DNA from: Minisyncoccota bacterium
Lineage (GTDB): Bacteria; Patescibacteriota; Minisyncoccia; Phycocordibacterales; UBA6899
Length of the DNA: 64,000 nt
Assembly: GCA_035583355.1 (NCBI GenBank)
Contig: DATEZQ010000001.1
Coordinates: forward strand, 75,055 to 139,054
Direction: 5' to 3'
Shown: positions 1 through 64,000 of the stretch, piece by piece
Position numbering within the stretch: the first letter of the stretch is position 1
Layout: every line of letters begins with the position of its first letter
Program-made: the position numbers and the translations under genes
Notes under the pieces: generated by a model
The model's input: the letters and a program-made list of their open reading frames with translations, nothing else
Database searches by the model: none
What the model was told of the DNA's origin: nothing

Positions 1-321
1 ATTCTCTGCCTCTGCGGCATCCACACTGCTGATTGCATTGCGAATGGTTTCCTCGCTCAGTTCATCATTTGGCCAGACGCCAACCATCTCTTTATACTTT
101 GCGGCAGCTTCAGCGAGCGAGAGCTGGGTGTTCTCTGGTGCAGGATGAGTGACAATCTCTGCAGGGTTGAATACTGGTGTCAGCGGCGCGATTGTGCTTA
201 TAGGTGGCCGTGGCACAGTTTCCTGGGGTATGAATGTGATGACATTATCATGTTGCTCAGAAGGGGTGACAGGCAAGCCGTTCAACTCCTCGGGAGAGAA
301 TAGTGGTGGATGGTCTTCCAT
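1..321 (-). CDS. hypothetical protein, 3' end beyond window start (partial)
   Basis: Open minus-strand frame starting with ATG at 321-319 (MEDHPPLFSPEELNGLPVTPSEQ...) runs uninterrupted to position 1; absent from the ORF track because it has no stop inside the window; no recognisable domain. Confidence 0.35.
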   Translation of the reverse strand, partial: MEDHPPLFSPEELNGLPVTPSEQHDNVITFIPQETVPRPPISTIAPLTPVFNPAEIVTHPAPENTQLSLAEAAAKYKEMVGVWPNDELSEETIRNAISSVDAAEAEN

Positions 322-380
322 ATGCGTTAAGCATAACAAAGGATGCAGAGGGATGCAACGAAAAACAGCCCAAGGCTGTT

Positions 381-791
381 TTAGTGGCTATGTGTTCCGC
401 AATCTGAACATCCGCCTGCCATAAGAATCATTGCCCACTGGTGCGCATATTCAGTCATGCCTTGTTTTGCAAACCATGAGTAAAAAGTGATGAATGTGGG
501 AAGTTCATCAGTATCTCCAGACTCGCGCTTTTCAATAAGAGCATTATAACGCACCACTGCTTGAGTGAAGTGCTTTTCCGCCGACTTACGTAGTGAGGTG
601 GTAGGGATTTCAAGCTCGGCGATCTTTGGATCAGTCTCGAACTCAGTCACGAGTGCATCAAGGCTCTCGCTGATATAGGCAAGCAAGGGATCCGAGTCGC
701 GGTTGAGCGCGCTGCGGACTAAAAGAATTTCGTTGTCGTTGTTTGTCATAAGTGATTGAAGTCGCCTCATAATAACCTGAATATCATTCAA
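381..791 (-). CDS. hypothetical protein
   Basis: 136-aa ORF, divergent from the downstream MazG-like gene; no recognisable motif. Confidence 0.5.
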   Translation of the reverse strand: MNDIQVIMRRLQSLMTNNDNEILLVRSALNRDSDPLLAYISESLDALVTEFETDPKIAELEIPTTSLRKSAEKHFTQAVVRYNALIEKRESGDTDELPTFITFYSWFAKQGMTEYAHQWAMILMAGGCSDCGTHSH

Positions 792-837
792 GTCAAGGTG
801 AGTGACAGTGTGCTATGCCTGCGGTACTATGGGTCAC

Positions 838-1185
838 ATGAACGTAATACAGGAATTATCAAAAGAGATTGTCGATTTTCGTGATGCGCGGGATTGGAAG
901 CAGTTCCATAATCCTAAAGACTGCGCCATCTCACTTTCGCTTGAAGCAGCGGAGGTGCTTGAGCATTTTCAGTGGAAAAACGATGGAGAGATGGCCGAGC
1001 ATGTAGAACGAGAAAAAGAGGCCATCGGTTCAGAACTTGCTGATGTTCTTAATGTAGTCCTGCTTATGAGCTACGATCTTGGAATAGATATCGAAGAGGC
1101 GCTTCGTAAGAAGATGAAGATGAACGGAGAGAAGTATCCTGTCGAGAAATCTAAGGGGAAGCATACGAAATATAATAAACTTTGA
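838..1185 (+). CDS. MazG-like nucleotide pyrophosphohydrolase (NTP-PPase)
   Basis: Motifs FRDARDWKQFHNPKD...LEAAEVLEHFQWK and EEALRKK are typical of the all-alpha MazG/NTP-PPase family; start chosen at internal ATG 838 (ORF opens at 802). Confidence 0.75.
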   Translation: MNVIQELSKEIVDFRDARDWKQFHNPKDCAISLSLEAAEVLEHFQWKNDGEMAEHVEREKEAIGSELADVLNVVLLMSYDLGIDIEEALRKKMKMNGEKYPVEKSKGKHTKYNKL

Positions 1186-1186
1186 T

Positions 1187-1687
1187 ATGCAATTGTTTGT
1201 TTTAAACACCACAACACCACTAGGAAATTTCTGTATGCTTATGGACGAGCACAATGTGGTGCATGCATCGGGTTTTGGTACACCACTAAAGCTCAAGGAT
1301 CGATTGGGGAAGGCATATAAGGACGTGCGTGTTGTACCGTATATCGGAATCCATGAGTACACGCGAAGCTTGGAAAAGTATTTTGCCGGAGAGAAAGATG
1401 CGCTCAAGAATATCAAGAAACAACAATCGGGAAGTGTCTTGCAGAGAAAGGTTTGGCTCCAGATAGAAAAAATAAAGTGGGGTAAAACTGAGTCGTATAA
1501 GTTCATGGCGTCTCGAGTGGGCTATCCTCGTGCGATGCGTGCGGTCGGCTCCGCGTGTGGAGCGAATGCACTTGTACTATTGGTCCCTTGTCACCGCGTG
1601 TTGCGTACTGATGGGGGACCCGGTGGGTATGCCTTCGGTGTGCAGCTAAAAAGGCGACTTCTTGAGATGGAGCGTGGGGGCGCTTAA
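1187..1687 (+). CDS. ogt: methylated-DNA--protein-cysteine S-methyltransferase (MGMT/Ogt)
   Basis: Active-site PCHRV motif (LVPCHRVLRTDGGPGGY) and the conserved helix-turn-helix of the MGMT C-terminal domain. Confidence 0.9.
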   Translation: MQLFVLNTTTPLGNFCMLMDEHNVVHASGFGTPLKLKDRLGKAYKDVRVVPYIGIHEYTRSLEKYFAGEKDALKNIKKQQSGSVLQRKVWLQIEKIKWGKTESYKFMASRVGYPRAMRAVGSACGANALVLLVPCHRVLRTDGGPGGYAFGVQLKRRLLEMERGGA

Positions 1688-2011
1688 CGGGGCGCTATTT
1701 CATGAATGTTATGTGTATAGAATGTGTATAATCTGTGCATTGTAGTAGATTTCTATAGTGCTAGTATTAAAGTAACGGATGACCATGAAATAAAGAAAAT
1801 GGACGAGGAGGGAGACCATTCACCGTATCTTTGCTTGCAAAGCGGTTTCCAAAGTGGCGCCGTTGCAGTACGTGATTATCGCATGCAAAAGTAGACACAT
1901 TCATAGGAATGTATAGTGTTCGCCCAGCGTTATCAGTTAATCTGAGAATTAGTGGTTTCCAGCGATAATGCACGAAGAAAATGACTCACTAGAAAGTGGG
2001 CCATTTTCTTT

Positions 2012-2040
2012 ACATTAAAAAACGAGCCGAAGCCCGTTTA
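2012..2040 (-). terminator. rho-independent terminator downstream of CDF transporter gene
   Basis: Minus-strand hairpin AACGGGC-TTCG-GCTCGTT followed by TTTTTT. Confidence 0.55.
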
Positions 2041-3045
2041 GTTGATTTCAATGTCGACGTATGCGACTTCAGGAAAACGCTCCTTCATTTGCTTCTCAAT
2101 CTTGTCGATATGGTTGCCTACAAGACGGGGGATACGATCGAGCATCTTGAGCATAAGTTTCGCAAACTCGCTATAGTCCTCACGCACTTCATCGAACTCT
2201 TCACGCAGGTCCCCTATGTCATAGATCTCTTCGTAGAGTGGAGATCCGTTCCATTCGACGGTTGCAAATATACGATATTTCCCAACATCGATAGCGGTTG
2301 ATTTGAACTCAAGGATGTGTTCAATACACGGATCTTTGAGGAGGAAATCCATGATATCCTCGCGAATATTCTCATTCAATGGTTTTCCGATAAGATACTG
2401 GTGATTCTTGATGATAAGCAGTATCGCGAGTATGCCGAGAATGAATCCAACGATGATACCGCCTAGTGCATCGTAGAGGTTATTTCCCGTAATGTATACA
2501 AGGGCTTGTGCAAGCATCGCTACCATAACACCGAGCACTGCAGCACCGTCTTCATAGACAACCGCAAGTGTTACGGGATCAGCGTCGGCAAATATCTTAC
2601 GTGATAATTTTTTATTACCCTTCACTTCACGGATAGCAATGAGGAGGGTTGCCCCTTCGACGACGAGCGCGATTACCAAGACAACAAATGTGATGTAGTT
2701 GAATTCCGAGGGTATCGAGGCCTCATTGCGCAAGAGCGAGTCAATAGAGTGGTAGACCGTCACACCTGCACCGATGAATAAGATGCCGCAGGCAGAAATG
2801 AGTGACCAGAAGAAGCGTTCAATACCATATCCATAACCACGATCATCATCGGCGGGACGTTTTGAACGCTTGATGCCGATCAGGAGAAGTGACTGATTGA
2901 GTGTATCAGCGAAGCTATGGACGCTCTCAGCGAACATACTTGTAGAGCCACTGATCATGGCCATCACGGTTTTGAGGATCGTGACGATGGTATTGCCTAT
3001 AAGCGCGGCTATAACTGAGGTCTTGCCGTGAGCATGTGAAGACAT
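2038..3045 (-). CDS. cation diffusion facilitator (CDF) family metal efflux transporter
   Basis: Six-TM N-terminal domain with the HSFADTLN signature of CzcD/FieF-type CDF proteins, plus a cytoplasmic C-terminal domain. Confidence 0.9.
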   Translation of the reverse strand: MSSHAHGKTSVIAALIGNTIVTILKTVMAMISGSTSMFAESVHSFADTLNQSLLLIGIKRSKRPADDDRGYGYGIERFFWSLISACGILFIGAGVTVYHSIDSLLRNEASIPSEFNYITFVVLVIALVVEGATLLIAIREVKGNKKLSRKIFADADPVTLAVVYEDGAAVLGVMVAMLAQALVYITGNNLYDALGGIIVGFILGILAILLIIKNHQYLIGKPLNENIREDIMDFLLKDPCIEHILEFKSTAIDVGKYRIFATVEWNGSPLYEEIYDIGDLREEFDEVREDYSEFAKLMLKMLDRIPRLVGNHIDKIEKQMKERFPEVAYVDIEIN

Positions 3046-3065
3046 TTGATAATGATAGCATGGAA

Positions 3066-3100
3066 TACAAGGGAATAAGGGGATAAGGGAATAAGGGGAT
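3066..3100. repeat. tandem ~16-nt repeat (GGGAATAAGGGGATAA x ~2.5) in divergent promoter region
   Basis: gggaataaggggataagggaataaggggataaag lies between the divergent CDF (-) and dCMP deaminase (+) starts. Confidence 0.5.
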
Positions 3101-3185
3101 AAAGATACTCGATTTGGTCGGATCTCCCTCAGAACCTCATTACCTTGAATTTAGTAATTTCTCCAAATTCTGCTACTATTTACCT

Positions 3186-3659
3186 ATGACTTATGAACGC
3201 CCAGATTGGGATACCTATTTTATGAATATTTGTGAAGCGGTCGGCGCGCGTTCGACGTGTGATCGTGGGCGCGTGGGTACTGTAGTGACACGCGACAATC
3301 ATATCCTTTCTACTGGTTATGCTGGGGCTCCGCGCAAGCTTCCATCTTGCGATGAGGTGGGTCATGAATTTCATACGGTGAAGCATGCTGATGGACATGA
3401 GACTCAGCACTGTATACGTACGGCCCATGCCGAGCAGAATGCCATTGTTGAAGCTGCACGCGTGGGAATCGCGCTTGATGGCTCTACTATTTATGTGCGC
3501 ATGACTCCATGCTATATCTGCGCGAAGATGATTGTGAATGCGGGCGTAAAGCGAGTTGTTGCAAAACAGGATTATCACGCAGCAGATCGTTCGAAGGAAA
3601 TATTGAAAGAGGCGGGAGTGAAGCTCGATATTTTGGAAGAGGCAGTCGTGAAATACTAA
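3186..3659 (+). CDS. deoxycytidylate (dCMP) deaminase
   Basis: Zinc-binding cytidine/dCMP deaminase motifs HAEQNAI and PCYICAKMIVNAG; start at ATG 3186 (MTYERPDW). Confidence 0.85.
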   Translation: MTYERPDWDTYFMNICEAVGARSTCDRGRVGTVVTRDNHILSTGYAGAPRKLPSCDEVGHEFHTVKHADGHETQHCIRTAHAEQNAIVEAARVGIALDGSTIYVRMTPCYICAKMIVNAGVKRVVAKQDYHAADRSKEILKEAGVKLDILEEAVVKY

Positions 3660-3662
3660 GTA

Positions 3663-3692
3663 AAAATGCCCCGCGTTTGCGGGGCATTTGTA
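3663..3692. terminator. bidirectional hairpin terminator
   Basis: AAAATGCCCCGC-GTTT-GCGGGGCATTT between convergent genes. Confidence 0.6.
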
Positions 3693-3703
3693 TTGATTTT
3701 GGA

Positions 3704-4702
3704 TTAAGCTTCGGACGATTCGAGTTCACGCACTTTGGGCGCTGCTAAATCCATCAGGGTGGCGAGTGCATCAGCAAGCCTGAACTTGTTCACTCGAGAG
3801 TAATCAAACTTCCTGTTCTCGCTGGTGCCGCGCTGAAAGAGGCCGCCTGCGGGAGTGATGTGCCACTCCGAGCGTTCGCGAGCTTCGTCGATGAGGGCCA
3901 TGATGGTGACGTCGTCGAGCTTGATCTTCACGCTAGGGTGACGAAGGATGCCGAGGTTGTAGCCATCATTGAAGATGATGACCTTCACTCCATGATCATG
4001 GAAGAGCGCACCGTGCACAGGGCTATTTGCCGCACGCGCAGTGATGGCAATCCGTCCTTCGTGGATGAGCTCTGTCCTCTCGGCTGCTTCCTTGATCTGA
4101 ATGCGCGACTTGCCCGACTTCAGCATGCCATCGAAGAGCTCGCTCATGCGCGAGAAGTGCACGTCTCCACCGTGGGGGTAGAGAGACTTCAGGGCACAGA
4201 GGACTGCATCGATGCCCGTATGAGAGATCACTGATTGCAACTCCTTCTTTCCGTTTGGGGAAAGGAGCTGGCCCATTGTCTTCAGGGGGTGCATGAGGCT
4301 GACGTAACGCGAGAGGTCTGCAAGCGCCTGCTTGTCGGCCTCCGTACCATACTTTTTGAGAATGGCAGGGAAGGTCTCGAGTAAACGCCCATTCATCGTG
4401 GCCTTTTCGGCCTTGGTGAGGGTGTCCTCGGTACCGACGAAAAGGTCGTTGGGCTTCACGTCCTTCAGGGGCGGAAAGCGCTTCATGAACTTGACTTCGG
4501 CCGCCTTGCGCTCAGGAATGAACGTCTTGGTCGCCCAGAGCGCGGCGAGGACGGGGAGGTTTGCTGAGCCGAGAACCCAGATATTCGTTACGAGCACGAT
4601 TACTCCTTCGATTGCGCAGGTGCGCATTGTAAGGTGGAAAAGAACGAAAATTGCGCCAAATGCGCAATGGCACGCGACGTGCTGCCGTTGTAGTGATAAC
4701 AT
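3704..4702 (-). CDS. hypothetical protein (start uncertain)
   Basis: 332-aa ORF with a hydrophobic N-terminus; no confident family assignment. Confidence 0.5.
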   Translation of the reverse strand: MLSLQRQHVACHCAFGAIFVLFHLTMRTCAIEGVIVLVTNIWVLGSANLPVLAALWATKTFIPERKAAEVKFMKRFPPLKDVKPNDLFVGTEDTLTKAEKATMNGRLLETFPAILKKYGTEADKQALADLSRYVSLMHPLKTMGQLLSPNGKKELQSVISHTGIDAVLCALKSLYPHGGDVHFSRMSELFDGMLKSGKSRIQIKEAAERTELIHEGRIAITARAANSPVHGALFHDHGVKVIIFNDGYNLGILRHPSVKIKLDDVTIMALIDEARERSEWHITPAGGLFQRGTSENRKFDYSRVNKFRLADALATLMDLAAPKVRELESSEA

Positions 4703-4758
4703 GATATTTCACCTCAGTCAAGATGACTCCATAGGGTCTTGACGCTCTCTTCTCCTTC

Positions 4759-5052
4759 GTGTATTATTCAAACATGCATTTGAATGAACTGGCAAAAAAG
4801 ATTCGCACTGTTGGGGACGAGAGCCGTTTGCGCATACTTTGCGTCATATTTGAAGGGCGCAAAATCTGCGTTTCAGAGATTGCTGCGAAGCTCGATATGA
4901 GTGTAGCTATTGTCTCACACCATCTTCGTGCCTTGCAGGATGAGGGATTGCTTATTCCAATGCGCGATGGAAAGCATGTTTGCTATGAAATTTCGGATGA
5001 AAAGTTCATGGAGGACTTAAAAAAGTTTATTTGTAAATATAACGCTGAATAA
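4759..5052 (+). CDS. ArsR/SmtB family transcriptional regulator
   Basis: Winged-HTH ESRLRILCVIFEGRKICVSEIAAKLDMSVAIVSHHLRALQDEGLL. Confidence 0.8.
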   Translation: MYYSNMHLNELAKKIRTVGDESRLRILCVIFEGRKICVSEIAAKLDMSVAIVSHHLRALQDEGLLIPMRDGKHVCYEISDEKFMEDLKKFICKYNAE

Positions 5053-5053
5053 T

Positions 5054-5293
5054 ATGAATACTAAAGAAGTAATCGTTTACTCAACACCGAGCTGCCCATA
5101 CTGCGTCTACGCAAAGCAGTATTTTACTGAGCATGGTGTGACATTTAAGGATATCGACGTGAGCCGAGATCGTGCTGCGGCGATGGAAATGGTCCAGAAG
5201 TCTGGTCAAATGGGTGTTCCTGTCATTGATATTGGTGGCGAAATCACTGTTGGTTTCCGTCCTGATGTTTTTGCAAAGCAGCTCGGCCTATAG
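5054..5293 (+). CDS. glutaredoxin-like protein (NrdH/YruB type)
   Basis: 79 aa with a CPYC active site and thioredoxin-fold pattern; start 2 nt after the ArsR stop. Confidence 0.8.
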   Translation: MNTKEVIVYSTPSCPYCVYAKQYFTEHGVTFKDIDVSRDRAAAMEMVQKSGQMGVPVIDIGGEITVGFRPDVFAKQLGL

Positions 5294-5342
5294 AACGAAA
5301 GCACCACATCGTGGTGTTTTTTGTTGGTGATATAATAGTTGC

Positions 5343-5741
5343 ATGGAAAAGATTGCGCAGTTTGTTCGTGAGAAAAATGAATTACTCCGCGCAACGCCAG
5401 ATCTTTCGCTGCGTACGTTGTATGTTGTTGTATCTCTGTGTCTCGTTGTCTCTGCGTATTTGCTTGGAGAAATGCATGGTCGCTCCAGTGTCGCAGAAAG
5501 CCAATTAAGTGTTTCTGGCGCGTTAGCCTATGTGCCATATGATAAGACGCCGCTTCTTGCTACTGGAAATGGTTCCGAGAAAGCCGCAAAGAATTTTGTG
5601 GCGTCTGTAAGTGGGAAACTCTATTATCCTGCAGATTGTAAGGCGGCACAGCGCATCAAGGAAGAGAATAGAATATGGTTTGCAACACTCGCAGAAGCGA
5701 AATTAAGTGGCTTGTCGCCATCACCGCAATGTAACCGTTAG
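5343..5741 (+). CDS. membrane-anchored protein with C-terminal Ada-like Cys-rich metal-binding domain
   Basis: N-terminal TM helix; C-terminus YYPADCKAAQRIKEENRIWFATLAEAKLSGLSPSPQC resembles the Ada-type metal-binding / sunset-like domain. Confidence 0.5.
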   Translation: MEKIAQFVREKNELLRATPDLSLRTLYVVVSLCLVVSAYLLGEMHGRSSVAESQLSVSGALAYVPYDKTPLLATGNGSEKAAKNFVASVSGKLYYPADCKAAQRIKEENRIWFATLAEAKLSGLSPSPQCNR

Positions 5742-5778
5742 CTTGTGAGACAGTTAGAATGTTCTACGATATAATCAC

Positions 5779-6885
5779 ATGATGGATAGGATCTCGAAAG
5801 CATTATTGTTCTATTTGCGCTACAGACATACATTCAGTCCGATTATTTTTGCTATCACGTTTATTATAGACGTGGCAACATTTCCGCAAGTTGATTCCCC
5901 GAGGGCGATACTTCTTGCATCGATCTACGCAGGGTTAACACTATTCCTTCTTTTTGTCTTTGCGCGAAGTGCAGAAGGCGATATGTCTGATGGGAAAAGT
6001 AGGCGATGGGACCCCACGGTGAAACTCATACTCGATATCCTTTTGCAGTTTGCGTTTGGTGCATTCGCCAGTGTGCTCTTCGTATCATATCTTAAGGGTT
6101 CAGATGTGATTACGAGTATTCCATTCCTGCTCATCTTATTTGTATTTGTTACGGGAAATGAGTTCGCAAGTAATCACCGTTCGCGCGTGTGGGTTCGGTT
6201 TAGTGCCACACTTTTCCTTTGTTACGCCTATTTACTCTATCTTGTTCCACTCGTTCGGAATGAATTAGGTTTCACTTCGCTCTCGATAAGTACTGCACTC
6301 ACGGGTGGACTTGCAGTTTTCATGCTTATGCTTCTTGGTGCTACAGCACCACGCCTCTTCATGAAGACTAAGGTAGTCCTCATTTCTGCAACTATAGCGA
6401 TTTTGCTTGGTATTCCACTGCTTATTTATTCAGGAAGCATTCCTCCGCTCCCGCTCATGTTGCGTGAGGGTACAGTCCTTCATGACATAAGTCGAGTTAA
6501 TGCTACGGATTATCTTGCACTGCAAGAGCCGCAAGCGATATACGCACGCTTTGGTCTTCCAAGATTGTTGCCGCGGTATCATGTAAGGACGGGTGAAGGC
6601 CTTACATTCTTTACTGCAGTTTATGCACCCGCTGATATTAAGACCAATCTTATACATCGCTGGGAACGCTTTGATCCAGCTTTGGGAGAGTACGTTCAGC
6701 GTTCGGTGATCCCTCTTGTGATTTCAGGTGGCCGTCAAAATGGTTATCGTACCTATTCAACTGTTGATTCGATTGAACCAGGCACGTGGAGGGTGGTTGC
6801 AGAACTTGGAGCCAAGCAGATCCTTGGATATCGCACATTCGAAGTACTCGTAGGGAATCCGTCATTGAAAGAGGTAATCAAATAA
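5779..6885 (+). CDS. polytopic membrane protein, unknown function
   Basis: 368 aa with at least 8 predicted TM helices. Confidence 0.6.
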   Translation: MMDRISKALLFYLRYRHTFSPIIFAITFIIDVATFPQVDSPRAILLASIYAGLTLFLLFVFARSAEGDMSDGKSRRWDPTVKLILDILLQFAFGAFASVLFVSYLKGSDVITSIPFLLILFVFVTGNEFASNHRSRVWVRFSATLFLCYAYLLYLVPLVRNELGFTSLSISTALTGGLAVFMLMLLGATAPRLFMKTKVVLISATIAILLGIPLLIYSGSIPPLPLMLREGTVLHDISRVNATDYLALQEPQAIYARFGLPRLLPRYHVRTGEGLTFFTAVYAPADIKTNLIHRWERFDPALGEYVQRSVIPLVISGGRQNGYRTYSTVDSIEPGTWRVVAELGAKQILGYRTFEVLVGNPSLKEVIK

Positions 6886-6912
6886 AAAACACAATGCGAT
6901 GCATTGTGTTTT

Positions 6913-8190
6913 TTATTTGTATAATACTGAGGATTTTCCTGCGACAAATCCTGTGGTCCAGCAGAGTTGTAGGCTGTAGCCCCCAGACGGTCGATCAATA
7001 TCAAGTACATCACCTGTTACGAAAAGATTCGCAAGGCGCTTTGAGCACATCGTGCGCATTTCAACTTCGGAAAGGGGAAGTCCACCAGAGGTCACAATCG
7101 CCTTATCGGTACCAAGTAGACCGGTTGGTGTAAGCGTAATGTGTTTAACAAGTCCCACTATCGCAAGCCGCTCTGCACGAGTAAGTTGATGAACCTTCTT
7201 CTCGCCATCAAGCTTGAGCTTCTCAAGCACCCCCTCAGCAAGCGACTTCTCGAAGATTTCTGGTAACGCGTTACGTAGCAGTTTGTTCTGCAGAGGCTGT
7301 AATTTCTCTTGGATCATGCGATCAAGTGCACCCTCATCGGTTTTTGGAAAAACATCAATCTCGATAGTAATTAAGTCTTCCATCATCAACGTCCAAATTT
7401 CCTTACTCATATTAAGTATGAGCGGTCCTGAAAGTCCAAAGTGGGTGAAGAGTATGCGGCCTGTTTTCTTCGCAACAACTTTTTTGTCACGTATGAGTGA
7501 GACTTTTGCTGCTTCAAAGGCAAGTCCGAGCATTCCATGAGTCCAACGCTCAAGGGTTTTTACGGGTACGAGTGAGGGGTTAGAATCATGAATCGTATGT
7601 CCTAATGATGAAAGCCATTTGAACCCGTCTCCTGTCGATCCTGTCTCGGGTCGCGAAGTGCCGCCTGTTGCAATGATGAATGCGTCTCCCTTTATGACTC
7701 TTCCGTCATCAAGGCGAACGCTCGCGATATGGTCACCATCTTTAAGTAGTTCCGCGACTCTTGCATTATATTGAATTGAGACACCTTGCCGTGCAAGTTC
7801 TGCGCCAAGTACTTCCCACACGGTTCGAGCACTATTTGTTATCGGAAACATGCGGCCCCCAGGCTCTTCTTTCATGCGCAGACCAAGCTCCGCAAAGAAT
7901 TTAATAGTATCTGCAACTGCGAATTGAGCAAAAGGGGAGTGAAGAAAATCACTCGCATCTTTGTATTTTGTCAGTAGCTTACGATTATCGATTTCGTTAT
8001 TTGTGATATTGCAGCGCCCTCCGCCTGTAATAAGCAATTTCTCACCAAGGCGGCTATTTCGTTCAAGTAAAACCACTTTTCCACCGATTCTTGCTGCAGT
8101 AATTGCAGCCATCATGCCCGCCGGTCCTCCGCCGATAACGACGACTGTTCGTTGCGCTGTTTCTCTCGGCGAAATATTCATACTAGACAT
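6913..8190 (-). CDS. NAD(P)/FAD-dependent oxidoreductase, HI0933/BaiN-like flavoprotein
   Basis: N-terminal VVVIGGGPAGMMAA dinucleotide-binding motif and GGGRCNITN signature of the HI0933 family. Confidence 0.85.
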   Translation of the reverse strand: MSSMNISPRETAQRTVVVIGGGPAGMMAAITAARIGGKVVLLERNSRLGEKLLITGGGRCNITNNEIDNRKLLTKYKDASDFLHSPFAQFAVADTIKFFAELGLRMKEEPGGRMFPITNSARTVWEVLGAELARQGVSIQYNARVAELLKDGDHIASVRLDDGRVIKGDAFIIATGGTSRPETGSTGDGFKWLSSLGHTIHDSNPSLVPVKTLERWTHGMLGLAFEAAKVSLIRDKKVVAKKTGRILFTHFGLSGPLILNMSKEIWTLMMEDLITIEIDVFPKTDEGALDRMIQEKLQPLQNKLLRNALPEIFEKSLAEGVLEKLKLDGEKKVHQLTRAERLAIVGLVKHITLTPTGLLGTDKAIVTSGGLPLSEVEMRTMCSKRLANLFVTGDVLDIDRPSGGYSLQLCWTTGFVAGKSSVLYK

Positions 8191-8319
8191 ACTACTGTAT
8201 CTATTGCGCTAATACAAGGTGAATTGCGGTTACTACTATATATGTAATAATTAGTATATAATAATATAGTAATGGAGCAAACTTAACGCGCAGTTTGCAC
8301 CGTATGAACTTACGTACAT

Positions 8320-8811
8320 ATGAAACATCACATCCCCATAGAAAGGACAAGGGCAGACAGCAAAGAGCGCGCAGTGCCCATTCGTCACAAAGGTGCAACT
8401 GTGCTGGGGGCAATATTCTGGACACTACTCGTGCTCTCAAGCGGCGCCTATGCAGTCTGGTACTTTGCCGAGTATAAGAAGTCAGGCCTTGCTAGTGTAG
8501 GCATTATGACATCCAACAGCTCGACGGATGATTATCTTGCTGCAATTGCACGCAAGATTCTGCTTCCGAAGGATAATACAGCACCGAGAGTTGCGGTGAT
8601 TACTGATCCACATACGCTCGTCAATGAGCAGGAATTTTACAGAGGAGCAGAAGCGGGAGATATTCTTGTCGTCTTTGAGGAGTCGAAGCGGGCCATACTC
8701 TATAGCCCTCGACGCGATATTATCGTTAATGTTGGTCCCGTTATTCCACGCAGCCTATCAGTGAATGCTGAAAAACCGGAAATCCTTGAAGATGATATTG
8801 GGCTGCAGTAA
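8320..8811 (+). CDS. hypothetical membrane-anchored protein
   Basis: Single TM near the N-terminus; no known domain. Confidence 0.5.
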   Translation: MKHHIPIERTRADSKERAVPIRHKGATVLGAIFWTLLVLSSGAYAVWYFAEYKKSGLASVGIMTSNSSTDDYLAAIARKILLPKDNTAPRVAVITDPHTLVNEQEFYRGAEAGDILVVFEESKRAILYSPRRDIIVNVGPVIPRSLSVNAEKPEILEDDIGLQ

Positions 8812-8822
8812 TTCTTAAGAAT

Positions 8823-9290
8823 ATGCGAATATTCACAGACTACATTGCAGGTATATCACTGTTTCTTACTCAAACAAATTTCTTTGGGTTCAGTCTCGGT
8901 ACTGTGATCATCGCATCTTGTCTCATTATCCTTGTGATTGCTGGAATCGTATTTGCGCTGAGGCTTGCTAACGAATTGCTATGTGTATCGAAGCAGCGAA
9001 CTCCTGATTATCTTTTTATTAAAAAAGCAGATCGAGAGTGGTACATACTTGCAGCAATGTTGCTTGGAAGAGCGGAATGTGTTGTGGGGCGAGGCGTACG
9101 AACTATCGTTCGAGCTATTCCTGGAATCAAACTAAATGATGCTGGTGCATTTGATTCACTCGGTGCCGTTCCATTTGAGGGGCTGCTTGCAGTTGCTCGT
9201 GTGCTTCATAAGGAGGCAGGAATACTCACACTGGTGCCACTATTCATGAATAAGGACACGCGTCGTGTACTCCATCTCATTTCGCATTAA
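8823..9290 (+). CDS. hypothetical membrane protein
   Basis: 155-aa ORF with a hydrophobic N-terminal segment. Confidence 0.45.
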   Translation: MRIFTDYIAGISLFLTQTNFFGFSLGTVIIASCLIILVIAGIVFALRLANELLCVSKQRTPDYLFIKKADREWYILAAMLLGRAECVVGRGVRTIVRAIPGIKLNDAGAFDSLGAVPFEGLLAVARVLHKEAGILTLVPLFMNKDTRRVLHLISH

Positions 9291-9294
9291 TTAT

Positions 9295-9726
9295 ATGTCT
9301 ACCTCTCAAAACATTACGTTAGCGCTTATTGATGAAAACCCACGAACGAGGTGGGAGATTGTTGCTGCACTCCTTGGTGTCGGTCTCACTGCAAAGGTGA
9401 TTTCGATAGAAAATCAACAGTCCGCGCGCGAGGTGCTTTCGGGAGAAGAACGTATCGATCTTATTATTGCGGATCCATTCGCATTCCTTGGTCATGGGGT
9501 AGAGATTATTGCCACAATCCGTACACATTCGGCAGGAAAACATCTCCCACTTCTTATTTATTCCTCCTGCGGAAAAAAGAATTGGGGAGGTGCTGTTTGT
9601 GTTCCTAAGCCAGCCCATAGTGTGCAGCTTGCGGGTGCAATTTTACGTTGCCTTCCTCGAGGGCGACTGAGTATGCTTTCGCCGCTTGCGGCACGTGCAA
9701 TTGCGCTTTCATCACCTACGTCATGA
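9295..9726 (+). CDS. receiver (REC)-like domain protein, probably degenerate
   Basis: CheY-like alternation (IALIDENP...IDLIIADP...) without an output domain; ATGA overlap with the downstream kinase start. Confidence 0.55.
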   Translation: MSTSQNITLALIDENPRTRWEIVAALLGVGLTAKVISIENQQSAREVLSGEERIDLIIADPFAFLGHGVEIIATIRTHSAGKHLPLLIYSSCGKKNWGGAVCVPKPAHSVQLAGAILRCLPRGRLSMLSPLAARAIALSSPTS

Positions 9727-11921
9727 AAACTCTTCGAGGGAAACTTACGCTAAACACGTTGCTTGCGACTATTACACTCTTTGTCTTTGGGGGAGTTGGT
9801 TTTTATATGGTATTTTCGAGTGTAAGTGAAGACGCAATAGGCGGAAGTTTGCAGAGGGTGCTCATTGGTACATTTAGGCGTGTCGATGAGTACTTTGCTG
9901 AGAGAGGAAGAGAGTTTGATGCGCTTGCCAAGAATCAGACAGTACTTACGCATATTAGTAAGGGCGCATGCGCGAAGTCTGATGGCGTTACAGAGCTTGT
10001 GCTTCCGTTTTCCCGAAATGGCTGGGAGCGCATTGTTGTCGTCGATAGTGCGGGAACCGTCTGTGCATCTACGGGTGGTGGTATTGTCCTCTATCAGGAA
10101 GAGAAGAATGCAATTGTTGAGGCAATGCGCGGAGTACGGGTGCAAACCGATATGATTTCCTCTGGGAATTTTTTGCAACCCAATCAGATACTTGCGTCAC
10201 CGATTATTTCAGATAGTGGGACAGTAGATGCAGTGCTTCTTGGTCGACTTACTGCGGGTGAACTTACGAGTACGCTTGCTGATATTGGTTCTCCTGCACA
10301 GCTGATGAATGCAAATGGATTAGTGCTTTCAAGTACTCGCTCAAATGATCGCGCAAGTGAAGGGCTACTTTACCCAGATCCAGTTTCTGTTTGGAATTTT
10401 GCAAGTAGCCTTAGTCCTGCTGACCACGGAGTTATGAGATTCGGGGTAAGTTCGGTAATTGTTGCGATTGCGACAGAGCCCGGAGTCCCTGGATACGCGG
10501 GGAAAGGTTGGAAACTCATCGCTATAGAAAAGAATAACGTCCTTTATGGAAGCAGCTTCGCACTTCTTGGTGCCGCACTTTTCGGTCTGCTTTGTGTATT
10601 ATGTGGACTTATATTCTTTGGTAGGATTCCGCTTCGACTCGTAAACGAACTCAAACAGATGGCGTATTATACCGAGCAACAGCTGCGAGGCATAACTGAA
10701 TTTATTCCTGGAAACAAGGAGATCGAAATAAAGTCCGTGTATAACGCAATTGAACGGCTTGCCGTACGGTATAACGTGCTCGCGCGCACGAGGGATGACA
10801 GTACGATCAAGCTTGCTCAAGATCTAGAAGCATACAGAGAAGACCGAGATCGGTATGCAGTGATGATCGGAGCAATGCGGGAGGGGGCATGTGCAATAAA
10901 CAATGATGGCATAATCACACTTTGTAATCTGTCCGCAGCGAATATGCTCGGGCGAAACCGAGATGAGATTATTGGACAACACTACTTAAAGGTCTTTCGT
11001 TTGTATCTTGATGAGGACATGACTAAGGAGTTTGATGCACTGGAGAAGGCATTACTTTCGGGGGGGATGTTTGCGGAGGAGGGGCCGTATTATGTACAAC
11101 AGGCAAGTGGTGGAGCACTGCCGATTCGCATGCAATCTACGGTTATAAGGAGAGGTGTAGACCGTGCGGCCATTGGGATATTCGTGCTCATGCGTGATGT
11201 AGGGAAGGAGCTTGCAGTTGAACAGGCAAAGAATGAATTCATCTCCGTTACTTCGCATCAGATGCGTACACCACTCGCGACGATGCGCTGGCACATCGAA
11301 CGATTGCTGCGGCCCGGGTCGCCACCATCTCCAGAGGTGTTGCGGGACTACTTAGAGCGCATTGAAAGAAACAATAAGCGCATGATCAGGCTTGCTGAAG
11401 CATTACTTGATGTGTCACGTATAGACCTCGAGGACACGCAGCGTAATCATGTTGAAGTGGATATTCCTGATATGGTGAAAGAAGTACTCGATGAGATCGA
11501 CGAAGAGACGCTATCGAAACGTACAATCGTGCAAAATTATAAGGGAATTGAGGGGCAGAAGGTTCTCTGTGATCCATACCTTATTCGTGTGGTATTGGAA
11601 AACTTCATAGAGAATGCGATAAACTACACGAAGCCGAAAGGAAAGATTGAGATTTCCGTCGTTATTGATGGTGATTCATTACGTATCGATGTCTCTGACA
11701 ATGGCATCGGTATAGCCGCTGATATGAAGGACAAAATATTCACCAAGTTTGTGCGCGGGAAGGACGCAACGTCGATGCAGCCTGCTGGGACTGGGCTTGG
11801 TCTCTACATTACTAAGTCGTTGGTCGAGCGTGCAGGGGGGAAGATTTGGTTTGAGAGTAAGCGAAATGATGGTTCAATATTCTCAGTGCGTTTTCCATTA
11901 AGTGATCCAAATAATAACTAA
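9723..11921 (+). CDS. sensor histidine kinase (periplasmic sensor, PAS, HisKA, HATPase_c)
   Basis: Two TM helices flank a ~280-aa extracytoplasmic domain; HisKA H-box ISVTSHQMRTPLATMRWHIERL; HATPase N/G boxes NAINYT...GTGLGLYITKS. Confidence 0.85.
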   Translation: MKTLRGKLTLNTLLATITLFVFGGVGFYMVFSSVSEDAIGGSLQRVLIGTFRRVDEYFAERGREFDALAKNQTVLTHISKGACAKSDGVTELVLPFSRNGWERIVVVDSAGTVCASTGGGIVLYQEEKNAIVEAMRGVRVQTDMISSGNFLQPNQILASPIISDSGTVDAVLLGRLTAGELTSTLADIGSPAQLMNANGLVLSSTRSNDRASEGLLYPDPVSVWNFASSLSPADHGVMRFGVSSVIVAIATEPGVPGYAGKGWKLIAIEKNNVLYGSSFALLGAALFGLLCVLCGLIFFGRIPLRLVNELKQMAYYTEQQLRGITEFIPGNKEIEIKSVYNAIERLAVRYNVLARTRDDSTIKLAQDLEAYREDRDRYAVMIGAMREGACAINNDGIITLCNLSAANMLGRNRDEIIGQHYLKVFRLYLDEDMTKEFDALEKALLSGGMFAEEGPYYVQQASGGALPIRMQSTVIRRGVDRAAIGIFVLMRDVGKELAVEQAKNEFISVTSHQMRTPLATMRWHIERLLRPGSPPSPEVLRDYLERIERNNKRMIRLAEALLDVSRIDLEDTQRNHVEVDIPDMVKEVLDEIDEETLSKRTIVQNYKGIEGQKVLCDPYLIRVVLENFIENAINYTKPKGKIEISVVIDGDSLRIDVSDNGIGIAADMKDKIFTKFVRGKDATSMQPAGTGLGLYITKSLVERAGGKIWFESKRNDGSIFSVRFPLSDPNNN

Positions 11922-11926
11922 TTACC

Positions 11927-12343
11927 ATGGAACAATTCAAGTCAAAAAAAATCCTCGTTGTCGAGGATGAGAAAGATATGAGAGATGTTATCGTTGAGAC
12001 ATTGACGGAAGTCGGTTATCCCGTTGTCTCAGCAGCAGACGCAGTTGAAGGGATGAAGCTCTACCATGATGAGCACCCGGACTTGATCGTCTTAGACATC
12101 CTGATGCCAGGAAAGACAGGACTTGCGCTCCTTAGTGATATACGCAAGGAGCCGGGAGGTGATAAGGTACATGTGATTATGCTCACCAACTATAATCCAA
12201 CAAATAGTAACCTCATTGAGCCAATACTTAAAAGTAATCCGGAATACTATCTGATAAAGAGTAATATATCGATGGATACGCTTGTTGATAAAGTTCGCTC
12301 AAGCTTCGAAATGGAACTAGAAAATAAAAACACCCCTAAGTAG
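11927..12343 (+). CDS. response regulator, receiver domain only
   Basis: KKILVVEDEKDMR...LIVLDILMPGKTGL...IMLTNY; no DNA-binding output domain. Confidence 0.85.
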   Translation: MEQFKSKKILVVEDEKDMRDVIVETLTEVGYPVVSAADAVEGMKLYHDEHPDLIVLDILMPGKTGLALLSDIRKEPGGDKVHVIMLTNYNPTNSNLIEPILKSNPEYYLIKSNISMDTLVDKVRSSFEMELENKNTPK

Positions 12344-12351
12344 GGGAGTTT

Positions 12352-13110
12352 TTATTTTGCAGTCTTTGTTGTCGTTGGAGTGGTTGATGATGCAGTAACC
12401 ACCTTTGTCTTTAGTTTATCGATATTCGGGATAAGATCCTCGATTTCTTTTTGGGTCTTGAATCCGTAATATGCCTTGCGGTTGATGATTAAGACTGGAG
12501 GCTCAGCATGCGTACGATAGATTGCCTTGAGGGTGTCTATCGATGAGAGGCCAAGGTTGTAGTCAAACGCATAGATATGCAGGCGGTCGTACTGCTCACG
12601 CATCTGCGTAAGCACATGACCTGCCTTGATACAATCTTCGCAGTCGCCGGTATTTGAGTAGAAGAAGATAATCGTACTGAACACCTCTCCGCACTGGCGT
12701 TGGCGTTCACGGAGGAGGAGATAGTCCTTAATCATGAGCAGCGAGTAGTCTTTCTTGAGGGCAATAACCTCTCGATCATTAGTTCCGCGCTGCTTTTCCA
12801 TGTCGTCGAGTCGTCGTGCAAGCTCATTCATCTGGGAGATCTGTGAGCTCGCTGCGGTTGGGTCATCACATGCGGCATCAGCAAGAAGCTGATATTGAAT
12901 CTCAGTTTCAACGATTTGTCGGTTGATTCCTGATTCTACTTCTTTAATAGCCGCAGAACGCAAGCTGTAGAAATAGTTGGAGGCAAGAAACGCGACTGCG
13001 AAGATTCCCAATGTGATGATGAACACCGCAATGAACTTACGCTTCGTAACGCTCTGCTGTGGGGTAATTTGTGTCATGGTGATTGTATGTTGATGCAAAC
13101 TTAACGCCAA
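12352..13110 (-). CDS. membrane-anchored coiled-coil protein with thioredoxin-like CxxC domain
   Basis: N-terminal TM, central coiled coil, C-terminal thioredoxin-like segment with a CEDC motif (FFYSNTGDCEDCIKAGHVL). Confidence 0.5.
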   Translation of the reverse strand: MALSLHQHTITMTQITPQQSVTKRKFIAVFIITLGIFAVAFLASNYFYSLRSAAIKEVESGINRQIVETEIQYQLLADAACDDPTAASSQISQMNELARRLDDMEKQRGTNDREVIALKKDYSLLMIKDYLLLRERQRQCGEVFSTIIFFYSNTGDCEDCIKAGHVLTQMREQYDRLHIYAFDYNLGLSSIDTLKAIYRTHAEPPVLIINRKAYYGFKTQKEIEDLIPNIDKLKTKVVTASSTTPTTTKTAK

Positions 13111-14354
13111 GTGGTCTCTTTTGAAGTAATCAGGTTATAGAGCGACTTTGCGAGCCAGAATGGAGCAATGAGTCCATAGAGGAAAAGGAATGAAAGTGTT
13201 CCGCGTGCAATGGTATATTGCTTGCGCACAAGGCGAACTCCAAACGTAATATAGAGGAGTGTGCCCAGGAAGAGGACATAAACGATTAGTCGATTGAATG
13301 TGAGATCATAAGAGAAAAGATCGAAATCCGTACTTGGCCAACCAAAGTGGAATCCCACCGCTTGTCTATATATGATCTCTTCGCCAATTGATTTTACCAC
13401 TGCTTTGATATACGCGACAGTGAAGTAGAGTGCGGTAAAGATGGAAATGAATGCAAAGGGGAGGGAGAGGACGCCAAGATAGCCATACTCACTTTTCATG
13501 AACATATGCCTATACGAGTAGTAAGCGTTTTTGAGAAAACCGGTTACCCAGCGCACACGCTGTTTATAGAGAGCAGGTAGGGTCTTTGGGGGAACGGTCC
13601 ACACGATAGCCATATGTGCATTCTCAATCTTGAGTTTGTAGGACTGGATGCGCAGTGCCATTTCCATGTCTTCGGTATGATATGCTGCACGGAAGTTGCC
13701 TATCTTGTCAAAGAGTTCACGGCGGAAGATGGAGAACGGGCCGGGGGTAACATAGAGGGCATTGATGCGCGAGAGAACCTTGCGGGTAAAGGCACCAACC
13801 ATGTACTCGATGGCTTGGATGTGCCTGAGCCAGTTGTCTGGCTTCCAAATCTGTACAGAGGGTGTGACGGAGACGACATCAGGGTCAGCGAAGAATGGAA
13901 CCATCTCGCGAAGGGCGTTGGGTTCTACATAGGAGTCTGCGTCGAGGCAGCCAATAAGGTCCGCCGTGCTCATCTCTATACCCAGATTCATAGCAGTATG
14001 CTTGCCGCCGTTTTCCTTAGTGATGATCTTCACCCTTTTATTGTCGCCAAAGTGTTTGCGAGCGACTTCAAGTGTATTATCTGTCGATCCGTCATTGACG
14101 AAGAAGACATCAAGTTTATCGGCAGGGTAGTCGAGCGCCAGAATTGAGTTAATAGTGCCAAGTATTGTGGTTCCCTCGTTCCAGGCGGGGACAATGATCG
14201 TCACTGTCGGTAGGCTTTCATCTGTTGCACGAGGTCGCTCCTTGAAGTGCATCTGGTCACGCTCTTCAATATAGGTGAGTAGCATAAAAACCTCAAAGTA
14301 GGTGACTGAGAAGAGGATTCCTATGGTTAGGATCTGTCCAATAAGTGGCAACAT
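13101..14354 (-). CDS. family 2 glycosyltransferase (processive, PgaC/IcaA/cellulose-synthase-like)
   Basis: GT2 D,D,D / QxxRW motifs (VNDGSTDNT, LDADSYV, KQRVRWVTG) with flanking TM helices. Confidence 0.85.
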   Translation of the reverse strand: MLPLIGQILTIGILFSVTYFEVFMLLTYIEERDQMHFKERPRATDESLPTVTIIVPAWNEGTTILGTINSILALDYPADKLDVFFVNDGSTDNTLEVARKHFGDNKRVKIITKENGGKHTAMNLGIEMSTADLIGCLDADSYVEPNALREMVPFFADPDVVSVTPSVQIWKPDNWLRHIQAIEYMVGAFTRKVLSRINALYVTPGPFSIFRRELFDKIGNFRAAYHTEDMEMALRIQSYKLKIENAHMAIVWTVPPKTLPALYKQRVRWVTGFLKNAYYSYRHMFMKSEYGYLGVLSLPFAFISIFTALYFTVAYIKAVVKSIGEEIIYRQAVGFHFGWPSTDFDLFSYDLTFNRLIVYVLFLGTLLYITFGVRLVRKQYTIARGTLSFLFLYGLIAPFWLAKSLYNLITSKETTWR

Positions 14355-14801
14355 GGTGATTCTTTTAGGCTCCAGAAAGGAGACGTGTAGTCTCTATCCT
14401 ATGCAAAATTTAGCCTTATGTAAAGCCCTATTTTAAATTTGACCGCATTTTGGGAAAATAGGCGAGAGTCGGCAAATTTCCGAAAAATGCCCAAAAATAA
14501 GGATTTCCAGCATATTTAATCATGAATTCGTGTTTTGTCAACATTAAAATACAACCATTTTCGAGGTACTTTCGAAAAAACTTTAATGTTAGTTGAGCAA
14601 TGTGTCTATGTTTTAAGCCATATTTTGTACCTAGTTGTAAAACGGTTGCATAATCGAGCTCCATCAGTACAATAACCCAGTACTCTAAAAAGCAGTAGAA
14701 AGCCCTCCGGGGAAGTCTATCGCCATAGTTTCCGATCCGCTTCTTCGCTCGACCGTCAGGCAGACCATCTGTCTCCACCAGAAGCAGAGTACAAAACTAT
14801 T

Positions 14802-15524
14802 ATGCCCAAAGAAGTTCTTGAGGGTTCAGAAGTTGGTGAACGTAAGGGGTTGCTTAACCTGCAGCCCCGTGCCCAAGCCATTGTTGCGCTTATCGCTGTA
14901 GCCTTTATGGTTGCACCAGCAAGTGTATTCGCTGCAACACCCTCTGCCTTACGTGAGCAAGATACCGATACGTACATCGAGCGCATTAATTCGCGCTACG
15001 GTGATCATGTCGATACCGCTGCAATGCTCACTGATTATGACCGCGATATGATTGTTTCAGTCATTACGGTTGAATCAGAAGGAAATCCTCGTGCTGCGTC
15101 TCCAGTAGGCGCTCGCGGGTTGATGCAGCTTATGCCGGGGACTGCAAAGATCTTCGGTGTGAAGGATCTCTCGGATCCTTTCCAAAACATTCTTGCAGGA
15201 ACAAAGTATCTGAAGGATCTTGAGACCAATTATGGTTTCAAGAATGTGGATGAAGCTTTGATTGCCTATAACATGGGTCCTGCACGTGCACGTCGTTTCC
15301 TGTCTCAATACGATACAGCGGACCACTCGTACGTAAAGAAGGTGAAATTCGTGTATAACCGTATTCAGGATCAGAAGCGTGATCTTAATCATGCGCTGAC
15401 ACTTCGCCAGTCTATCGATGATAGCGTGGCAAAGGCTGAGGCGGTGCGTCCTGTAGCTGTATCTTCGTTTGCTGCGAAGATATTCAGCCCGATGAGGGTA
15501 GCTGAGGCGTCAACGAGCAACTAA
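14802..15524 (+). CDS. lytic transglycosylase (SLT domain), secreted
   Basis: Signal peptide plus SLT catalytic motifs ITVESEGNP...GLMQLMPGTA...AYNMGP. Confidence 0.8.
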   Translation: MPKEVLEGSEVGERKGLLNLQPRAQAIVALIAVAFMVAPASVFAATPSALREQDTDTYIERINSRYGDHVDTAAMLTDYDRDMIVSVITVESEGNPRAASPVGARGLMQLMPGTAKIFGVKDLSDPFQNILAGTKYLKDLETNYGFKNVDEALIAYNMGPARARRFLSQYDTADHSYVKKVKFVYNRIQDQKRDLNHALTLRQSIDDSVAKAEAVRPVAVSSFAAKIFSPMRVAEASTSN

Positions 15525-15603
15525 CATTTACACCCGAAAGGGTGTTTTTGTTTTCTGTGGACGAGTTGGGGTGGCGCACAATGTAGCATGTTATACTCAC
15601 CCT

Positions 15604-16320
15604 ATGCTTGATGTTTCACTATTTTCCGCATTTTTCGCTGGTCTACTGACTTTCCTTGCGCCTTGTACTCTTCCTCTTGTGCCTGCCTACTTAGCGTTTC
15701 TTGCGAGCGAGACAGGTAAACTCGATGAAAAGAAGATTTTTCAACGCGCGCTTGCGTTCATGGTCGGTTTTTCATCGGTCATCGTATTACTCGGTGTGTT
15801 TGTCAATCAGCTTGGTCGGTATATCGCAGCGTATAGAGGAGAGCTCATTATGTTCGGAGGTCTTCTTTTTGTCCTCTTCGGCCTTACATTGCTCGGCGTC
15901 ATTAAAATCCCTGTACGAAGTGCAGGTATGCCGGCTTTCCTGAAGCCAACAAGCAACTTCGCTGTTGGACTCCTCGGAGTGGTGTTTGCATTCGGCTGGA
16001 GTCCATGTGTTGGTCCTATTCTTGGGAGTATCTATGTATTGGCCGCTCAGGCAGATACTGTGGTTCGCGGCACATTACTCCTTGTGCTTTATGCTGTCGG
16101 TCATAGTTTGCCTTTTATCCTCCTTGCTTACTTCTATGAACGATCCTTTAAGGTGGTGTCTGTACTCTCTCGCTATTCTGAAAAGATTAGTCGCGGAGCA
16201 GGAATCATACTCGTCATCATCGGACTCTTCATGCTTGTCGGACAATATGGCTTTCTGCTTTCTATTTTCGGAAAGTTCGTTGACGGTGATTGGCAGGAGA
16301 AATTGCTAAACTATCTTTAA
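15604..16320 (+). CDS. ccdA: cytochrome c-type biogenesis / thiol-disulfide transporter CcdA (DsbD beta-domain family)
   Basis: LAPCTLPLVPAYLAF plus a second conserved Cys in WSPCVGPILGSIY; 6 TM helices. Confidence 0.8.
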   Translation: MLDVSLFSAFFAGLLTFLAPCTLPLVPAYLAFLASETGKLDEKKIFQRALAFMVGFSSVIVLLGVFVNQLGRYIAAYRGELIMFGGLLFVLFGLTLLGVIKIPVRSAGMPAFLKPTSNFAVGLLGVVFAFGWSPCVGPILGSIYVLAAQADTVVRGTLLLVLYAVGHSLPFILLAYFYERSFKVVSVLSRYSEKISRGAGIILVIIGLFMLVGQYGFLLSIFGKFVDGDWQEKLLNYL

Positions 16321-16364
16321 AATAGCCCATCTTGGGCTGTTTTAATTGTGTTATAATTGTAGAC

Positions 16365-17315
16365 ATGTTACGAAGCATTCGTTTCCTTTTGGTCTCTATG
16401 CTGCTGCTACCGAGTCTTGCGGCTGCAGCTACAAGTTCTGTGGGTATTCCTACGGGGGGTATTTGGTTCTCGAAGGAGCCGTTCTTTGTTGGCGATCAGA
16501 TATTAGTGAACACACTTGTCTTCAATGCTACCGATGGAGTCGTGCGTGGAACGCTTGAACTTCTCGATGGATTAACTATCCTGCAGCAAAAAGATGTCGC
16601 CGTTGACGCAGGTGACTCTAAAATCGTATCATTTCCCGTACAAGTAACGAGGGGTAGGCATGCCTTTCATATACGTATTGCAGGTGGTGACGTGACCGGA
16701 AAGGGAGGAATAACGATTCCTGTGAAAACTTCGGGCGACTATGTGGGCCAGACAAGTGAGCTGAAGCGTGAGGCAGCTATAAGTCCTGAACTTCCTGTTG
16801 TTGATGTTCCAAAGTCTACGTCGTCTGTAGCTGTTGCAACGACTTCTGCTTTTACAAGCAAGGATGCGCAGGGCGTAGCAGATGTAGTGGAAAAAGTACT
16901 TCCTGCGAAAGTGGTGGAGCCCGTGGTGAATTTTGCCGTACCAATTATTGGCGCAACTGAATCCTTCCGAGTAGGACAGGCGAATTCGAATACCGAGAGA
17001 ATCAATAGTACTGTTGGTGACCTTGCAAAGGACATTGGGGTTGCAAAAGTATTAGGTATCACTACTGAGGCTACAAGTACTGGAAGGGTTGCCACCTCAA
17101 CGCTACTTTCGAAGTTTACAGGGTGGTCAGTATTTAGAGAGGGAATAACAAGCAATAACTTCATAAAGTCACCATTTGGGTATGTGAAATTGTTCCTCTA
17201 TTTGCTCTATCATGCAGTGGTAAGTGCGGCATGGTTTTTCTATGGCCTCTCTGCGTTCATTCTCTTTAAACTGTTTTTGTATGTAAAGAGACTTATCTTT
17301 CCCGTAGCAAGCTAG
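16365..17315 (+). CDS. secreted hypothetical protein
   Basis: Signal peptide MLRSIRFLLVSMLLLPSLAAAA and a C-terminal TM; Thr/Ser/Val-rich. Confidence 0.55.
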   Translation: MLRSIRFLLVSMLLLPSLAAAATSSVGIPTGGIWFSKEPFFVGDQILVNTLVFNATDGVVRGTLELLDGLTILQQKDVAVDAGDSKIVSFPVQVTRGRHAFHIRIAGGDVTGKGGITIPVKTSGDYVGQTSELKREAAISPELPVVDVPKSTSSVAVATTSAFTSKDAQGVADVVEKVLPAKVVEPVVNFAVPIIGATESFRVGQANSNTERINSTVGDLAKDIGVAKVLGITTEATSTGRVATSTLLSKFTGWSVFREGITSNNFIKSPFGYVKLFLYLLYHAVVSAAWFFYGLSAFILFKLFLYVKRLIFPVAS

Positions 17316-17463
17316 GAAAACAAGCACGGTACGTGCTTGTTTTTTTATTTCCTAGCGTAAAAGTCACCAATGTTGACGTTGAGCTACTATTTATGTTGCA
17401 AACTGTTTGCATGGCCATGTTGTGCTAGTATAAATTACATTACTGAAAGTACGAACCATAATC

Positions 17464-17979
17464 ATGGATAAAAAGACACAAATCATGGTGGTAACGGGAA
17501 CAGTCGTTCTCGTGGCTATCTTGCTCAGCATTGCTGTTTGGAGCAGCAAGCGTGGCACAACAACAGAGGAAGTAGCAACATCTACTGCCACTACAACAAC
17601 GCTTACTCAGGCAGAAGTCGCAGGTACGACCGGACTTCCTCTTGCATCGGCTATCGCGAAGAATGAGACTGCAGGTCTCGCTGCTGCAGATCAGGTGACT
17701 GGTGAATTTGTTGCAGTCACAAACCTCAATATTACTTCGGATACTTGGGTTACTGTTTACGACAGCGTAAACGGACAGCCAGGGCGTGTCATGGGAGCAT
17801 GGCTTGAGCGTGTAGAATCTGCTACACCAAAAACAATTGTTCCACTGCTCTCACGCAAGACTGAGGCAGGAAAGACCTACTTTGTTGCGCTTATCCGTGA
17901 CGATGGGGATAGGGAGTTTGATCTTTCTAAAGACCGTCCATCAGCAGATGCTCCGGTTGTATCATTTGTCGCAAAGTAG
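17464..17979 (+). CDS. membrane-anchored hypothetical protein
   Basis: N-terminal TM and Thr-rich linker; terminator hairpin at 17985-18010. Confidence 0.55.
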   Translation: MDKKTQIMVVTGTVVLVAILLSIAVWSSKRGTTTEEVATSTATTTTLTQAEVAGTTGLPLASAIAKNETAGLAAADQVTGEFVAVTNLNITSDTWVTVYDSVNGQPGRVMGAWLERVESATPKTIVPLLSRKTEAGKTYFVALIRDDGDREFDLSKDRPSADAPVVSFVAK

Positions 17980-18079
17980 CATTTTAAAAGAAAAGCACCC
18001 AAAGGTGCTTTTCTTTTTACATCAATATGTGTTTCTGTCGAAGAATAAAAACGCACCCGTGTGGGGTGCGTGCGTGGAG

Positions 18080-18466
18080 TCAGTCTTCCGAGTCCATGGC
18101 GTCATGAGTGAGGCACCAGAGCGTAATGAAGCCGAGTGTTGAGATGATGAGATGTATCGCGACAAGAACGGTCATCCATGCTTCGCCGTTTACCCACTTG
18201 GTCAGTTCAGGCTTGAATGTGAAAGCGAGAAAGCCAAACGCAACGAAAATGCAATGGAAGTTGAACGTATGGATGGAGAAGTCAACACCATCACCCCAAG
18301 TCCAAATGTTCATGATGAGGCCAATGATGGCGCAGATGAATGAGACCCAGTACAGTGCGATTGAATTGAGATGAATTTCAACAGCCATGTAGCGTAGCAT
18401 GTAGATGACGCCGATCGTCGGAAGGAGGGTGCAAAAGAAACTCGAAAGGATCATTTTGGTTTTCAC
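18080..18466 (-). CDS. small integral membrane protein
   Basis: 128 aa with 4 predicted TM helices. Confidence 0.5.
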   Translation of the reverse strand: MKTKMILSSFFCTLLPTIGVIYMLRYMAVEIHLNSIALYWVSFICAIIGLIMNIWTWGDGVDFSIHTFNFHCIFVAFGFLAFTFKPELTKWVNGEAWMTVLVAIHLIISTLGFITLWCLTHDAMDSED

Positions 18467-18568
18467 AAAACCCCCGAAAGTTTTCTACACTAGGTTTACC
18501 ACGAACACAAAGTTTAGCAAGTAGGGTGCTTGCATAGGCCTGTAAAACCCGTATGCTATACTTTTCTT

Positions 18569-20674
18569 ATGTCATTTTCACTTCGACCAGAATGGAAACC
18601 CGCAGGGGATCAGCCGAAAGCCATAGAGGCGCTTGTGGCTAATTTTGAGCAAGGCGCAAAAAATCAGACGCTTTTGGGTGTTACTGGATCGGGAAAGACA
18701 TTCACTGCTGCAAATGTGATCGCGAAGATAGGAAAGCCGACACTCGTCATTGCACACAATAAGACTTTGGCTGCGCAGTTAGCACAGGAGTATCGCACGT
18801 TCTTTCCGGATAATGCCGTACATTACTTCGTGTCATATTACGATTACTATCAGCCGGAAGCATATATTCCAACAACGGATACTTACATCGAGAAGGATGC
18901 TGCAATTAACGCAGAGATTGAGCGTTTGCGTCATGCTTCGACACAAGCTCTTCTTTCTCGGGATGATGTGATTATTGTTGCTTCTGTTTCCTGCATCTAT
19001 GGTCTTGGCTCACCTGAGGAGTATAAAAAAGTGCATATCGAACTCAAGAAAGGTATGACTCTCTCGCGTAATGAGCTTATACGAAGGCTCGTAGCCGTGT
19101 ATTTCAAGCGCACTACCGCCGATCTCGCTCCTGGAACATTCCGTTCGATTGGAAATCAGATCGAGATCATGCCCACCTCAGAACTTATGATCTATGAGGT
19201 TACGTTTGCAGGCGCGCAGATAGATCGTATCATGCAGATTGATCCGATGAGTAGGGCAGAAGTCAAGGAGCACCAAGCATTTTATCTGTTCCCAGCAAAA
19301 CACTTCGTTACTCCAGAGGATGAACGCTTGCGAGCGGTTGCGGATATTCGTGCGGAGCTCGACGAGCAACTTGCGCTTTTTGCGAAAGAGGGGAAGATCC
19401 TTGAAGCAGAACGACTACGCAGGCGCACGAACTATGATCTAGCGATGATAGCAGAGGTGGGCTACTGCTCGGGCATAGAGAACTATTCGCGACACTTTGA
19501 TGGCCGCAGCGCAGGTGAGGCACCTTCGACGCTCCTCTCGTATTTTCCACATACCGCTGACGGGAAGCCTGATTTCCTTACGGTTATCGATGAGTCGCAT
19601 GTCACGATTCCGCAGCTCAGGGCAATGTTTGCGGGAGATCAGTCCCGCAAAGAGACGCTGGTGCAGCATGGATTTCGATTGCCGTCTGCGAAGGATAACC
19701 GTCCACTACGATTTAATGAGTGGAGAGATCGCATCGGCGATATACTTTTCACTTCAGCTACTCCAGCAGATTATGAGCGTGAAGTGTCCGATAATATAGT
19801 TGAGCAGGTCATCCGTCCGACAGGCCTTCTTGATCCAATTATTGAAGTACGTCCAGTTGTCGGTCGTGATGGAGCGCCTGGACAGGTACAAGATTTTCTC
19901 GAGGAAGCAAGCAAGGTCATACAGCAAGGTTCACGAGTTCTCGTAACAACTTTGACAAAACGTATGGCTGAGGATCTCTCTACATATCTCACGGAGCGTG
20001 GCGTGAAGGCCGCATATCTCCATAGTGATGTGAAAACTTTGGAGCGTATTCAAATACTTACGGATTTCCGTAAGGGTGCATATGACTGTCTTGTCGGAGT
20101 GAACCTTCTTCGTGAGGGGCTCGACTTGCCAGAAGTTGCGCTCGTTGCGATACTCGACGCCGACAAAGAAGGATTTCTTCGCTCAGAGACTGCGCTGATA
20201 CAGACGATTGGACGCGCAGCGCGAAACGTCGAAGGACGCGTCGTTGTCTATGCGGATAGACTTTCAAGTGCACTTGAATTTGCCATAAAGGAGACTTCCC
20301 GTAGGCGTACTATTCAAGAGGCATACAATACAGAGCACGGTATCACTCCGAAGACAATCATGAAGCAGATTCATGATATCACTGAGGGGATGGATAAAAC
20401 GAATAAGGCAGCACTTGCAAATCTTATTTCTATTGATCGCATTCGTTTTACAGAAAACCCGCAAGCATTGATTAAGGAGAAGGAAAAAGAAATGGAAGAT
20501 GCAGTTGAACTTCTTGATTTCGAGACCGCAGCATTCTTACGCGATGAAATTGCAGCGCTTGCAACAGAGCTTGGTCTGTCTCATAAGGCGGAGGCAGCAT
20601 CGAAAAAGGCGAAGCAAGATGATAGTGCTAAGACAAAACCGGTGAAGAAGAAATCTTTGTTGAGCCGTCGGTAA
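18569..20674 (+). CDS. uvrB: excinuclease ABC subunit B (UvrB)
   Basis: Walker A GVTGSGKTF, helicase motifs, beta-hairpin region and a C-terminal UvrC-interaction region; start at ATG 18569 (MSFSLRPEW). Confidence 0.95.
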   Translation: MSFSLRPEWKPAGDQPKAIEALVANFEQGAKNQTLLGVTGSGKTFTAANVIAKIGKPTLVIAHNKTLAAQLAQEYRTFFPDNAVHYFVSYYDYYQPEAYIPTTDTYIEKDAAINAEIERLRHASTQALLSRDDVIIVASVSCIYGLGSPEEYKKVHIELKKGMTLSRNELIRRLVAVYFKRTTADLAPGTFRSIGNQIEIMPTSELMIYEVTFAGAQIDRIMQIDPMSRAEVKEHQAFYLFPAKHFVTPEDERLRAVADIRAELDEQLALFAKEGKILEAERLRRRTNYDLAMIAEVGYCSGIENYSRHFDGRSAGEAPSTLLSYFPHTADGKPDFLTVIDESHVTIPQLRAMFAGDQSRKETLVQHGFRLPSAKDNRPLRFNEWRDRIGDILFTSATPADYEREVSDNIVEQVIRPTGLLDPIIEVRPVVGRDGAPGQVQDFLEEASKVIQQGSRVLVTTLTKRMAEDLSTYLTERGVKAAYLHSDVKTLERIQILTDFRKGAYDCLVGVNLLREGLDLPEVALVAILDADKEGFLRSETALIQTIGRAARNVEGRVVVYADRLSSALEFAIKETSRRRTIQEAYNTEHGITPKTIMKQIHDITEGMDKTNKAALANLISIDRIRFTENPQALIKEKEKEMEDAVELLDFETAAFLRDEIAALATELGLSHKAEAASKKAKQDDSAKTKPVKKKSLLSRR

Positions 20675-20755
20675 AACAAGCAACATAGTTTGCTTGTTTT
20701 TATTATCTCCGATGCCATGTCCAACGCGTAAGCCGCTTATGCTATAATATATGAA

Positions 20756-21940
20756 ATGATCTCTGTGAGCATCGGTATGGGGAAGAACGATGACGCACGT
20801 CGAGCGGGAGCGGATGCAATCACTCAAGCGCTTGCGACATTGCCAGATAAACATGCACAGTGCGTGGTTGTTTTTGGCTCATCCCTTATTGATCAAGATG
20901 CACTTGTCGCCGGTATCAAGGATGCAGCACCGGGAATACAGATAGCGGGGTGTAGTACTGCGGGGGAGATTTCTAGTGAGGGTTTGGCCTCAGAGGGTGG
21001 CGTGGTTGTTGTGGCCTTCAATTCAGATCAACTGCACATTGGTACTGGTTTTGGGACACATATGCAATGGAACCCGCGTCGTAGTGGAATGGATCTTGCA
21101 GACACTATGCATGATGCCATGGAGGGAAATTTGTCCGCAGCAATCTTCTTTGCAAACGTTTTAAGTGGAGGAATGGAGGATGCGCTCATGGGTTTACGTC
21201 AGCAGGTTGGAGTGCCTATTACGTGTATTGCAGGTGGGGCTGCTGATAATTTCGCATTTTACGAAACAAGTCAATATTATAATGATCGCGCATTTGGTGA
21301 TGCAATCACTGGTGTTGGCTTTTCTGGAACATTCACTGCGGCAAGTGTAATTAAGCATGGATTCCTTCCAGTGGGAGTGCAGAGGCGCGTGACGAAAGCG
21401 ACAGGAAATATTATCGAGGAGATTGATGGAAGATCCGCCATTGCACTTTATGAGGAGTATTTCGGTGAACAGTACTCTACAATGCTCCAGCAAGGGAAAC
21501 TGACGGCATTTGCCTCCTCATATCCATTGGGTATTTATCATGATGGCGCTATTCATTCAGTGCTCCGTAGTCCATTGCGTGTCGATGTGGAGAAGGGTGC
21601 GATTGTGTGTGGAGGGAACGTCTCTGTGGGTAGTGGACTGAGGCTGATGATCTCTGATAAACAGCAGGCGGTAACTACCGCAAGAGACGCTGCAAGAGAG
21701 TTGATGCAAAAGCTCGGCGGCAAGAAGCCTAAGGTGGTATTTATGTTCTCATCTTCCGCACGACGCAAGATGCTCGGTCATTCTGCAGATAGGGAGGTGC
21801 GTGCAGTACAGGAGGAGGTTGGACGCGATGTTCCTCTCGCGGGTTTTTATAGTTATGCAGAATGTGCATTTTCTGCACGACCCGACGAGGCAGTAAGTAT
21901 GCATAATGGTTCAATTGCGCTATTTGCAATAGCAGAATAG
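20756..21940 (+). CDS. FIST domain sensory protein (FIST-N + FIST-C)
   Basis: Typical FIST N-terminus (SIGMGKNDDARRAGADA...VVFGSSLID...IAGCSTAGEI) and C-terminal FIST_C; sits immediately upstream of a histidine kinase. Confidence 0.8.
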   Translation: MISVSIGMGKNDDARRAGADAITQALATLPDKHAQCVVVFGSSLIDQDALVAGIKDAAPGIQIAGCSTAGEISSEGLASEGGVVVVAFNSDQLHIGTGFGTHMQWNPRRSGMDLADTMHDAMEGNLSAAIFFANVLSGGMEDALMGLRQQVGVPITCIAGGAADNFAFYETSQYYNDRAFGDAITGVGFSGTFTAASVIKHGFLPVGVQRRVTKATGNIIEEIDGRSAIALYEEYFGEQYSTMLQQGKLTAFASSYPLGIYHDGAIHSVLRSPLRVDVEKGAIVCGGNVSVGSGLRLMISDKQQAVTTARDAARELMQKLGGKKPKVVFMFSSSARRKMLGHSADREVRAVQEEVGRDVPLAGFYSYAECAFSARPDEAVSMHNGSIALFAIAE

Positions 21941-21944
21941 TTTT

Positions 21945-23414
21945 ATGACTGAAACAATTTCTACAAAAGTTGCTCGGGCATCATATACCTCATCTTTGTG
22001 GGTTGTTCGTGCACGTTGGTATTATGCGTTTCTCGCATTCATATTAGGAGTCATTTCAGTCACCCCAGGCCAGCAAACGGGTACTTTTGCATTACTTGGC
22101 ATTATGTTTGGAGTTGCCTTGCTCGGTAATCTTATATTAAGCGTATATCTGGTGCGTAGCGACCCCGTCGTACTTGGTGAGATCAATCTATGGAGGATAA
22201 ATATTGGTCAAGTAATTTTCGACTTGCTCTATATCTTCTTCATGCTTGTTGCTACCGGAGCAGGACTTGCATCATTTGTACATGTATTCTTCTTTGTACC
22301 CATCATTGTTTCGATGATTCTATTCGGCTTTCGGGGTGCGATGAGTGTTGCTGGGCTCTCAGGTCTCTTTCTTATCGTTTCAGGGCTTGCCGAGAACGGA
22401 ATGCTCAGGGCGTTGCTTACGCACCCCACCGCACTTCCGCAGATGCTTCGATCTGGCGATGTATTGCTTGGTCTCGTGCAGTCCGGAGTTGTGGTTTTGA
22501 TTTACCTACTTATTGGCTATTTCTCTGGGACTGTTGCACGTACGCTTGCTTCTCGCGAAGCTGACTTGCGTAGAGAGTTTTTGGAGGAAGAGGCTATGGT
22601 TAATAGACTCAAGGACCTAACCCGAGATTTTGAGTTAAGTTCAAAAATGCTTGTGCGACGTGATATAGAACTGACTATGGCAAATGAGCGGATGCAGGCG
22701 CTTGATGCGATGAAGACAGAGATCATTTCTGTGGCTGCACATCAATTACGAACACCACTCTCTGGAATGAAGTGGATGATGAAGATGCTTCTTGTTGGTG
22801 ATATTGGAGAAATCTCAATGGAGCAGCGCGAAATCATACAGAGAGGGTATGAATCAAATGAGCGCTTAATACGACTAGTGAATGACATGCTTGCTGTCGA
22901 CCGACTTGAGTCTGGAAGAGTGAAGTACGTGTTTGTTCCCGTTCAAATACAATCTCTTATAGAAAAAGTTGTTGCAGACCTATTGCAGAGAGCTGCGGAG
23001 AAGCAGGTTCATATCGTTACAAAGCTCGCACCCGATGTTCCGAGACTGTATCTTGATCCAGAGCGAATTACTGATCTCCTTAATAATCTTATTGATAATG
23101 CTATCAAGTACAGCAAGAACGATGGTGTAATTAATGTTGTGCTTGCAAAGGTTGAAGAGAGTGCGCGCATCATTGTGTCAGACGAGGGTATTGGTATTCC
23201 AGATCGAGATCAGGCACATGTCTTTTCTCGTTTCTTTAGGGCATCAAACGCGATGCAGCATTTTACGGAAGGATCAGGGTTGGGACTTTCCATTGCGCAG
23301 AGTGTTGCACTTCGCCATGGTGGAAAGATTTGGTTTGAGTCAAAGGAGGGTGTGGGGACGATATTTACCGTTCAACTACCTATTACGCAGCGCAATGCAG
23401 AACTTGGGCAATAA
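21945..23414 (+). CDS. membrane-bound sensor histidine kinase (multi-TM sensor, HisKA, HATPase_c)
   Basis: About 6 N-terminal TM helices; H-box ISVAAHQLRTPLSGMKW; HATPase boxes NLIDNAIKYS...GSGLGLSIAQ. Confidence 0.85.
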   Translation: MTETISTKVARASYTSSLWVVRARWYYAFLAFILGVISVTPGQQTGTFALLGIMFGVALLGNLILSVYLVRSDPVVLGEINLWRINIGQVIFDLLYIFFMLVATGAGLASFVHVFFFVPIIVSMILFGFRGAMSVAGLSGLFLIVSGLAENGMLRALLTHPTALPQMLRSGDVLLGLVQSGVVVLIYLLIGYFSGTVARTLASREADLRREFLEEEAMVNRLKDLTRDFELSSKMLVRRDIELTMANERMQALDAMKTEIISVAAHQLRTPLSGMKWMMKMLLVGDIGEISMEQREIIQRGYESNERLIRLVNDMLAVDRLESGRVKYVFVPVQIQSLIEKVVADLLQRAAEKQVHIVTKLAPDVPRLYLDPERITDLLNNLIDNAIKYSKNDGVINVVLAKVEESARIIVSDEGIGIPDRDQAHVFSRFFRASNAMQHFTEGSGLGLSIAQSVALRHGGKIWFESKEGVGTIFTVQLPITQRNAELGQ

Positions 23415-23498
23415 TTATTGTACGTTACCATTTTGTTATTATATAGCTTGGGTTTTTTGACGGTGTGCATGAAATTTTCATGTTATAATAGCTAAAAC

Positions 23499-24293
23499 AT
23501 GTCAGCCATCATTCTTTTTTCTGAGCAGCAAAAGCTCATTGACGGACTTAAGACCGTGCTTTCTCCACAGGGTGTTTCTGTGGTGCCCGTTGCTGATCCG
23601 ACACAATTTTTGCCAACAGTACTATCAACGAAGCCCGCATTGATCATCATTGATGTTGCTGTTGCGGGGAAAACTGGTCTTGCACATCTCGAGGAACTTC
23701 GCAAGGCAGATCAAGGGATTGCAAATACTCCCGTGATTATCGGTGAAGAGACTGGTGATCTTATGGTTATTTCTCGTGCACTGCAATTCCAAGTGGCCGA
23801 TTATTTCGTTACGGGAAAGTTCGACGCTCAATCTACACTCTCCAAGATTTTCAAGCACTTACCTCAAAGTGAGGGAGTTATTCTGCCACCATCAGTACAA
23901 ATTCGTGAGGACAACAAGCATTTCACGCTGCTCTTGATAGAAGATGATCGTTTCTTACGCGATCTCGCAATTCAAAAGTTTTCTGCAGATAAGAGTCTTA
24001 CGGTTATCACTGCGATGGATGGAGAGCAGGGTGTTATGCTTGCTGAGAAGCATATTCCACACGTTATTCTTCTTGATATTTTACTTCCAGGAATCGATGG
24101 GTTCGAAGTCTTGAAGCGTATACGCGCAAAACCTCAATTTGGCCGTACGGTGATTGCTATGCTTTCGAACTTTGGACAGCGAGAAGATATAGACAAGGCC
24201 ATGCAGCTTGGAGCAAATCAGTTCTTCATCAAAGCAAATTTCACACTTGATGAGATCGTTGAAGAGGTCAAGAAGATGCTTTCGAAGTACTAA
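23499..24293 (+). CDS. response regulator with two tandem receiver domains, no output domain
   Basis: Second REC is canonical (LLIEDDRFLRDL...VILLDILLPGIDGFEVL...); the first REC-like half lacks the conserved acidic pocket. Confidence 0.8.
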   Translation: MSAIILFSEQQKLIDGLKTVLSPQGVSVVPVADPTQFLPTVLSTKPALIIIDVAVAGKTGLAHLEELRKADQGIANTPVIIGEETGDLMVISRALQFQVADYFVTGKFDAQSTLSKIFKHLPQSEGVILPPSVQIREDNKHFTLLLIEDDRFLRDLAIQKFSADKSLTVITAMDGEQGVMLAEKHIPHVILLDILLPGIDGFEVLKRIRAKPQFGRTVIAMLSNFGQREDIDKAMQLGANQFFIKANFTLDEIVEEVKKMLSKY

Positions 24294-24411
24294 GCATAAT
24301 AATTTTTTCAAAAACGCAACTTGTTAGTTGCGTTTTTGATTGCACTTTTACTGTATGACGAACACCAAGGATGCTATACACTTTCTTGTGCTCTTGTGGT
24401 AATCTGAGGGG

Positions 24412-27018
24412 ATGACGAAAGGGAAAGTTAAGGCGCAAGAGGATATTGTCATCCGTGGAGCTCGTACACATAATTTGAAGAATATTTCACTCACCATACC
24501 CCGAAACAACATGATTGTGTTTACGGGTCTTTCTGGTTCAGGAAAATCATCTTTGGCTTTTGATACGATCTTCGCCGAAGGACAGCGCCGTTATGTTGAG
24601 TCACTCTCCGCATATGCAAGACAGTTTTTACACACAATGCAGAAACCAGATGTGGATGAGATTACCGGACTTTCACCGGCTATTTCTATCGATCAAAAGT
24701 CTCACTCCTCGAATCCTCGTTCTACTGTGGCAACAATCACCGAGATTAACGATTATCTCCGTGTGCTTTTTGCGCGCATTGGAGTGCCGCATTGTTTGCT
24801 CTGTGGGAAGCCAATCAAGCGTTTGACGAATGAGGAAATCCTCGCTTTTGCATTTCAGCGTGCCGATGAGCTCATTGCAAACTCGGGAAAGCGTGAGGTT
24901 ATGGGTGTTGAGCTCACGGATGCAAAGATCGGTATTTATGCTCCAGTAGTGCGAGGTCGCAAAGGGGAGTACTATCAGATGCTTTATGACTACCTTGGGA
25001 AGGGTTACGCAAAAGTGCGCGTTGACGGTGAGACGAAGAGTCTCCGTGAGCGCATCACACTCACGAAGACGAAAGTCCACGATATCGACCTCCTTGTCGA
25101 TGAGTTTTATGCTTCAGAATTCAAGGATGATGAGCGTGGAGTGCGTGAGCGTCTTTCTGAGGCGGTAGAGAGGGCTCTTGAAGAAGCAGACGGGTTAGTA
25201 AAATTGATAGTTGGTGATGAGGAGGTGTTGCTCTCTGCTAAGTTTGCATGTCCAGATGATGGATTTTCATATCCAGAGATTGAGCCTCGTCTGTTCTCAT
25301 TCAATTCACCTGCAGGTGCTTGTGCTACATGTAATGGTCTTGGGACAAAGTATTTGTTTGGCGAAGAGGTCTGTGAAACTTGTAATGGTGCTCGCTTGCG
25401 AGAGGAAGCACTCCATGTGCGTATCGGAGATAAGAATATTGTGGACATTACAGACTTCTCTGTTGATGACGCTTTCGAGTATTTCGCACTCCTCGAGCTT
25501 TCTCCATTTGAACAACAGGTTTCTGGCGTTGTTACAAAGGAAATCACTACGAGACTCACCTTTATGCGTGATGTTGGTATTGGCTACCTGACGCTCGGCC
25601 GCCGTGCAAACACGCTCTCTGGGGGTGAGGCACAGCGCATACGACTTGCATCACAGCTTGGTTCGCGTTTGGTGGGTGCACTGTACGTGCTTGATGAGCC
25701 AACGATTGGCCTCCATCAGCGCGATAATGACAAGCTCGTGAAGACACTTCGTGACCTTTGTGATATCGGAAATACCATCATCGTCGTTGAGCATGATGAA
25801 GATACGATCTTTGCCTCTGACTATATCGTCGATATTGGACCTGGTGCAGGTGTTCATGGTGGAAATGTGATGACATGTGGATATTTGGATGATGTCCTTA
25901 CGGACCCAAAGCAGCAGTCATTGACACTCGACTACTTACGTAGGGATAAGGTCATCGAAGTACCTGAGAAGCGTCGCGATGTGGAGATGGGGAAGCTTGT
26001 GGTCCAAGGCGCATCAATCTTCACGATCAAGAACCTTACCGCAGAGGTGCCGCTCGGCCGTCTCGTGTGTATTACCGGTGTCTCGGGATCGGGAAAGTCG
26101 ACGTTCTTGTATGAAGTCATTCACAAGAATCTCGAACACTCATTCGATAGGCATAAGAAGTCAAACAAACCAGTGAATGCATCGGTATTCTCGGGTACTG
26201 AATACATCAACCGCGTCGTTTTGATCGACCAAACTGCAATCGGACGTACACCACGCAGTAACCCTGCAACCTATACCGGCTCCTGGACGTTCATCCGTGA
26301 TCTCTTCGCGGAGACCGAAGAAGCGAAAGTACGCGGATGGAAGTCTTCGCGATTCTCATTCAATGTGCGTGGAGGACGCTGTGAAGCTTGTGAGGGCAAT
26401 GGACAGATCGCAGTGGAAATGCACTTCTTGCCTACGGTATACGTGCTCTGTGAGGTCTGTCAGGGTAAGCGCTTCATGAAGGAGACACTTGAGGTGAAAT
26501 TCCGAAAGAAGACCATCTATGACATACTCGAAATGACTATAGAGGAGGCAACGATATTCTTCAATGATATTCCTGCTATTCATGACCGCTTACGCACACT
26601 CGAGGAGGTGGGCCTTGGGTATCTCAAACTGGGTCAGTCTGCGACGACGCTTTCGGGTGGAGAGGCACAGCGCGTGAAAATTGCCGCAGAGCTCTACCGT
26701 CCACATCAAGATCGCACACTCTACATGCTTGATGAGCCAACGGTTGGATTGCATTTTGATGACGTGCGCAAGCTCATCGAGATTCTTCAGGCACTGGTCA
26801 AGAAGGGGAATAGCGTCCTCTTGATTGAGCACAATCTTGATGTCATCAAGTCAGCAGATTGGCTTATCGATTTCGGTCCCGAAGGTGGGGTTGGTGGTGG
26901 GCGCATCGTTGCAAAAGGTACCCCTGAGGATGTTGCTGCGAATACTAATTCTGCAACGGGTCAGTATCTCGCAAAGGTACTTAATCGCGGACACAAAACA
27001 AAATCAAAGAAAAAGTAG
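24412..27018 (+). CDS. uvrA: excinuclease ABC subunit A (UvrA)
   Basis: Two ABC modules ([15 protein letters not shown]..., [10 protein letters not shown]), LSGGEAQR signatures x2, zinc-finger Cys clusters; 868 aa, slightly shorter than canonical. Confidence 0.95.
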
Positions 27019-27180
27019 TTGAATTTTTTTCGCGCAGCGAGCTTGCTGCTGAACAGTGGGTCATATTGAGCTAACTATTGTCTCGCAACAGCCATCGTCA
27101 AGGCGCTCCTGCGCCCAACTTACAGCGTAAGCTGGACTCTGTGAGCTGGGCTCAGCGAGCCGGAATCAGGAGAATAATAT

Positions 27181-27208
27181 AAATGCCCCACATCCTGTGG
27201 GGCATTTT
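27181..27208. terminator. bidirectional hairpin terminator
   Basis: AAATGCCCCACA-TCC-TGTGGGGCATTTT. Confidence 0.6.
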
Positions 27209-27209
27209 A

Positions 27210-27578
27210 TTATTCGAGCGTGTAGCGAGAGCGAATCAGTGACTGGTGGAAATTGGTGAAGAAGTGTTCCTTCTTGCATAGTTCTGACAGTCGCGAGACC
27301 GGATCTCGGTATGCGGTAATAAGCACACGGAAGATTTGGTTGTGGCTGACAATTTCACCTTTCGGGTCTCTGTAGTTCCGCTTGTAGCGAGCCAGAGTGA
27401 ATACGAAGTGATCAGTACAGCGGATCAGCAGGTCAAGCGGGGAAATGCTTGGGTCATCAAGGCCAAGGCCTTGATTGCTGAGGAGCTGAGTGAAGAGCGA
27501 AATCCACCGCTGTTCTTGTCCCCCCATAGGGAGCGTGCTTCGAGGGTCTGCTTCGTTAAGTTCAGGTTGGATAGGCAT
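27210..27578 (-). CDS. hypothetical protein
   Basis: ORF 27210..27620; start chosen at internal ATG 27578; no domain recognised. Confidence 0.4.
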   Translation of the reverse strand: MPIQPELNEADPRSTLPMGGQEQRWISLFTQLLSNQGLGLDDPSISPLDLLIRCTDHFVFTLARYKRNYRDPKGEIVSHNQIFRVLITAYRDPVSRLSELCKKEHFFTNFHQSLIRSRYTLE

Positions 27579-27679
27579 GGTGGCCTCCTTGTGTAAAGGT
27601 TGGGTATTGGTGGTCACCAATGAGTGTGCTTGGTATAGGTTGGCTTTTTGCTTTTGACACTATACCGAAGTACAGTATC

Positions 27680-28981
27680 ATGGCGCCAATCTATTGCATC
27701 TGCTTGCAAACTACCACTCGGTCATGTTATCGTCAAGAGGTGAAATTGGCTGATTTTAAAGCCACAGAACTGTCCACGAACCCCGGTGTGTATCGATTTC
27801 TCGATGCCGAGGATAATGTACTTTATGTGGGTAAAGCGACAAACCTGCGCCAAAGAGTGCGTAGTTATTTTGATGATGATCTTATCAAGACACGCGGACG
27901 CTTTATTGTTGATATGGTTACCCGTGCGGCCCGAATAGTCTCAGAAGATGCCCCAACGGTACTTGATGCGCTCATTAAGGAGGCGGCATTGATAAAGGAA
28001 ATTCAGCCACCATATAATACTCGAGAGAAGGATAATAGGAGTTTTACCTATATCGTCATTACAAATGAGGATTATCCACGAGTGCTCGCATTACGCGAAC
28101 GTACGATGGCAATGGGTGATGAAGAAGAAGGTCAATACAAACAAGTTTATGGGCCATTCCCAAGTGGTGCAACAGTACGCACACTACTATCGCTCGTCAG
28201 GCGGATAATCCCATTTCGTGATAAGTGCACGCCACATCAAGGTAAGCCATGTTTCCATAAGCAGCTTGGCTTGTGTCCCGGTGTGTGCGATGGTTCTATC
28301 TCGAGCAAGGACTATGGAAAGCTCGTCGCAGAGCTCATGCTTTTCTTTGGAGGTAAGAGAGAAAAGCTTATCACTCAGCTTGAGCAGCAAATGAAAAAGG
28401 CTGCAAAAGCAATGGCTTTTGAAGAAGCGGCAGAATGTAAGCGGGTACTTTTCGCCCTCACTCACATTAACGACGTTGCGCTTATTACTGATGAGACAAG
28501 ACTCGCTTCACAGCGCTCTGCTAAAATACGTGAGCGCGCCTTTCGTATCGAGGGGTACGATATTGCACATCTTTTCGGAACATATACTGTCGGTGTGATG
28601 ACTGTAGTGCATGATGGTAGGCCAGAAAAATCACAGTATCGTAAGTTTAAGATCAGAGAAGAGGAAGGAGTCATAGATGATTTTAAGCGTCTAGAAGAAG
28701 TATTAAGGAGACGCTTCGCGCATAAGGAATGGCAGATACCCGATGTCATTGTTGTTGATGGTGGCCGTGCGCATCTCTTGCGTGCGCGTAGGGTGCTCGA
28801 GCGCTTACATGTCGATGTACCCGTCGTTGCATTGGTGAAGGATGATAGACATAAAGCGAAAGCAATCATTGGTAATCGCACGCTTGCAGAGTCATATCGA
28901 CCGTCAATTGTGCTTGTAAATATGGAGGCACATCGCTTCGCAGTGAACTACCACAGAGAACTCCGAGAAAAGCTCCCTTAG
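27680..28981 (+). CDS. uvrC: excinuclease ABC subunit C homolog (UvrC), short form lacking C-terminal HhH domain
   Basis: GIY-YIG motif GVYRFLDAEDNVLYVGKATNLRQRVRSYF, UvrBC-interaction region, RNaseH-like endonuclease domain (RIEGYDIAHLFGTYTVGVMTV); ends after this domain. Start uncertain: ATG 27620/27680, or TTG 27746 preceded by AAGAGG. Confidence 0.85.
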   Translation: MAPIYCICLQTTTRSCYRQEVKLADFKATELSTNPGVYRFLDAEDNVLYVGKATNLRQRVRSYFDDDLIKTRGRFIVDMVTRAARIVSEDAPTVLDALIKEAALIKEIQPPYNTREKDNRSFTYIVITNEDYPRVLALRERTMAMGDEEEGQYKQVYGPFPSGATVRTLLSLVRRIIPFRDKCTPHQGKPCFHKQLGLCPGVCDGSISSKDYGKLVAELMLFFGGKREKLITQLEQQMKKAAKAMAFEEAAECKRVLFALTHINDVALITDETRLASQRSAKIRERAFRIEGYDIAHLFGTYTVGVMTVVHDGRPEKSQYRKFKIREEEGVIDDFKRLEEVLRRRFAHKEWQIPDVIVVDGGRAHLLRARRVLERLHVDVPVVALVKDDRHKAKAIIGNRTLAESYRPSIVLVNMEAHRFAVNYHRELREKLP

Positions 28982-29061
28982 GGAGCTTTTCTTATGAAAA
29001 CTTCAGTAACCTCTGTGCATATGTTCATAGCGCCCCTCTATGGATGTGATAGTATGTAGGT

Positions 29062-30030
29062 ATGTCTATGCACCGCAAACGTGTCGCCGTTGTGCGCGGA
29101 GGTCCTTCCGCAGAATATAGTGTTTCGCTGAAAACTGGTGAGTCTGTTTTGCGACACCTTGATAGGGAAAAATATCAGCCTCATGATGTCGTTTTGACAC
29201 GTGATGGCGTGTGGTATATCAATGGAGTGCGTTCTACTTTTGCTGATATCGCGCAACACTCTGACGTTATTTTCAATGCAATGCATGGAGAGTTTGGTGA
29301 AGATGGAAAGGCACAGCAGCTTTTTCAGTCGTTCGGTATTCCGTATACAGGATCTGATGCGCTTGCATCTGCGATTGGAATGCACAAAGGGCTTGCAAAA
29401 GAGCGTTTCACTGCAGCGGGGCTCAAGGTCGCACGAGGTGAAGTGGTGCCCCGTGATGCAGAAATGCCTGGTGTTGCGTATCATCTTGGGACAGACATGG
29501 GCTTTCCGCTCATCGTTAAGCCTGTGACCGGTGGTTCTTCGGTAGCGACGCGTATTGTACGTAATGAAACCGATCTTGTGATCGCTATGGATGCAGCTGC
29601 AAAATACGGCGATGTGCTTGTTGAAGAATATATTGAAGGAAAAGAAGGAACATGTGCAGTTGTCGATACGGGAGATGGAGAACATTTTGTACTTTATCCA
29701 ATCGAGATTAAGCCACATGCATCAAAGGAGCTCTTCGACTTTGACGCTAAGTATGATGGCAGCTCAGAAGAAATATGCCCAGGAAATTTCACTATTGGAA
29801 TGATGACACAACTACGTGATGCTGCTTCGCTCGCTCATAGAGCAATAGGAGCACGGCATTATTCTCGCTCCGATTTCATCGTGACTCCGACGGAAGTATA
29901 CATACTTGAGATTAACACCTTACCGGGACTTACTGAGGGGTCATTGCTTCCAAAGGCACTTGAAGCAAGTAATGTATCGATGTCTGAGTTCTTAGAGCAT
30001 GTGATAGAGTTAGCCCTTCGAGGGAAATAA
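29062..30030 (+). CDS. ddl: D-alanine--D-alanine ligase
   Basis: RVAVVRGGPSAEYSVSLKTG N-terminus and the ATP-grasp Ddl core (EYIEGKE..., LEINTLPG). Confidence 0.9.
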   Translation: MSMHRKRVAVVRGGPSAEYSVSLKTGESVLRHLDREKYQPHDVVLTRDGVWYINGVRSTFADIAQHSDVIFNAMHGEFGEDGKAQQLFQSFGIPYTGSDALASAIGMHKGLAKERFTAAGLKVARGEVVPRDAEMPGVAYHLGTDMGFPLIVKPVTGGSSVATRIVRNETDLVIAMDAAAKYGDVLVEEYIEGKEGTCAVVDTGDGEHFVLYPIEIKPHASKELFDFDAKYDGSSEEICPGNFTIGMMTQLRDAASLAHRAIGARHYSRSDFIVTPTEVYILEINTLPGLTEGSLLPKALEASNVSMSEFLEHVIELALRGK

Positions 30031-30124
30031 AAACACACTTCCAGTGTGTTTTTTGTATAAAATATGTATGGAGCAAAAGGGAGGGGGAGGGTGGAGGAAC
30101 TAAAAAGTATGGTGCTATCCCCAC

Positions 30125-30153
30125 TTGCAAAAATTTTTCAATCATGTATATTT
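30125..30153 (+). promoter_or_regulatory. putative sigma70-type promoter of tRNA-Ala (TTGCAA -35 / TATATT -10)
   Basis: TTGCAA at 30125-30130, 16-17 nt spacer, ATATTT/TATATT, about 10 nt before the tRNA 5' end; same TTGCAA -35 seen upstream of tRNA-Lys and tRNA-Leu. Confidence 0.45.
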
Positions 30154-30163
30154 ATCTCCACAC

Positions 30164-30236
30164 GGGCCCATAGCTCAGTTGGTAGAGCAGCGCATTTGCA
30201 ATGCGAAGGTCGCAGGTTCAAATCCTGTTGGGTCCA
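30164..30236 (+). tRNA. tRNA-Ala (anticodon TGC), no encoded CCA
   Basis: Manual cloverleaf: acceptor GGGCCCA/TGGGTCC with the Ala identity pair G3:U70, D-arm GCTC-AGTTGGTA-GAGC, anticodon loop TTTGCAA, T-arm GCAGG-TTCAAAT-CCTGT, discriminator A. Confidence 0.9.
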
Positions 30237-30300
30237 CAGAGGTAGAAAAAAGAGCGCAAGCTCTTTTTTCTTTTACCTCTGTGAGACCCAACAGGATTTG
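30218..30300. repeat. extended imperfect palindrome: tRNA-Ala 3' end / terminator-like hairpin / inverted copy of tRNA 3' end
   Basis: TCAAATCCTGTTGGGTCCACAGAGGTAGAAAAAAGAGC-GCAA-GCTCTTTTTTCTTTTACCTCTGTGAGACCCAACAGGATTTGA; arms about 38 nt. Confidence 0.7.
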
Positions 30301-30446
30301 AAAGACGGAGCCGGGCACCGTCGCCCGGCGCTGATTTTATCCGGCCAAAGGCCGTGATAAATCCAGCCGCGCGCACGGTCGGCGAGTCGGGGTCGCGAGT
30401 ACTTAGCAAATAAGGAGCGAAGCTCCGCATTTGCTTAGTAACTTGT
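30237..30446 (+). repeat. tRNA-3'-trailer structured repeat element, copy E1 (truncated), candidate ncRNA
   Basis: Reverse complement aligns with E2-E4: shares the CGCGACCCCGACTCGCCGAC...GCGCGCGGCTGGATTT core, the GCCGGGC/GCCCGGC hairpin, the GGATTTATC...GATAAATCC hairpin and a CTTAG-flanked variable hairpin; lacks the distal ~90 nt. Confidence 0.6.
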
Positions 30447-30625
30447 GACCAAATCCTGTTGGGTCCTCCATTCTTTCTTTTGTATTTGAATTTGCATTTC
30501 CGGTGACAGAGGGGCAAATCCTGTTGGGTCTCTCTGGTTACGAGCGAAGCACCTTATTGTATTTGTGACTCGTGACCAAATCCTGTTGGGTCCTCTGCAT
30601 TCTTGTATTTTGCATTTCTCCTAAT
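30447..30625 (+). repeat. array of direct repeats of the tRNA-Ala 3' end (att-like fragments)
   Basis: CCAAATCCTGTTGGGTCC at 30449-30466, CAAATCCTGTTGGGTC at 30515-30530, CCAAATCCTGTTGGGTCC at 30576-30593; copies 1 and 3 sit in a ~60-nt duplicated unit (GTGACCAAATCCTGTTGGGTCCTC...ATTC..TTGTATTT..GCATTTC). Confidence 0.7.
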
Positions 30626-30654
30626 ATAAAAACAGACGCAAGCGTCTGTCTTTA
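30626..30654 (+). terminator. rho-independent terminator closing the tRNA-Ala/element region
   Basis: AAAAACAGACGC-AA-GCGTCTGTCTTTATTT. Confidence 0.55.
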
Positions 30655-30775
30655 TTTCGTACAACACATTTTCGCAAATGTACCTCTATCCGACTTCTTA
30701 CTAAGAAGATCAATATAAATTAAAGAGGGCGACCTCTTGGAATTATATTGACCCAGTTTTCTGAAAACCGAAAAC

Positions 30776-30955
30776 TTAATAAGCGAGCTCCTCCTCGAGG
30801 ACGCCGCAATAGCAGTGTTCTGGGTTAGTCCATTCTCGCCCGCAACGCATGCATGGGTGCTTACCTTCCTGCGCCTTTTCAAGCGCAAGCTCATGTGCGA
30901 GGGTTTCGATGGATGTGCAGAACGCACACTCACAATATGGTCGCTCGTTGGCCAT
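30776..30955 (-). CDS. small Cys-rich (zinc-ribbon-like) protein, 59 aa
   Basis: MANERPYCECAFCTSIETLAHELALEKAQEGKHPCMRCGREWTNPEHCYCGVLEEELAY has CxC..C...CxxC...CxC; below the ORF-track length cutoff; terminator hairpin downstream (30732-30750). Confidence 0.4.
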   Translation of the reverse strand: MANERPYCECAFCTSIETLAHELALEKAQEGKHPCMRCGREWTNPEHCYCGVLEEELAY

Positions 30956-31096
30956 AAATCAAGTATAACAACGTATATTCACTATTGTAAACGCTTGCAT
31001 GTGCAAAACTTGTGTATAGTGTGTGCATAACTCTAAATTCTTTCAAATATATGTGTTAGAATATGGACATATGAAGGATAAAGCAACCGTGTAATT

Positions 31097-31294
31097 ATGA
31101 CAGATAATTTTTCATTCGAAGAGACTCCAACAAAGCTAACTGCGTACTCTGGACCAACTGGGCTAGTTGGTTTTCTTATAAAGAAAGTTGGCGTGCCTAA
31201 TGAGAAGATAGCAAATCTCATACTTATCATCATTGCGCTCGTTATATTCACTATCTCTGGCTTTATTTTCGCAAGCGCACTCAGCGGAATATAG
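31097..31294 (+). CDS. small membrane protein (65 aa)
   Basis: Single TM (LILIIIALVIFTISGFIFA) and a strong terminator immediately downstream. Confidence 0.5.
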   Translation: MTDNFSFEETPTKLTAYSGPTGLVGFLIKKVGVPNEKIANLILIIIALVIFTISGFIFASALSGI

Positions 31295-31296
31295 AA

Positions 31297-31325
31297 ATAC
31301 CCACTACAGATGTAGTGGGTATTTT
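31297..31325. terminator. bidirectional hairpin terminator
   Basis: AAATACCCACTACA-GA-TGTAGTGGGTATTTT. Confidence 0.6.
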
Positions 31326-31326
31326 G

Positions 31327-31614
31327 TTATCCGCTGAGATCATTCTCGACTCCAGTTTCTCGAACACGTTGTCTGTAGTTGCAATAAGTGCAGTGCGTGC
31401 TTTGAAGGGGAGGACCCGCATTGAGTACGCGCTCCATACCATCGTAGAGGGCTTGTTTTTTTATGCGCGCAGCCTCAGGCGGTAGGTCAACTGTAAGGCA
31501 GTGTATTGGGCGCAGAACATTATGCTTATGTGCAAGATAGAAGCAACGAGGACAATCGAGGAAAAGCGCGATTTCATCACGGGTGAAGCTGGCGTTGTCC
31601 GTTGCTTTTGGCAT
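31327..31614 (-). CDS. hypothetical small protein with Cys pairs
   Basis: 95 aa with CPRC...HC...C..C; no family recognised. Confidence 0.45.
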   Translation of the reverse strand: MPKATDNASFTRDEIALFLDCPRCFYLAHKHNVLRPIHCLTVDLPPEAARIKKQALYDGMERVLNAGPPLQSTHCTYCNYRQRVRETGVENDLSG

Positions 31615-31770
31615 GGAGGAATTATAGCATACTTCTTTTCAGTAAGTTACAAATACTTGTGTATTGAATGTGGAAAATCTGCAGGTGTGGTCTATGGCAC
31701 ATGCTGTTGAGTGAAAAACAGTGTTTTGGGCTTGCTTTTCGCTTTCTTTCTTTTCGTGTATATTACATAT

Positions 31771-34260
31771 ATGAATAAAGGAAGATTTGAGCGTTATGAG
31801 CACAAGAATGTGGAGCAGAAGTGGCAGAAGAAATGGGGCGAGATGGCACTCAACCGCACCCAAGAGGATCCCGCAAAGCCAAAGTGCTATGTGCTGGACA
31901 TGTTTCCCTATCCATCAGGAGATGGATTGCATGTAGGTCATCCGAAAGGGTATATCGCCACAGACGTATATACGCGCTTTAAACGAATGCGTGGTTTTAA
32001 TATCCTTCATCCAATGGGATGGGATGCGTTTGGTCTTCCTGCTGAACAATTTGCGCTCAAGAACAAGGTTCACCCAAGTGTAGCTGTGGCAAAGAATTGT
32101 GCGCGATTTAAGGAGCAACTTGAAAAAATTGGTTTTAATTATGATTGGGAACGAGAGATCAACACTACCGATCCATCTTACTACAAGTGGACTCAGTGGA
32201 TTTTCCTGAAACTCTTTGAGCGTGGACTTGCATATCAATCGAATGAACCAATCAATTGGTGTCCTTCATGTCTCACTGGCCTAGCGAATGAAGATCTTGA
32301 TGGAGATAAGTGTGAACGCTGTGGAACGAAAGTTGAACAGAAGCCTATTCGTCAGTGGGTACTTCGAATTACTGACTATGCTGATCGCATGCTTAGTGAC
32401 CTTGATACGCTTGAGTGGCCGACTTCAATCAAAGAGAGTCAGCGTAATTGGATAGGGAAGAGTGTGGGCGCAATGCTCCATTTTGAGCATGCCGCTGCTC
32501 CTGCTCATACCCCTCCTATCTCTGTATTTACAACAAGACCTGATACTCTTTTCGGAGTCACCTATATTGCTATCAGTGCAAAGCTTGCGCTGAAGTACTT
32601 TGCGGAAGAGGTGTTTGAGGCTAATGCTGAACTGAAGCAATTCGCGAATCAAATCATTGCCGATGAATCGAGAGCCGTTTATGGGGAAGTTGCTGAGAAG
32701 AAGGGTGTGTTCACTGGGTACTATGTGATTCATCCGATAACTGGAGCAAAGATTCCACTTTGGATTGCGAATTACGTGCTTGGTAATTATGGAACAGGTG
32801 CAGTTATGGGCGTTCCTGCCCACGACGAACGTGATTTCGATTTTGCAAAGCAATATGATATTCCCATGAAGATGGTGGTGTGCCCTGTCTACCCATCACC
32901 AACTTGTCCTGTACTCGATCATGCATTTGAGGATGATGGTCACTTGGTGAACTCTGGTGATTTTGATGGTATGCCAAATCGTGATGCAATTCCTGGTATT
33001 ATTGCAGCAGCAAAGGGTGAGCCGAAAACACAGTATCGCCTCAAGGATTGGGTGTTTGCGCGTCAGCGTTACTGGGGAGAGCCTATACCGCTTGTTTTCC
33101 AGAAAGGAACGGATGTTGCATATCCTGTCGACATGACAGATCTCCCCGTAGTACTTCCCGAGGTTGAGTTTTATGAGCCGACGGGTACTGGTGAATCTCC
33201 ACTTGCAAATATTTCAGAATGGGTAAACGTGGAGGGTTATGTCACTGAAAAGGGTACATTCAAGCTTGTAACAAAAGAGCATCCTGCACCAGAAGGTGTC
33301 ACCGTGCAGGAGTTTAGACGTGAGACCAATACGATGCCACAGTGGGCTGGCTCTTCGTGGTATTACCTTCGATATATTGACCCAAAAAATAATGATGCGC
33401 TCATTGATCCTAAGCGTGAGCACTATTGGTCGCCAGTGGATGTCTATGTGGGAGGTGCGGAGCACGCGACACGACACCTTATTTATGCTCGATTTTGGCA
33501 TAAGGTCTTGTTTGACGCTGGTGTAGTATCGAAGCCTGAGCCTTTTGCTCGCTTGCAGAATGTCGGGCTCATCATGGCATCAGATGGACGGAAGATGTCG
33601 AAGCGTTACGGAAATGTCATAAACCCAGATGATGTCATTGAGACGTTTGGTGCCGATTCTTTGAGATTATACGAGATGTTCATGGGTCCGTTCGATCAGC
33701 CAATCGCTTGGTCAACTGATAATATGGTGGGTGCTCGAAGATTTATTGAACGTGTCTGGAAGCTCGCGGATCGTGTCGGCGATATTGAGGAGGATGGAGC
33801 AACGGAAGTGCTCATGAATCAAACCATTGCAAAAGTTGGTGCGGACATTGAGGCTTTCAAATTCAATACAGCAATTTCTCAATTAATGATTTGCATCAAT
33901 GGGCTTGAGAAGCTGCCCGCTATTCCTCTGCGATCTTATCGTGCTCTATTGTTGCTTCTGTCTCCATTTGCTCCGCATATAACAGAAGAGATCTGGTCTC
34001 TTTTTGGGGAGTCGGAGTCTATTCACCTTCAGCAGTGGCCAATATTCGATGCTGCAAAGACTGAAACGAATACAGTTCCAATTGCGGTGCAGATTGCAGG
34101 TAAACTCCGTGATACGTTCCATGTGGAAAGAGATTCTTCTAAGGAGACAATTGAGAAGCTTGCACTTGAACGCGATGCGGTTAAGAAGTGGGTAGGCAGT
34201 CAGCAGGTAAAGAAGATCATCGTCGTTCCGAATAAGATCATCAATATTGTTGTTGGCTAA
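31771..34260 (+). CDS. leuS: leucine--tRNA ligase
   Basis: Class I HIGH motif (PYPSGDGLHVGHPKGY), editing CP1 domain, KMSKRYGN (KMSKS); start at ATG 31771 (MNKGRFERYEHKNVEQKWQKKW). Confidence 0.95.
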   Translation: MNKGRFERYEHKNVEQKWQKKWGEMALNRTQEDPAKPKCYVLDMFPYPSGDGLHVGHPKGYIATDVYTRFKRMRGFNILHPMGWDAFGLPAEQFALKNKVHPSVAVAKNCARFKEQLEKIGFNYDWEREINTTDPSYYKWTQWIFLKLFERGLAYQSNEPINWCPSCLTGLANEDLDGDKCERCGTKVEQKPIRQWVLRITDYADRMLSDLDTLEWPTSIKESQRNWIGKSVGAMLHFEHAAAPAHTPPISVFTTRPDTLFGVTYIAISAKLALKYFAEEVFEANAELKQFANQIIADESRAVYGEVAEKKGVFTGYYVIHPITGAKIPLWIANYVLGNYGTGAVMGVPAHDERDFDFAKQYDIPMKMVVCPVYPSPTCPVLDHAFEDDGHLVNSGDFDGMPNRDAIPGIIAAAKGEPKTQYRLKDWVFARQRYWGEPIPLVFQKGTDVAYPVDMTDLPVVLPEVEFYEPTGTGESPLANISEWVNVEGYVTEKGTFKLVTKEHPAPEGVTVQEFRRETNTMPQWAGSSWYYLRYIDPKNNDALIDPKREHYWSPVDVYVGGAEHATRHLIYARFWHKVLFDAGVVSKPEPFARLQNVGLIMASDGRKMSKRYGNVINPDDVIETFGADSLRLYEMFMGPFDQPIAWSTDNMVGARRFIERVWKLADRVGDIEEDGATEVLMNQTIAKVGADIEAFKFNTAISQLMICINGLEKLPAIPLRSYRALLLLLSPFAPHITEEIWSLFGESESIHLQQWPIFDAAKTETNTVPIAVQIAGKLRDTFHVERDSSKETIEKLALERDAVKKWVGSQQVKKIIVVPNKIINIVVG

Positions 34261-34298
34261 ACACATATGAATCCTCGGAGCCCTTTTCATGGGTAATC

Positions 34299-34327
34299 AA
34301 AAAACGCTTCCATGGGGAGGCGTTTTT
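34299..34327 (+). terminator. rho-independent terminator after leuS
   Basis: AAAAAACGCTTCC-ATGG-GGAGGCGTTTTTG. Confidence 0.55.
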
Positions 34328-34532
34328 GTCTAACACACAATATTTCAATGAAGTGTTTGGTACATTTTGAGCCATATTTTATAGGATAATTTGGCAAAAT
34401 CAGCCTCTTCTGGGTAGAGAAGACGTATTAAAGCCATTCTACTTGACAACTTGGCCATATATGATAGAAATAGGCATAACACGTATTGGAGGGAATATGT
34501 CAATACTGTTTTATTTGTGTTAGTTTTTCTTT

Positions 34533-35573
34533 ATGTCTACCACAGTTAACATTACATTTAAGCCGAAAGCAGTCGTACGACAGCTTCTTTCTGTGCCTAA
34601 TGATCGCAATCAGGATGTCCTGATTCGTCGTTATGGACTCGGAGCAGATCCTACACGTATGACACTCGAGGCCATAGGTGACCTTTATGGCATCACACGC
34701 GAGCGTGTGCGTCAGATTGAGAACACCGCACTTGCTGCAATCCGTAAGTCTCCTACCTACAGGGAGCTCCTTCCTGCATTTAATGAGCTTCGTGATGCGA
34801 TGGTCGCCCTTGGCGGCATCGTCCATGAGCGCGATTTTCTCAACGCAATCTCTACAGACCACGTTACGCAGCAGCACATTCATTTTCTTCTTGTCGTCGG
34901 CGATCTCTTCATCAAGCACAAGGAGTCAGATGACTTTGAGCACAGCTGGACGGTAGACAAAGATCTTGCTGAGCGTGTTCATGATTCCCTCCAAAAACTC
35001 TATGCTTCCCTCGGAAACGATGACCTCGTTGAGGAGTCGAAGTTGATCGATCGCTTTTTGTCACATCTTCGTGACGTTAATGCAGAATATGCACGCGAAG
35101 AGATCTATCGCCGCTGGCTAAATCTTTCACGCCGACTCTCAAAGAACCCTCTTGGTGAGTGGGGTCGCTCACAGTCTCCAAACGTATCTGCACGTGGTAT
35201 TCGTGATTACGCATTCCTCGTATTACGTAAGCATGGTTCACCAATGCACTTCCGTGAGGTTGCAAATGCCATCGAACAGAGTTTCCGCCGTGAAGCACAT
35301 ATTGCAACGACACACAATGAGCTCATCAAGGATAAGCGTTTCGTGCTCGTTGGTCGCGGTCTCTATGCACTCTCTGAATGGGGTTACTCAACAGGTATTG
35401 TTCGTGACGTCATTCGCGACTTGCTCCAGAAACATGGTGCACTCCAGCGAGATGAAATCGTCGAGCGCGTCATGCGTGAGCGTTACGTTAAGGAAAACAC
35501 CGTTGTAGTCAATCTTCAAAATGTACGCTTCTTCCGCAAGAATAAGGAAGGTAAGTACGAATGCGTTGCGTAA
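34533..35573 (+). CDS. sigma-70 region-4-like HTH fused to HARE-HTH-like domain(s); putative transcription-associated protein
   Basis: N-terminus RRYGLGADPTRMTLEAIGDLYGITRERVRQIENTALAAIR matches sigma-70 region 4; C-terminal IRDYAFLVLRKHGSPMHFREVANAIEQ resembles the HARE-HTH of the RNAP delta subunit. Confidence 0.65.
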   Translation: MSTTVNITFKPKAVVRQLLSVPNDRNQDVLIRRYGLGADPTRMTLEAIGDLYGITRERVRQIENTALAAIRKSPTYRELLPAFNELRDAMVALGGIVHERDFLNAISTDHVTQQHIHFLLVVGDLFIKHKESDDFEHSWTVDKDLAERVHDSLQKLYASLGNDDLVEESKLIDRFLSHLRDVNAEYAREEIYRRWLNLSRRLSKNPLGEWGRSQSPNVSARGIRDYAFLVLRKHGSPMHFREVANAIEQSFRREAHIATTHNELIKDKRFVLVGRGLYALSEWGYSTGIVRDVIRDLLQKHGALQRDEIVERVMRERYVKENTVVVNLQNVRFFRKNKEGKYECVA

Positions 35574-35612
35574 GCAATCAAACGAAAAAGACCCATCTCG
35601 TGGGTCTTTTTC

Positions 35613-36065
35613 TTAGCGCTTATTATCGATGATGCTTTTTTGATAATCCTCTCGCTCTTTGCATGCACTACAGAGGCCAAAGTATTCCACGGTATGATAG
35701 GTGATGCTGTCGTAGTGGGGGACTTGTGCCCTAAGCTCTGGCTCAAATCCTTCGTAGAAACAACCTTCTATGTCATCGTGACGCTTGCATCCGGTGCAGG
35801 TAATGTAATGATGATGTCTTTTGTCATCATGTAGTTCATAATACGCTGCATCCTCACCGAAGTCATCGCGATGTACAATGCCTTTCTTTACGAAAGTTTC
35901 AATAGTGCGGTAGATGGTGACCATATTCATGTCTTCGTCAGTCATTTGTACGCGCTCGAATATGTCCTTCACACGAAGTGGTTTCTTTGCATCCGTAAGT
36001 ACGCGAAGTACTTTTCCTCGGGCGCCAGTTGCCTTGAGGCCCGTCTCACGAATGACTTGAGACAT
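35613..36065 (-). CDS. fur: Fur family transcriptional regulator
   Basis: Fur winged helix (GARGKVLRVL...KPLRVKDIFERV) and metal sites HHHYITCTGCKRHDD...CSAC; start chosen at MSQVIRETG. Confidence 0.85.
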   Translation of the reverse strand: MSQVIRETGLKATGARGKVLRVLTDAKKPLRVKDIFERVQMTDEDMNMVTIYRTIETFVKKGIVHRDDFGEDAAYYELHDDKRHHHYITCTGCKRHDDIEGCFYEGFEPELRAQVPHYDSITYHTVEYFGLCSACKEREDYQKSIIDNKR

Positions 36066-36246
36066 TGATTTGGTTTCGCCTGGCTGATGTTTTGTTGTTT
36101 GCATACATAAATTGTATAGTAAGTTGCAATAACAACAATATCACAATTGTGGACAATCTGTGGATAGTGACTATATGAACATATAGTGTCATCCTGTATA
36201 GAGAAAAACCGCAATCTATGGCTAGTACATGCGGTTTTGTGAAATA

Positions 36247-37068
36247 TTACGAGCCCGTCTCCGGTTCTGCCATACGGATATTGTCCTGCTCAGTGAGTAT
36301 TGCATTACGAATATCAGGATTGATGTATTGATTGACTGAAGAGAACGGGAGTACAAATTCAACAGAGGTGCGCGTTCTTGTGGTCGGATCTTCCTCCGTA
36401 TCGACACTAATCAATAAACCATTTTTGTTAAGTGCGTGCTGATCATCACGCAACAATGATTGGTTGATTTGAGTAGGGGAAAGTGCTTTTGCACTTTCAA
36501 GTTTTGATATCTGAGTAGCAATGCGAGTCATTGTATCTGTACCAATGAATAAGTCTTTAGACTCTATAACTTTTGCATGCATCAGGTCAAAAGTAATATA
36601 GCGCACGAATTTTTGTGGATGTGGAATTTGCGCAAGCATCGTGCTCTCGGTGAACGCGATGGTTATGATGCGCGGTGTTGTAAGTAAGACCTTTGCATTC
36701 ATTGTGAATGTATTGATCATGGAAGCGCTTGTAGATGCAGTGACCGTACCACGCTTAAGCTCAGAGGAGAAACGACCCACTGCGTCTTCAACAAAACGTG
36801 CGATATATGCATTCGCTCGATCCGCAGCGGTATGATCGCTGAGAATCTTTACCTTTGGAGTATCATAATCGAGCACCGTTGGACCAGAAGGGTCATCTCG
36901 GTGCATACGTTCAATCGTAATAAGTGGAACTTCTTTTCCGAGCGCTGAAGAGAGTGGGGTAACTACTCTGTTCGCTTCTTCGTCTTGCTTGCGCTGCTGC
37001 CAAAAATCATACCCTGCATAGGTAAGTCCTGAGAGTAGGAGAATGGCAATGAGCGCGCGTGGGTTCAT
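36247..37068 (-). CDS. secreted hypothetical protein
   Basis: Signal peptide MNPRALIAILLLSGLTYAG; no domain recognised. Confidence 0.55.
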   Translation of the reverse strand: MNPRALIAILLLSGLTYAGYDFWQQRKQDEEANRVVTPLSSALGKEVPLITIERMHRDDPSGPTVLDYDTPKVKILSDHTAADRANAYIARFVEDAVGRFSSELKRGTVTASTSASMINTFTMNAKVLLTTPRIITIAFTESTMLAQIPHPQKFVRYITFDLMHAKVIESKDLFIGTDTMTRIATQISKLESAKALSPTQINQSLLRDDQHALNKNGLLISVDTEEDPTTRTRTSVEFVLPFSSVNQYINPDIRNAILTEQDNIRMAEPETGS

Positions 37069-37070
37069 AT

Positions 37071-37529
37071 TTAGTGTGATGAAGCAGTTACTTCGCTTTC
37101 TTGCATTCTTGCCTTAGCCCGCCGAGCAGTGCATTTTGTGCATCGGCAACCAAAAGGCTTGATGTGCACATTGAAGTACTCCTTACCATAATCGTAAGTG
37201 ATTTCCTCGCCAAGAGCAATAGGCTTTGTTGAAGTGATCCATACGTGACCTTTCTTGATATCGCTTTCTGCGTTCGGTGCACAGGAGTGATTCGCATAGC
37301 GTGCAGTATTGTAGCGAGGGCTTCCGTCGATGTCTACCTTGCTGCTCACGTTGAATATATATTTATTGGCGTCTTCATCTGAGGATGAGCGAACGATTCC
37401 AATATATTCAATAATTTTTACTCCCTTGGGGATTGCTTCGGCTGCGAAGAGTCCGAGGCCGGCGGCAGAGCGTTTTACTTTCAACTTATATGCAGCGTGC
37501 GGGTCGGTGCGTGTTTCTATAATCATACA
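37071..37529 (-). CDS. SET domain protein (putative protein-lysine methyltransferase)
   Basis: SET signatures GLGLFAAEAIPKGVKIIEYIG...RYANHSCAPNAES...GEEITYDYG; start chosen at MIIETRT. Confidence 0.75.
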   Translation of the reverse strand, partial: CMIIETRTDPHAAYKLKVKRSAAGLGLFAAEAIPKGVKIIEYIGIVRSSSDEDANKYIFNVSSKVDIDGSPRYNTARYANHSCAPNAESDIKKGHVWITSTKPIALGEEITYDYGKEYFNVHIKPFGCRCTKCTARRAKARMQESEVTASSH

Positions 37530-37640
37530 GTGCTTCTTATCGTACTGAATTCCCAGGAACTTGAAAGGGGATAGTGCTATTGACAATGCTATATAGTGTG
37601 TTATTATTACAAACGAACTGCTCATCGAAAGGAGGTTCAC

Positions 37641-38066
37641 ATGCTAGGGGAAAGCAAGATCGCAATGCTCGTCATGATGCTCTGTTCGCTGCTCTCTGCA
37701 GGCGGACCGCGAAGAAGTAATCAAGTCTACATTCCAGGAAAGCAGACTGATTTCTATCTCTATGAGAAGGGAGAGGCCTCCTGGTATGGACCTGGCTTCC
37801 ATGGCAAGACAACTGCGGGCGGAAAGACGTTTAATACATATCACTTCATGGTGGCACACAAGACGCTTCCTATAGGTGAAGTCATTTGTGTTCGTAACCC
37901 CGCAAACAACAGAGTAATCGTTTGCGAAGTTGCTGATCGTGGCCCATTCGTTCGAGGTCGCATAATTGATCTTTCTTATACCGCCATGAACCGGCTCGGT
38001 CTCGTTAGTAGCGGACATGGTATGATCGAAATCTATCGAACCGCAGACGCGCGAGTTCGTCAGTGA
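37641..38066 (+). CDS. RlpA-like double-psi beta-barrel (DPBB) protein, septal-ring lytic transglycosylase family
   Basis: Signal peptide; ASWYGPGFHGKTTAGGKTF...AHKTLPIGEVICVRNPANNRVIVCEVADRGPF motif; AGGAGG RBS before ATG 37641. Confidence 0.8.
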   Translation: MLGESKIAMLVMMLCSLLSAGGPRRSNQVYIPGKQTDFYLYEKGEASWYGPGFHGKTTAGGKTFNTYHFMVAHKTLPIGEVICVRNPANNRVIVCEVADRGPFVRGRIIDLSYTAMNRLGLVSSGHGMIEIYRTADARVRQ

Positions 38067-38135
38067 GGGTGCAACATGTGCCCTCACTTTTTTAGTCTCA
38101 AAAAACGCCGAACCACTTGATTCTTTGACATATAC

Positions 38136-38165
38136 TTCTTATCATGTTACTATAGACTTATCTCA
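38136..38165 (+). promoter_or_regulatory. putative promoter (TTGACA-17-TACTAT) with long 5' leader for DEAD-box helicase
   Basis: ttgacatatacttcttatcatgttactat; about 240 nt leader before ATG 38408. Confidence 0.45.
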
Positions 38166-38407
38166 TCAGTACTCCACGCAACGCGTTCTGCATTCAGCAG
38201 TTTGGGGGTTTATGGGACGCGTAATGTACTCCGCAATCTTCATTCGTGAAGTTGCACACTCTTGTAGGCATGGCCTACTGTTTCAATCATTTCTCCTAGT
38301 GCTTCATGCCTAGTTATCTTGAGAGATACTCGAAATAAACCTCAGCACTTACTTGTTGTGCTTTGTTGTGTTTTATTTTTGCATTGCGCCTTAAATCAAA
38401 TTTGAAA

Positions 38408-39880
38408 ATGGAAAATAATCAGAATCAGGGAGCGCCTCGTCGCGACCATTCTACGGCGCGTAATGCGCGCTATGGTGCAGTACGATTCAATCCTCGCAAT
38501 GAGCGCGGACCTCGCCCAGCACCCACTGCTCCTGCAGCAGCTCCAGTAGCACATGCTGCGCCAGTTGCTCGTCCCGCAGTAAATCCTAATGCTCCACGCC
38601 GTCGTCCGATGGTACTTGGTGGTATTGGTGGTGGTGGTCGCTATGAGCCAAGTGAACGCGAAATGCGCCGCGCTCGTAAGGGACCAGAGGCGCTTGCCGC
38701 AGACGATGTCTATAAGGAGGTCGTTGAGGGCAAGAAGCCTGCACGCCCAAATACAAAGAAGTCCGGTCAGCCCGTCATCGACGCAGACCGTTTCATCAAT
38801 CGCGCAGTCACTGTAGAGCAAGACGCTCCGTATATGTCGAAGCATCAGTTCGTGGATTTCAAGATCCATGATCAAATCAAGGCAAATATCACCGCGAAGG
38901 GCTATGTTATCCCAACTGCAATTCAAGACCAAACAATTCCTCAAGCACTTGAGGGTCGTGACGTCATTGGTATAGCAAATACAGGAGAAGGAAAGACCGC
39001 TGCATTCATTATCCCGATGCTTGATAAGCTCATCCGTCATCCACAGGGTTCACTCCTCGTGGTGACACCAACGCGTGAGCTTGCAGTGCAGATTGAGGAA
39101 GAGTACATGGATTTCAGTAAGGGCATGCACATGCCGTCTGCACTCCTTGTGGGTGGTCAGGCAATGGGTCATCAGACTGAGCGTTTGCGTAAGGGCGCAC
39201 GTGTGATTATCGGTACGCCAGGTCGTATCAAGGATCATATTGAGCGTGGTAATCTCGTTATGTCTCGTGTGCACAACTTCGTCCTCGATGAGGCTGATCG
39301 TATGCTCGACATGGGTTTCATCAATGACATCCGATTCCTCATCGCCAAGATGCCTGAGGTGCGTCAGACGCTTTTCTTCTCTGCAACATTCGCAAAGGAG
39401 ATTGAGGCGCTTTCGTCTTCATTCTTGCGTGATCCTATCCGCGTTTCCGTAAAGAAGCGTGAGACCGGCAAGAACATCAACCAAGATGTTATCTATGTCG
39501 CCGATCGCCAGGAGAAGTTCCAGAAGCTTACCGAGATCCTTGCACGCCCCGAGGCGGAGAAGGTACTCGTCTTCGGACGCACCAAGCACGGTGTCGATAA
39601 GCTCGGACGCATTCTCTTCCGTTCAGGTTTCGCGGCGGTCGCCATTCATGGTGACAAGTCGCAGCGTGAGCGATTGCGCGCGCTCCGTGACTTCAAGGAG
39701 AACAAGGCGAAGATCCTTGTCGCTACTGATGTCGCAGCACGTGGGCTTGATATCCCTGATGTCTCACATGTGGTGAATTACGATGCCCCAGAAAACTTCG
39801 ATGACTATGTACACCGTATCGGTCGTACGGGTCGCGCAGGCAAGAAGGGTACCGCATTCACTTTTGTGGAAAAGGCATAA
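38408..39880 (+). CDS. DEAD-box ATP-dependent RNA helicase with N-terminal low-complexity extension
   Basis: Q-motif (GYVIPTAIQ), Walker A ANTGEGKT, DEAD (VLDEADRM), SAT, HRIGRTGRAG; N-terminal ~100 aa rich in P/A/R/G. Confidence 0.9.
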   Translation: MENNQNQGAPRRDHSTARNARYGAVRFNPRNERGPRPAPTAPAAAPVAHAAPVARPAVNPNAPRRRPMVLGGIGGGGRYEPSEREMRRARKGPEALAADDVYKEVVEGKKPARPNTKKSGQPVIDADRFINRAVTVEQDAPYMSKHQFVDFKIHDQIKANITAKGYVIPTAIQDQTIPQALEGRDVIGIANTGEGKTAAFIIPMLDKLIRHPQGSLLVVTPTRELAVQIEEEYMDFSKGMHMPSALLVGGQAMGHQTERLRKGARVIIGTPGRIKDHIERGNLVMSRVHNFVLDEADRMLDMGFINDIRFLIAKMPEVRQTLFFSATFAKEIEALSSSFLRDPIRVSVKKRETGKNINQDVIYVADRQEKFQKLTEILARPEAEKVLVFGRTKHGVDKLGRILFRSGFAAVAIHGDKSQRERLRALRDFKENKAKILVATDVAARGLDIPDVSHVVNYDAPENFDDYVHRIGRTGRAGKKGTAFTFVEKA

Positions 39881-39924
39881 ACTAAAGTATTTCTCGTTCG
39901 TTCCAGCAATTCAACTATACATAT

Positions 39925-40650
39925 ATGTCAATTCGTTTAGATAAACTCGTTGTCGATAGAGGTTTTGCTCCCTCGCGAACGCGTGCACAGGCCATGATTG
40001 AAGCAGGGAAGATCTCCGTAAATGGGCAGGTCATTCTCAATACTTCGCGTGGTTTCGCGTACGATGCCGAAATTGTTGCACTCGAACCCGATATCCCTTG
40101 GGTTTCCCGTGCAGCATTAAAGCTCGTGCGTGCACTTGATGCATTCGCAGTCGATCCCAAGGATCGTATTGCGCTCGATATCGGCGCGTCGACAGGCGGC
40201 TTCACGGAAGTGTTGCTCAGTCGCGGCGCAAAGCATGTATATGCTGTCGATGTCGGTACGTCACAGATGCACGACAAACTCCTCTATGATGATCGCATTA
40301 CGGTCAGAGAAGGTGTACATATTCGAGATGTTAAGTCAGAAGACTTCGCCGAAGCACCATCACTCATTGTCATTGATGTCTCATTCATCTCACTCAGTAT
40401 TGTGCTTCCAATAGCTGCTCAATTGCTTGCCCCGAAGGGCGACATTGTTGCGCTCATTAAGCCTCAGTTCGAAGTAGGAAAGGAAAATATCGGAAAGGGT
40501 GTCGTCCGCGACCCAGAGTTACACAAAGCCGTACGTGAGCGCATCGCGCTCCTCGGCAAAGAACTCGGATTCAAAGTACATGGCCCTGTCGATTCACCTA
40601 TCGAAGGCGGAGACGGAAACATTGAGTTTCTTATCCATCTCGCAAGGTAA
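39925..40650 (+). CDS. tlyA: TlyA family rRNA (cytidine-2'-O)-methyltransferase
   Basis: S4-like N-terminus (RLDKLVVDRGFAPSRTRAQAMIEAGKISVNG) and FtsJ-like MTase (ALDIGASTGGFTEVLL). Confidence 0.85.
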   Translation: MSIRLDKLVVDRGFAPSRTRAQAMIEAGKISVNGQVILNTSRGFAYDAEIVALEPDIPWVSRAALKLVRALDAFAVDPKDRIALDIGASTGGFTEVLLSRGAKHVYAVDVGTSQMHDKLLYDDRITVREGVHIRDVKSEDFAEAPSLIVIDVSFISLSIVLPIAAQLLAPKGDIVALIKPQFEVGKENIGKGVVRDPELHKAVRERIALLGKELGFKVHGPVDSPIEGGDGNIEFLIHLAR

Positions 40651-40678
40651 TAAAAACACCGAACATCGTTCGGTGTTT

Positions 40679-41650
40679 TTATTCTGTTGGATGAGCGCTT
40701 GGTGGTCCAACGATTGCCTCTTCCTTTGCAAGGCAAGCATTATAGATAGATACTTCATCGTTGTATGCAGTAATGATGCCTTTGAGATTCACGAGAAGGT
40801 CATTATGCTGTCCTGCGGTCGTATTGTATTGTTCAATTGCGGCATTTGTTTCTGCACGAGAGGCCGTCCCCGCATCAATTGTTGCTTTAAGGGCATTAAG
40901 TTGTGCGGTCAGTTCATCAAGTTTTGCTTCAGAATTTTTGATGAGAGTTTCTTTTTTTGGATCAGGTAGAGCACAGTCTGGAGGTGGCCTACCGAATTCT
41001 TGTACCGCATACCAAACTTGTCTTCCCTCATAGGCTCCCATGATTGCAGCGACACCAATCTCTGTGTACGCTTTTTTGAGAATATTTGCACGATGTCCGG
41101 GAGAGTTCATCCATCCATCCATCACATCACTACTACTCTTGAAGTCACCAAGCGCGAGATTCTCTCCGACTAACGAATATGCATAACCATGAATGGCTGC
41201 AAGGTCGCTGACGTTTACGCCATCTGGGGATTTGTGTGCAAAGTATTGCTTTGCAATCATGTCCTTAGCCTTAGCAAGCGCCTCTTCTGCAAGTTTTGGA
41301 TTCCATGTGAGCGCTTGTGCACCATCTTTTGCACGCTCTTGGTTTGTGATCACGATAATTTCTAGGGCATCTAGCTTTGATGGCGTAAGGGCACTTGGTT
41401 TCGGTGCAATCTTGACGATGGGTTGAGAAATCGCAGCCTTAGGAGCTTGGTTAGTTGTAATAGGGGTCTTTGGGGTTAGGGGGGCCGCGAGGGAACCATT
41501 GGTCGGGTCAGAAGTTTTGTTTGAATCTATTGTGCTGGTTGCAACGAAGGACGTCGTTGGTACTTGGACAACGATTCCAGGAGAAAATACCCCCACAACT
41601 GAGGTGAAAATAAAGAGTATGATTTTCGTAACCCAAGAGGAGAAATTCAT
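40679..41650 (-). CDS. secreted CAP/SCP (YkwD-like) domain protein with N-terminal coiled coil
   Basis: Signal/TM N-terminus; CAP domain motifs (NQERAKDGAQAL...HRANIL...); its in-frame 5' extension overlaps the upstream LOG ORF frame, so the start was trimmed. Confidence 0.75.
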   Translation of the reverse strand: MNFSSWVTKIILFIFTSVVGVFSPGIVVQVPTTSFVATSTIDSNKTSDPTNGSLAAPLTPKTPITTNQAPKAAISQPIVKIAPKPSALTPSKLDALEIIVITNQERAKDGAQALTWNPKLAEEALAKAKDMIAKQYFAHKSPDGVNVSDLAAIHGYAYSLVGENLALGDFKSSSDVMDGWMNSPGHRANILKKAYTEIGVAAIMGAYEGRQVWYAVQEFGRPPPDCALPDPKKETLIKNSEAKLDELTAQLNALKATIDAGTASRAETNAAIEQYNTTAGQHNDLLVNLKGIITAYNDEVSIYNACLAKEEAIVGPPSAHPTE

Positions 41651-41684
41651 AGAATTAAGTATAACATGCTATAATGCTAGCCAT

Positions 41685-42440
41685 ATGGCAAAGAATACAA
41701 AAGCAGCAGTACCGGCAGTTGCAGTAACAAAAGAGGCAGCACCGCTTACCATCATTAATAAGCCTGAAGCGAAAGTAGCACGTGATCCTCATACTCATGA
41801 AGATATTCTTGTCGGCGCAAAGCATCATAATCGCACTTCACGTATCGCATCGGAGTTTGAGAGAGGATTGCAATTCATCCGTCGTTATGAGAAGTCAGTG
41901 ACGATTTATGGCTCAGCACGTTTCAAGCCAAACAATGTGCACTATAAGGATGCGCGCGCACTCGCCGCACGCTTTGCAAAGGAGGGTTATGCAGTCGTGA
42001 CGGGAGGAGGTCCGGGTATTATGGAGGCAGGTAATCGCGGCGCACGTGAGGCGGGTGGTGCTTCGATTGGACTCAACATTGAACTTCCATTCGAACAGAT
42101 CATCAATCCGTACGTCACTGATTCGATGTCGTTCTACTACTTCTTCTCACGAAAGACGACGATGTCATTTGCATCTGAGGCTTATATCTACTATCCGGGA
42201 GGATTTGGTACACTCGATGAGCTCTTCGAGATTCTGACACTCATTCAGACAGGTAAGATTCGTAAGATTCCGATCTTCCTTGTTGGTTCTGACTTTTGGG
42301 CACCACTTGAGGAATTTATCGAGAATGTCATTATGCGCGATCACGGTGCCATCGACAAGAAGGACTTGCAGCTTTATACCGTCACCGATGATCACGATCT
42401 TATCATCAAGTCGGTATTGTCTGCTCCAGTTTATCGATAG
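41685..42440 (+). CDS. LOG family protein (TIGR00730; cytokinin riboside 5'-monophosphate phosphoribohydrolase-like)
   Basis: IYGSARFKPNNVHYKDARALAARFAKEGYAVVTGGGPGIMEAGNRGA...YYPGGFGTLDELFE motifs; start at ATG 41685 with TATAAT immediately upstream. Confidence 0.85.
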   Translation: MAKNTKAAVPAVAVTKEAAPLTIINKPEAKVARDPHTHEDILVGAKHHNRTSRIASEFERGLQFIRRYEKSVTIYGSARFKPNNVHYKDARALAARFAKEGYAVVTGGGPGIMEAGNRGAREAGGASIGLNIELPFEQIINPYVTDSMSFYYFFSRKTTMSFASEAYIYYPGGFGTLDELFEILTLIQTGKIRKIPIFLVGSDFWAPLEEFIENVIMRDHGAIDKKDLQLYTVTDDHDLIIKSVLSAPVYR

Positions 42441-42469
42441 AAATTATAAAAACCGCATGACTGCGGTTT

Positions 42470-43666
42470 TTATAATGTATCGCGTAATCTTGCGGTGAAG
42501 AAGATGGTGAAGAGGATCGCAATACCAGAGAGCATCAAGAGCTGAGAAATATCTACAATACGCAAAGACAGTAGTGTCGCACCGATTGTGGGGACAATGA
42601 GCCAAGCAAGCGGGCGGGCGCGTCTATAGAATGCGATGAGCGAGGGATGCGCGTATTCAATGCGCTTAAAGAAGAAGGCGTCTGACATTGATTCCGTTGC
42701 AGTTGCACCGATGCGTGAAATGATGAGTACAAGTGCCCAGAGCCAGAAGGTCTGCTGGTGTTCCGCGAGCATTGGGATAGCAATCAGCGATACACCCATC
42801 AGCGAAATGCCAGTGATAATCATTTCCTTCTCTCCCATGAATTTGTCAGCGAGCCAGCCAAATGGAGTAGGAAGGATGACGAACATCGCGAGTGCAATTG
42901 TAATGATGTACCCAAATTTATCATAAGTGAAGCCAATATGTTCCACAAAATAGAGTGGAATATAAATGGTCATCATGACATAAAATGTTTGCAGTGCGAA
43001 TTGTGCAGAAAAAACAGGAATCAAGTCTGGTGCTGCAGTATGAAGCTCCTTACTTGGTAGCAGTGGAACATCTTCATAGCCCGGATCACTGAAGTCCCTG
43101 AATGATGCCCAGATAATGAATGGAATCGGGAGTGCTGCGAGTGCAGCTGCTATATAAACATAGCTCATTTGATATCCCTCCGCGATCACTCCACTGAGTG
43201 CGGGGGAGAGCATAAAGCCCAACGAACACATTGCAAAGAAGATTCCATGGAGAAAGCCCATTTTTGCCTCACTCACATATCGTGATACATAGATATCTAG
43301 TGCAGCAAAGAGAATTGTTGTATCAAGGGTTATGAGGAGATAGGTAAGCACTGTCAGCGGGAGTGGAATAGGCAGTGCAATGAGTAGTAGTCCAAGTGGG
43401 AGTGTTATTGAGGCGAAGAGCGATACCTTCGTGTTTCCATATTTGCGAAGTAATCTTGGTGCGACGAGGAAAAACGCGAGCGCAATCGCAGCAGTTGCAG
43501 CAAAGATATATCCAACGAAGCGGTCAGGCTCTGGGGTGATTGGCATGAGCGCGCGTGCAAGATAGGATGAATCAATGAACGTTGTGAAGCCCACTTGAAG
43601 AGAGACGAGGAGGCCAATAACGGAGAGTACAATCAGAGATTTTTTTCCTGTCGGTGTGTTTTCCAT
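42470..43666 (-). CDS. MFS transporter
   Basis: About 12 TM helices in two 6-TM halves; start trimmed to MENTPTGKK. Confidence 0.8.
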   Translation of the reverse strand: MENTPTGKKSLIVLSVIGLLVSLQVGFTTFIDSSYLARALMPITPEPDRFVGYIFAATAAIALAFFLVAPRLLRKYGNTKVSLFASITLPLGLLLIALPIPLPLTVLTYLLITLDTTILFAALDIYVSRYVSEAKMGFLHGIFFAMCSLGFMLSPALSGVIAEGYQMSYVYIAAALAALPIPFIIWASFRDFSDPGYEDVPLLPSKELHTAAPDLIPVFSAQFALQTFYVMMTIYIPLYFVEHIGFTYDKFGYIITIALAMFVILPTPFGWLADKFMGEKEMIITGISLMGVSLIAIPMLAEHQQTFWLWALVLIISRIGATATESMSDAFFFKRIEYAHPSLIAFYRRARPLAWLIVPTIGATLLSLRIVDISQLLMLSGIAILFTIFFTARLRDTL

Positions 43667-43745
43667 TGGTGAATTATAGCATGAACATGCCTTAGAATAT
43701 GGGGATATAGAGGCCATCTCATATGTTATACTAGAAGGGACATTT

Positions 43746-45131
43746 ATGTTTGATTATTATATCCAGTCCTATAATGATTTTGTTGCATCGCCGTATTACG
43801 AGCCGACGTTGGTGTTCTTGGGCTATGCGTATAACGTAGTTACTGCTTTTGCATTCATTTGGGCGCCACTTTGGATGTGGGACGTGCTGGAGCCCATGCT
43901 CCAAAAGCTTAAGCGTGCAGAATTTCTCAAGAAGCTGGAATTTACGACATTGGAAATTCGCGTACCTCGAAACATAGATAAATCTCCGCTTGCTATGGAA
44001 CTCGTTTTGCAGGCTTTGCATCAGCCATTCAAGCCAACTAACAGACTGGAGAAAATCACAAAAGGGAAGGTGAATTCTTGGTTTTCCTTAGAGATGGTCT
44101 CTACAGAAGGTGCGGTACATTTCTATGTCTACACTCCAAAGGAGTATGTGAAACTGATAACGACACATCTCTATTCTCAGTATCCTGATGTTGAGGTGCA
44201 TGAAACTCCCGATTACGTAACGAAAGTTCCATTTGGTCGCGATAAGGAAGAATGGGATCTGCACGGTACCGAATTCATTCTTTCAAAGGCAGATCCATAC
44301 CCTATAAAGACTTACGTTGACTATGGTCTTGATAAGCTTGATCTCAAAGAGGAGTTCAAGATTGATCCAATGACCGTTGTTCTTGAGTATCTTGGTTCTA
44401 TTGGACGTGGTCAGCATGCGTGGATTCAGATTATGATTCAAGCGCACGAGGAGCGTTATGAAGTAAAAGGTCAGTCTCGCGATTGGGATAAGCTCATCAT
44501 TTATCAGGATTATGAGGGCTTCAAAAAAAGTAAGCCTAAAGGAAGAGACTGGGGTAAATTCTTTGAAGGAAAGTGGTGGGAAGTTGGCAGTGAGGATTGG
44601 ATGAAATTCGTTACGAATAATTGGTGGACTCCTGCAACTCAGGATTGGAAAAAAGAAGCAGACAGCCTTATTAAGGCGCTCAAGGAAAAAGCGGGAGATA
44701 AGATGTCTGCCGTGCAGCGAAAGGAGATAGAGGCTATGGAGCGCTCTGTTACAAAGAATGGATTTGATGTTGGTATACGTGCGCTTTATATTGCGCGCAA
44801 GGATAAATATGATCCATCAAATATTGCAGGTCTCATGGGCGTGCTTAAGCAATTTTCATCCGTAGAACTAAACGGTTTCAAGGATAATAATGTTACGAAG
44901 ATCGACAAAAAGCAGAAAATCTATAACGATGCAGATCTTGTAAAAGCAAAAAAGAAAATGTTTGATAAGTATTTGCGCAGAGGATTCTTCTATGAAAAGG
45001 GAAAGCCTTTTGTTCTCAATACAGAAGAGCTTGCGACAATATTTCACTTCCCAGGAAGAGTGTCAGCAACACCAACATTCAGTCGCATCGAATCACGCAA
45101 GGCCGAGCCGCCAAGCAACCTTCCAATCTAG
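43746..45131 (+). CDS. hypothetical protein with Trp-rich segment, N-terminal TM
   Basis: 461 aa; WGKFFEGKWWEVGSEDWMKFVTNNWWTPATQDWKKE; no family recognised. Confidence 0.55.
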   Translation: MFDYYIQSYNDFVASPYYEPTLVFLGYAYNVVTAFAFIWAPLWMWDVLEPMLQKLKRAEFLKKLEFTTLEIRVPRNIDKSPLAMELVLQALHQPFKPTNRLEKITKGKVNSWFSLEMVSTEGAVHFYVYTPKEYVKLITTHLYSQYPDVEVHETPDYVTKVPFGRDKEEWDLHGTEFILSKADPYPIKTYVDYGLDKLDLKEEFKIDPMTVVLEYLGSIGRGQHAWIQIMIQAHEERYEVKGQSRDWDKLIIYQDYEGFKKSKPKGRDWGKFFEGKWWEVGSEDWMKFVTNNWWTPATQDWKKEADSLIKALKEKAGDKMSAVQRKEIEAMERSVTKNGFDVGIRALYIARKDKYDPSNIAGLMGVLKQFSSVELNGFKDNNVTKIDKKQKIYNDADLVKAKKKMFDKYLRRGFFYEKGKPFVLNTEELATIFHFPGRVSATPTFSRIESRKAEPPSNLPI

Positions 45132-45169
45132 CTTCAAAGCTAGATTGTATTGCTCATTCAAGACCAATT

Positions 45170-46198
45170 ATGGATAATATTGTTGACCTTTCCACAAATC
45201 TGCAGAATGGCGTGCCGTCAGTGCCGCCCCCAAAGCATGCTTCGCATACAGTGTTTTATGTTATTACCTCAATACTTCTTTTGTTAACATCGGCAGGACT
45301 CGGTGTGTTTTATGCATTTATGTTCACTCCACCGGTAGATTTCGTTCCTCGTACTATTGTGCGTATTCCCGATGGAGCAAGTGTCCAAGAAATTGCTACG
45401 GTGCTTACAAATGCACATATTATCAAGTCGCCAGAAGCTTTTGCTGTACTCGTGCGTATTAAGGGTGATGATACACGCATGCATCAAGGTGAGTATTATT
45501 TCGAATCGCCGACAGCACTTCCATATGTCATTGATCGTATTGCAGCTGCTGATTTTGGTATTGAAAATGTAAAAGTGCTCATCCCTGAAGGGTATACCAG
45601 GCAAGAGATGGCAAAGGTATTTGCGGCTGAATTCCCAGATTTTTCTGCTGACGCATTTATGAATGAGACCAAGGATATGGAGGGATATCTATTTCCTGAC
45701 ACTTACCGTTTCTTCCGTACCGCGACGAGCGGCCAGGTGGTAAGTGATATGAGAAAGACTTTTCAGCTCAAGACTGCGGACTTACAAAAGGAGGCACAGC
45801 TACAGGAAAAGAGATGGTCTGATATTGTAATTACTGCTTCTTTAGTAGAGCTAGAAGGGAAGACTGCTGAGGATCGTGCGAAGATCGCGGACATCATCTA
45901 TCGAAGAATTGCGGCGAATATGCCCCTGCAGCTCGATGCCCCATTTCTATACATCATGAATAAAGCCTCGCTCCAGCTCACTCAGGAAGATCTTTATACG
46001 CAGTCTCCCTATAATACGTACCGCAATAAAGGTCTTCCGCCGACCCCGATTGCTTCGCCAGGACTTATGAGTATCAGTGCTGCACTGCATCCCATTGCGA
46101 ATGAATATCTCTATTATCTTTCGGATAAGGCAGGCATAATTCACTACGCTAAGGATTTTAATGAGCACCGAAAAAATAAGCAGCTCTATTTGAAGTAG
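45170..46198 (+). CDS. mltG: endolytic murein transglycosylase MltG (YceG family)
   Basis: N-terminal TM and the YceG signature (LQLDAPFLYIMNK...YNTYRNKGLPPTPIASPG). Confidence 0.85.
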   Translation: MDNIVDLSTNLQNGVPSVPPPKHASHTVFYVITSILLLLTSAGLGVFYAFMFTPPVDFVPRTIVRIPDGASVQEIATVLTNAHIIKSPEAFAVLVRIKGDDTRMHQGEYYFESPTALPYVIDRIAAADFGIENVKVLIPEGYTRQEMAKVFAAEFPDFSADAFMNETKDMEGYLFPDTYRFFRTATSGQVVSDMRKTFQLKTADLQKEAQLQEKRWSDIVITASLVELEGKTAEDRAKIADIIYRRIAANMPLQLDAPFLYIMNKASLQLTQEDLYTQSPYNTYRNKGLPPTPIASPGLMSISAALHPIANEYLYYLSDKAGIIHYAKDFNEHRKNKQLYLK

Positions 46199-46280
46199 TG
46201 ATAATACACCCATATGCTTGGGTGTTTTTGTTTTTCTGTGCACATCGGGCTGATATTCTTATGCTATAATTGAAGCATAT

Positions 46281-47486
46281 ATGTCCTTCTTTAGAGGTCT
46301 TTTCTCTGGTAATAGTGTTGCGCGGCACATACTTGTCGTCGATGTAGGCTCTGGTTCTATCGGAGTAGCTTTGGTGCGTTTGGAAAAGAGTGCAACTCCA
46401 ATGATTTTGGGTACCGCACGTCAAGTCATACCATTTCAAGAGAAACTTAATGTACAGCGTTTTGTTACGCTCATGCAGGAGTCGCTCAATGCTGCGACCG
46501 ATGCAGTCATGGAGCATAATAAGGATATTATCCCTCATACGGTTATGTTTGGACTTGCTTCTCCTTGGAATACATCCCAGACAAGGCTCGTTCATCTCGA
46601 CCAGCCCGATGACTTTCTGGTTACCGAAAAAGGATTAAGACAGATCATTGAGAAAGAGGGAGGCATGTTCACTTCTGCGCCTTTTGACCCTAATGGACCA
46701 AAGGAGCTCATGAAGAACGTACTCATTGAGTCACGCGCAATGCAGATCAAACTTAATGGATACGAAGTTGATTCACCAATTGGACGACGGGCTCGAGAGC
46801 TTGATATCGCACTCTATTTGTCGGTGATGCCCGAGCGTATTAAGGATTCGTTCTCAGATACAATTGGTAGGCGTTGGCCGCATGCCGACCTACGTTTCCA
46901 CTCATTCATGTATGCTGCTTTCAACGCAGTTCGCGATACATTTGCAGAGAGCGCCTCGTTTGTGGTGGTTGATGTTGCTGGTGAGGTAACCGATGTTGCC
47001 CTTGTGCGAGATAACGTTCTCCTTGAGTCGCTCTCTTTCCCGCTTGGCTATCATGCAATTACTCGAATGACGATGCGAGAGCTCGGACTTCAAAGCGCTG
47101 CGGCGGACACTGAAGTTGCACTCTATCTTGAGGGTAAGTCGAGTGTAGAACGAGCGAAGCAAATGGAGCAGATCTTTGCAAAAGTTGTGCGCGAATGGAA
47201 GCTTTTATTTATCGGCGCACTTACACAACTTGGAGAGCAATATCCGATTCCTCATGTTATTTACCACTTTGTGGATGAAGAATACGTTACTTATTACGGG
47301 GACGCTATGCGTGAATCAGGGAGTAGGGTATTTGGTGAAGAACAGGGTGACTTTACCGTTCATTCTCTTGATGAAGAGTTCCTTCTTCGCTTTATGAAGC
47401 TTGCTGAGGGTCAGCGTGCAGATATCTTCTTGTGTGTTATTATTATGATATTAGACAAGCTTCTTGAGGCTGATTTGAAGCATTAA
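46281..47486 (+). CDS. actin-like ATPase fold protein (FtsA/PilM-like), putative
   Basis: ILVVDVGSGSIGVALV phosphate-1-like motif at the N-terminus and a second ...VVVDVAGEVTDVALV motif, typical of ASKHA-fold duplication. Confidence 0.55.
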   Translation: MSFFRGLFSGNSVARHILVVDVGSGSIGVALVRLEKSATPMILGTARQVIPFQEKLNVQRFVTLMQESLNAATDAVMEHNKDIIPHTVMFGLASPWNTSQTRLVHLDQPDDFLVTEKGLRQIIEKEGGMFTSAPFDPNGPKELMKNVLIESRAMQIKLNGYEVDSPIGRRARELDIALYLSVMPERIKDSFSDTIGRRWPHADLRFHSFMYAAFNAVRDTFAESASFVVVDVAGEVTDVALVRDNVLLESLSFPLGYHAITRMTMRELGLQSAAADTEVALYLEGKSSVERAKQMEQIFAKVVREWKLLFIGALTQLGEQYPIPHVIYHFVDEEYVTYYGDAMRESGSRVFGEEQGDFTVHSLDEEFLLRFMKLAEGQRADIFLCVIIMILDKLLEADLKH

Positions 47487-47495
47487 TTCTAAGCT

Positions 47496-49196
47496 ATGAT
47501 CAATCGTACTGATTCACTCGAAGGTGGTAATGAGACTCCGGCGCCAAAGCGTCGCATTATTCGACATATTGTAAGGCGAGTTCCAAAGCAGCAACCTGTT
47601 GCTGATGTTTTGCCGATGACTGCAGCTGATGCAGTTGCTGCACAGGTGCTTTCAAAGAATGCGCAGGCTGAGCAGAAAGAGCCAGAGGTAGTCTTGCCCT
47701 TGAGCCCCGTGCGTACACCAATGACGGGCCGCGTACTTGAGCCGAGTGAGGAGGCGCATGCATTACTATCTGCCGATGAAGATGAGAAGCCATTCCCGGT
47801 AATTGAGTATCCTGCAATGCCAACAATTGAGCCGAAGAATATGGTGCTCGAGCAGTTTGCTGCGCGCAAAGAGAAGAGTCGCGATGAGTTGAAAGCAGCG
47901 ACACCTACTGTTCCCGCTGCAACGGGCCGCAGTCCTATTGAAAGCATTTGGCCATATATTGCCGCTGCAAAACAGCATACAAGTGAGTCTCGCGATGAGC
48001 GTGAGGTTGAAATGCCAAGCGCAAATGATCGTCAGCGTTCTGAGAGTGTCTCAGAGTTTGAACCGGAGCATAACTATTTTGCTTGGATACCTTGGGTACT
48101 TGGACCTATTATCGTTATTGCGCTCATTATTGCGGGAGTGTCATACTTTTCGGGTGCAACAGTTGTGATCACGCCGAAGACTGCGCAAGCGGATCTCCTT
48201 GCAGATCTTTCTACGGTAAAGAATGGTGATCCAGTAAAGGAATATCCACTTTCTGTGCTCGCAATCGAAGATAAGGTATTTGTTGATGTTCCTGCTACAG
48301 AGTCAAAGACATCAGTGGCAACAGCATCAGGCAAGGTGACTTTGTTCAACAAGCAGACTGTTGCCCAGAAGCTCATTAAGACTACTCGTTTTGAAGCCAC
48401 AGATGGAAAGATTTACCGCATTCATGAGAATGTAACTATTCCTGCAGCAAAGGCAGGGAAGCCAGGTACTCTTGATGTTGTTGTTTATGCAGAATCATCT
48501 GGCCCAGACTATAATCGAAAGGGTCCAGCTGAATTTACGCTTCCTGGATTCAAGGGTAAGCCACAGTTCACTCAGGTAGGAGCAAATCTTACTGGCGAAA
48601 TTTCTGGTGGTTCAGCAGGTGTAAAGAAGTCTGTTCCAAATGATGTGCTTGATGAGGTTGCTCAGAAGCTTAGAATTGAGCTTGAGAATAAACTCCGCGC
48701 TCGTGCGACACAGGAAATACTTCCAACACAGATTGGATATGAAGCCTTGTATCAGTTTACCTATAAGGAACCTGTACTCGAGGCGTCAGATGCGCCTGAG
48801 AAGGCACGAGCAGTGCTCGCAGGTACACTTTCCGCACCAGTATTTGATCGCGCAATGCTTACTAAGGCACTAGCGAAACTGGCGCTTAAGGATTATGTAG
48901 ATGAGGACATTTCTCTTGCGCATATTGAGTTGCTTCCTATTAAGTATGTCGAGGGACAGAAGGTTGATCTCATGACCGATGAAAAGGTGACGTTCCATGT
49001 AGAGGGAAGTGCAAACTTCATTTGGAAGGTAGATACCGATACATTCACTCGTGCTTTGCTTAATGTTTCAAAGGATGATGTGAAGAAAGTGATGACGAGA
49101 TTCCCAAGCATTGATCATGTTGATGCGACATTGAGGCCTTTCTGGAAGCAGTACTTCCCGGGGAGTGTGAAGGATTTCGTGGTGACGGTGAAATAG
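47496..49196 (+). CDS. hypothetical membrane-anchored protein with disordered N-terminal region
   Basis: 566 aa; low-complexity N-terminus, single TM (WIPWVLGPIIVIALIIAGV), large extracytoplasmic domain; terminator hairpin at 49211-49240. Confidence 0.55.
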   Translation: MINRTDSLEGGNETPAPKRRIIRHIVRRVPKQQPVADVLPMTAADAVAAQVLSKNAQAEQKEPEVVLPLSPVRTPMTGRVLEPSEEAHALLSADEDEKPFPVIEYPAMPTIEPKNMVLEQFAARKEKSRDELKAATPTVPAATGRSPIESIWPYIAAAKQHTSESRDEREVEMPSANDRQRSESVSEFEPEHNYFAWIPWVLGPIIVIALIIAGVSYFSGATVVITPKTAQADLLADLSTVKNGDPVKEYPLSVLAIEDKVFVDVPATESKTSVATASGKVTLFNKQTVAQKLIKTTRFEATDGKIYRIHENVTIPAAKAGKPGTLDVVVYAESSGPDYNRKGPAEFTLPGFKGKPQFTQVGANLTGEISGGSAGVKKSVPNDVLDEVAQKLRIELENKLRARATQEILPTQIGYEALYQFTYKEPVLEASDAPEKARAVLAGTLSAPVFDRAMLTKALAKLALKDYVDEDISLAHIELLPIKYVEGQKVDLMTDEKVTFHVEGSANFIWKVDTDTFTRALLNVSKDDVKKVMTRFPSIDHVDATLRPFWKQYFPGSVKDFVVTVK

Positions 49197-49240
49197 GATA
49201 ATATAAATGCAAAAAGCGCCGAGCGGCGCTTTTTGGTTTT

Positions 49241-49539
49241 GATGCGAGGGGAGCCAAAAACCGTTCCGGTTTTTGACTCATTGAACGCTTCGCGTGCATG
49301 AATCAGAGTCGAGTTCCTCGCCCCTTCGTCTCTAAGTATTCTGCTCCAAGCATTCGCAGAATACTAAGAGCGAGTAGGGCCAGGGCTCACCGACCGTGCA
49401 CGCGGCTGGATTTCTCACGGCCCTAGCAAGGGCCGGACAAATCAGCGCCGGGTGACGGTGCCCGGCTCCGCCCTTCGAGTTCTCGAGGGGGTGGCAGCAC
49501 ATAGCAAAAAAGACGCTTTCGCGTCTTTTTTGTATGCTG
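49241..49539 (-). repeat. tRNA-3'-trailer structured repeat element, copy E2 (downstream of tRNA-Lys), candidate ncRNA
   Basis: Full-length copy, in order along the tRNA strand: terminator-like hairpin (49505-49532), inverted copy of the tRNA-Lys 3' end (49474-49491), GCCGGG..CCCGGC hairpin, GGATTT..AAATC hairpin, conserved core 49375-49413, CTAAG-flanked variable hairpin, distal AAAAACCG-TTC-CGGTTTTT hairpin. Confidence 0.6.
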
Positions 49540-49612
49540 TCCCCCCTCGAGGACTCGAACCTCGGACCGTCTCGTTAAGAGCGAGCTGCTCTACCAACTG
49601 AGCTAAGGAGGG
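49540..49612 (-). tRNA. tRNA-Lys (anticodon CTT), no encoded CCA
   Basis: Manual fold of the reverse complement: acceptor CCCTCCT/AGGGGGG, D-arm GCTC-AGTTGGTA-GAGC, anticodon loop CTCTTAA, T-arm CGAGG-TTCGAGT-CCTCG, discriminator A. Confidence 0.85.
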
Positions 49613-49620
49613 ATGGGGAT

Positions 49621-49648
49621 ATAGTACCAAATCTACAAAATATTGCAA
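49621..49648 (-). promoter_or_regulatory. putative promoter of tRNA-Lys (TTGCAA-16-TACTAT)
   Basis: On the minus strand ttgcaatattttgtagatttggtactat ends about 8 nt before the tRNA 5' end; preceded by the terminator of the upstream gene. Confidence 0.45.
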
Positions 49649-49716
49649 GTGTTTTACATAAAGAAAAAGGTGTACAACGCTGTGTTGTACACCTTTTGAG
49701 GTGGTCATGCGCGGCC

Positions 49717-50079
49717 TTATTCATCGAGGAATTCCTGCATCTTCCAGAGCTCGTCGCGCATGAGCGTGAGGATCTTGGGGTTCTCGATGCGGCCGTGGCC
49801 GTGGCGGTATTCACCGAGCTTGTCGGTGCAGATGTGCTCACCGGTGGTCTGATTCACGCGGTGCTTCTTCTTGACGAGGCACGAGCACTCATCCTTCTTT
49901 GGAATGAGGATTTCGACCGTAAAGGTCTCGGTCGGCTCACTCACATCGTCGGCGCGGGTGCGGGCGACATGGGTGACGAGGCCGACACGAAGCTTCTGGG
50001 TCTTGTGCTTTTTGGCAGCGTCGCGACTGAGCACGACGTTCATGCCGGCATTGATGGGGTCAAGAACGATGGGAAGCAT
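49717..50079 (-). CDS. small Cys/His-rich hypothetical protein (120 aa)
   Basis: Start at MLPIVLDP; contains CSC...HRV...HIC...HGHG cluster; own terminator (49670-49705). Confidence 0.5.
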   Translation of the reverse strand: MLPIVLDPINAGMNVVLSRDAAKKHKTQKLRVGLVTHVARTRADDVSEPTETFTVEILIPKKDECSCLVKKKHRVNQTTGEHICTDKLGEYRHGHGRIENPKILTLMRDELWKMQEFLDE

Positions 50080-50203
50080 GTGCACTCCTTTGATATGCGT
50101 GATTGAGGAACTGCTTGTCGCATAGTAACATACAGTATACAAATGTCAAGGAATGAAAAAGGCTCGCATTGTGCGAGCCTCGTTGGCCGGAGCCAGGGAA
50201 GTA

Positions 50204-50515
50204 CTAGTCCTGATCCTCAGGAAAGGTGATCTCCGAGAACATTCCCGTGGGGATGTTCTGGACATCATGGGTCGGCGTGGCACCGAACCGCTTGCTGCAC
50301 TCCTTGCACGTGGCCAGGCCATGGCGGTGATTGAAGCGGAGTTCTCCCTTGCAGGAGTCGCACTTCTTTTTGATCACAGGCTTGGCCATCGTGACGGTCG
50401 TGACGCCATCCCGATAGTGGGACTTCACGAAGCCGACGGAGCTCGAGAGCTTGAGCTTGGCGACGATCTCTTTCGAGAGGACGACCATGGTGCCGGGGGA
50501 GAGCTGAGAGTTCAT
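50204..50515 (-). CDS. small zinc-ribbon protein (103 aa)
   Basis: Start at MNSQLSPG; C-terminal CDSCKGELRF...CKECSKRF zinc-ribbon pattern. Confidence 0.5.
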   Translation of the reverse strand: MNSQLSPGTMVVLSKEIVAKLKLSSSVGFVKSHYRDGVTTVTMAKPVIKKKCDSCKGELRFNHRHGLATCKECSKRFGATPTHDVQNIPTGMFSEITFPEDQD

Positions 50516-50600
50516 CAGAACCCTTTCAAGGAAAATGGAACGGAACGTCCGATCCGTTGTTACAATAGCATGGATTAGGGTGGAAGTCAATAGGTGGGGA

Positions 50601-50900
50601 TACGATACGAGGGGAGCCGAAAAACCCTGCGGGTTTTTGACTCATGGAACGCTTCGCGCACAGGAATCGGAGTCGAGAGACTCGCCCCTTTGTCACTAAG
50701 TCTTTTGGCGTAGTAACGCCAAAACGACTAAGTGCAAGTAGGGCCAGGACTCGCCGACTGCGCGCACGGCTGGATTTACCACGAGCGAAGCTCGGGTAAA
50801 TCCGCGCCGGTGCGGCAGTAGCACCGGCTCCGTCCTTCGAGTCCCGCTCCGGGTCTCAGTGGTTAACAAAAAAGAGCTTACGCTCTTTTTTGAACCACTG
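50601..50900 (-). repeat. tRNA-3'-trailer structured repeat element, copy E3 (downstream of tRNA-Leu), candidate ncRNA
   Basis: Aligns with E2 over its whole length; hairpins at 50859-50900 (AAAAAAGAGC-TTAC-GCTCTTTTTT core), 50806-50827, 50768-50807, 50695-50731 (CTAAG-flanked), 50616-50640; inverted tRNA-Leu 3' end copy at 50836-50858; 30-nt block GACTCGCCGACTGCGCGCACGGCTGGATTT (50748-50777) identical in E4. Confidence 0.6.
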
Positions 50901-50983
50901 TGCCCGGGGCGGGACTCGAACCCGCACGCCCGTGAGAGCGGGAGATTTTAAGTCTCCTGCGGCTACCATTACGCCACCCGGAC
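50901..50983 (-). tRNA. tRNA-Leu (anticodon TAA), long variable arm, no encoded CCA
   Basis: Reverse complement GTCCGGGTGGCGTAATGGTAGCCGCAGGAGACTTAAAATCTCC-CGCTCTCACGGGCG-TGCGGGTTCGAGTCCCGCCCCGGGCA; anticodon loop CTTAAAA. Confidence 0.85.
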
Positions 50984-50992
50984 AGTGCTTCT

Positions 50993-51021
50993 ATCGTAAC
51001 CGAAAATGAGCAATATTGCAA
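50993..51021 (-). promoter_or_regulatory. putative promoter of tRNA-Leu (TTGCAA-17-TACGAT)
   Basis: Minus strand ttgcaatattgctcattttcggttacgat lies about 10 nt upstream of the tRNA 5' end and follows the P-loop gene terminator. Confidence 0.4.
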
Positions 51022-51053
51022 AGAAAAACCGCCCTGATGGGGCGGTATGATGC

Positions 51054-51632
51054 TTAGCAGACGGGATGTCCGAGGCGCATACGCACCGCTTCAATCACAG
51101 TCTGAATCGATGAATCTTCAAGGGGGTTACTAATGGTGAAATTGGCACGGCTACCAATGTCTGAGGTAAATTGTTCATTCAACGCTGAGTCTTCTTTGAG
51201 GAATTGTTCCCAAGTCATTGTATCCTCACCAGACTTCTCTTTTCTTTCAAGGAGGCGTTTGAAGCGCACTTCTTGGGGTGCGGTGACATAGATAATGAGG
51301 TTCTGCTTGAAGCTGCGCACTGCCTCCTCGTCGGTTAACCAGCGCACGCCATCTAGGAAAAGAATTTCCTCTGTCATATTCTTTGCACGCGCAACGAGTG
51401 CACGGGAAAGTGTTCCTTTCCCAAAGCCACTATCGAGAAGTTGTGCCATGACCTGAAGGTTTTCTCGAGACTCTGTGATGCCAAAAGTCTTAAGCCCTTC
51501 GGCGAGTATACTTGAAAATCGAAGTTCTTTGAATGAATGCGGAAAGATTGCGCTCCGAATGAGTCTCATGGCAGTGCTTTTGCCCGCACCGTTTTCCCCG
51601 ACGAATCCAACACAGATCGGTTCAGACATAGA
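51054..51632 (-). CDS. P-loop NTPase, nucleoside/nucleotide-kinase-like
   Basis: Walker A GFVGENGAGKST at the N-terminus (start MSEPICVG), FLDGVRW motif, about 190 aa as for small kinases. Confidence 0.6.
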   Translation of the reverse strand, partial: SMSEPICVGFVGENGAGKSTAMRLIRSAIFPHSFKELRFSSILAEGLKTFGITESRENLQVMAQLLDSGFGKGTLSRALVARAKNMTEEILFLDGVRWLTDEEAVRSFKQNLIIYVTAPQEVRFKRLLERKEKSGEDTMTWEQFLKEDSALNEQFTSDIGSRANFTISNPLEDSSIQTVIEAVRMRLGHPVC

Positions 51633-51717
51633 TGCTCCTGTAGAGTACTTCTTTATCCAATATAGCGTGAATGATGTATTTTGCAATGGAATGTGTGATA
51701 GTGGTATACTATTGTAT

Positions 51718-52077
51718 ATGGATAACACTGCAAATTTCATTTTCGGGATTGATGTGACGCGTAATGATATTACTCCGACCGAGGTTCGTGATGCGCTTAT
51801 TCCTTGCTTTGCTGCTGCTCATCGCATGGCGCTTTTGGAACAAGAGAAGCCTGGCAATCTTTCACCACGAGAGTTTGATGGAATGAGTCTCGCAAATGCG
51901 GAACTGGTAATCAAGAAATTCTTCTATGAGCTTGGTGCTGATTATGATCATCCGACAAAAAAGAATCTAGAGGATGTGATATTGAAACTAGCAGAGTATT
52001 CAAAGAATTTTAGAAGTGATGCGGTGATTAAGCAAAATAAGCAGGAGATGTGGAGGTTGATTGATAGGTTGAGTTAG
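51718..52077 (+). CDS. hypothetical protein (119 aa)
   Basis: Start at MDNTANFIFG with TATACT -10 upstream; divergent from the P-loop gene; no domain recognised. Confidence 0.45.
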   Translation: MDNTANFIFGIDVTRNDITPTEVRDALIPCFAAAHRMALLEQEKPGNLSPREFDGMSLANAELVIKKFFYELGADYDHPTKKNLEDVILKLAEYSKNFRSDAVIKQNKQEMWRLIDRLS

Positions 52078-52084
52078 AATACAG

Positions 52085-52387
52085 AATTACAATACAAGGG
52101 CACTCAAAAACCTTGGGGTTTTGAGTGAAGGAGCGCAAGAACGCGCGAAATCGGAGTTCGGGAATCGGTCACAAGTTTCTAAGTTTTCTTCTCCGCACTG
52201 CTCGAAGAAAACTAAGAACTCGCGACCCCGACTCGCCGACTGCGCGCACGGCTGGATTTATCACGGCTCAGAGAGCCGGATAAAATCAGCAGCCGGTGCG
52301 GCAGTAGCACCGGCTCCGTCTTTCGATTCCCGCCCGTGCTGAAAAATGAAACAATCCCAAAGCTTTCGCTTTGGGATTGTCATTTTG
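52085..52387 (-). repeat. tRNA-3'-trailer structured repeat element, copy E4 (downstream of tRNA-Cys), candidate ncRNA
   Basis: Same architecture as E2/E3: hairpin 52340-52386 (arms extend into the tRNA 3' end), inverted tRNA-Cys 3' copy 52322-52339, GCCGGTGC..GCACCGGC hairpin, GGATTTATC..GATAAAATC hairpin, core 52230-52259 identical to E3, CTAAG-flanked hairpin 52179-52216, distal hairpin CTCAAAACC-TTGG-GGTTTTGAG. Confidence 0.6.
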
Positions 52388-52459
52388 AGGCACGGGCGGG
52401 AATCGAACCCGCGCATGTCGGTTTTGCAGACCGAAGCGTTACCACTTCGCCACCGTGCC
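52388..52459 (-). tRNA. tRNA-Cys (anticodon GCA), no encoded CCA
   Basis: Reverse complement GGCACGG-TG-GCG-AAGTGGTAA-CGC-T-TCGGT-CTGCAAA-ACCGA-CATG-CGCGGGTTCGATTCCCGC-CCGTGCC-T; discriminator U as expected for Cys. Confidence 0.85.
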
Positions 52460-52514
52460 GTCCCGCTACTATAGCAGTTTTTAAGGAAAAAGCAAAAGAG
52501 GCCGAGGCCTCTTT

Positions 52515-52877
52515 TTACTTCTCTTCTGTAGTTAGTTCTTCTTCATCAAGGAGCTCCGTCACACGCTGTCTATTGTATTCACCTTCATCGATGAGAAAGC
52601 GTACATAAGGGATGACATGCAACTTTGCTCGCTTCTTCATGAAGTCGCGAAATTCTTCGCGACCACGGTTGAGGAAATCGAGTGCACCTTTTTCTGCAGT
52701 GCGAGGCATCACGGAGAGCATGATGTTTGCCTGCTTCAAGTCATTTGAAAGCATGATACGCGTCACTGTAAGGAGCGACTGCCTGTTGGTATGTCGTGCG
52801 ACATACTGTGCGGCAAGGTCCTTGATGACGTGTGCCATACGCTCATCCTTGATTTGGTAGATCTTGTCTTTTTCCAT
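52515..52877 (-). CDS. rbfA: ribosome-binding factor A
   Basis: About 120 aa KH-like RbfA pattern (SLLTVTRIMLSNDLKQANIMLSV), located immediately downstream of infB. Confidence 0.8.
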   Translation of the reverse strand: MEKDKIYQIKDERMAHVIKDLAAQYVARHTNRQSLLTVTRIMLSNDLKQANIMLSVMPRTAEKGALDFLNRGREEFRDFMKKRAKLHVIPYVRFLIDEGEYNRQRVTELLDEEELTTEEK

Positions 52878-54358
52878 TATTGTTTGCGTTCAATGATAAA
52901 TGGAACAAGAATATCGCGTTCTGCAATGGTCATGCGAGCCTCTACCATGAGACCACAGTCATTGCCTTCAAGTACTTCGGGAGATTTCATCTTTGATTGC
53001 TGGAGCTCGAGTACGCGGCCTTCACCAATCTCTACGCCACGGCGCATGATTGTAAAACGTGCATCACGAGTGATCTTTCCAGACTCAACTCGTCCTCCAA
53101 GAACCTGCTTATCCTTCTGCTCAGAGAAGAAGCGCAGTACCTTTAGTTCGCCAAGCTTTGTCTTGACCTCGACATGGGGAGCACGCTCCTTGATGAGGCC
53201 ATCGATGAACTCGGTGAGCTTGTAGATGATATTGAAATCGTGTGCAGGAACGTTATTGCGCAAGATGAGCTCAGCGGCAAGGGGATCGGTCTTAACGCCA
53301 AAAGCGATAATGACTGCACCTTCTGCGCCGACTGCGAGCTTTGCGTCGTTCTCACTGATATTTCCAACGCCCTTCGAGATGATACGGAGCTGGACTCGTT
53401 CATGGCTAAACTTCGCAAGTTCACCCTCGATTGCCTCGAGTGTTCCTGCAACATCCGTTCGGATGATAAGTGGAATGACCACGGTATCTTTGTTGCGATT
53501 TGCGGTGAATGTCTTACCTGCGGGTGCAACTGGAAGCGTTGCTGCTGCCTCGGCCTCTTTCTTCGTCATGACCATGGTGACCGTTGCGCCCACCTTTGGT
53601 ACGCTTGACCATCCTGTAATACGAATAGGTGAAGAGAACGTTGCACTGTCGATTGGCTTACCGAGATAGTTCTCGATTACGCGGAGGGGGACATATGAAC
53701 CTTCGCAGACTGCGAAGCCACCTTTCTTGATTGTTCCATTGAGGATAATGAGTGTTGCGGTTGCACCCTTCTTTGGATCCATACGTGACTCAATCACAAC
53801 AGCTTCGAGGGGAGCATCATACTCACCAGTAAGCCCTTCGAGCTCTGCGGTAAGGAGGAGGAGGTCGAGAAGTGCATCGACGCCAGTACCGCTCTTGGCA
53901 GAGATTGGTGCGAACGAAATATCGCCACCGTAACCTTCAACGAGAATGTCTGCTTCGGCAAGTGTCTGCTTTGTCTTCTCGATATTTGCATTCGGCTTAT
54001 CGATCTTATTTATCGCGACCACAAAAGGAATACCCGCTTCCTTGATGGCTTTGTATGCTTCGATTGTTTGTGCCTTCACTCCGTCCTCGGCAGAGACAAC
54101 GAGTACTGCGATATCAGCAACCTTTGCGCCACGAGCTCGCATTCCGGTAAACGCCTGGTGTCCAGGAGTGTCGAGGAAGGTGATGCGCTTGATCTCGCCA
54201 GTAGGAGTCTTGTGGTCAACCTCATATGCACTAATGTGCTGAGTGATGCCACCAGCTTCTGTAGCGACGATATTGGTATTGCGGATATAGTCAAGAAGAG
54301 TGGACTTTCCGTGGTCCACATGTCCCATGATGACGATGATTGGTGGTCTTTCAGACAT
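52877..54358 (-). CDS. infB: translation initiation factor IF-2 (short form: G domain + C-terminal domains only)
   Basis: G1 [14 protein letters not shown]3 DTPGHQAF, G4 NKID; 493 aa, lacking the long N-terminal region of E. coli-type IF-2. Confidence 0.95.
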
Positions 54359-54478
54359 AATAAAATTGCGAGTAGCGGGTAATTAACGTGCAGTGATATT
54401 ACCATATATATAACTATCTGTCGATGTTCGGAAACAAAAAAGAGCCCTTTGTTGGGGCTCTTTAGGCAAGAGGTGTGT

Positions 54479-54955
54479 TTACCAATACGCCGCGGGATTT
54501 CTCCAGTCGGGGTAAAAGGTATTCACCCAATTCAGAGCGAGCTCAATGGCCTTTGCGGCCATTTTCTTCCGCGAGGAAGGCAGTAGCGGGAAGGGGACAT
54601 GTTCGCTTTCAAAGGCGAGCTTGTTCCCATTGAAGACTTTGCCGACCGCGTAATCGTGATTGTCTATCGTGATGATATCGAAGGTCACGCAGAAGCGCTG
54701 GAAGAGCTGGACTGCTCCTTCTTCGGTCGGGTCAGCACCAACGCTGATGTTTCCGCGCAGGTTGCCGTCGCTATCAAAGATGACTTGCAAGCGAGGGCTA
54801 TCGCGGGAGATGGTCATAGTGTCGGGGACGATAATCTCGAAAAACCGATCGAGCTTCGAGCCGACGAATCTGACGCCCGCAGCTTCAAGGAGGGCTTTGC
54901 CTTCCTGGATGGTCATACCGACAAATCTGTTGGGAATGTAGTATTTTCCGCTCAA
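54479..54955 (-). CDS. hypothetical protein, possible PASTA-like N-terminal segment
   Basis: GMTIQEGKALLEAAGVRFVG resembles the PASTA-domain consensus; own terminator downstream (54427-54453), so probably not co-transcribed with infB. Confidence 0.45.
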   Translation of the reverse strand: MSGKYYIPNRFVGMTIQEGKALLEAAGVRFVGSKLDRFFEIIVPDTMTISRDSPRLQVIFDSDGNLRGNISVGADPTEEGAVQLFQRFCVTFDIITIDNHDYAVGKVFNGNKLAFESEHVPFPLLPSSRKKMAAKAIELALNWVNTFYPDWRNPAAYW

Positions 54956-55072
54956 GTGAGCTCCCTGTGATGAACTTGACGATTGTACATTTTTATATCT
55001 CTATTCAATATTCTGCATACTCTATATAATATGTCAAGGAAATAAAAAGCACTCCAGGGGAGTGCTGTATAT

Positions 55073-55522
55073 TTATTTCTTTGCAATGACCGCAGCTTCT
55101 TCCTCAGTGAGATCAATATCAGAAGTGTTATTTGTAACCGGTTTTGCGTAGGTGCTAACTTTTTCTCGGGTGTAAAGTGTCGAAATTACCGCACCATTCC
55201 CTTGTTCATCTAGAAAGGCAGCTGCGAAACTGTGATTACCGCCGGTACCAGCACCCTGAAATGGATTAAATCGTTTGAGGACTATGCCGTCAATCTTACG
55301 TAGGAGTCGAGCATCGATCTTGGCAAGCTCATCGCGCATCTCATCTTCAAAAGCATGATAATCCTGAATCTCTTCTTGATTTCGTGTGATGACATCCTCA
55401 AGTGAGCTCGCCGAACGTCCAGAAAGGAATGCGCTGAGGCGACGCTCGAGGATGATGACCCATGTGGTGAGTACAATGACTGCAAGTGAGAGCAGTCCAA
55501 TAGAGATGACGGTGTAATGCAT
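55073..55522 (-). CDS. DUF4446-like membrane-anchored protein
   Basis: N-terminal TM, coiled coil, conserved FNPFQGAGTGGNHSFAAAFLDEQGNGAVIS...YAK segment. Confidence 0.6.
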   Translation of the reverse strand: MHYTVISIGLLSLAVIVLTTWVIILERRLSAFLSGRSASSLEDVITRNQEEIQDYHAFEDEMRDELAKIDARLLRKIDGIVLKRFNPFQGAGTGGNHSFAAAFLDEQGNGAVISTLYTREKVSTYAKPVTNNTSDIDLTEEEAAVIAKK

Positions 55523-55585
55523 TGCTTTATGATACAGGATAAGTAGGCACTTTTGCAAATGCTAGTTGTGTGGCACAATATACGT

Positions 55586-56824
55586 ATGAAACGATGCTAC
55601 TTTGATCATGCGGCTGCAACTCCTGTATTACCAACCGTACTTGCAGCAATGGAACCTTATTGGTCTACGCAGTTTGCAAACGCGTCTGCAATTCATTCTG
55701 AAGGAGTTGAGGCTAGGAATGCTCTGGAGGCTTCGAGAAAGCGCATTAGTGAAACGCTCGGCGTGACTCCTGAGACGTGCATATTTACAAGCAGTACAAC
55801 CGAGTCTGTGCAGCTTGCATTTATGGGCGCCGTCCACGCTTGGCAAAAGCAACACGAGGGTAAGCGACCTGAGATTATCATTAGCAGCATTGAACATGAC
55901 GCAGTGCTCGAAACTGCTCGTCTACTTGAGGCCGAGGGTGCACTCGTGCACAGGCTTCCTGTGAACAGTGACGGTATCGTTGCTTTTGAAGAGCTTATGC
56001 CGCTCATCACAATGGAAACAGTGCTTGTTTCAGTGATGCTCGTAAATAATGAAGTTGGCACAGTACAGCCTATCGCCGACGTTGCGCATGTTGTCCGAAA
56101 GTGGAAGCGTGAGGTTCGTGGTGTACAGCGTGATCGTTCTCCTGCTCCAGAAGATATGTATCCACTTCTACATACCGATGCTACGCAGGCAGTGAATTAT
56201 TATGAGCTGAATATCCCACAGCTTGGCGTGGATATGCTTTCATGCAATAGCTCAAAGATATATGGTCCAAAGGGTATCGGCTTGCTCTATCGTTCGATGA
56301 ATACAGTGCTTCTTCCGACACTTGTGGGGGGTGGTCAAGAATTTGCCTTGCGCGCAGGTACTGAGCCGGTCATGCTTGCGGTCGGTTTTGCTGAGGCATT
56401 CGTACATGCGCAGCACACCGCAACCACGGAATCTGTACGTTTGATGCCACTGCGCATGCAGCTGTTTACCGCTTGTGTGGAAGCGGGGAAAAAGCATAAT
56501 ATTGAAATGTTCGTTAACGGTGAGCCTGAGTATGAGCGCGTGCCAAATAATGTGCATGTCTCATTTGCGAATACCGATCACGAATATCTCGCTATTCTCC
56601 TCGATAAAGAAGGTTTTGCTGTTGCAACCAAGAGCGCTTGTAATGAACGTGAGGCCGAGGAGTCACATGTGCTTCATGCTATAGCGCAAGCAAAGGATAG
56701 TAGTCCAGGTCAACCGCTTTCAGGATTACGCCTCACGCTCGGGCGAGGAACCACAGAAGAGGATATCAAGCTACTTGGAGAGGCGATAGCTCGCGTGCTT
56801 CCTCTTGCTCACGTGAATGCATAA
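55586..56824 (+). CDS. cysteine desulfurase (class V aminotransferase, IscS/NifS-like)
   Basis: YFDHAATPVLP N-terminus, PLP-lysine region SCNSSKIYGPKGIGLLY, HV..ANTD motif. Confidence 0.9.
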   Translation: MKRCYFDHAAATPVLPTVLAAMEPYWSTQFANASAIHSEGVEARNALEASRKRISETLGVTPETCIFTSSTTESVQLAFMGAVHAWQKQHEGKRPEIIISSIEHDAVLETARLLEAEGALVHRLPVNSDGIVAFEELMPLITMETVLVSVMLVNNEVGTVQPIADVAHVVRKWKREVRGVQRDRSPAPEDMYPLLHTDATQAVNYYELNIPQLGVDMLSCNSSKIYGPKGIGLLYRSMNTVLLPTLVGGGQEFALRAGTEPVMLAVGFAEAFVHAQHTATTESVRLMPLRMQLFTACVEAGKKHNIEMFVNGEPEYERVPNNVHVSFANTDHEYLAILLDKEGFAVATKSACNEREAEESHVLHAIAQAKDSSPGQPLSGLRLTLGRGTTEEDIKLLGEAIARVLPLAHVNA

Positions 56825-56935
56825 CAAACACCCCGGTGTTTGTTTTTCTTTTTACGCAAGAAAGTATATTTGACGCATTTGCAGTATGGAGGATAATTGG
56901 GTGAGAGATCTTGTCTATCTATTGGGGGAGAAGGA

Positions 56936-57409
56936 ATGGACACCTCGGTTAAACTTGTGCTGCATAACGCAATACCCATGCTTGTCGTTCCTGCCACGAT
57001 GGCAGAGAAGCAGCTGAGTGATTTTTCCACAGACTCACTCGACGTGTCAGTTTCGTTTCGAGAGTCCGGATTTGATGGGCCTGGTGTTCCGTGCACTGAA
57101 TCGCATGCATGGTTCTACATGCTCAAAGTAGATGCCACGGTTGCCACGGCATACCGCTCTTTGGGAGATGACTTATTTTCGCTCGCATTCACTCCAGAAC
57201 AGCTTGGGGCATTTGTAACCAAGCACAGAGCACTGCTCCACCTCACTGGGAAGTCATCGTTCTTTCTTCTTAAGGAGGGCGAGCATATTTCTGGAGGTAT
57301 ATTCGTCCCGTACCAAAGTCGCTATTTTGCGATTCGGTTGTATGTTTTCAATTCACCCTACGTCGTACGAGCAAAAGATGAATACCTTTTTCTTGTTCAC
57401 GAGCAGTGA
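56936..57409 (+). CDS. hypothetical protein
   Basis: ORF 56897..57409, start chosen at MDTSVK; terminator hairpin at 57413-57433. Confidence 0.45.
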   Translation: MDTSVKLVLHNAIPMLVVPATMAEKQLSDFSTDSLDVSVSFRESGFDGPGVPCTESHAWFYMLKVDATVATAYRSLGDDLFSLAFTPEQLGAFVTKHRALLHLTGKSSFFLLKEGEHISGGIFVPYQSRYFAIRLYVFNSPYVVRAKDEYLFLVHEQ

Positions 57410-57466
57410 CATGAGGCCCCATTTAAGGGGCCTTTTACTCTGTTTGTTTCTTGCTATAATAAGTAT

Positions 57467-58048
57467 ATGTATACAACACAAAATTTTGAAACCTTACTCG
57501 GAACTGCGGGCTTCTCGGATGCGCTGCTTAAGAATCACTTTACGCTCTATGAGGGCTATGTGAAAAATGCGAATTTGCTTGATGAGAAACTCACTACACT
57601 TGCAGCAAATGGAGGTTTTGGTACTCCTGAATACAATGAGCTGAAGCGTCGCTTTGGTTGGGAGTACAATGGTATGCGACTACACGAGCTTTATTTTGGT
57701 AACATGAAAAGCGGAGGTACAGTCGTCGAAGTCGAGAGTGCGCTTGCACGTACGATGTCGGCGCAGTTTGGAAGCGTTGATGCATGGATGGCAGACTTCA
57801 AAGCGACGGGCAGTATGCGTGGTATCGGTTGGACGATCCTTGTGCGTGAACATTCTGGTAAGCTCGCGAATATTTGGGTGAACGAGCACGACGTAGGACT
57901 TCTCGTCGATGCACATCCACTGCTGGTCATGGACGTCTTCGAGCATAGTTTCATGCTTGATTATGGCTTGAAGCGTGCAGATTATATCGCAGCCTTCTTT
58001 GCTGCTATTGATTGGCGAGTTGTCGAGAGTCGCTTCGGTGAGAATTAA
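57467..58048 (+). CDS. Fe/Mn-family superoxide dismutase (divergent)
   Basis: C-terminal D-x-[WF]-E-H-[AS] metal-ligand block (MDVFEHSFMLDYGLKRADYIAAF) and central GW motif; the N-terminal His-rich helix is divergent. Confidence 0.75.
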   Translation: MYTTQNFETLLGTAGFSDALLKNHFTLYEGYVKNANLLDEKLTTLAANGGFGTPEYNELKRRFGWEYNGMRLHELYFGNMKSGGTVVEVESALARTMSAQFGSVDAWMADFKATGSMRGIGWTILVREHSGKLANIWVNEHDVGLLVDAHPLLVMDVFEHSFMLDYGLKRADYIAAFFAAIDWRVVESRFGEN

Positions 58049-58209
58049 GATTTTTACGGAAAATACACCACTTATTGCGGTGTATTTTCTTTACTTGGAA
58101 CAATTTTTATCTTTAGCTTATCTGCTATATTTTTTGTGTATTCCTTATATTGACTGCGCACTTTTTGTAGTGTATTCTCATTATAAATCCGCTTACTTTT
58201 ACTGAATAT

Positions 58210-60897
58210 ATGCCACCTTTTCAAAATTTTACCGCAAAAGCCCGTGACGCGATTCGCCGTGCTCATGAACTCGCAATTGAGCGTGAACAGACCCATGTAA
58301 CTCCTATGCATTTGCTTGCAGGATTGCTCCTGCAGGAAGAAAGCATGGTACTCACTATTCTTGAGAAACTGGATATCGACAGTGCTTTTTTCACCGAGCA
58401 GGTGACCGAGCGTATTGACGATGGTTCAGAACGCGCAGGTGGCATGGCCGCTTCGTATCAACTCTATCTCACTGCTGAGCTTGCACAAATTCTCGAAAAC
58501 TCTCAGCTCATCGGACAGGAGCTCAAGGATCAGTTTATTTCTACAGAGCATATGCTTATGGCCATGCTTAATGTGCCTTCGCCGGCAGAAAAGCTTCTCG
58601 CACAAAACAAGGTGACACGAGAGCGTATTCTTGGTGCACTCAAACAGATCCGTGAAAACACCGATGGCGCAGGGCAAGGCGCAGCACAGTCAAAGCAGCG
58701 TGCAATCACGAAGTATACACGCTCACTTACAAAACTCGCCCAAGAGGATAAGCTTGATCCTGTTGTGGGACGTGATGAGGAGACTGGTCGCTTGATTCAG
58801 ATTCTTTCTCGTCGCACAAAAAACAATCCTATTCTTATCGGTGATGCGGGTACTGGTAAAACCGCAGTTGTCGAGGGACTTGCGCAGCGCATTGCGAAAG
58901 GCGATGTGCCTGAGTTCCTCCGCGACAAGGACTTGGTCTCTCTTGATCTTGGTCTTTTGATTGCAGGAACAAAATATCGTGGTGAATTCGAGGAACGACT
59001 AAAGGCGATCATGAAGGAGATTGAGCGCTCTGAAGGGAAGATTATCCTTTTTATCGATGAAATTCATACTATCGTTGGAGCTGGAGCTGCTGAAGGTTCG
59101 ATGGATGCGTCGAATATGCTCAAGCCTGCACTTGCACGCGGGGAGCTCCGTGCCATTGGTGCAACAACGATAAAAGAGTATCAGAAACATATTGAAAAGG
59201 ACCCCGCGCTCACGCGTCGTTTCCAGCCGGTATACGTGCAGGAGCCATCGATTGAGGATGCGGTCGCAATACTTCGCGGCCTTAAGGAGAAATATGAAAT
59301 ATTCCATGGCGTGAAAATCACTGACGACGCTATTCTTGCAGCAGTGAATCTTTCTTCTCGATATATTACTGATCGTGCACTTCCTGATAAGGCCGTTGAT
59401 CTTATCGACGAAGCGGCTTCGAGCCTACGCATTGAGCTCGAAAATAAACCCGCAGTCCTTGAACAAGCACATCGAAAGATCATGCGTCTTGAAATAGAGA
59501 ACGAGGCGCTCAAGAAAGATACTGAGGGTGAAGGTGATGCAGCAAAGCGAGCCAAAGAGCGAGTGAAGGTGATTAACAGAGAGATTGCTGATTTGCGTGA
59601 GGAGACAAGAGAGTTTGAGCTCAAATGGAACAATGAGAAGACGCTTGTCGTTGATCTCAAGAACATTAAGAAGGAGCTTGAGACACTACGTGTCGAGGCA
59701 GAAAACGCCGAACTTCGTAGTGATCTTTCGAAAGCAGCTGAGATACGTTATGGTCGTATTCCTGTGCTTGATAAGCAGTTGAACGACAAGACGAATAAGC
59801 TTAAGAAGCTCCAGTCGGGAAGGCGAATACTTCGAGAAGAAGTTGCGGAACAAGATATTGCAAAGGTGGTCGCACGTTGGACTGGTGTCCCCGTATCACG
59901 CATGCTTGAAGAGGAGGTTGCGAAATTAAGCCGTATGGAAGATGAACTTCGCGAGCGTGTTGTCGGACAGGATGATGCGATTGCAAAGATCGCAAATGCG
60001 GTGCGTCGCTCACGTGTCGGTATCGGTGACCCTCATCGTCCGATCGGTTCATTCCTTTTCCTCGGACCTACGGGTGTGGGAAAGACAGAGTTGACGAAAG
60101 CACTTGCTAATTTCCTTTTTGATGATGAAAAGGCGCTCATTCGTGTTGATATGTCTGAGTTCATGGAGAAGCACGCAGTATCAAAGCTCGTCGGTGCGCC
60201 TCCGGGATATGTGGGCCACGAAGAAGCAGGCTCACTTACTGAATCTGTTCGACATCGTCCATATTCGGTCGTCCTCTTTGACGAAGTGGAGAAGGCTCAT
60301 CCTGAGGTCTTCAATATACTCTTGCAAGTTCTTGATGATGGTCGCCTCACCGACTCAAAGGGACGTGTGGTGAATTTCAAGAATACGGTGATTGTCATGA
60401 CATCAAATATTGGTTCAGAGTTCATCGACAAGATGCAGAGCATGGGCTTTGGCACGGGCGATGTTAGCCAGGATGCAGAGTATGCAAATACAAAGGCAAA
60501 AGTCATAGAACACCTGAAAGATTACTTCCGTCCAGAGTTCATCAATCGTCTTGATGAAATCATCAGTTTCGATATTCTCTCACCTGAAGTGGTGCGCAAC
60601 ATCGTTGATGTGCAAATTAAGCGCATTGGGGAGCGTCTTGAGCAGAAGGAGATTTCATTAATTGTATCGAGCGATGCTCTTGATAAGCTTGCGAAGGAGG
60701 GCTATAATCCTCAGTTTGGTGCTCGACCACTGCGCCGCTTGATTCAAGAGAAGATCTTGAATCCCGTAGCAAATGCGATGATTAAAGAACGACTTCTTAC
60801 TGGCGCAACGGTCACTGTTGTTCTCAAGAATGATGAGTTGGCAGTAAAAGTAGAGAAGAAAAAGGGACAGTCAAAAGCAAAGCGCGCAAAGGCGTAA
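58210..60897 (+). CDS. clpB: ATP-dependent chaperone ClpB
   Basis: Clp N domain, two AAA+ modules (GDAGTGKT and GPTGVGKT Walker A), long coiled-coil M-domain between them, ClpB_D2-small. Confidence 0.95.
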
Positions 60898-60939
60898 ACA
60901 AAAAGCACACGGTTGTGTGCTTTTTGTATTAACACATCC

Positions 60940-61392
60940 TCATTGTTGAGGTTGATTATTGCGCATCATCGGTGGGATCGCATCGTTTCGAAGTTGAATG
61001 GTCTTCGCATTGATGCTTCCATCAGGATTTGCATCACCACTAATAGAGACGTTCTTGTTTACTTCAAGGTCTACTGCAGCGCCTTCAACAAATTTCGTTA
61101 TCGTAGTTAAAGGGGAGACGAATACTATTTTCGAGCCCCCGTCACTCATGGCAACGACGATATTCGAGTCATTCTTTGAAAGAATTTTACCAGTGAGGAA
61201 GCCGGAAAAAGACGCCTGATTACGCGGACGCGTACCTCCTTGTCGCAAATTAGTAGGGACGCCATCAGTTGTGCTCGTATTTTGTGGTTTTGCTTCTCGT
61301 GTTGCATATCGTGCACCACCATAGAAGGAAAGTGCAGAAGAGAGGAGTACGATAGCTAGTGTGAGATAGATATGTTTGTGTAATGTATTCAT
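60940..61392 (-). CDS. secreted/membrane-anchored hypothetical protein
   Basis: N-terminal signal anchor LTLAIVLLSSALSFYGG. Confidence 0.5.
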   Translation of the reverse strand: MNTLHKHIYLTLAIVLLSSALSFYGGARYATREAKPQNTSTTDGVPTNLRQGGTRPRNQASFSGFLTGKILSKNDSNIVVAMSDGGSKIVFVSPLTTITKFVEGAAVDLEVNKNVSISGDANPDGSINAKTIQLRNDAIPPMMRNNQPQQ

Positions 61393-61417
61393 GAGAAATA
61401 TATTTGTCCGCTAATAA

Positions 61418-62644
61418 CTACTCGTAGCGCAATGCCTCAATAGGATTGAGTGCTGCTGCACGTCGCGCAGGATAATATCCAAAGACAATTCCAATGGTTG
61501 CTGAGACTCCAAATGCAAGAAGTATCGAAGTCGTTGATACCTCTGTGGCAATTCCAGACAAGCTTGTTACGAGCAGGGAGATAAGCCAACCAAGTAGTAT
61601 TCCAATAAAGCCCCCAAGGAAAGTAAGCATTACTGCTTCGACAAGAAACTGAAAGCTAATATCTCTGCGCTTGGCACCAATCGCTTTGCGGAGTCCAATT
61701 TCGCGTGTGCGCTCAGTGACCGTGGTGAGCATCATATTCATAATACCGATTCCACCGACGATTAACGAAATTCCCGCTATCGCCGAGAGAAGCATCGTCA
61801 TGGTGTTGGTGATAGCTGATGCCGTTGCAAGAATGTCTTGCTGATTGAGTACTTGGAAGTCTGCAAGTTTTGGGTCACTAATGTTGTGCTTGCGCAGCAA
61901 GAGAGTCGTGATTTCTTCCTGCACGGTTGCCATTTCATTTGGATCCTCAGCAGCGACACTTATGGTGGTGACATAAGTATCACCAGCAAGATAGCGCTGC
62001 GCTGTAGATATCGGGACAAAAATCATATCATCAGGGTTAGAAAATCCTGATCCGCCTTTGGCCTTAGTGATGCCAATGATCTTGAACTGAACATTTTTAA
62101 TACGAACTGTTTCTCCGATAGCCTCTGCACCAATACCAAAGAGATCATCACGTGTTGTTGGTCCGATGACGGCAACTCGAGCGAGATCCTTAACATTCAT
62201 ATCGCTAATGAATGATCCAGACTCAATTTCGAGATTACGTACCACGGGGTAACTACTTACTGTCCCAACTATCTGGGTATTTGTATTCGTTCCTTTTGCG
62301 GTAACTTGATAGCGCTTGGATATTTCAGGCGCAATTGCTTTTGCGAGTGTCACTTCCTTTGCGATTGCATCCGCATCTTCCTGCTTCAGTGTGGTTGCAG
62401 ATCCTCGTCCCGCACTTACTGGCCCAGCAGCAGCTCCACGCGCCTGACCAGGCATGACCAGCACAAGGTTTGATCCAATAGATTGAATACTTGATTGGAT
62501 TGAGCCAGAGGCACCTTGTCCAATTGCAATCATTGCAACGACTGATCCAATACCAATAACAATTCCAAGAATTGTCAGCCCAGAGCGTGCTTTATTCGCA
62601 GAAAGCGCAGTATAGGTCTCATGGAGTGTATCTTCAATTTTCAT
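61418..62644 (-). CDS. ABC transporter permease, MacB/FtsX-like
   Basis: TM1, large periplasmic MacB_PCD-like domain, C-terminal FtsX 3-TM bundle (GLRKAIGAKRRDI motif). Confidence 0.85.
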   Translation of the reverse strand: MKIEDTLHETYTALSANKARSGLTILGIVIGIGSVVAMIAIGQGASGSIQSSIQSIGSNLVLVMPGQARGAAAGPVSAGRGSATTLKQEDADAIAKEVTLAKAIAPEISKRYQVTAKGTNTNTQIVGTVSSYPVVRNLEIESGSFISDMNVKDLARVAVIGPTTRDDLFGIGAEAIGETVRIKNVQFKIIGITKAKGGSGFSNPDDMIFVPISTAQRYLAGDTYVTTISVAAEDPNEMATVQEEITTLLLRKHNISDPKLADFQVLNQQDILATASAITNTMTMLLSAIAGISLIVGGIGIMNMMLTTVTERTREIGLRKAIGAKRRDISFQFLVEAVMLTFLGGFIGILLGWLISLLVTSLSGIATEVSTTSILLAFGVSATIGIVFGYYPARRAAALNPIEALRYE

Positions 62645-62645
62645 A

Positions 62646-63356
62646 TTAGAGGAGGTTTACCGCAAGACGTTGCGTATGTTGCTTACTGTCACTAACTATG
62701 TCGCCATCACGAATATGGATAATACGCTCCGCATGTTCAGCGATATCGGGTTCGTGGGTGATAAGTACGATAGTTCTCCCTTGCTCTTTGTGCAGTCGCT
62801 GGAAAGTCTCAAGTACCATATTGCCAGTTTTTGTATCAAGATTTCCAGTAGGCTCGTCAGCGAGAATGAGCGTGGGGTTATTTACGAGTGCGCGAGCAAT
62901 TGCCACACGTTGCATCATGCCTCCCGAAAGTTGATTCGAGAAATGTCCCCAGAATTGTTCAGGAAATGCTGATGCGGCAAGGGCCTCTTTCGCTTTTGCA
63001 ATACGTTCTTCTTCTCCTACTTCTGCATATATGAGAGGGAGCATGACATTACGCAAGACACTGGTGCGAGGGAGAAGGTTGAATGATTGAAATACAAAAC
63101 CAATCTTTTCCATGCGAATATCCGCAAGTGCGTCATCGGAGAGCTGTGCAACATCTTTGCCATCGAGGATATATTCTCCACGGGATGGAGTGTCGAGACA
63201 CCCAATGATGTGCATCAGTGTTGATTTGCCAGAGCCGGATGGCCCCATGATTGCCACGAATTCGCCATCATTGATAGTAAAAGACACGTCGCGGAGCGCA
63301 TGGGTCTCCATGTCACCGTTCACGTAAGTCTTTCCGATGTGATTACATTCAATCAT
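62646..63356 (-). CDS. ABC transporter ATP-binding protein (MacB/LolD type)
   Basis: Walker A GPSGSGKST, Q-loop, signature LSGGMMQRVAIARAL, Walker B ILADEPTGNLD. Confidence 0.9.
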   Translation of the reverse strand: MIECNHIGKTYVNGDMETHALRDVSFTINDGEFVAIMGPSGSGKSTLMHIIGCLDTPSRGEYILDGKDVAQLSDDALADIRMEKIGFVFQSFNLLPRTSVLRNVMLPLIYAEVGEEERIAKAKEALAASAFPEQFWGHFSNQLSGGMMQRVAIARALVNNPTLILADEPTGNLDTKTGNMVLETFQRLHKEQGRTIVLITHEPDIAEHAERIIHIRDGDIVSDSKQHTQRLAVNLL

Positions 63357-63360
63357 ATGC

Positions 63361-64000
63361 TTAGCCTCTTCCTCCTAAACCTGGAAATCTTAATCCGCCT
63401 TGCTGGGTTCCAGTTGTTGCAGCTGCGGCACTCGAATTTATGGTTTGCACTACGATGGTGTCGCCTTCGCTGAGGCCAGAAATGATTTGTGTACGAGTGT
63501 CATTGGAAATACCGGTCTCAACGGTCACTGTTGTGGGGGAGCCGTTATTGTAAAGCTCTACTGATTTTGTCATTCCCTTGTTTTTTATCGCAGAACTTGG
63601 AATGAGTAATGCTTCCTGTTTTACGTCGGTAATGATAGCTGCAGAAACACTCATTCCTGGCTTAACTCGTTCATCTTGCGCGTCAAAAGAAATCTTTACT
63701 GCATAGGTGACAACACCTTGAGATATGGTACCAACGGAGTCAATTTCCGATACTGCACCTGCGATATTTAGGCCATCTATTGCATCAAATGAAAGAGTAA
63801 CCTGTTGTCCTACTTTTGCTTTGGCGACATCAACCTCGTTGAGGGTAATTTCGGCAATGCGTTGTTTCGTGATAAGGGTTGCGATAGTCGTGCCTGAAGA
63901 CACTGCATCTGCAACTTTAACGGGAATGCTTGCTATGACACAGTCAAATGGCGCACGTATGGTATAGTCTGCTAGTTTTTCTTGTGCGTCAGCAAGTGCA
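63361..64000 (-). CDS. periplasmic adaptor (HlyD/MacA membrane-fusion protein family), 5' end beyond window
   Basis: C-terminal beta-barrel / MP domains of MFPs; the frame stays open upstream of the ORF-track GTG start to the window edge (..ALADAQEKLADYTIRAPFDCVIASIPVKVADAV..). Confidence 0.75.
   Translation of the reverse strand, partial: ALADAQEKLADYTIRAPFDCVIASIPVKVADAVSSGTTIATLITKQRIAEITLNEVDVAKAKVGQQVTLSFDAIDGLNIAGAVSEIDSVGTISQGVVTYAVKISFDAQDERVKPGMSVSAAIITDVKQEALLIPSSAIKNKGMTKSVELYNNGSPTTVTVETGISNDTRTQIISGLSEGDTIVVQTINSSAAAATTGTQQGGLRFPGLGGRG

Follow-up and report, generated by a model that had tools for sequence, protein, structure and literature searches.

Variable CTAAG-bracketed hairpins belong to a conserved stem of structured non-coding cassettes at tRNA 3′ flanks in Paceibacteria

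The variable hairpins bracketed by CTAAG in the window (the whole stretch of 64,000 nt that was analysed) were the distal part of a conserved stem, P2, within modular, structured cassettes of about 180–260 nt, which in Paceibacteria (CPR) lay on the 3′ side of tRNA and tmRNA genes. On the strand opposite the tRNA, the layout began with a distal hairpin module, which could be missing, and continued with a 5′ arm, P2, a second arm, a 3′ arm, a trailer with a terminator and the tRNA gene. The second arm comprised P3, an invariant UC/UCC internal loop and P4, with or without P5. In the predicted fold, the 5′ and 3′ arms paired with each other as P1, which closed a three-way junction with two long arms (P2 and P3/P4/±P5). 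The parts of the element that matched a target were these two arms, not the tip of the hairpin. The best explanation, held tentatively and with somewhat less than even confidence, is that these are non-autonomous cassettes for which recombination at tRNA/tmRNA 3′ ends provides the route of entry, multiplication and exchange.

The tRNA genes of the window for Ala, Lys, Leu and Cys were each convergent with one element (4/4), and a bidirectional terminator hairpin lay between the two partners. The element next to tRNA-Leu, E3, occupied 50602–50853 (+). Its distal module (50602–50671, +) contained an A5-stem-T5 terminator-like hairpin and a second hairpin, and the same module was present in E2 and E4. 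The short 5′ arm GAGACTCG (50677–50684, +) showed complementarity to the T-loop/T-stem portion of the 3′ arm. P2 as a whole, GCCCCTTTGTCACTAAGT...ACTAAGTGCAAGTAGGGC, covered 50684–50744 (+), and its distal part was formed by ACTAAGT, the variable tip and ACTAAGT (50695–50733, +; from CTAAG to CTAAG, 50696–50732). The core arm (50748–50835, +) included P3, the invariant UC/UCC internal loop, P4 and P5, and the 3′ arm (50836–50853, +) was an 18-nt copy, with one mismatch, of positions 54–71 of tRNA-Leu, inverted with respect to the gene. The trailer and the bidirectional terminator hairpin (50854–50899, no strand assigned) were situated between E3 and its partner tRNA-Leu(taa) (50900–50983, −) and were the centre of a long imperfect palindrome.

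The remaining elements had the same organization. E1 (30285–30469, −), the partner of tRNA-Ala(tgc) (30164–30237, +), possessed a 17-nt 5′ arm (30466–30450, −) that was the exact complement of the tRNA-Ala 3′ end, followed by P2 (30450–30391, −) with its CTAAG bracket at 30438–30402, the core (30388–30303, −) and the 3′ arm (30302–30285; 18/18). Distal to E1, two more copies of the tRNA-Ala 3′ segment and truncated element starts were observed at 30513–30595 (−), which represented decayed units. E2 (49238–49491, +), the partner of tRNA-Lys(ctt) (49539–49612, −), was composed of the distal module (49238–49307), P2 (49320–49380) with the bracket at 49332–49368 (+), the core (49384–49473) and the 3′ arm (49474–49491, +). 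E4 (52095–52339, +) was the partner of tRNA-Cys(gca) (52387–52459, −), which was preceded by infB-rbfA. Its distal module was found at 52095–52147, its 5′ arm at 52159–52167, P2 at 52167–52227 (+), the bracket at 52179–52216, the core at 52230–52321 (+) and the 3′ arm at 52322–52339 (+); the last was identical to tRNA-Cys 54–71 (18/18).

The original prediction held that each copy carried a hairpin of different sequence at an equal position, and all four window copies agreed with it: CTAAG-N27/28-CTAAG with a differing enclosed hairpin sequence occurred at the same relative position in 4/4 elements. The sequences were as it had described them, and the positions were shifted by 0–4 nt. Over the whole window, CTAAG-N20–40-CTAAG was counted five times versus 1.5 expected, and a count of at least five was reached in 3/100 shuffles. 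One match (12091–12135) was due to chance, and the other four occupied the same position in the four homologous elements. The motif count by itself was only weakly unusual and is weak evidence; the bracket was regarded as real because of positional homology and covariation. The folding of the hairpins relative to dinucleotide shuffles gave z values of −3.0 to −6.0 on either strand in all four elements (−5.9 for E3).

CUAAG pairs with a second CUAAG in antiparallel orientation (C-G, U-A, A·A, A-U and G-C), and with the flanks the pairing extends to ACUAAGU × ACUAAGU; the central mismatch is A·A on one strand and U·U on the opposite strand. Hence, the two CTAAG copies, which had been taken for independent direct repeats, were both strands of one helix, that is, the two halves of a quasi-palindromic segment of P2. 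Thirteen distinct copies from two genomes (the window and its relative SKS1.bin43) were aligned, and a P2 stem of 15 pairs, including both CTAAG halves, was counted. The pairing was maintained, as had been expected: 92.3% of the cells were paired, against 66.3% in shuffled controls (0/500 reached the observed value) and 34–47% in slid controls, and changes on both sides were found in 14 of the 15 pairs. For P3/P4, the paired fraction was 92.9%; it fell to 75.5% on shuffling (0/500), and in slid controls it did not exceed 47%. Moreover, P3 covaried across body types (GAC:GUC, GGC:GCC and AGC:GCU), and P4 was formed by five different sequences.

The bracket itself was less general than the stem. 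CTAAG was present on both sides in 9 of the 15 distinct elements examined, and on the 3′ side only, with CAAAG as the 5′ half, in two; in four to five, it was replaced by fully paired CTGTA/TACRG or another sequence. Ordinary base pairs took the place of the bracket in the subtype (iv) copies (L001, L017, L122 LysD1 and L122 CysC). CTAAG was therefore a subtype feature of the conserved P2 stem. The conserved P2 base was GGUCAC...ACUAAGU / ACUAAGU...GCGACC, and GGTCACRAGTTACTAAGT...ACTAAGTACTCKCGACC recurred almost unchanged, around a different tip, in a Candidatus Yonathbacteria genome with an IF-2 identity of only 56%. The P2 base of one Yonathbacteria element, GGTCACGAGTTACTAAGT...ACTAAGTACTCTCGACC, was almost identical to that of the window and again carried a different tip. 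The motifs conserved across lineages down to this level of IF-2 identity were the ACUAAGU bracket, GGUCAC/GUGACC and CGGAGC. Thus, the idea of a variable stem-loop tip in a constant frame was upheld, and the constancy of the flanks was upheld in part, as they were kept in 4/4 window copies and out to Yonathbacteria but were not universal. The P2 tip is free to vary provided that pairing is kept.

The hairpin had been proposed to act as a specificity module, that is, as a guide or target-recognition loop or as a binding site for a lineage-specific protein partner. The variation of the tip inside a conserved frame with maintained pairing is in keeping with this proposal. However, near-identical tips were shared by different loci, namely by a tmRNA locus (L012) and a tRNA-Cys locus (L122), and by a tRNA-Lys locus (L001) and a tRNA-Gly locus (L017), whereas the tips at the orthologous tRNA-Cys loci of two species differed. 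The loop motif YCGCNNNGCTCG was common to several tips, so the tips were not hypervariable, and the bracket gave way to ordinary pairs in the four subtype (iv) copies. The search for complementary targets with blastn-short, in which all tips were compared with the window, returned only self matches and chance matches of 11–12 nt. The hairpin as a specificity module is highly improbable, and this reading is ruled out for the most part.

The match to a target was instead found in the arms. For all four window tRNAs (4/4), the 3′ arm was an inverted 18-nt copy, with zero or one mismatch, of positions ~54–71 of the element's own tRNA (T-loop to acceptor), and it began 47–48 nt past the end of the tRNA gene, beyond the terminator. 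The 5′ arm was the complement of the tRNA 3′ end over 6–18 nt and formed a direct repeat from C56 to position 73 and beyond. These direct copies, which ran from C56 to 73 and included up to 8 nt of non-tRNA trailer, bounded each unit in the manner of att sites or target duplications; examples were CGATTCCCGCCCGTGCCTC, present three times at the tRNA-Cys of L122, and CCTCGGCACAATGAACA, present twice at the tRNA-Leu of L151. The arms never contained CCA and continued into the genomic trailer. The absence of CCA indicates that the arms were derived from DNA and not from mature tRNA, and an origin from mature, CCA-containing tRNA according to a primer-binding-site model was rejected on the same two observations. 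In some lineages, a small hairpin interrupted the inverted arm precisely where the acceptor meets the T-stem.

The spacer terminator consisted of a G+C-rich hairpin followed by a U-tract on direct reading, as in an intrinsic terminator, and its loops were GNRA on the tRNA strand. A simple terminator scan located that of tRNA-Cys at 52381–52350; the others had paired A/T tracts, which the scan extended into the stem. At 12/12 loci, one long imperfect palindrome ran from the tRNA end through the trailer and the terminator to the inverted arm. Two asymmetries recurred at all 12: a bubble at tRNA positions 72–73 and a bulge of 2–3 nt just outside the terminator stem. Such palindromes could be a passive by-product of template switching (quasi-palindrome correction) at tRNA terminators, combined with gene conversion with the tRNA gene, and would then have no function of their own. 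The continuity of the palindrome from the tRNA end through the terminator to the inverted copy accords with such an origin, and so do the mosaic, gene-conversion-like patterns and the arm sequences, which followed their own tRNA and not one another (L017, L012 and E3). On the other hand, pure correction would erase both the bubble and the bulge, which were kept in 12/12 palindromes. Furthermore, the helices of the body covaried around invariant internal-loop nucleotides, the P2 base was conserved as far as Yonathbacteria, and the cores were 93–95% identical between species whose remaining intergenic DNA no longer aligned. An origin as a by-product is hence considered improbable.

The constant body ending in a target-identical segment of 17–19 nt also resembles a guide RNA of the omega-RNA, crRNA or bridge-RNA kind, in which the body would be the scaffold and one arm a guide to tRNA 3′ ends, for example in homing at a set distance downstream. 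The fixed distance of ~47 nt between target and element and the combination of one scaffold family with many different targets would suit such a system. Against it, P1 kept both candidate guides paired to one another and so sequestered, and the same arms occurred on unrelated bodies. No TnpB, IscB, Cas, IS110 or Tas gene adjoined any copy or was found within the window, and the elements matched no omega-RNA or other guide scaffold in Rfam. In view of these results, a guide function appears quite improbable.

The distribution of the cassettes was examined at two levels of sensitivity. By its IF-2, the window organism was placed in Candidatus Paceibacterota. Outside the window, the type-A core was found only in SKS1.bin43 (a MAG, IF-2 89% identical), at the tmRNA gene and at the tRNA genes for Lys, Leu, Val, Gly and Cys; overall, type-A bodies were found at Ala, Lys, Leu, Cys, Val and Gly tRNAs and at tmRNA. 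A core-pattern scan of GTDB genomes gave one other species that was truly positive and 12 matches due to chance. All 11 matches to the core pattern in JGI metagenome contigs were chance matches in coding DNA, and a scan of IMG/VR with three patterns returned only chance matches, as checked with nhmmer. The range of the architecture was far broader than that of the type-A core. When the 250 nt downstream of each gene were tested against shuffles for an inverted copy of the tRNA 3′ end, 20/22 tRNA/tmRNA genes were positive in four lineages (the window, SKS1.bin43, a lineage with 63% IF-2 identity and a JGI contig with 65%), with z = 4.3–15 and at most 1/200 shuffles reaching the score, whereas upstream controls had z ≤ 3.5. 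In the Candidatus Yonathbacteria genome, 4/7 tRNAs were positive. The layout with the inverted copy was thus significant at 24/29 tRNA/tmRNA genes tested in five Paceibacteria lineages, three of which were further lineages found by this more sensitive test. The test was not significant in two lineages (67% and 65% IF-2 identity), and clear copies were not found in the L126 and L146 lineages. Matched arms were present at no fewer than 12 different tRNA species and at tmRNA, and unrelated or diverged bodies with the same arm/terminator architecture were seen at L017 Phe, L148 X/Y and L147.

The copies differed in number, composition and state of preservation. Tandem arrays of at least three identical copies were present at the tRNA-Leu of L122, and of two copies each at Cys and Lys; each unit was bounded by the direct repeat and carried its own terminator. 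Decayed remnants were found upstream of E1 and at L122 CysC. The modules were mosaic: cores at different tRNA loci of two species shared 93–95% identity and were attached to unlike P2 subtypes, and the closest elements were not at orthologous tRNAs. The bodies at L012 (tmRNA) and L122 (Cys) were 95% identical and had different arms. Two assemblies (L148/L150) with identical IF-2 were ~99% identical up to tRNA-Leu, and their tRNA-Cys-proximal cassettes were completely different; this difference was a replacement and no clean insertion. In addition, independent Logan short-read contigs of the window organism broke off precisely where the conserved core began.

The neighbors of the elements were housekeeping genes (infB-rbfA, ddl, leuS, yceG, uvrABC and a nucleoside-kinase-like ATPase) together with small ORFs of unknown function. 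Searches of the ORFs lying between the tRNAs, and of 28 window ORFs, against Pfam, PHROGs, NCBIfam and PDB returned housekeeping functions or no match. Among the ORFs searched, no integrase, transposase or reverse transcriptase (RT) adjoined any element or was present in the 64-kb window, and no tyrosine recombinase was detected among the window ORFs scanned. Serine recombinases at L006 and L151 were part of other, larger islands. In Rfam 15, only the four tRNAs passed the gathering score, and a search at E ≤ 10 added no family; over the elements, there was miRNA-/sRNA-like hairpin noise of at most 27 bits, far below the gathering scores. Neither ARAGORN nor the Rfam tRNA model recognized a cloverleaf over the elements, and the copied part was limited to 16–21 nt of the 3′ end. 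No description of such elements turned up in the published literature searched. With no Rfam match and no account in that literature, the family is regarded as undescribed.

The cassettes may alternatively be transcribed and work as tRNA-coupled non-coding RNAs, most plausibly through read-through in the direction of the tRNA itself, as a 3′ trailer. P1 would then be a minihelix copy of the acceptor/T-arm stack of the partner, with the authentic 3′ strand, the discriminator base and the trailer. It could be subject to RNase P/Z cutting and CCA addition, and the product could be a mimic, a decoy, a sponge or a partner in processing or quality control; P2, with ACUAAGU × ACUAAGU and its UU or AA mismatch, would be a protein-binding arm in such a model. 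A local promoter consensus, TTGCAA-N16–18-TAnnnT, preceded every tRNA and ORF in these regions, and by this consensus no element had a promoter of its own on either strand; the tRNA promoters were thus the sole promoters able to drive the elements. Whole elements had a lower folding energy (MFE) on the tRNA-sense strand in 12/14 cases, and they had 36 G·U pairs and 3 A·C mismatches on that strand against 27 and 11 on the other, although the copies in both comparisons are not independent. The conserved internal loop was purine-rich (GGA/GA) on the tRNA-sense strand, the distal module was a terminator-like hairpin, and no terminator was present between the tRNA and the element at L151 Leu-17406 and at L126 Cys. 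The presence of an element at nearly every tRNA and at tmRNA, the strong covariation in P2 and P3/P4 around invariant internal-loop nucleotides, and the persistence of the P2 base and of CGGAGC as far as Yonathbacteria point in the same direction.

Several observations argue against a tRNA-coupled RNA. Between tRNA and element, most loci had a strong intrinsic terminator (GNRA loop, U-tract), and in the arrays such terminators lay between all units. The strand signal was neutral in P2 (5 G·U versus 4 A·C). The duplicated arm took in non-tRNA trailer bases, the body families were unrelated in sequence, and the lineages L126 and L146 lacked clear copies. A housekeeping RNA would not usually show arrays, decayed copies, mosaicism or the replacement of cassettes between strains. 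An RNA function of the cassettes is accordingly judged unlikely, though it is the main alternative.

We prefer the reading of recombining cassettes. In its favor were counted the matching of the arms to the tRNAs (4/4 in the window, in SKS1.bin43 and in wider lineages) and their tracking of the tRNA, the att-like direct copies, the arrays and decayed remnants, the mosaicism, the strain-level difference in cassettes, the 95% identical bodies with different arms (L012/L122), the unrelated bodies with the same arms, the missing promoter, the recurrent asymmetries of the palindrome and the assembly breaks at the core. Counted against it were the absence of a recombinase next to the elements or in the window and the difference in L148/L150, which was a replacement; no excised form, circular junction or empty site was observed. 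The conservation of motifs and covarying helices down to 56% IF-2 identity fits a tRNA-coupled RNA and a mobile cassette equally well.

Integrative elements that target tRNAs classically attach in the segment from the T-loop to the 3′ end, and recombination of the cassettes would take place within this segment of the tRNA or tmRNA. We infer that the mobility would act at the DNA level through a single-stranded folded intermediate, and that the recombination enzyme would be encoded elsewhere and act in trans. The P2 base with its A·A mismatch and the P3/P4 arm would be the constant cis-acting parts recognized by the machinery; specificity would reside in the arms, and the P2 tip would be structural filler. 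By analogy with the attP of CTX-phi and the attC of integrons, a folded, hairpin-shaped attachment site may have integrated to leave the order of target copy, hairpin, inverted copy and direct copy, which would be the source of the tripartite arrangement. Since no integrase, transposase or RT was found, the recombining enzyme is purely hypothetical. A classical integrase has one target; with matched arms at 12 or more tRNA species and at tmRNA, retargeting or gene conversion must therefore be assumed.

Among known systems, the integrative elements and islands at tRNA/tmRNA 3′ ends (CIME-like elements and tandem ssrA islands) had the same set of targets and a repeated segment from the T-loop to or past the gene end; they likewise show direct repeats that bound the units, tandem accretion and an intact gene. 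The cassettes differed from them in being ~200 nt long, non-coding and without an integrase, in placing one body family at many tRNAs instead of one cognate target, in adding an inverted target copy right after the terminator together with a conserved structured body, and in occupying most of the tRNA genes sampled per genome. The attC of integrons and the attP(+) hairpin of CTX-phi (IMEX) resembled the cassettes as imperfect palindromes with conserved bulges or a bubble and a variable terminal structure, in which the sequence is free and the structure is kept. CTX-type integration leaves a junction, a loop, an inverted site and a direct junction, and this order matched the arrangement of the cassettes; their target, however, was a tRNA end and not dif or attI, and the folded single-stranded intermediate is hypothetical here.

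The REP/BIME/REPIN, BOX, Correia, RPE and MITE-like families share with the cassettes a multi-copy, non-coding and modular nature with stable hairpins, and they also often lie by terminators and shuffle their modules into mosaics. Unlike these families, the cassettes were tied to one gene class, had target-derived arms and were seen with no RAYT or transposase; all copies were at tRNA/tmRNA 3′ flanks, and the target-derived inverted arms differed in each copy. A further comparison was made with tRNA-like RNAs and trailers, namely the TLD of tmRNA, the tRNA-like domain of the bacterial Y-RNA YrlA, plant mitochondrial t-elements and the 3′ETS-leuZ of E. coli. The P1 of the cassettes was similarly an acceptor/T-stem stack with the discriminator and trailer, directly 3′ of a tRNA gene. 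In contrast to these RNAs, the cassettes had no T-loop or D-arm and were not recognized by ARAGORN or the Rfam tRNA model; there was one mimic per tRNA species, usually with a terminator in between. The msr-msd of retrons shares a closing stem of terminal inverted repeats, short conserved hairpins with one long variable hairpin and a length of ~150–250 nt, but the cassettes had no adjoining RT gene, many copies per genome and tRNA-derived arms. With no effector nearby and no scaffold match in Rfam, the cassettes were not assigned to OMEGA omega-RNAs, IS110 bridge RNAs or CRISPR RNAs.

CPR bacteria have tiny genomes with little tolerance of non-coding DNA, and tRNA 3′ ends are classical landing sites of mobile DNA. 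The positive tRNA/tmRNA genes in the five lineages were nonetheless followed by 0.2–0.8 kb of conserved, covarying non-coding structure. The cassettes break short-read assemblies at tRNA loci, and they are missed by current annotation because they are absent from Rfam; the inverted 18-mer ~47 nt past the gene, the ACTAAGT bracket and the UC/UCC loop are signatures by which they can be searched. If the cassettes are mobile, they would be a class of miniature, enzyme-less elements that saturates one gene class and has a retargeting problem to solve, and if they are RNAs, most tRNA species of a major uncultured lineage would gain a partner molecule. It is possible, although we lean against it, that they are a new kind of system, either a set of dedicated structured partner RNAs for most tRNA species or a self-retargeting mobile element. 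In the former case, most tRNA species and tmRNA would have a partner RNA with a minihelix copy of the acceptor/T-arm and shared processing signals, which would be an unrecognized layer of CPR tRNA biology as a mimic, decoy, quality-control partner or regulator. In the latter case, attachment arms re-copied from the adjoining tRNA would make integration at tRNA ends programmable, with no enzyme encoded by the element.

The CTAAG bracket that encloses the variable hairpin tip of the window elements (E1–E4) had a counterpart of parallel design in the lineage with 63% IF-2 identity. Among its cassettes (L148 4750-5099 and 6312-6713; L150 11964-12223) was a further body family, X, in which TGAAG...CTGAG bracketed a variable-tip hairpin. 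In this lineage a hairpin, AGCAGC-N-GCTGC, with GTG after it, regularly interrupted the inverted arm (a copy of the tRNA 3' end lying beyond the terminator) where the acceptor stem meets the T-stem. Within the window, the E1 hairpin tip was 90% identical to a 20-nt stretch at 59992-60011 (blastn-short, E = 0.06), and this resemblance was probably due to chance. The only CTAAG-N35-CTAAG of the window outside E1–E4 was located at 12091-12135 on the minus strand; it lay outside any element and was taken as a chance match.

Other structures were observed at the tRNA flanks of a relative (locus L017). The element adjoining tRNA-Phe (3500-3805) carried 20-22-nt arms and a terminator, as in other elements; its body was unrelated to theirs and contained an internal duplication of approximately 55 nt (TTGCTCGCGCACTCCAGAGGAGCCTCGCACGG). 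Directly after tRNA-Arg, a 103-nt unit was repeated in tandem (4664-5133; at least four copies, with an assembly gap), and the array opened with a near-copy of the tRNA-Arg D-arm region. Unlike the cassettes, this array was without 3'-end arms and represented a different kind of tRNA-flank repeat.

In the window, promoters shared a clear consensus of local character: TTGCAA-N16-18-TAnnnT, with TTGACT as an alternative first hexamer, lay a few bases 5' of every mature tRNA 5' end and likewise of neighbouring ORFs (30125-30152, 49648-49621, 51021-50993, 50590-50562 and others). CCA was not encoded by the tRNA genes. Two small minus-strand ORFs (49717-50142 and 50204-50518) between tRNA-Leu/E3 and tRNA-Lys were weakly paralogous (28% identity over 81 aa), with a Cys/His-rich C-terminal part, and their synteny was kept in the relative SKS1.bin43. 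Searches of Pfam, PHROG, NCBIfam and PDB gave no match for either ORF. In several relatives, small genes for T4SS pilins (PF18895) stood in tandem, 6-8 to a cluster, a few kb away from the infB-tRNA region (L126 15251-18507; L146 16675-20925; L148 10043-14183).

Large serine recombinase genes were present at two tRNAs without a cassette. In SKS1.bin43 (JAJZQJ010000001; L006 4154-6617), a 549-aa recombinase with Resolvase, Recombinase and Zn-ribbon domains was preceded by a cI/LexA-like repressor, and the 3' end of its ORF overlapped tRNA-Ser (6497-6586) on the opposite strand; the region looks like a prophage-like island. In Ca. Yonathbacteria (DMXK01000004; L151 12411-14663), the end of the recombinase gene was contained in the 3' end of tRNA-Lys, and a gene for REP_ORF2-G2P, a rolling-circle replication initiator, came after it. 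This cassette-free tRNA appears to harbor an integrated ssDNA-replicon-like island.
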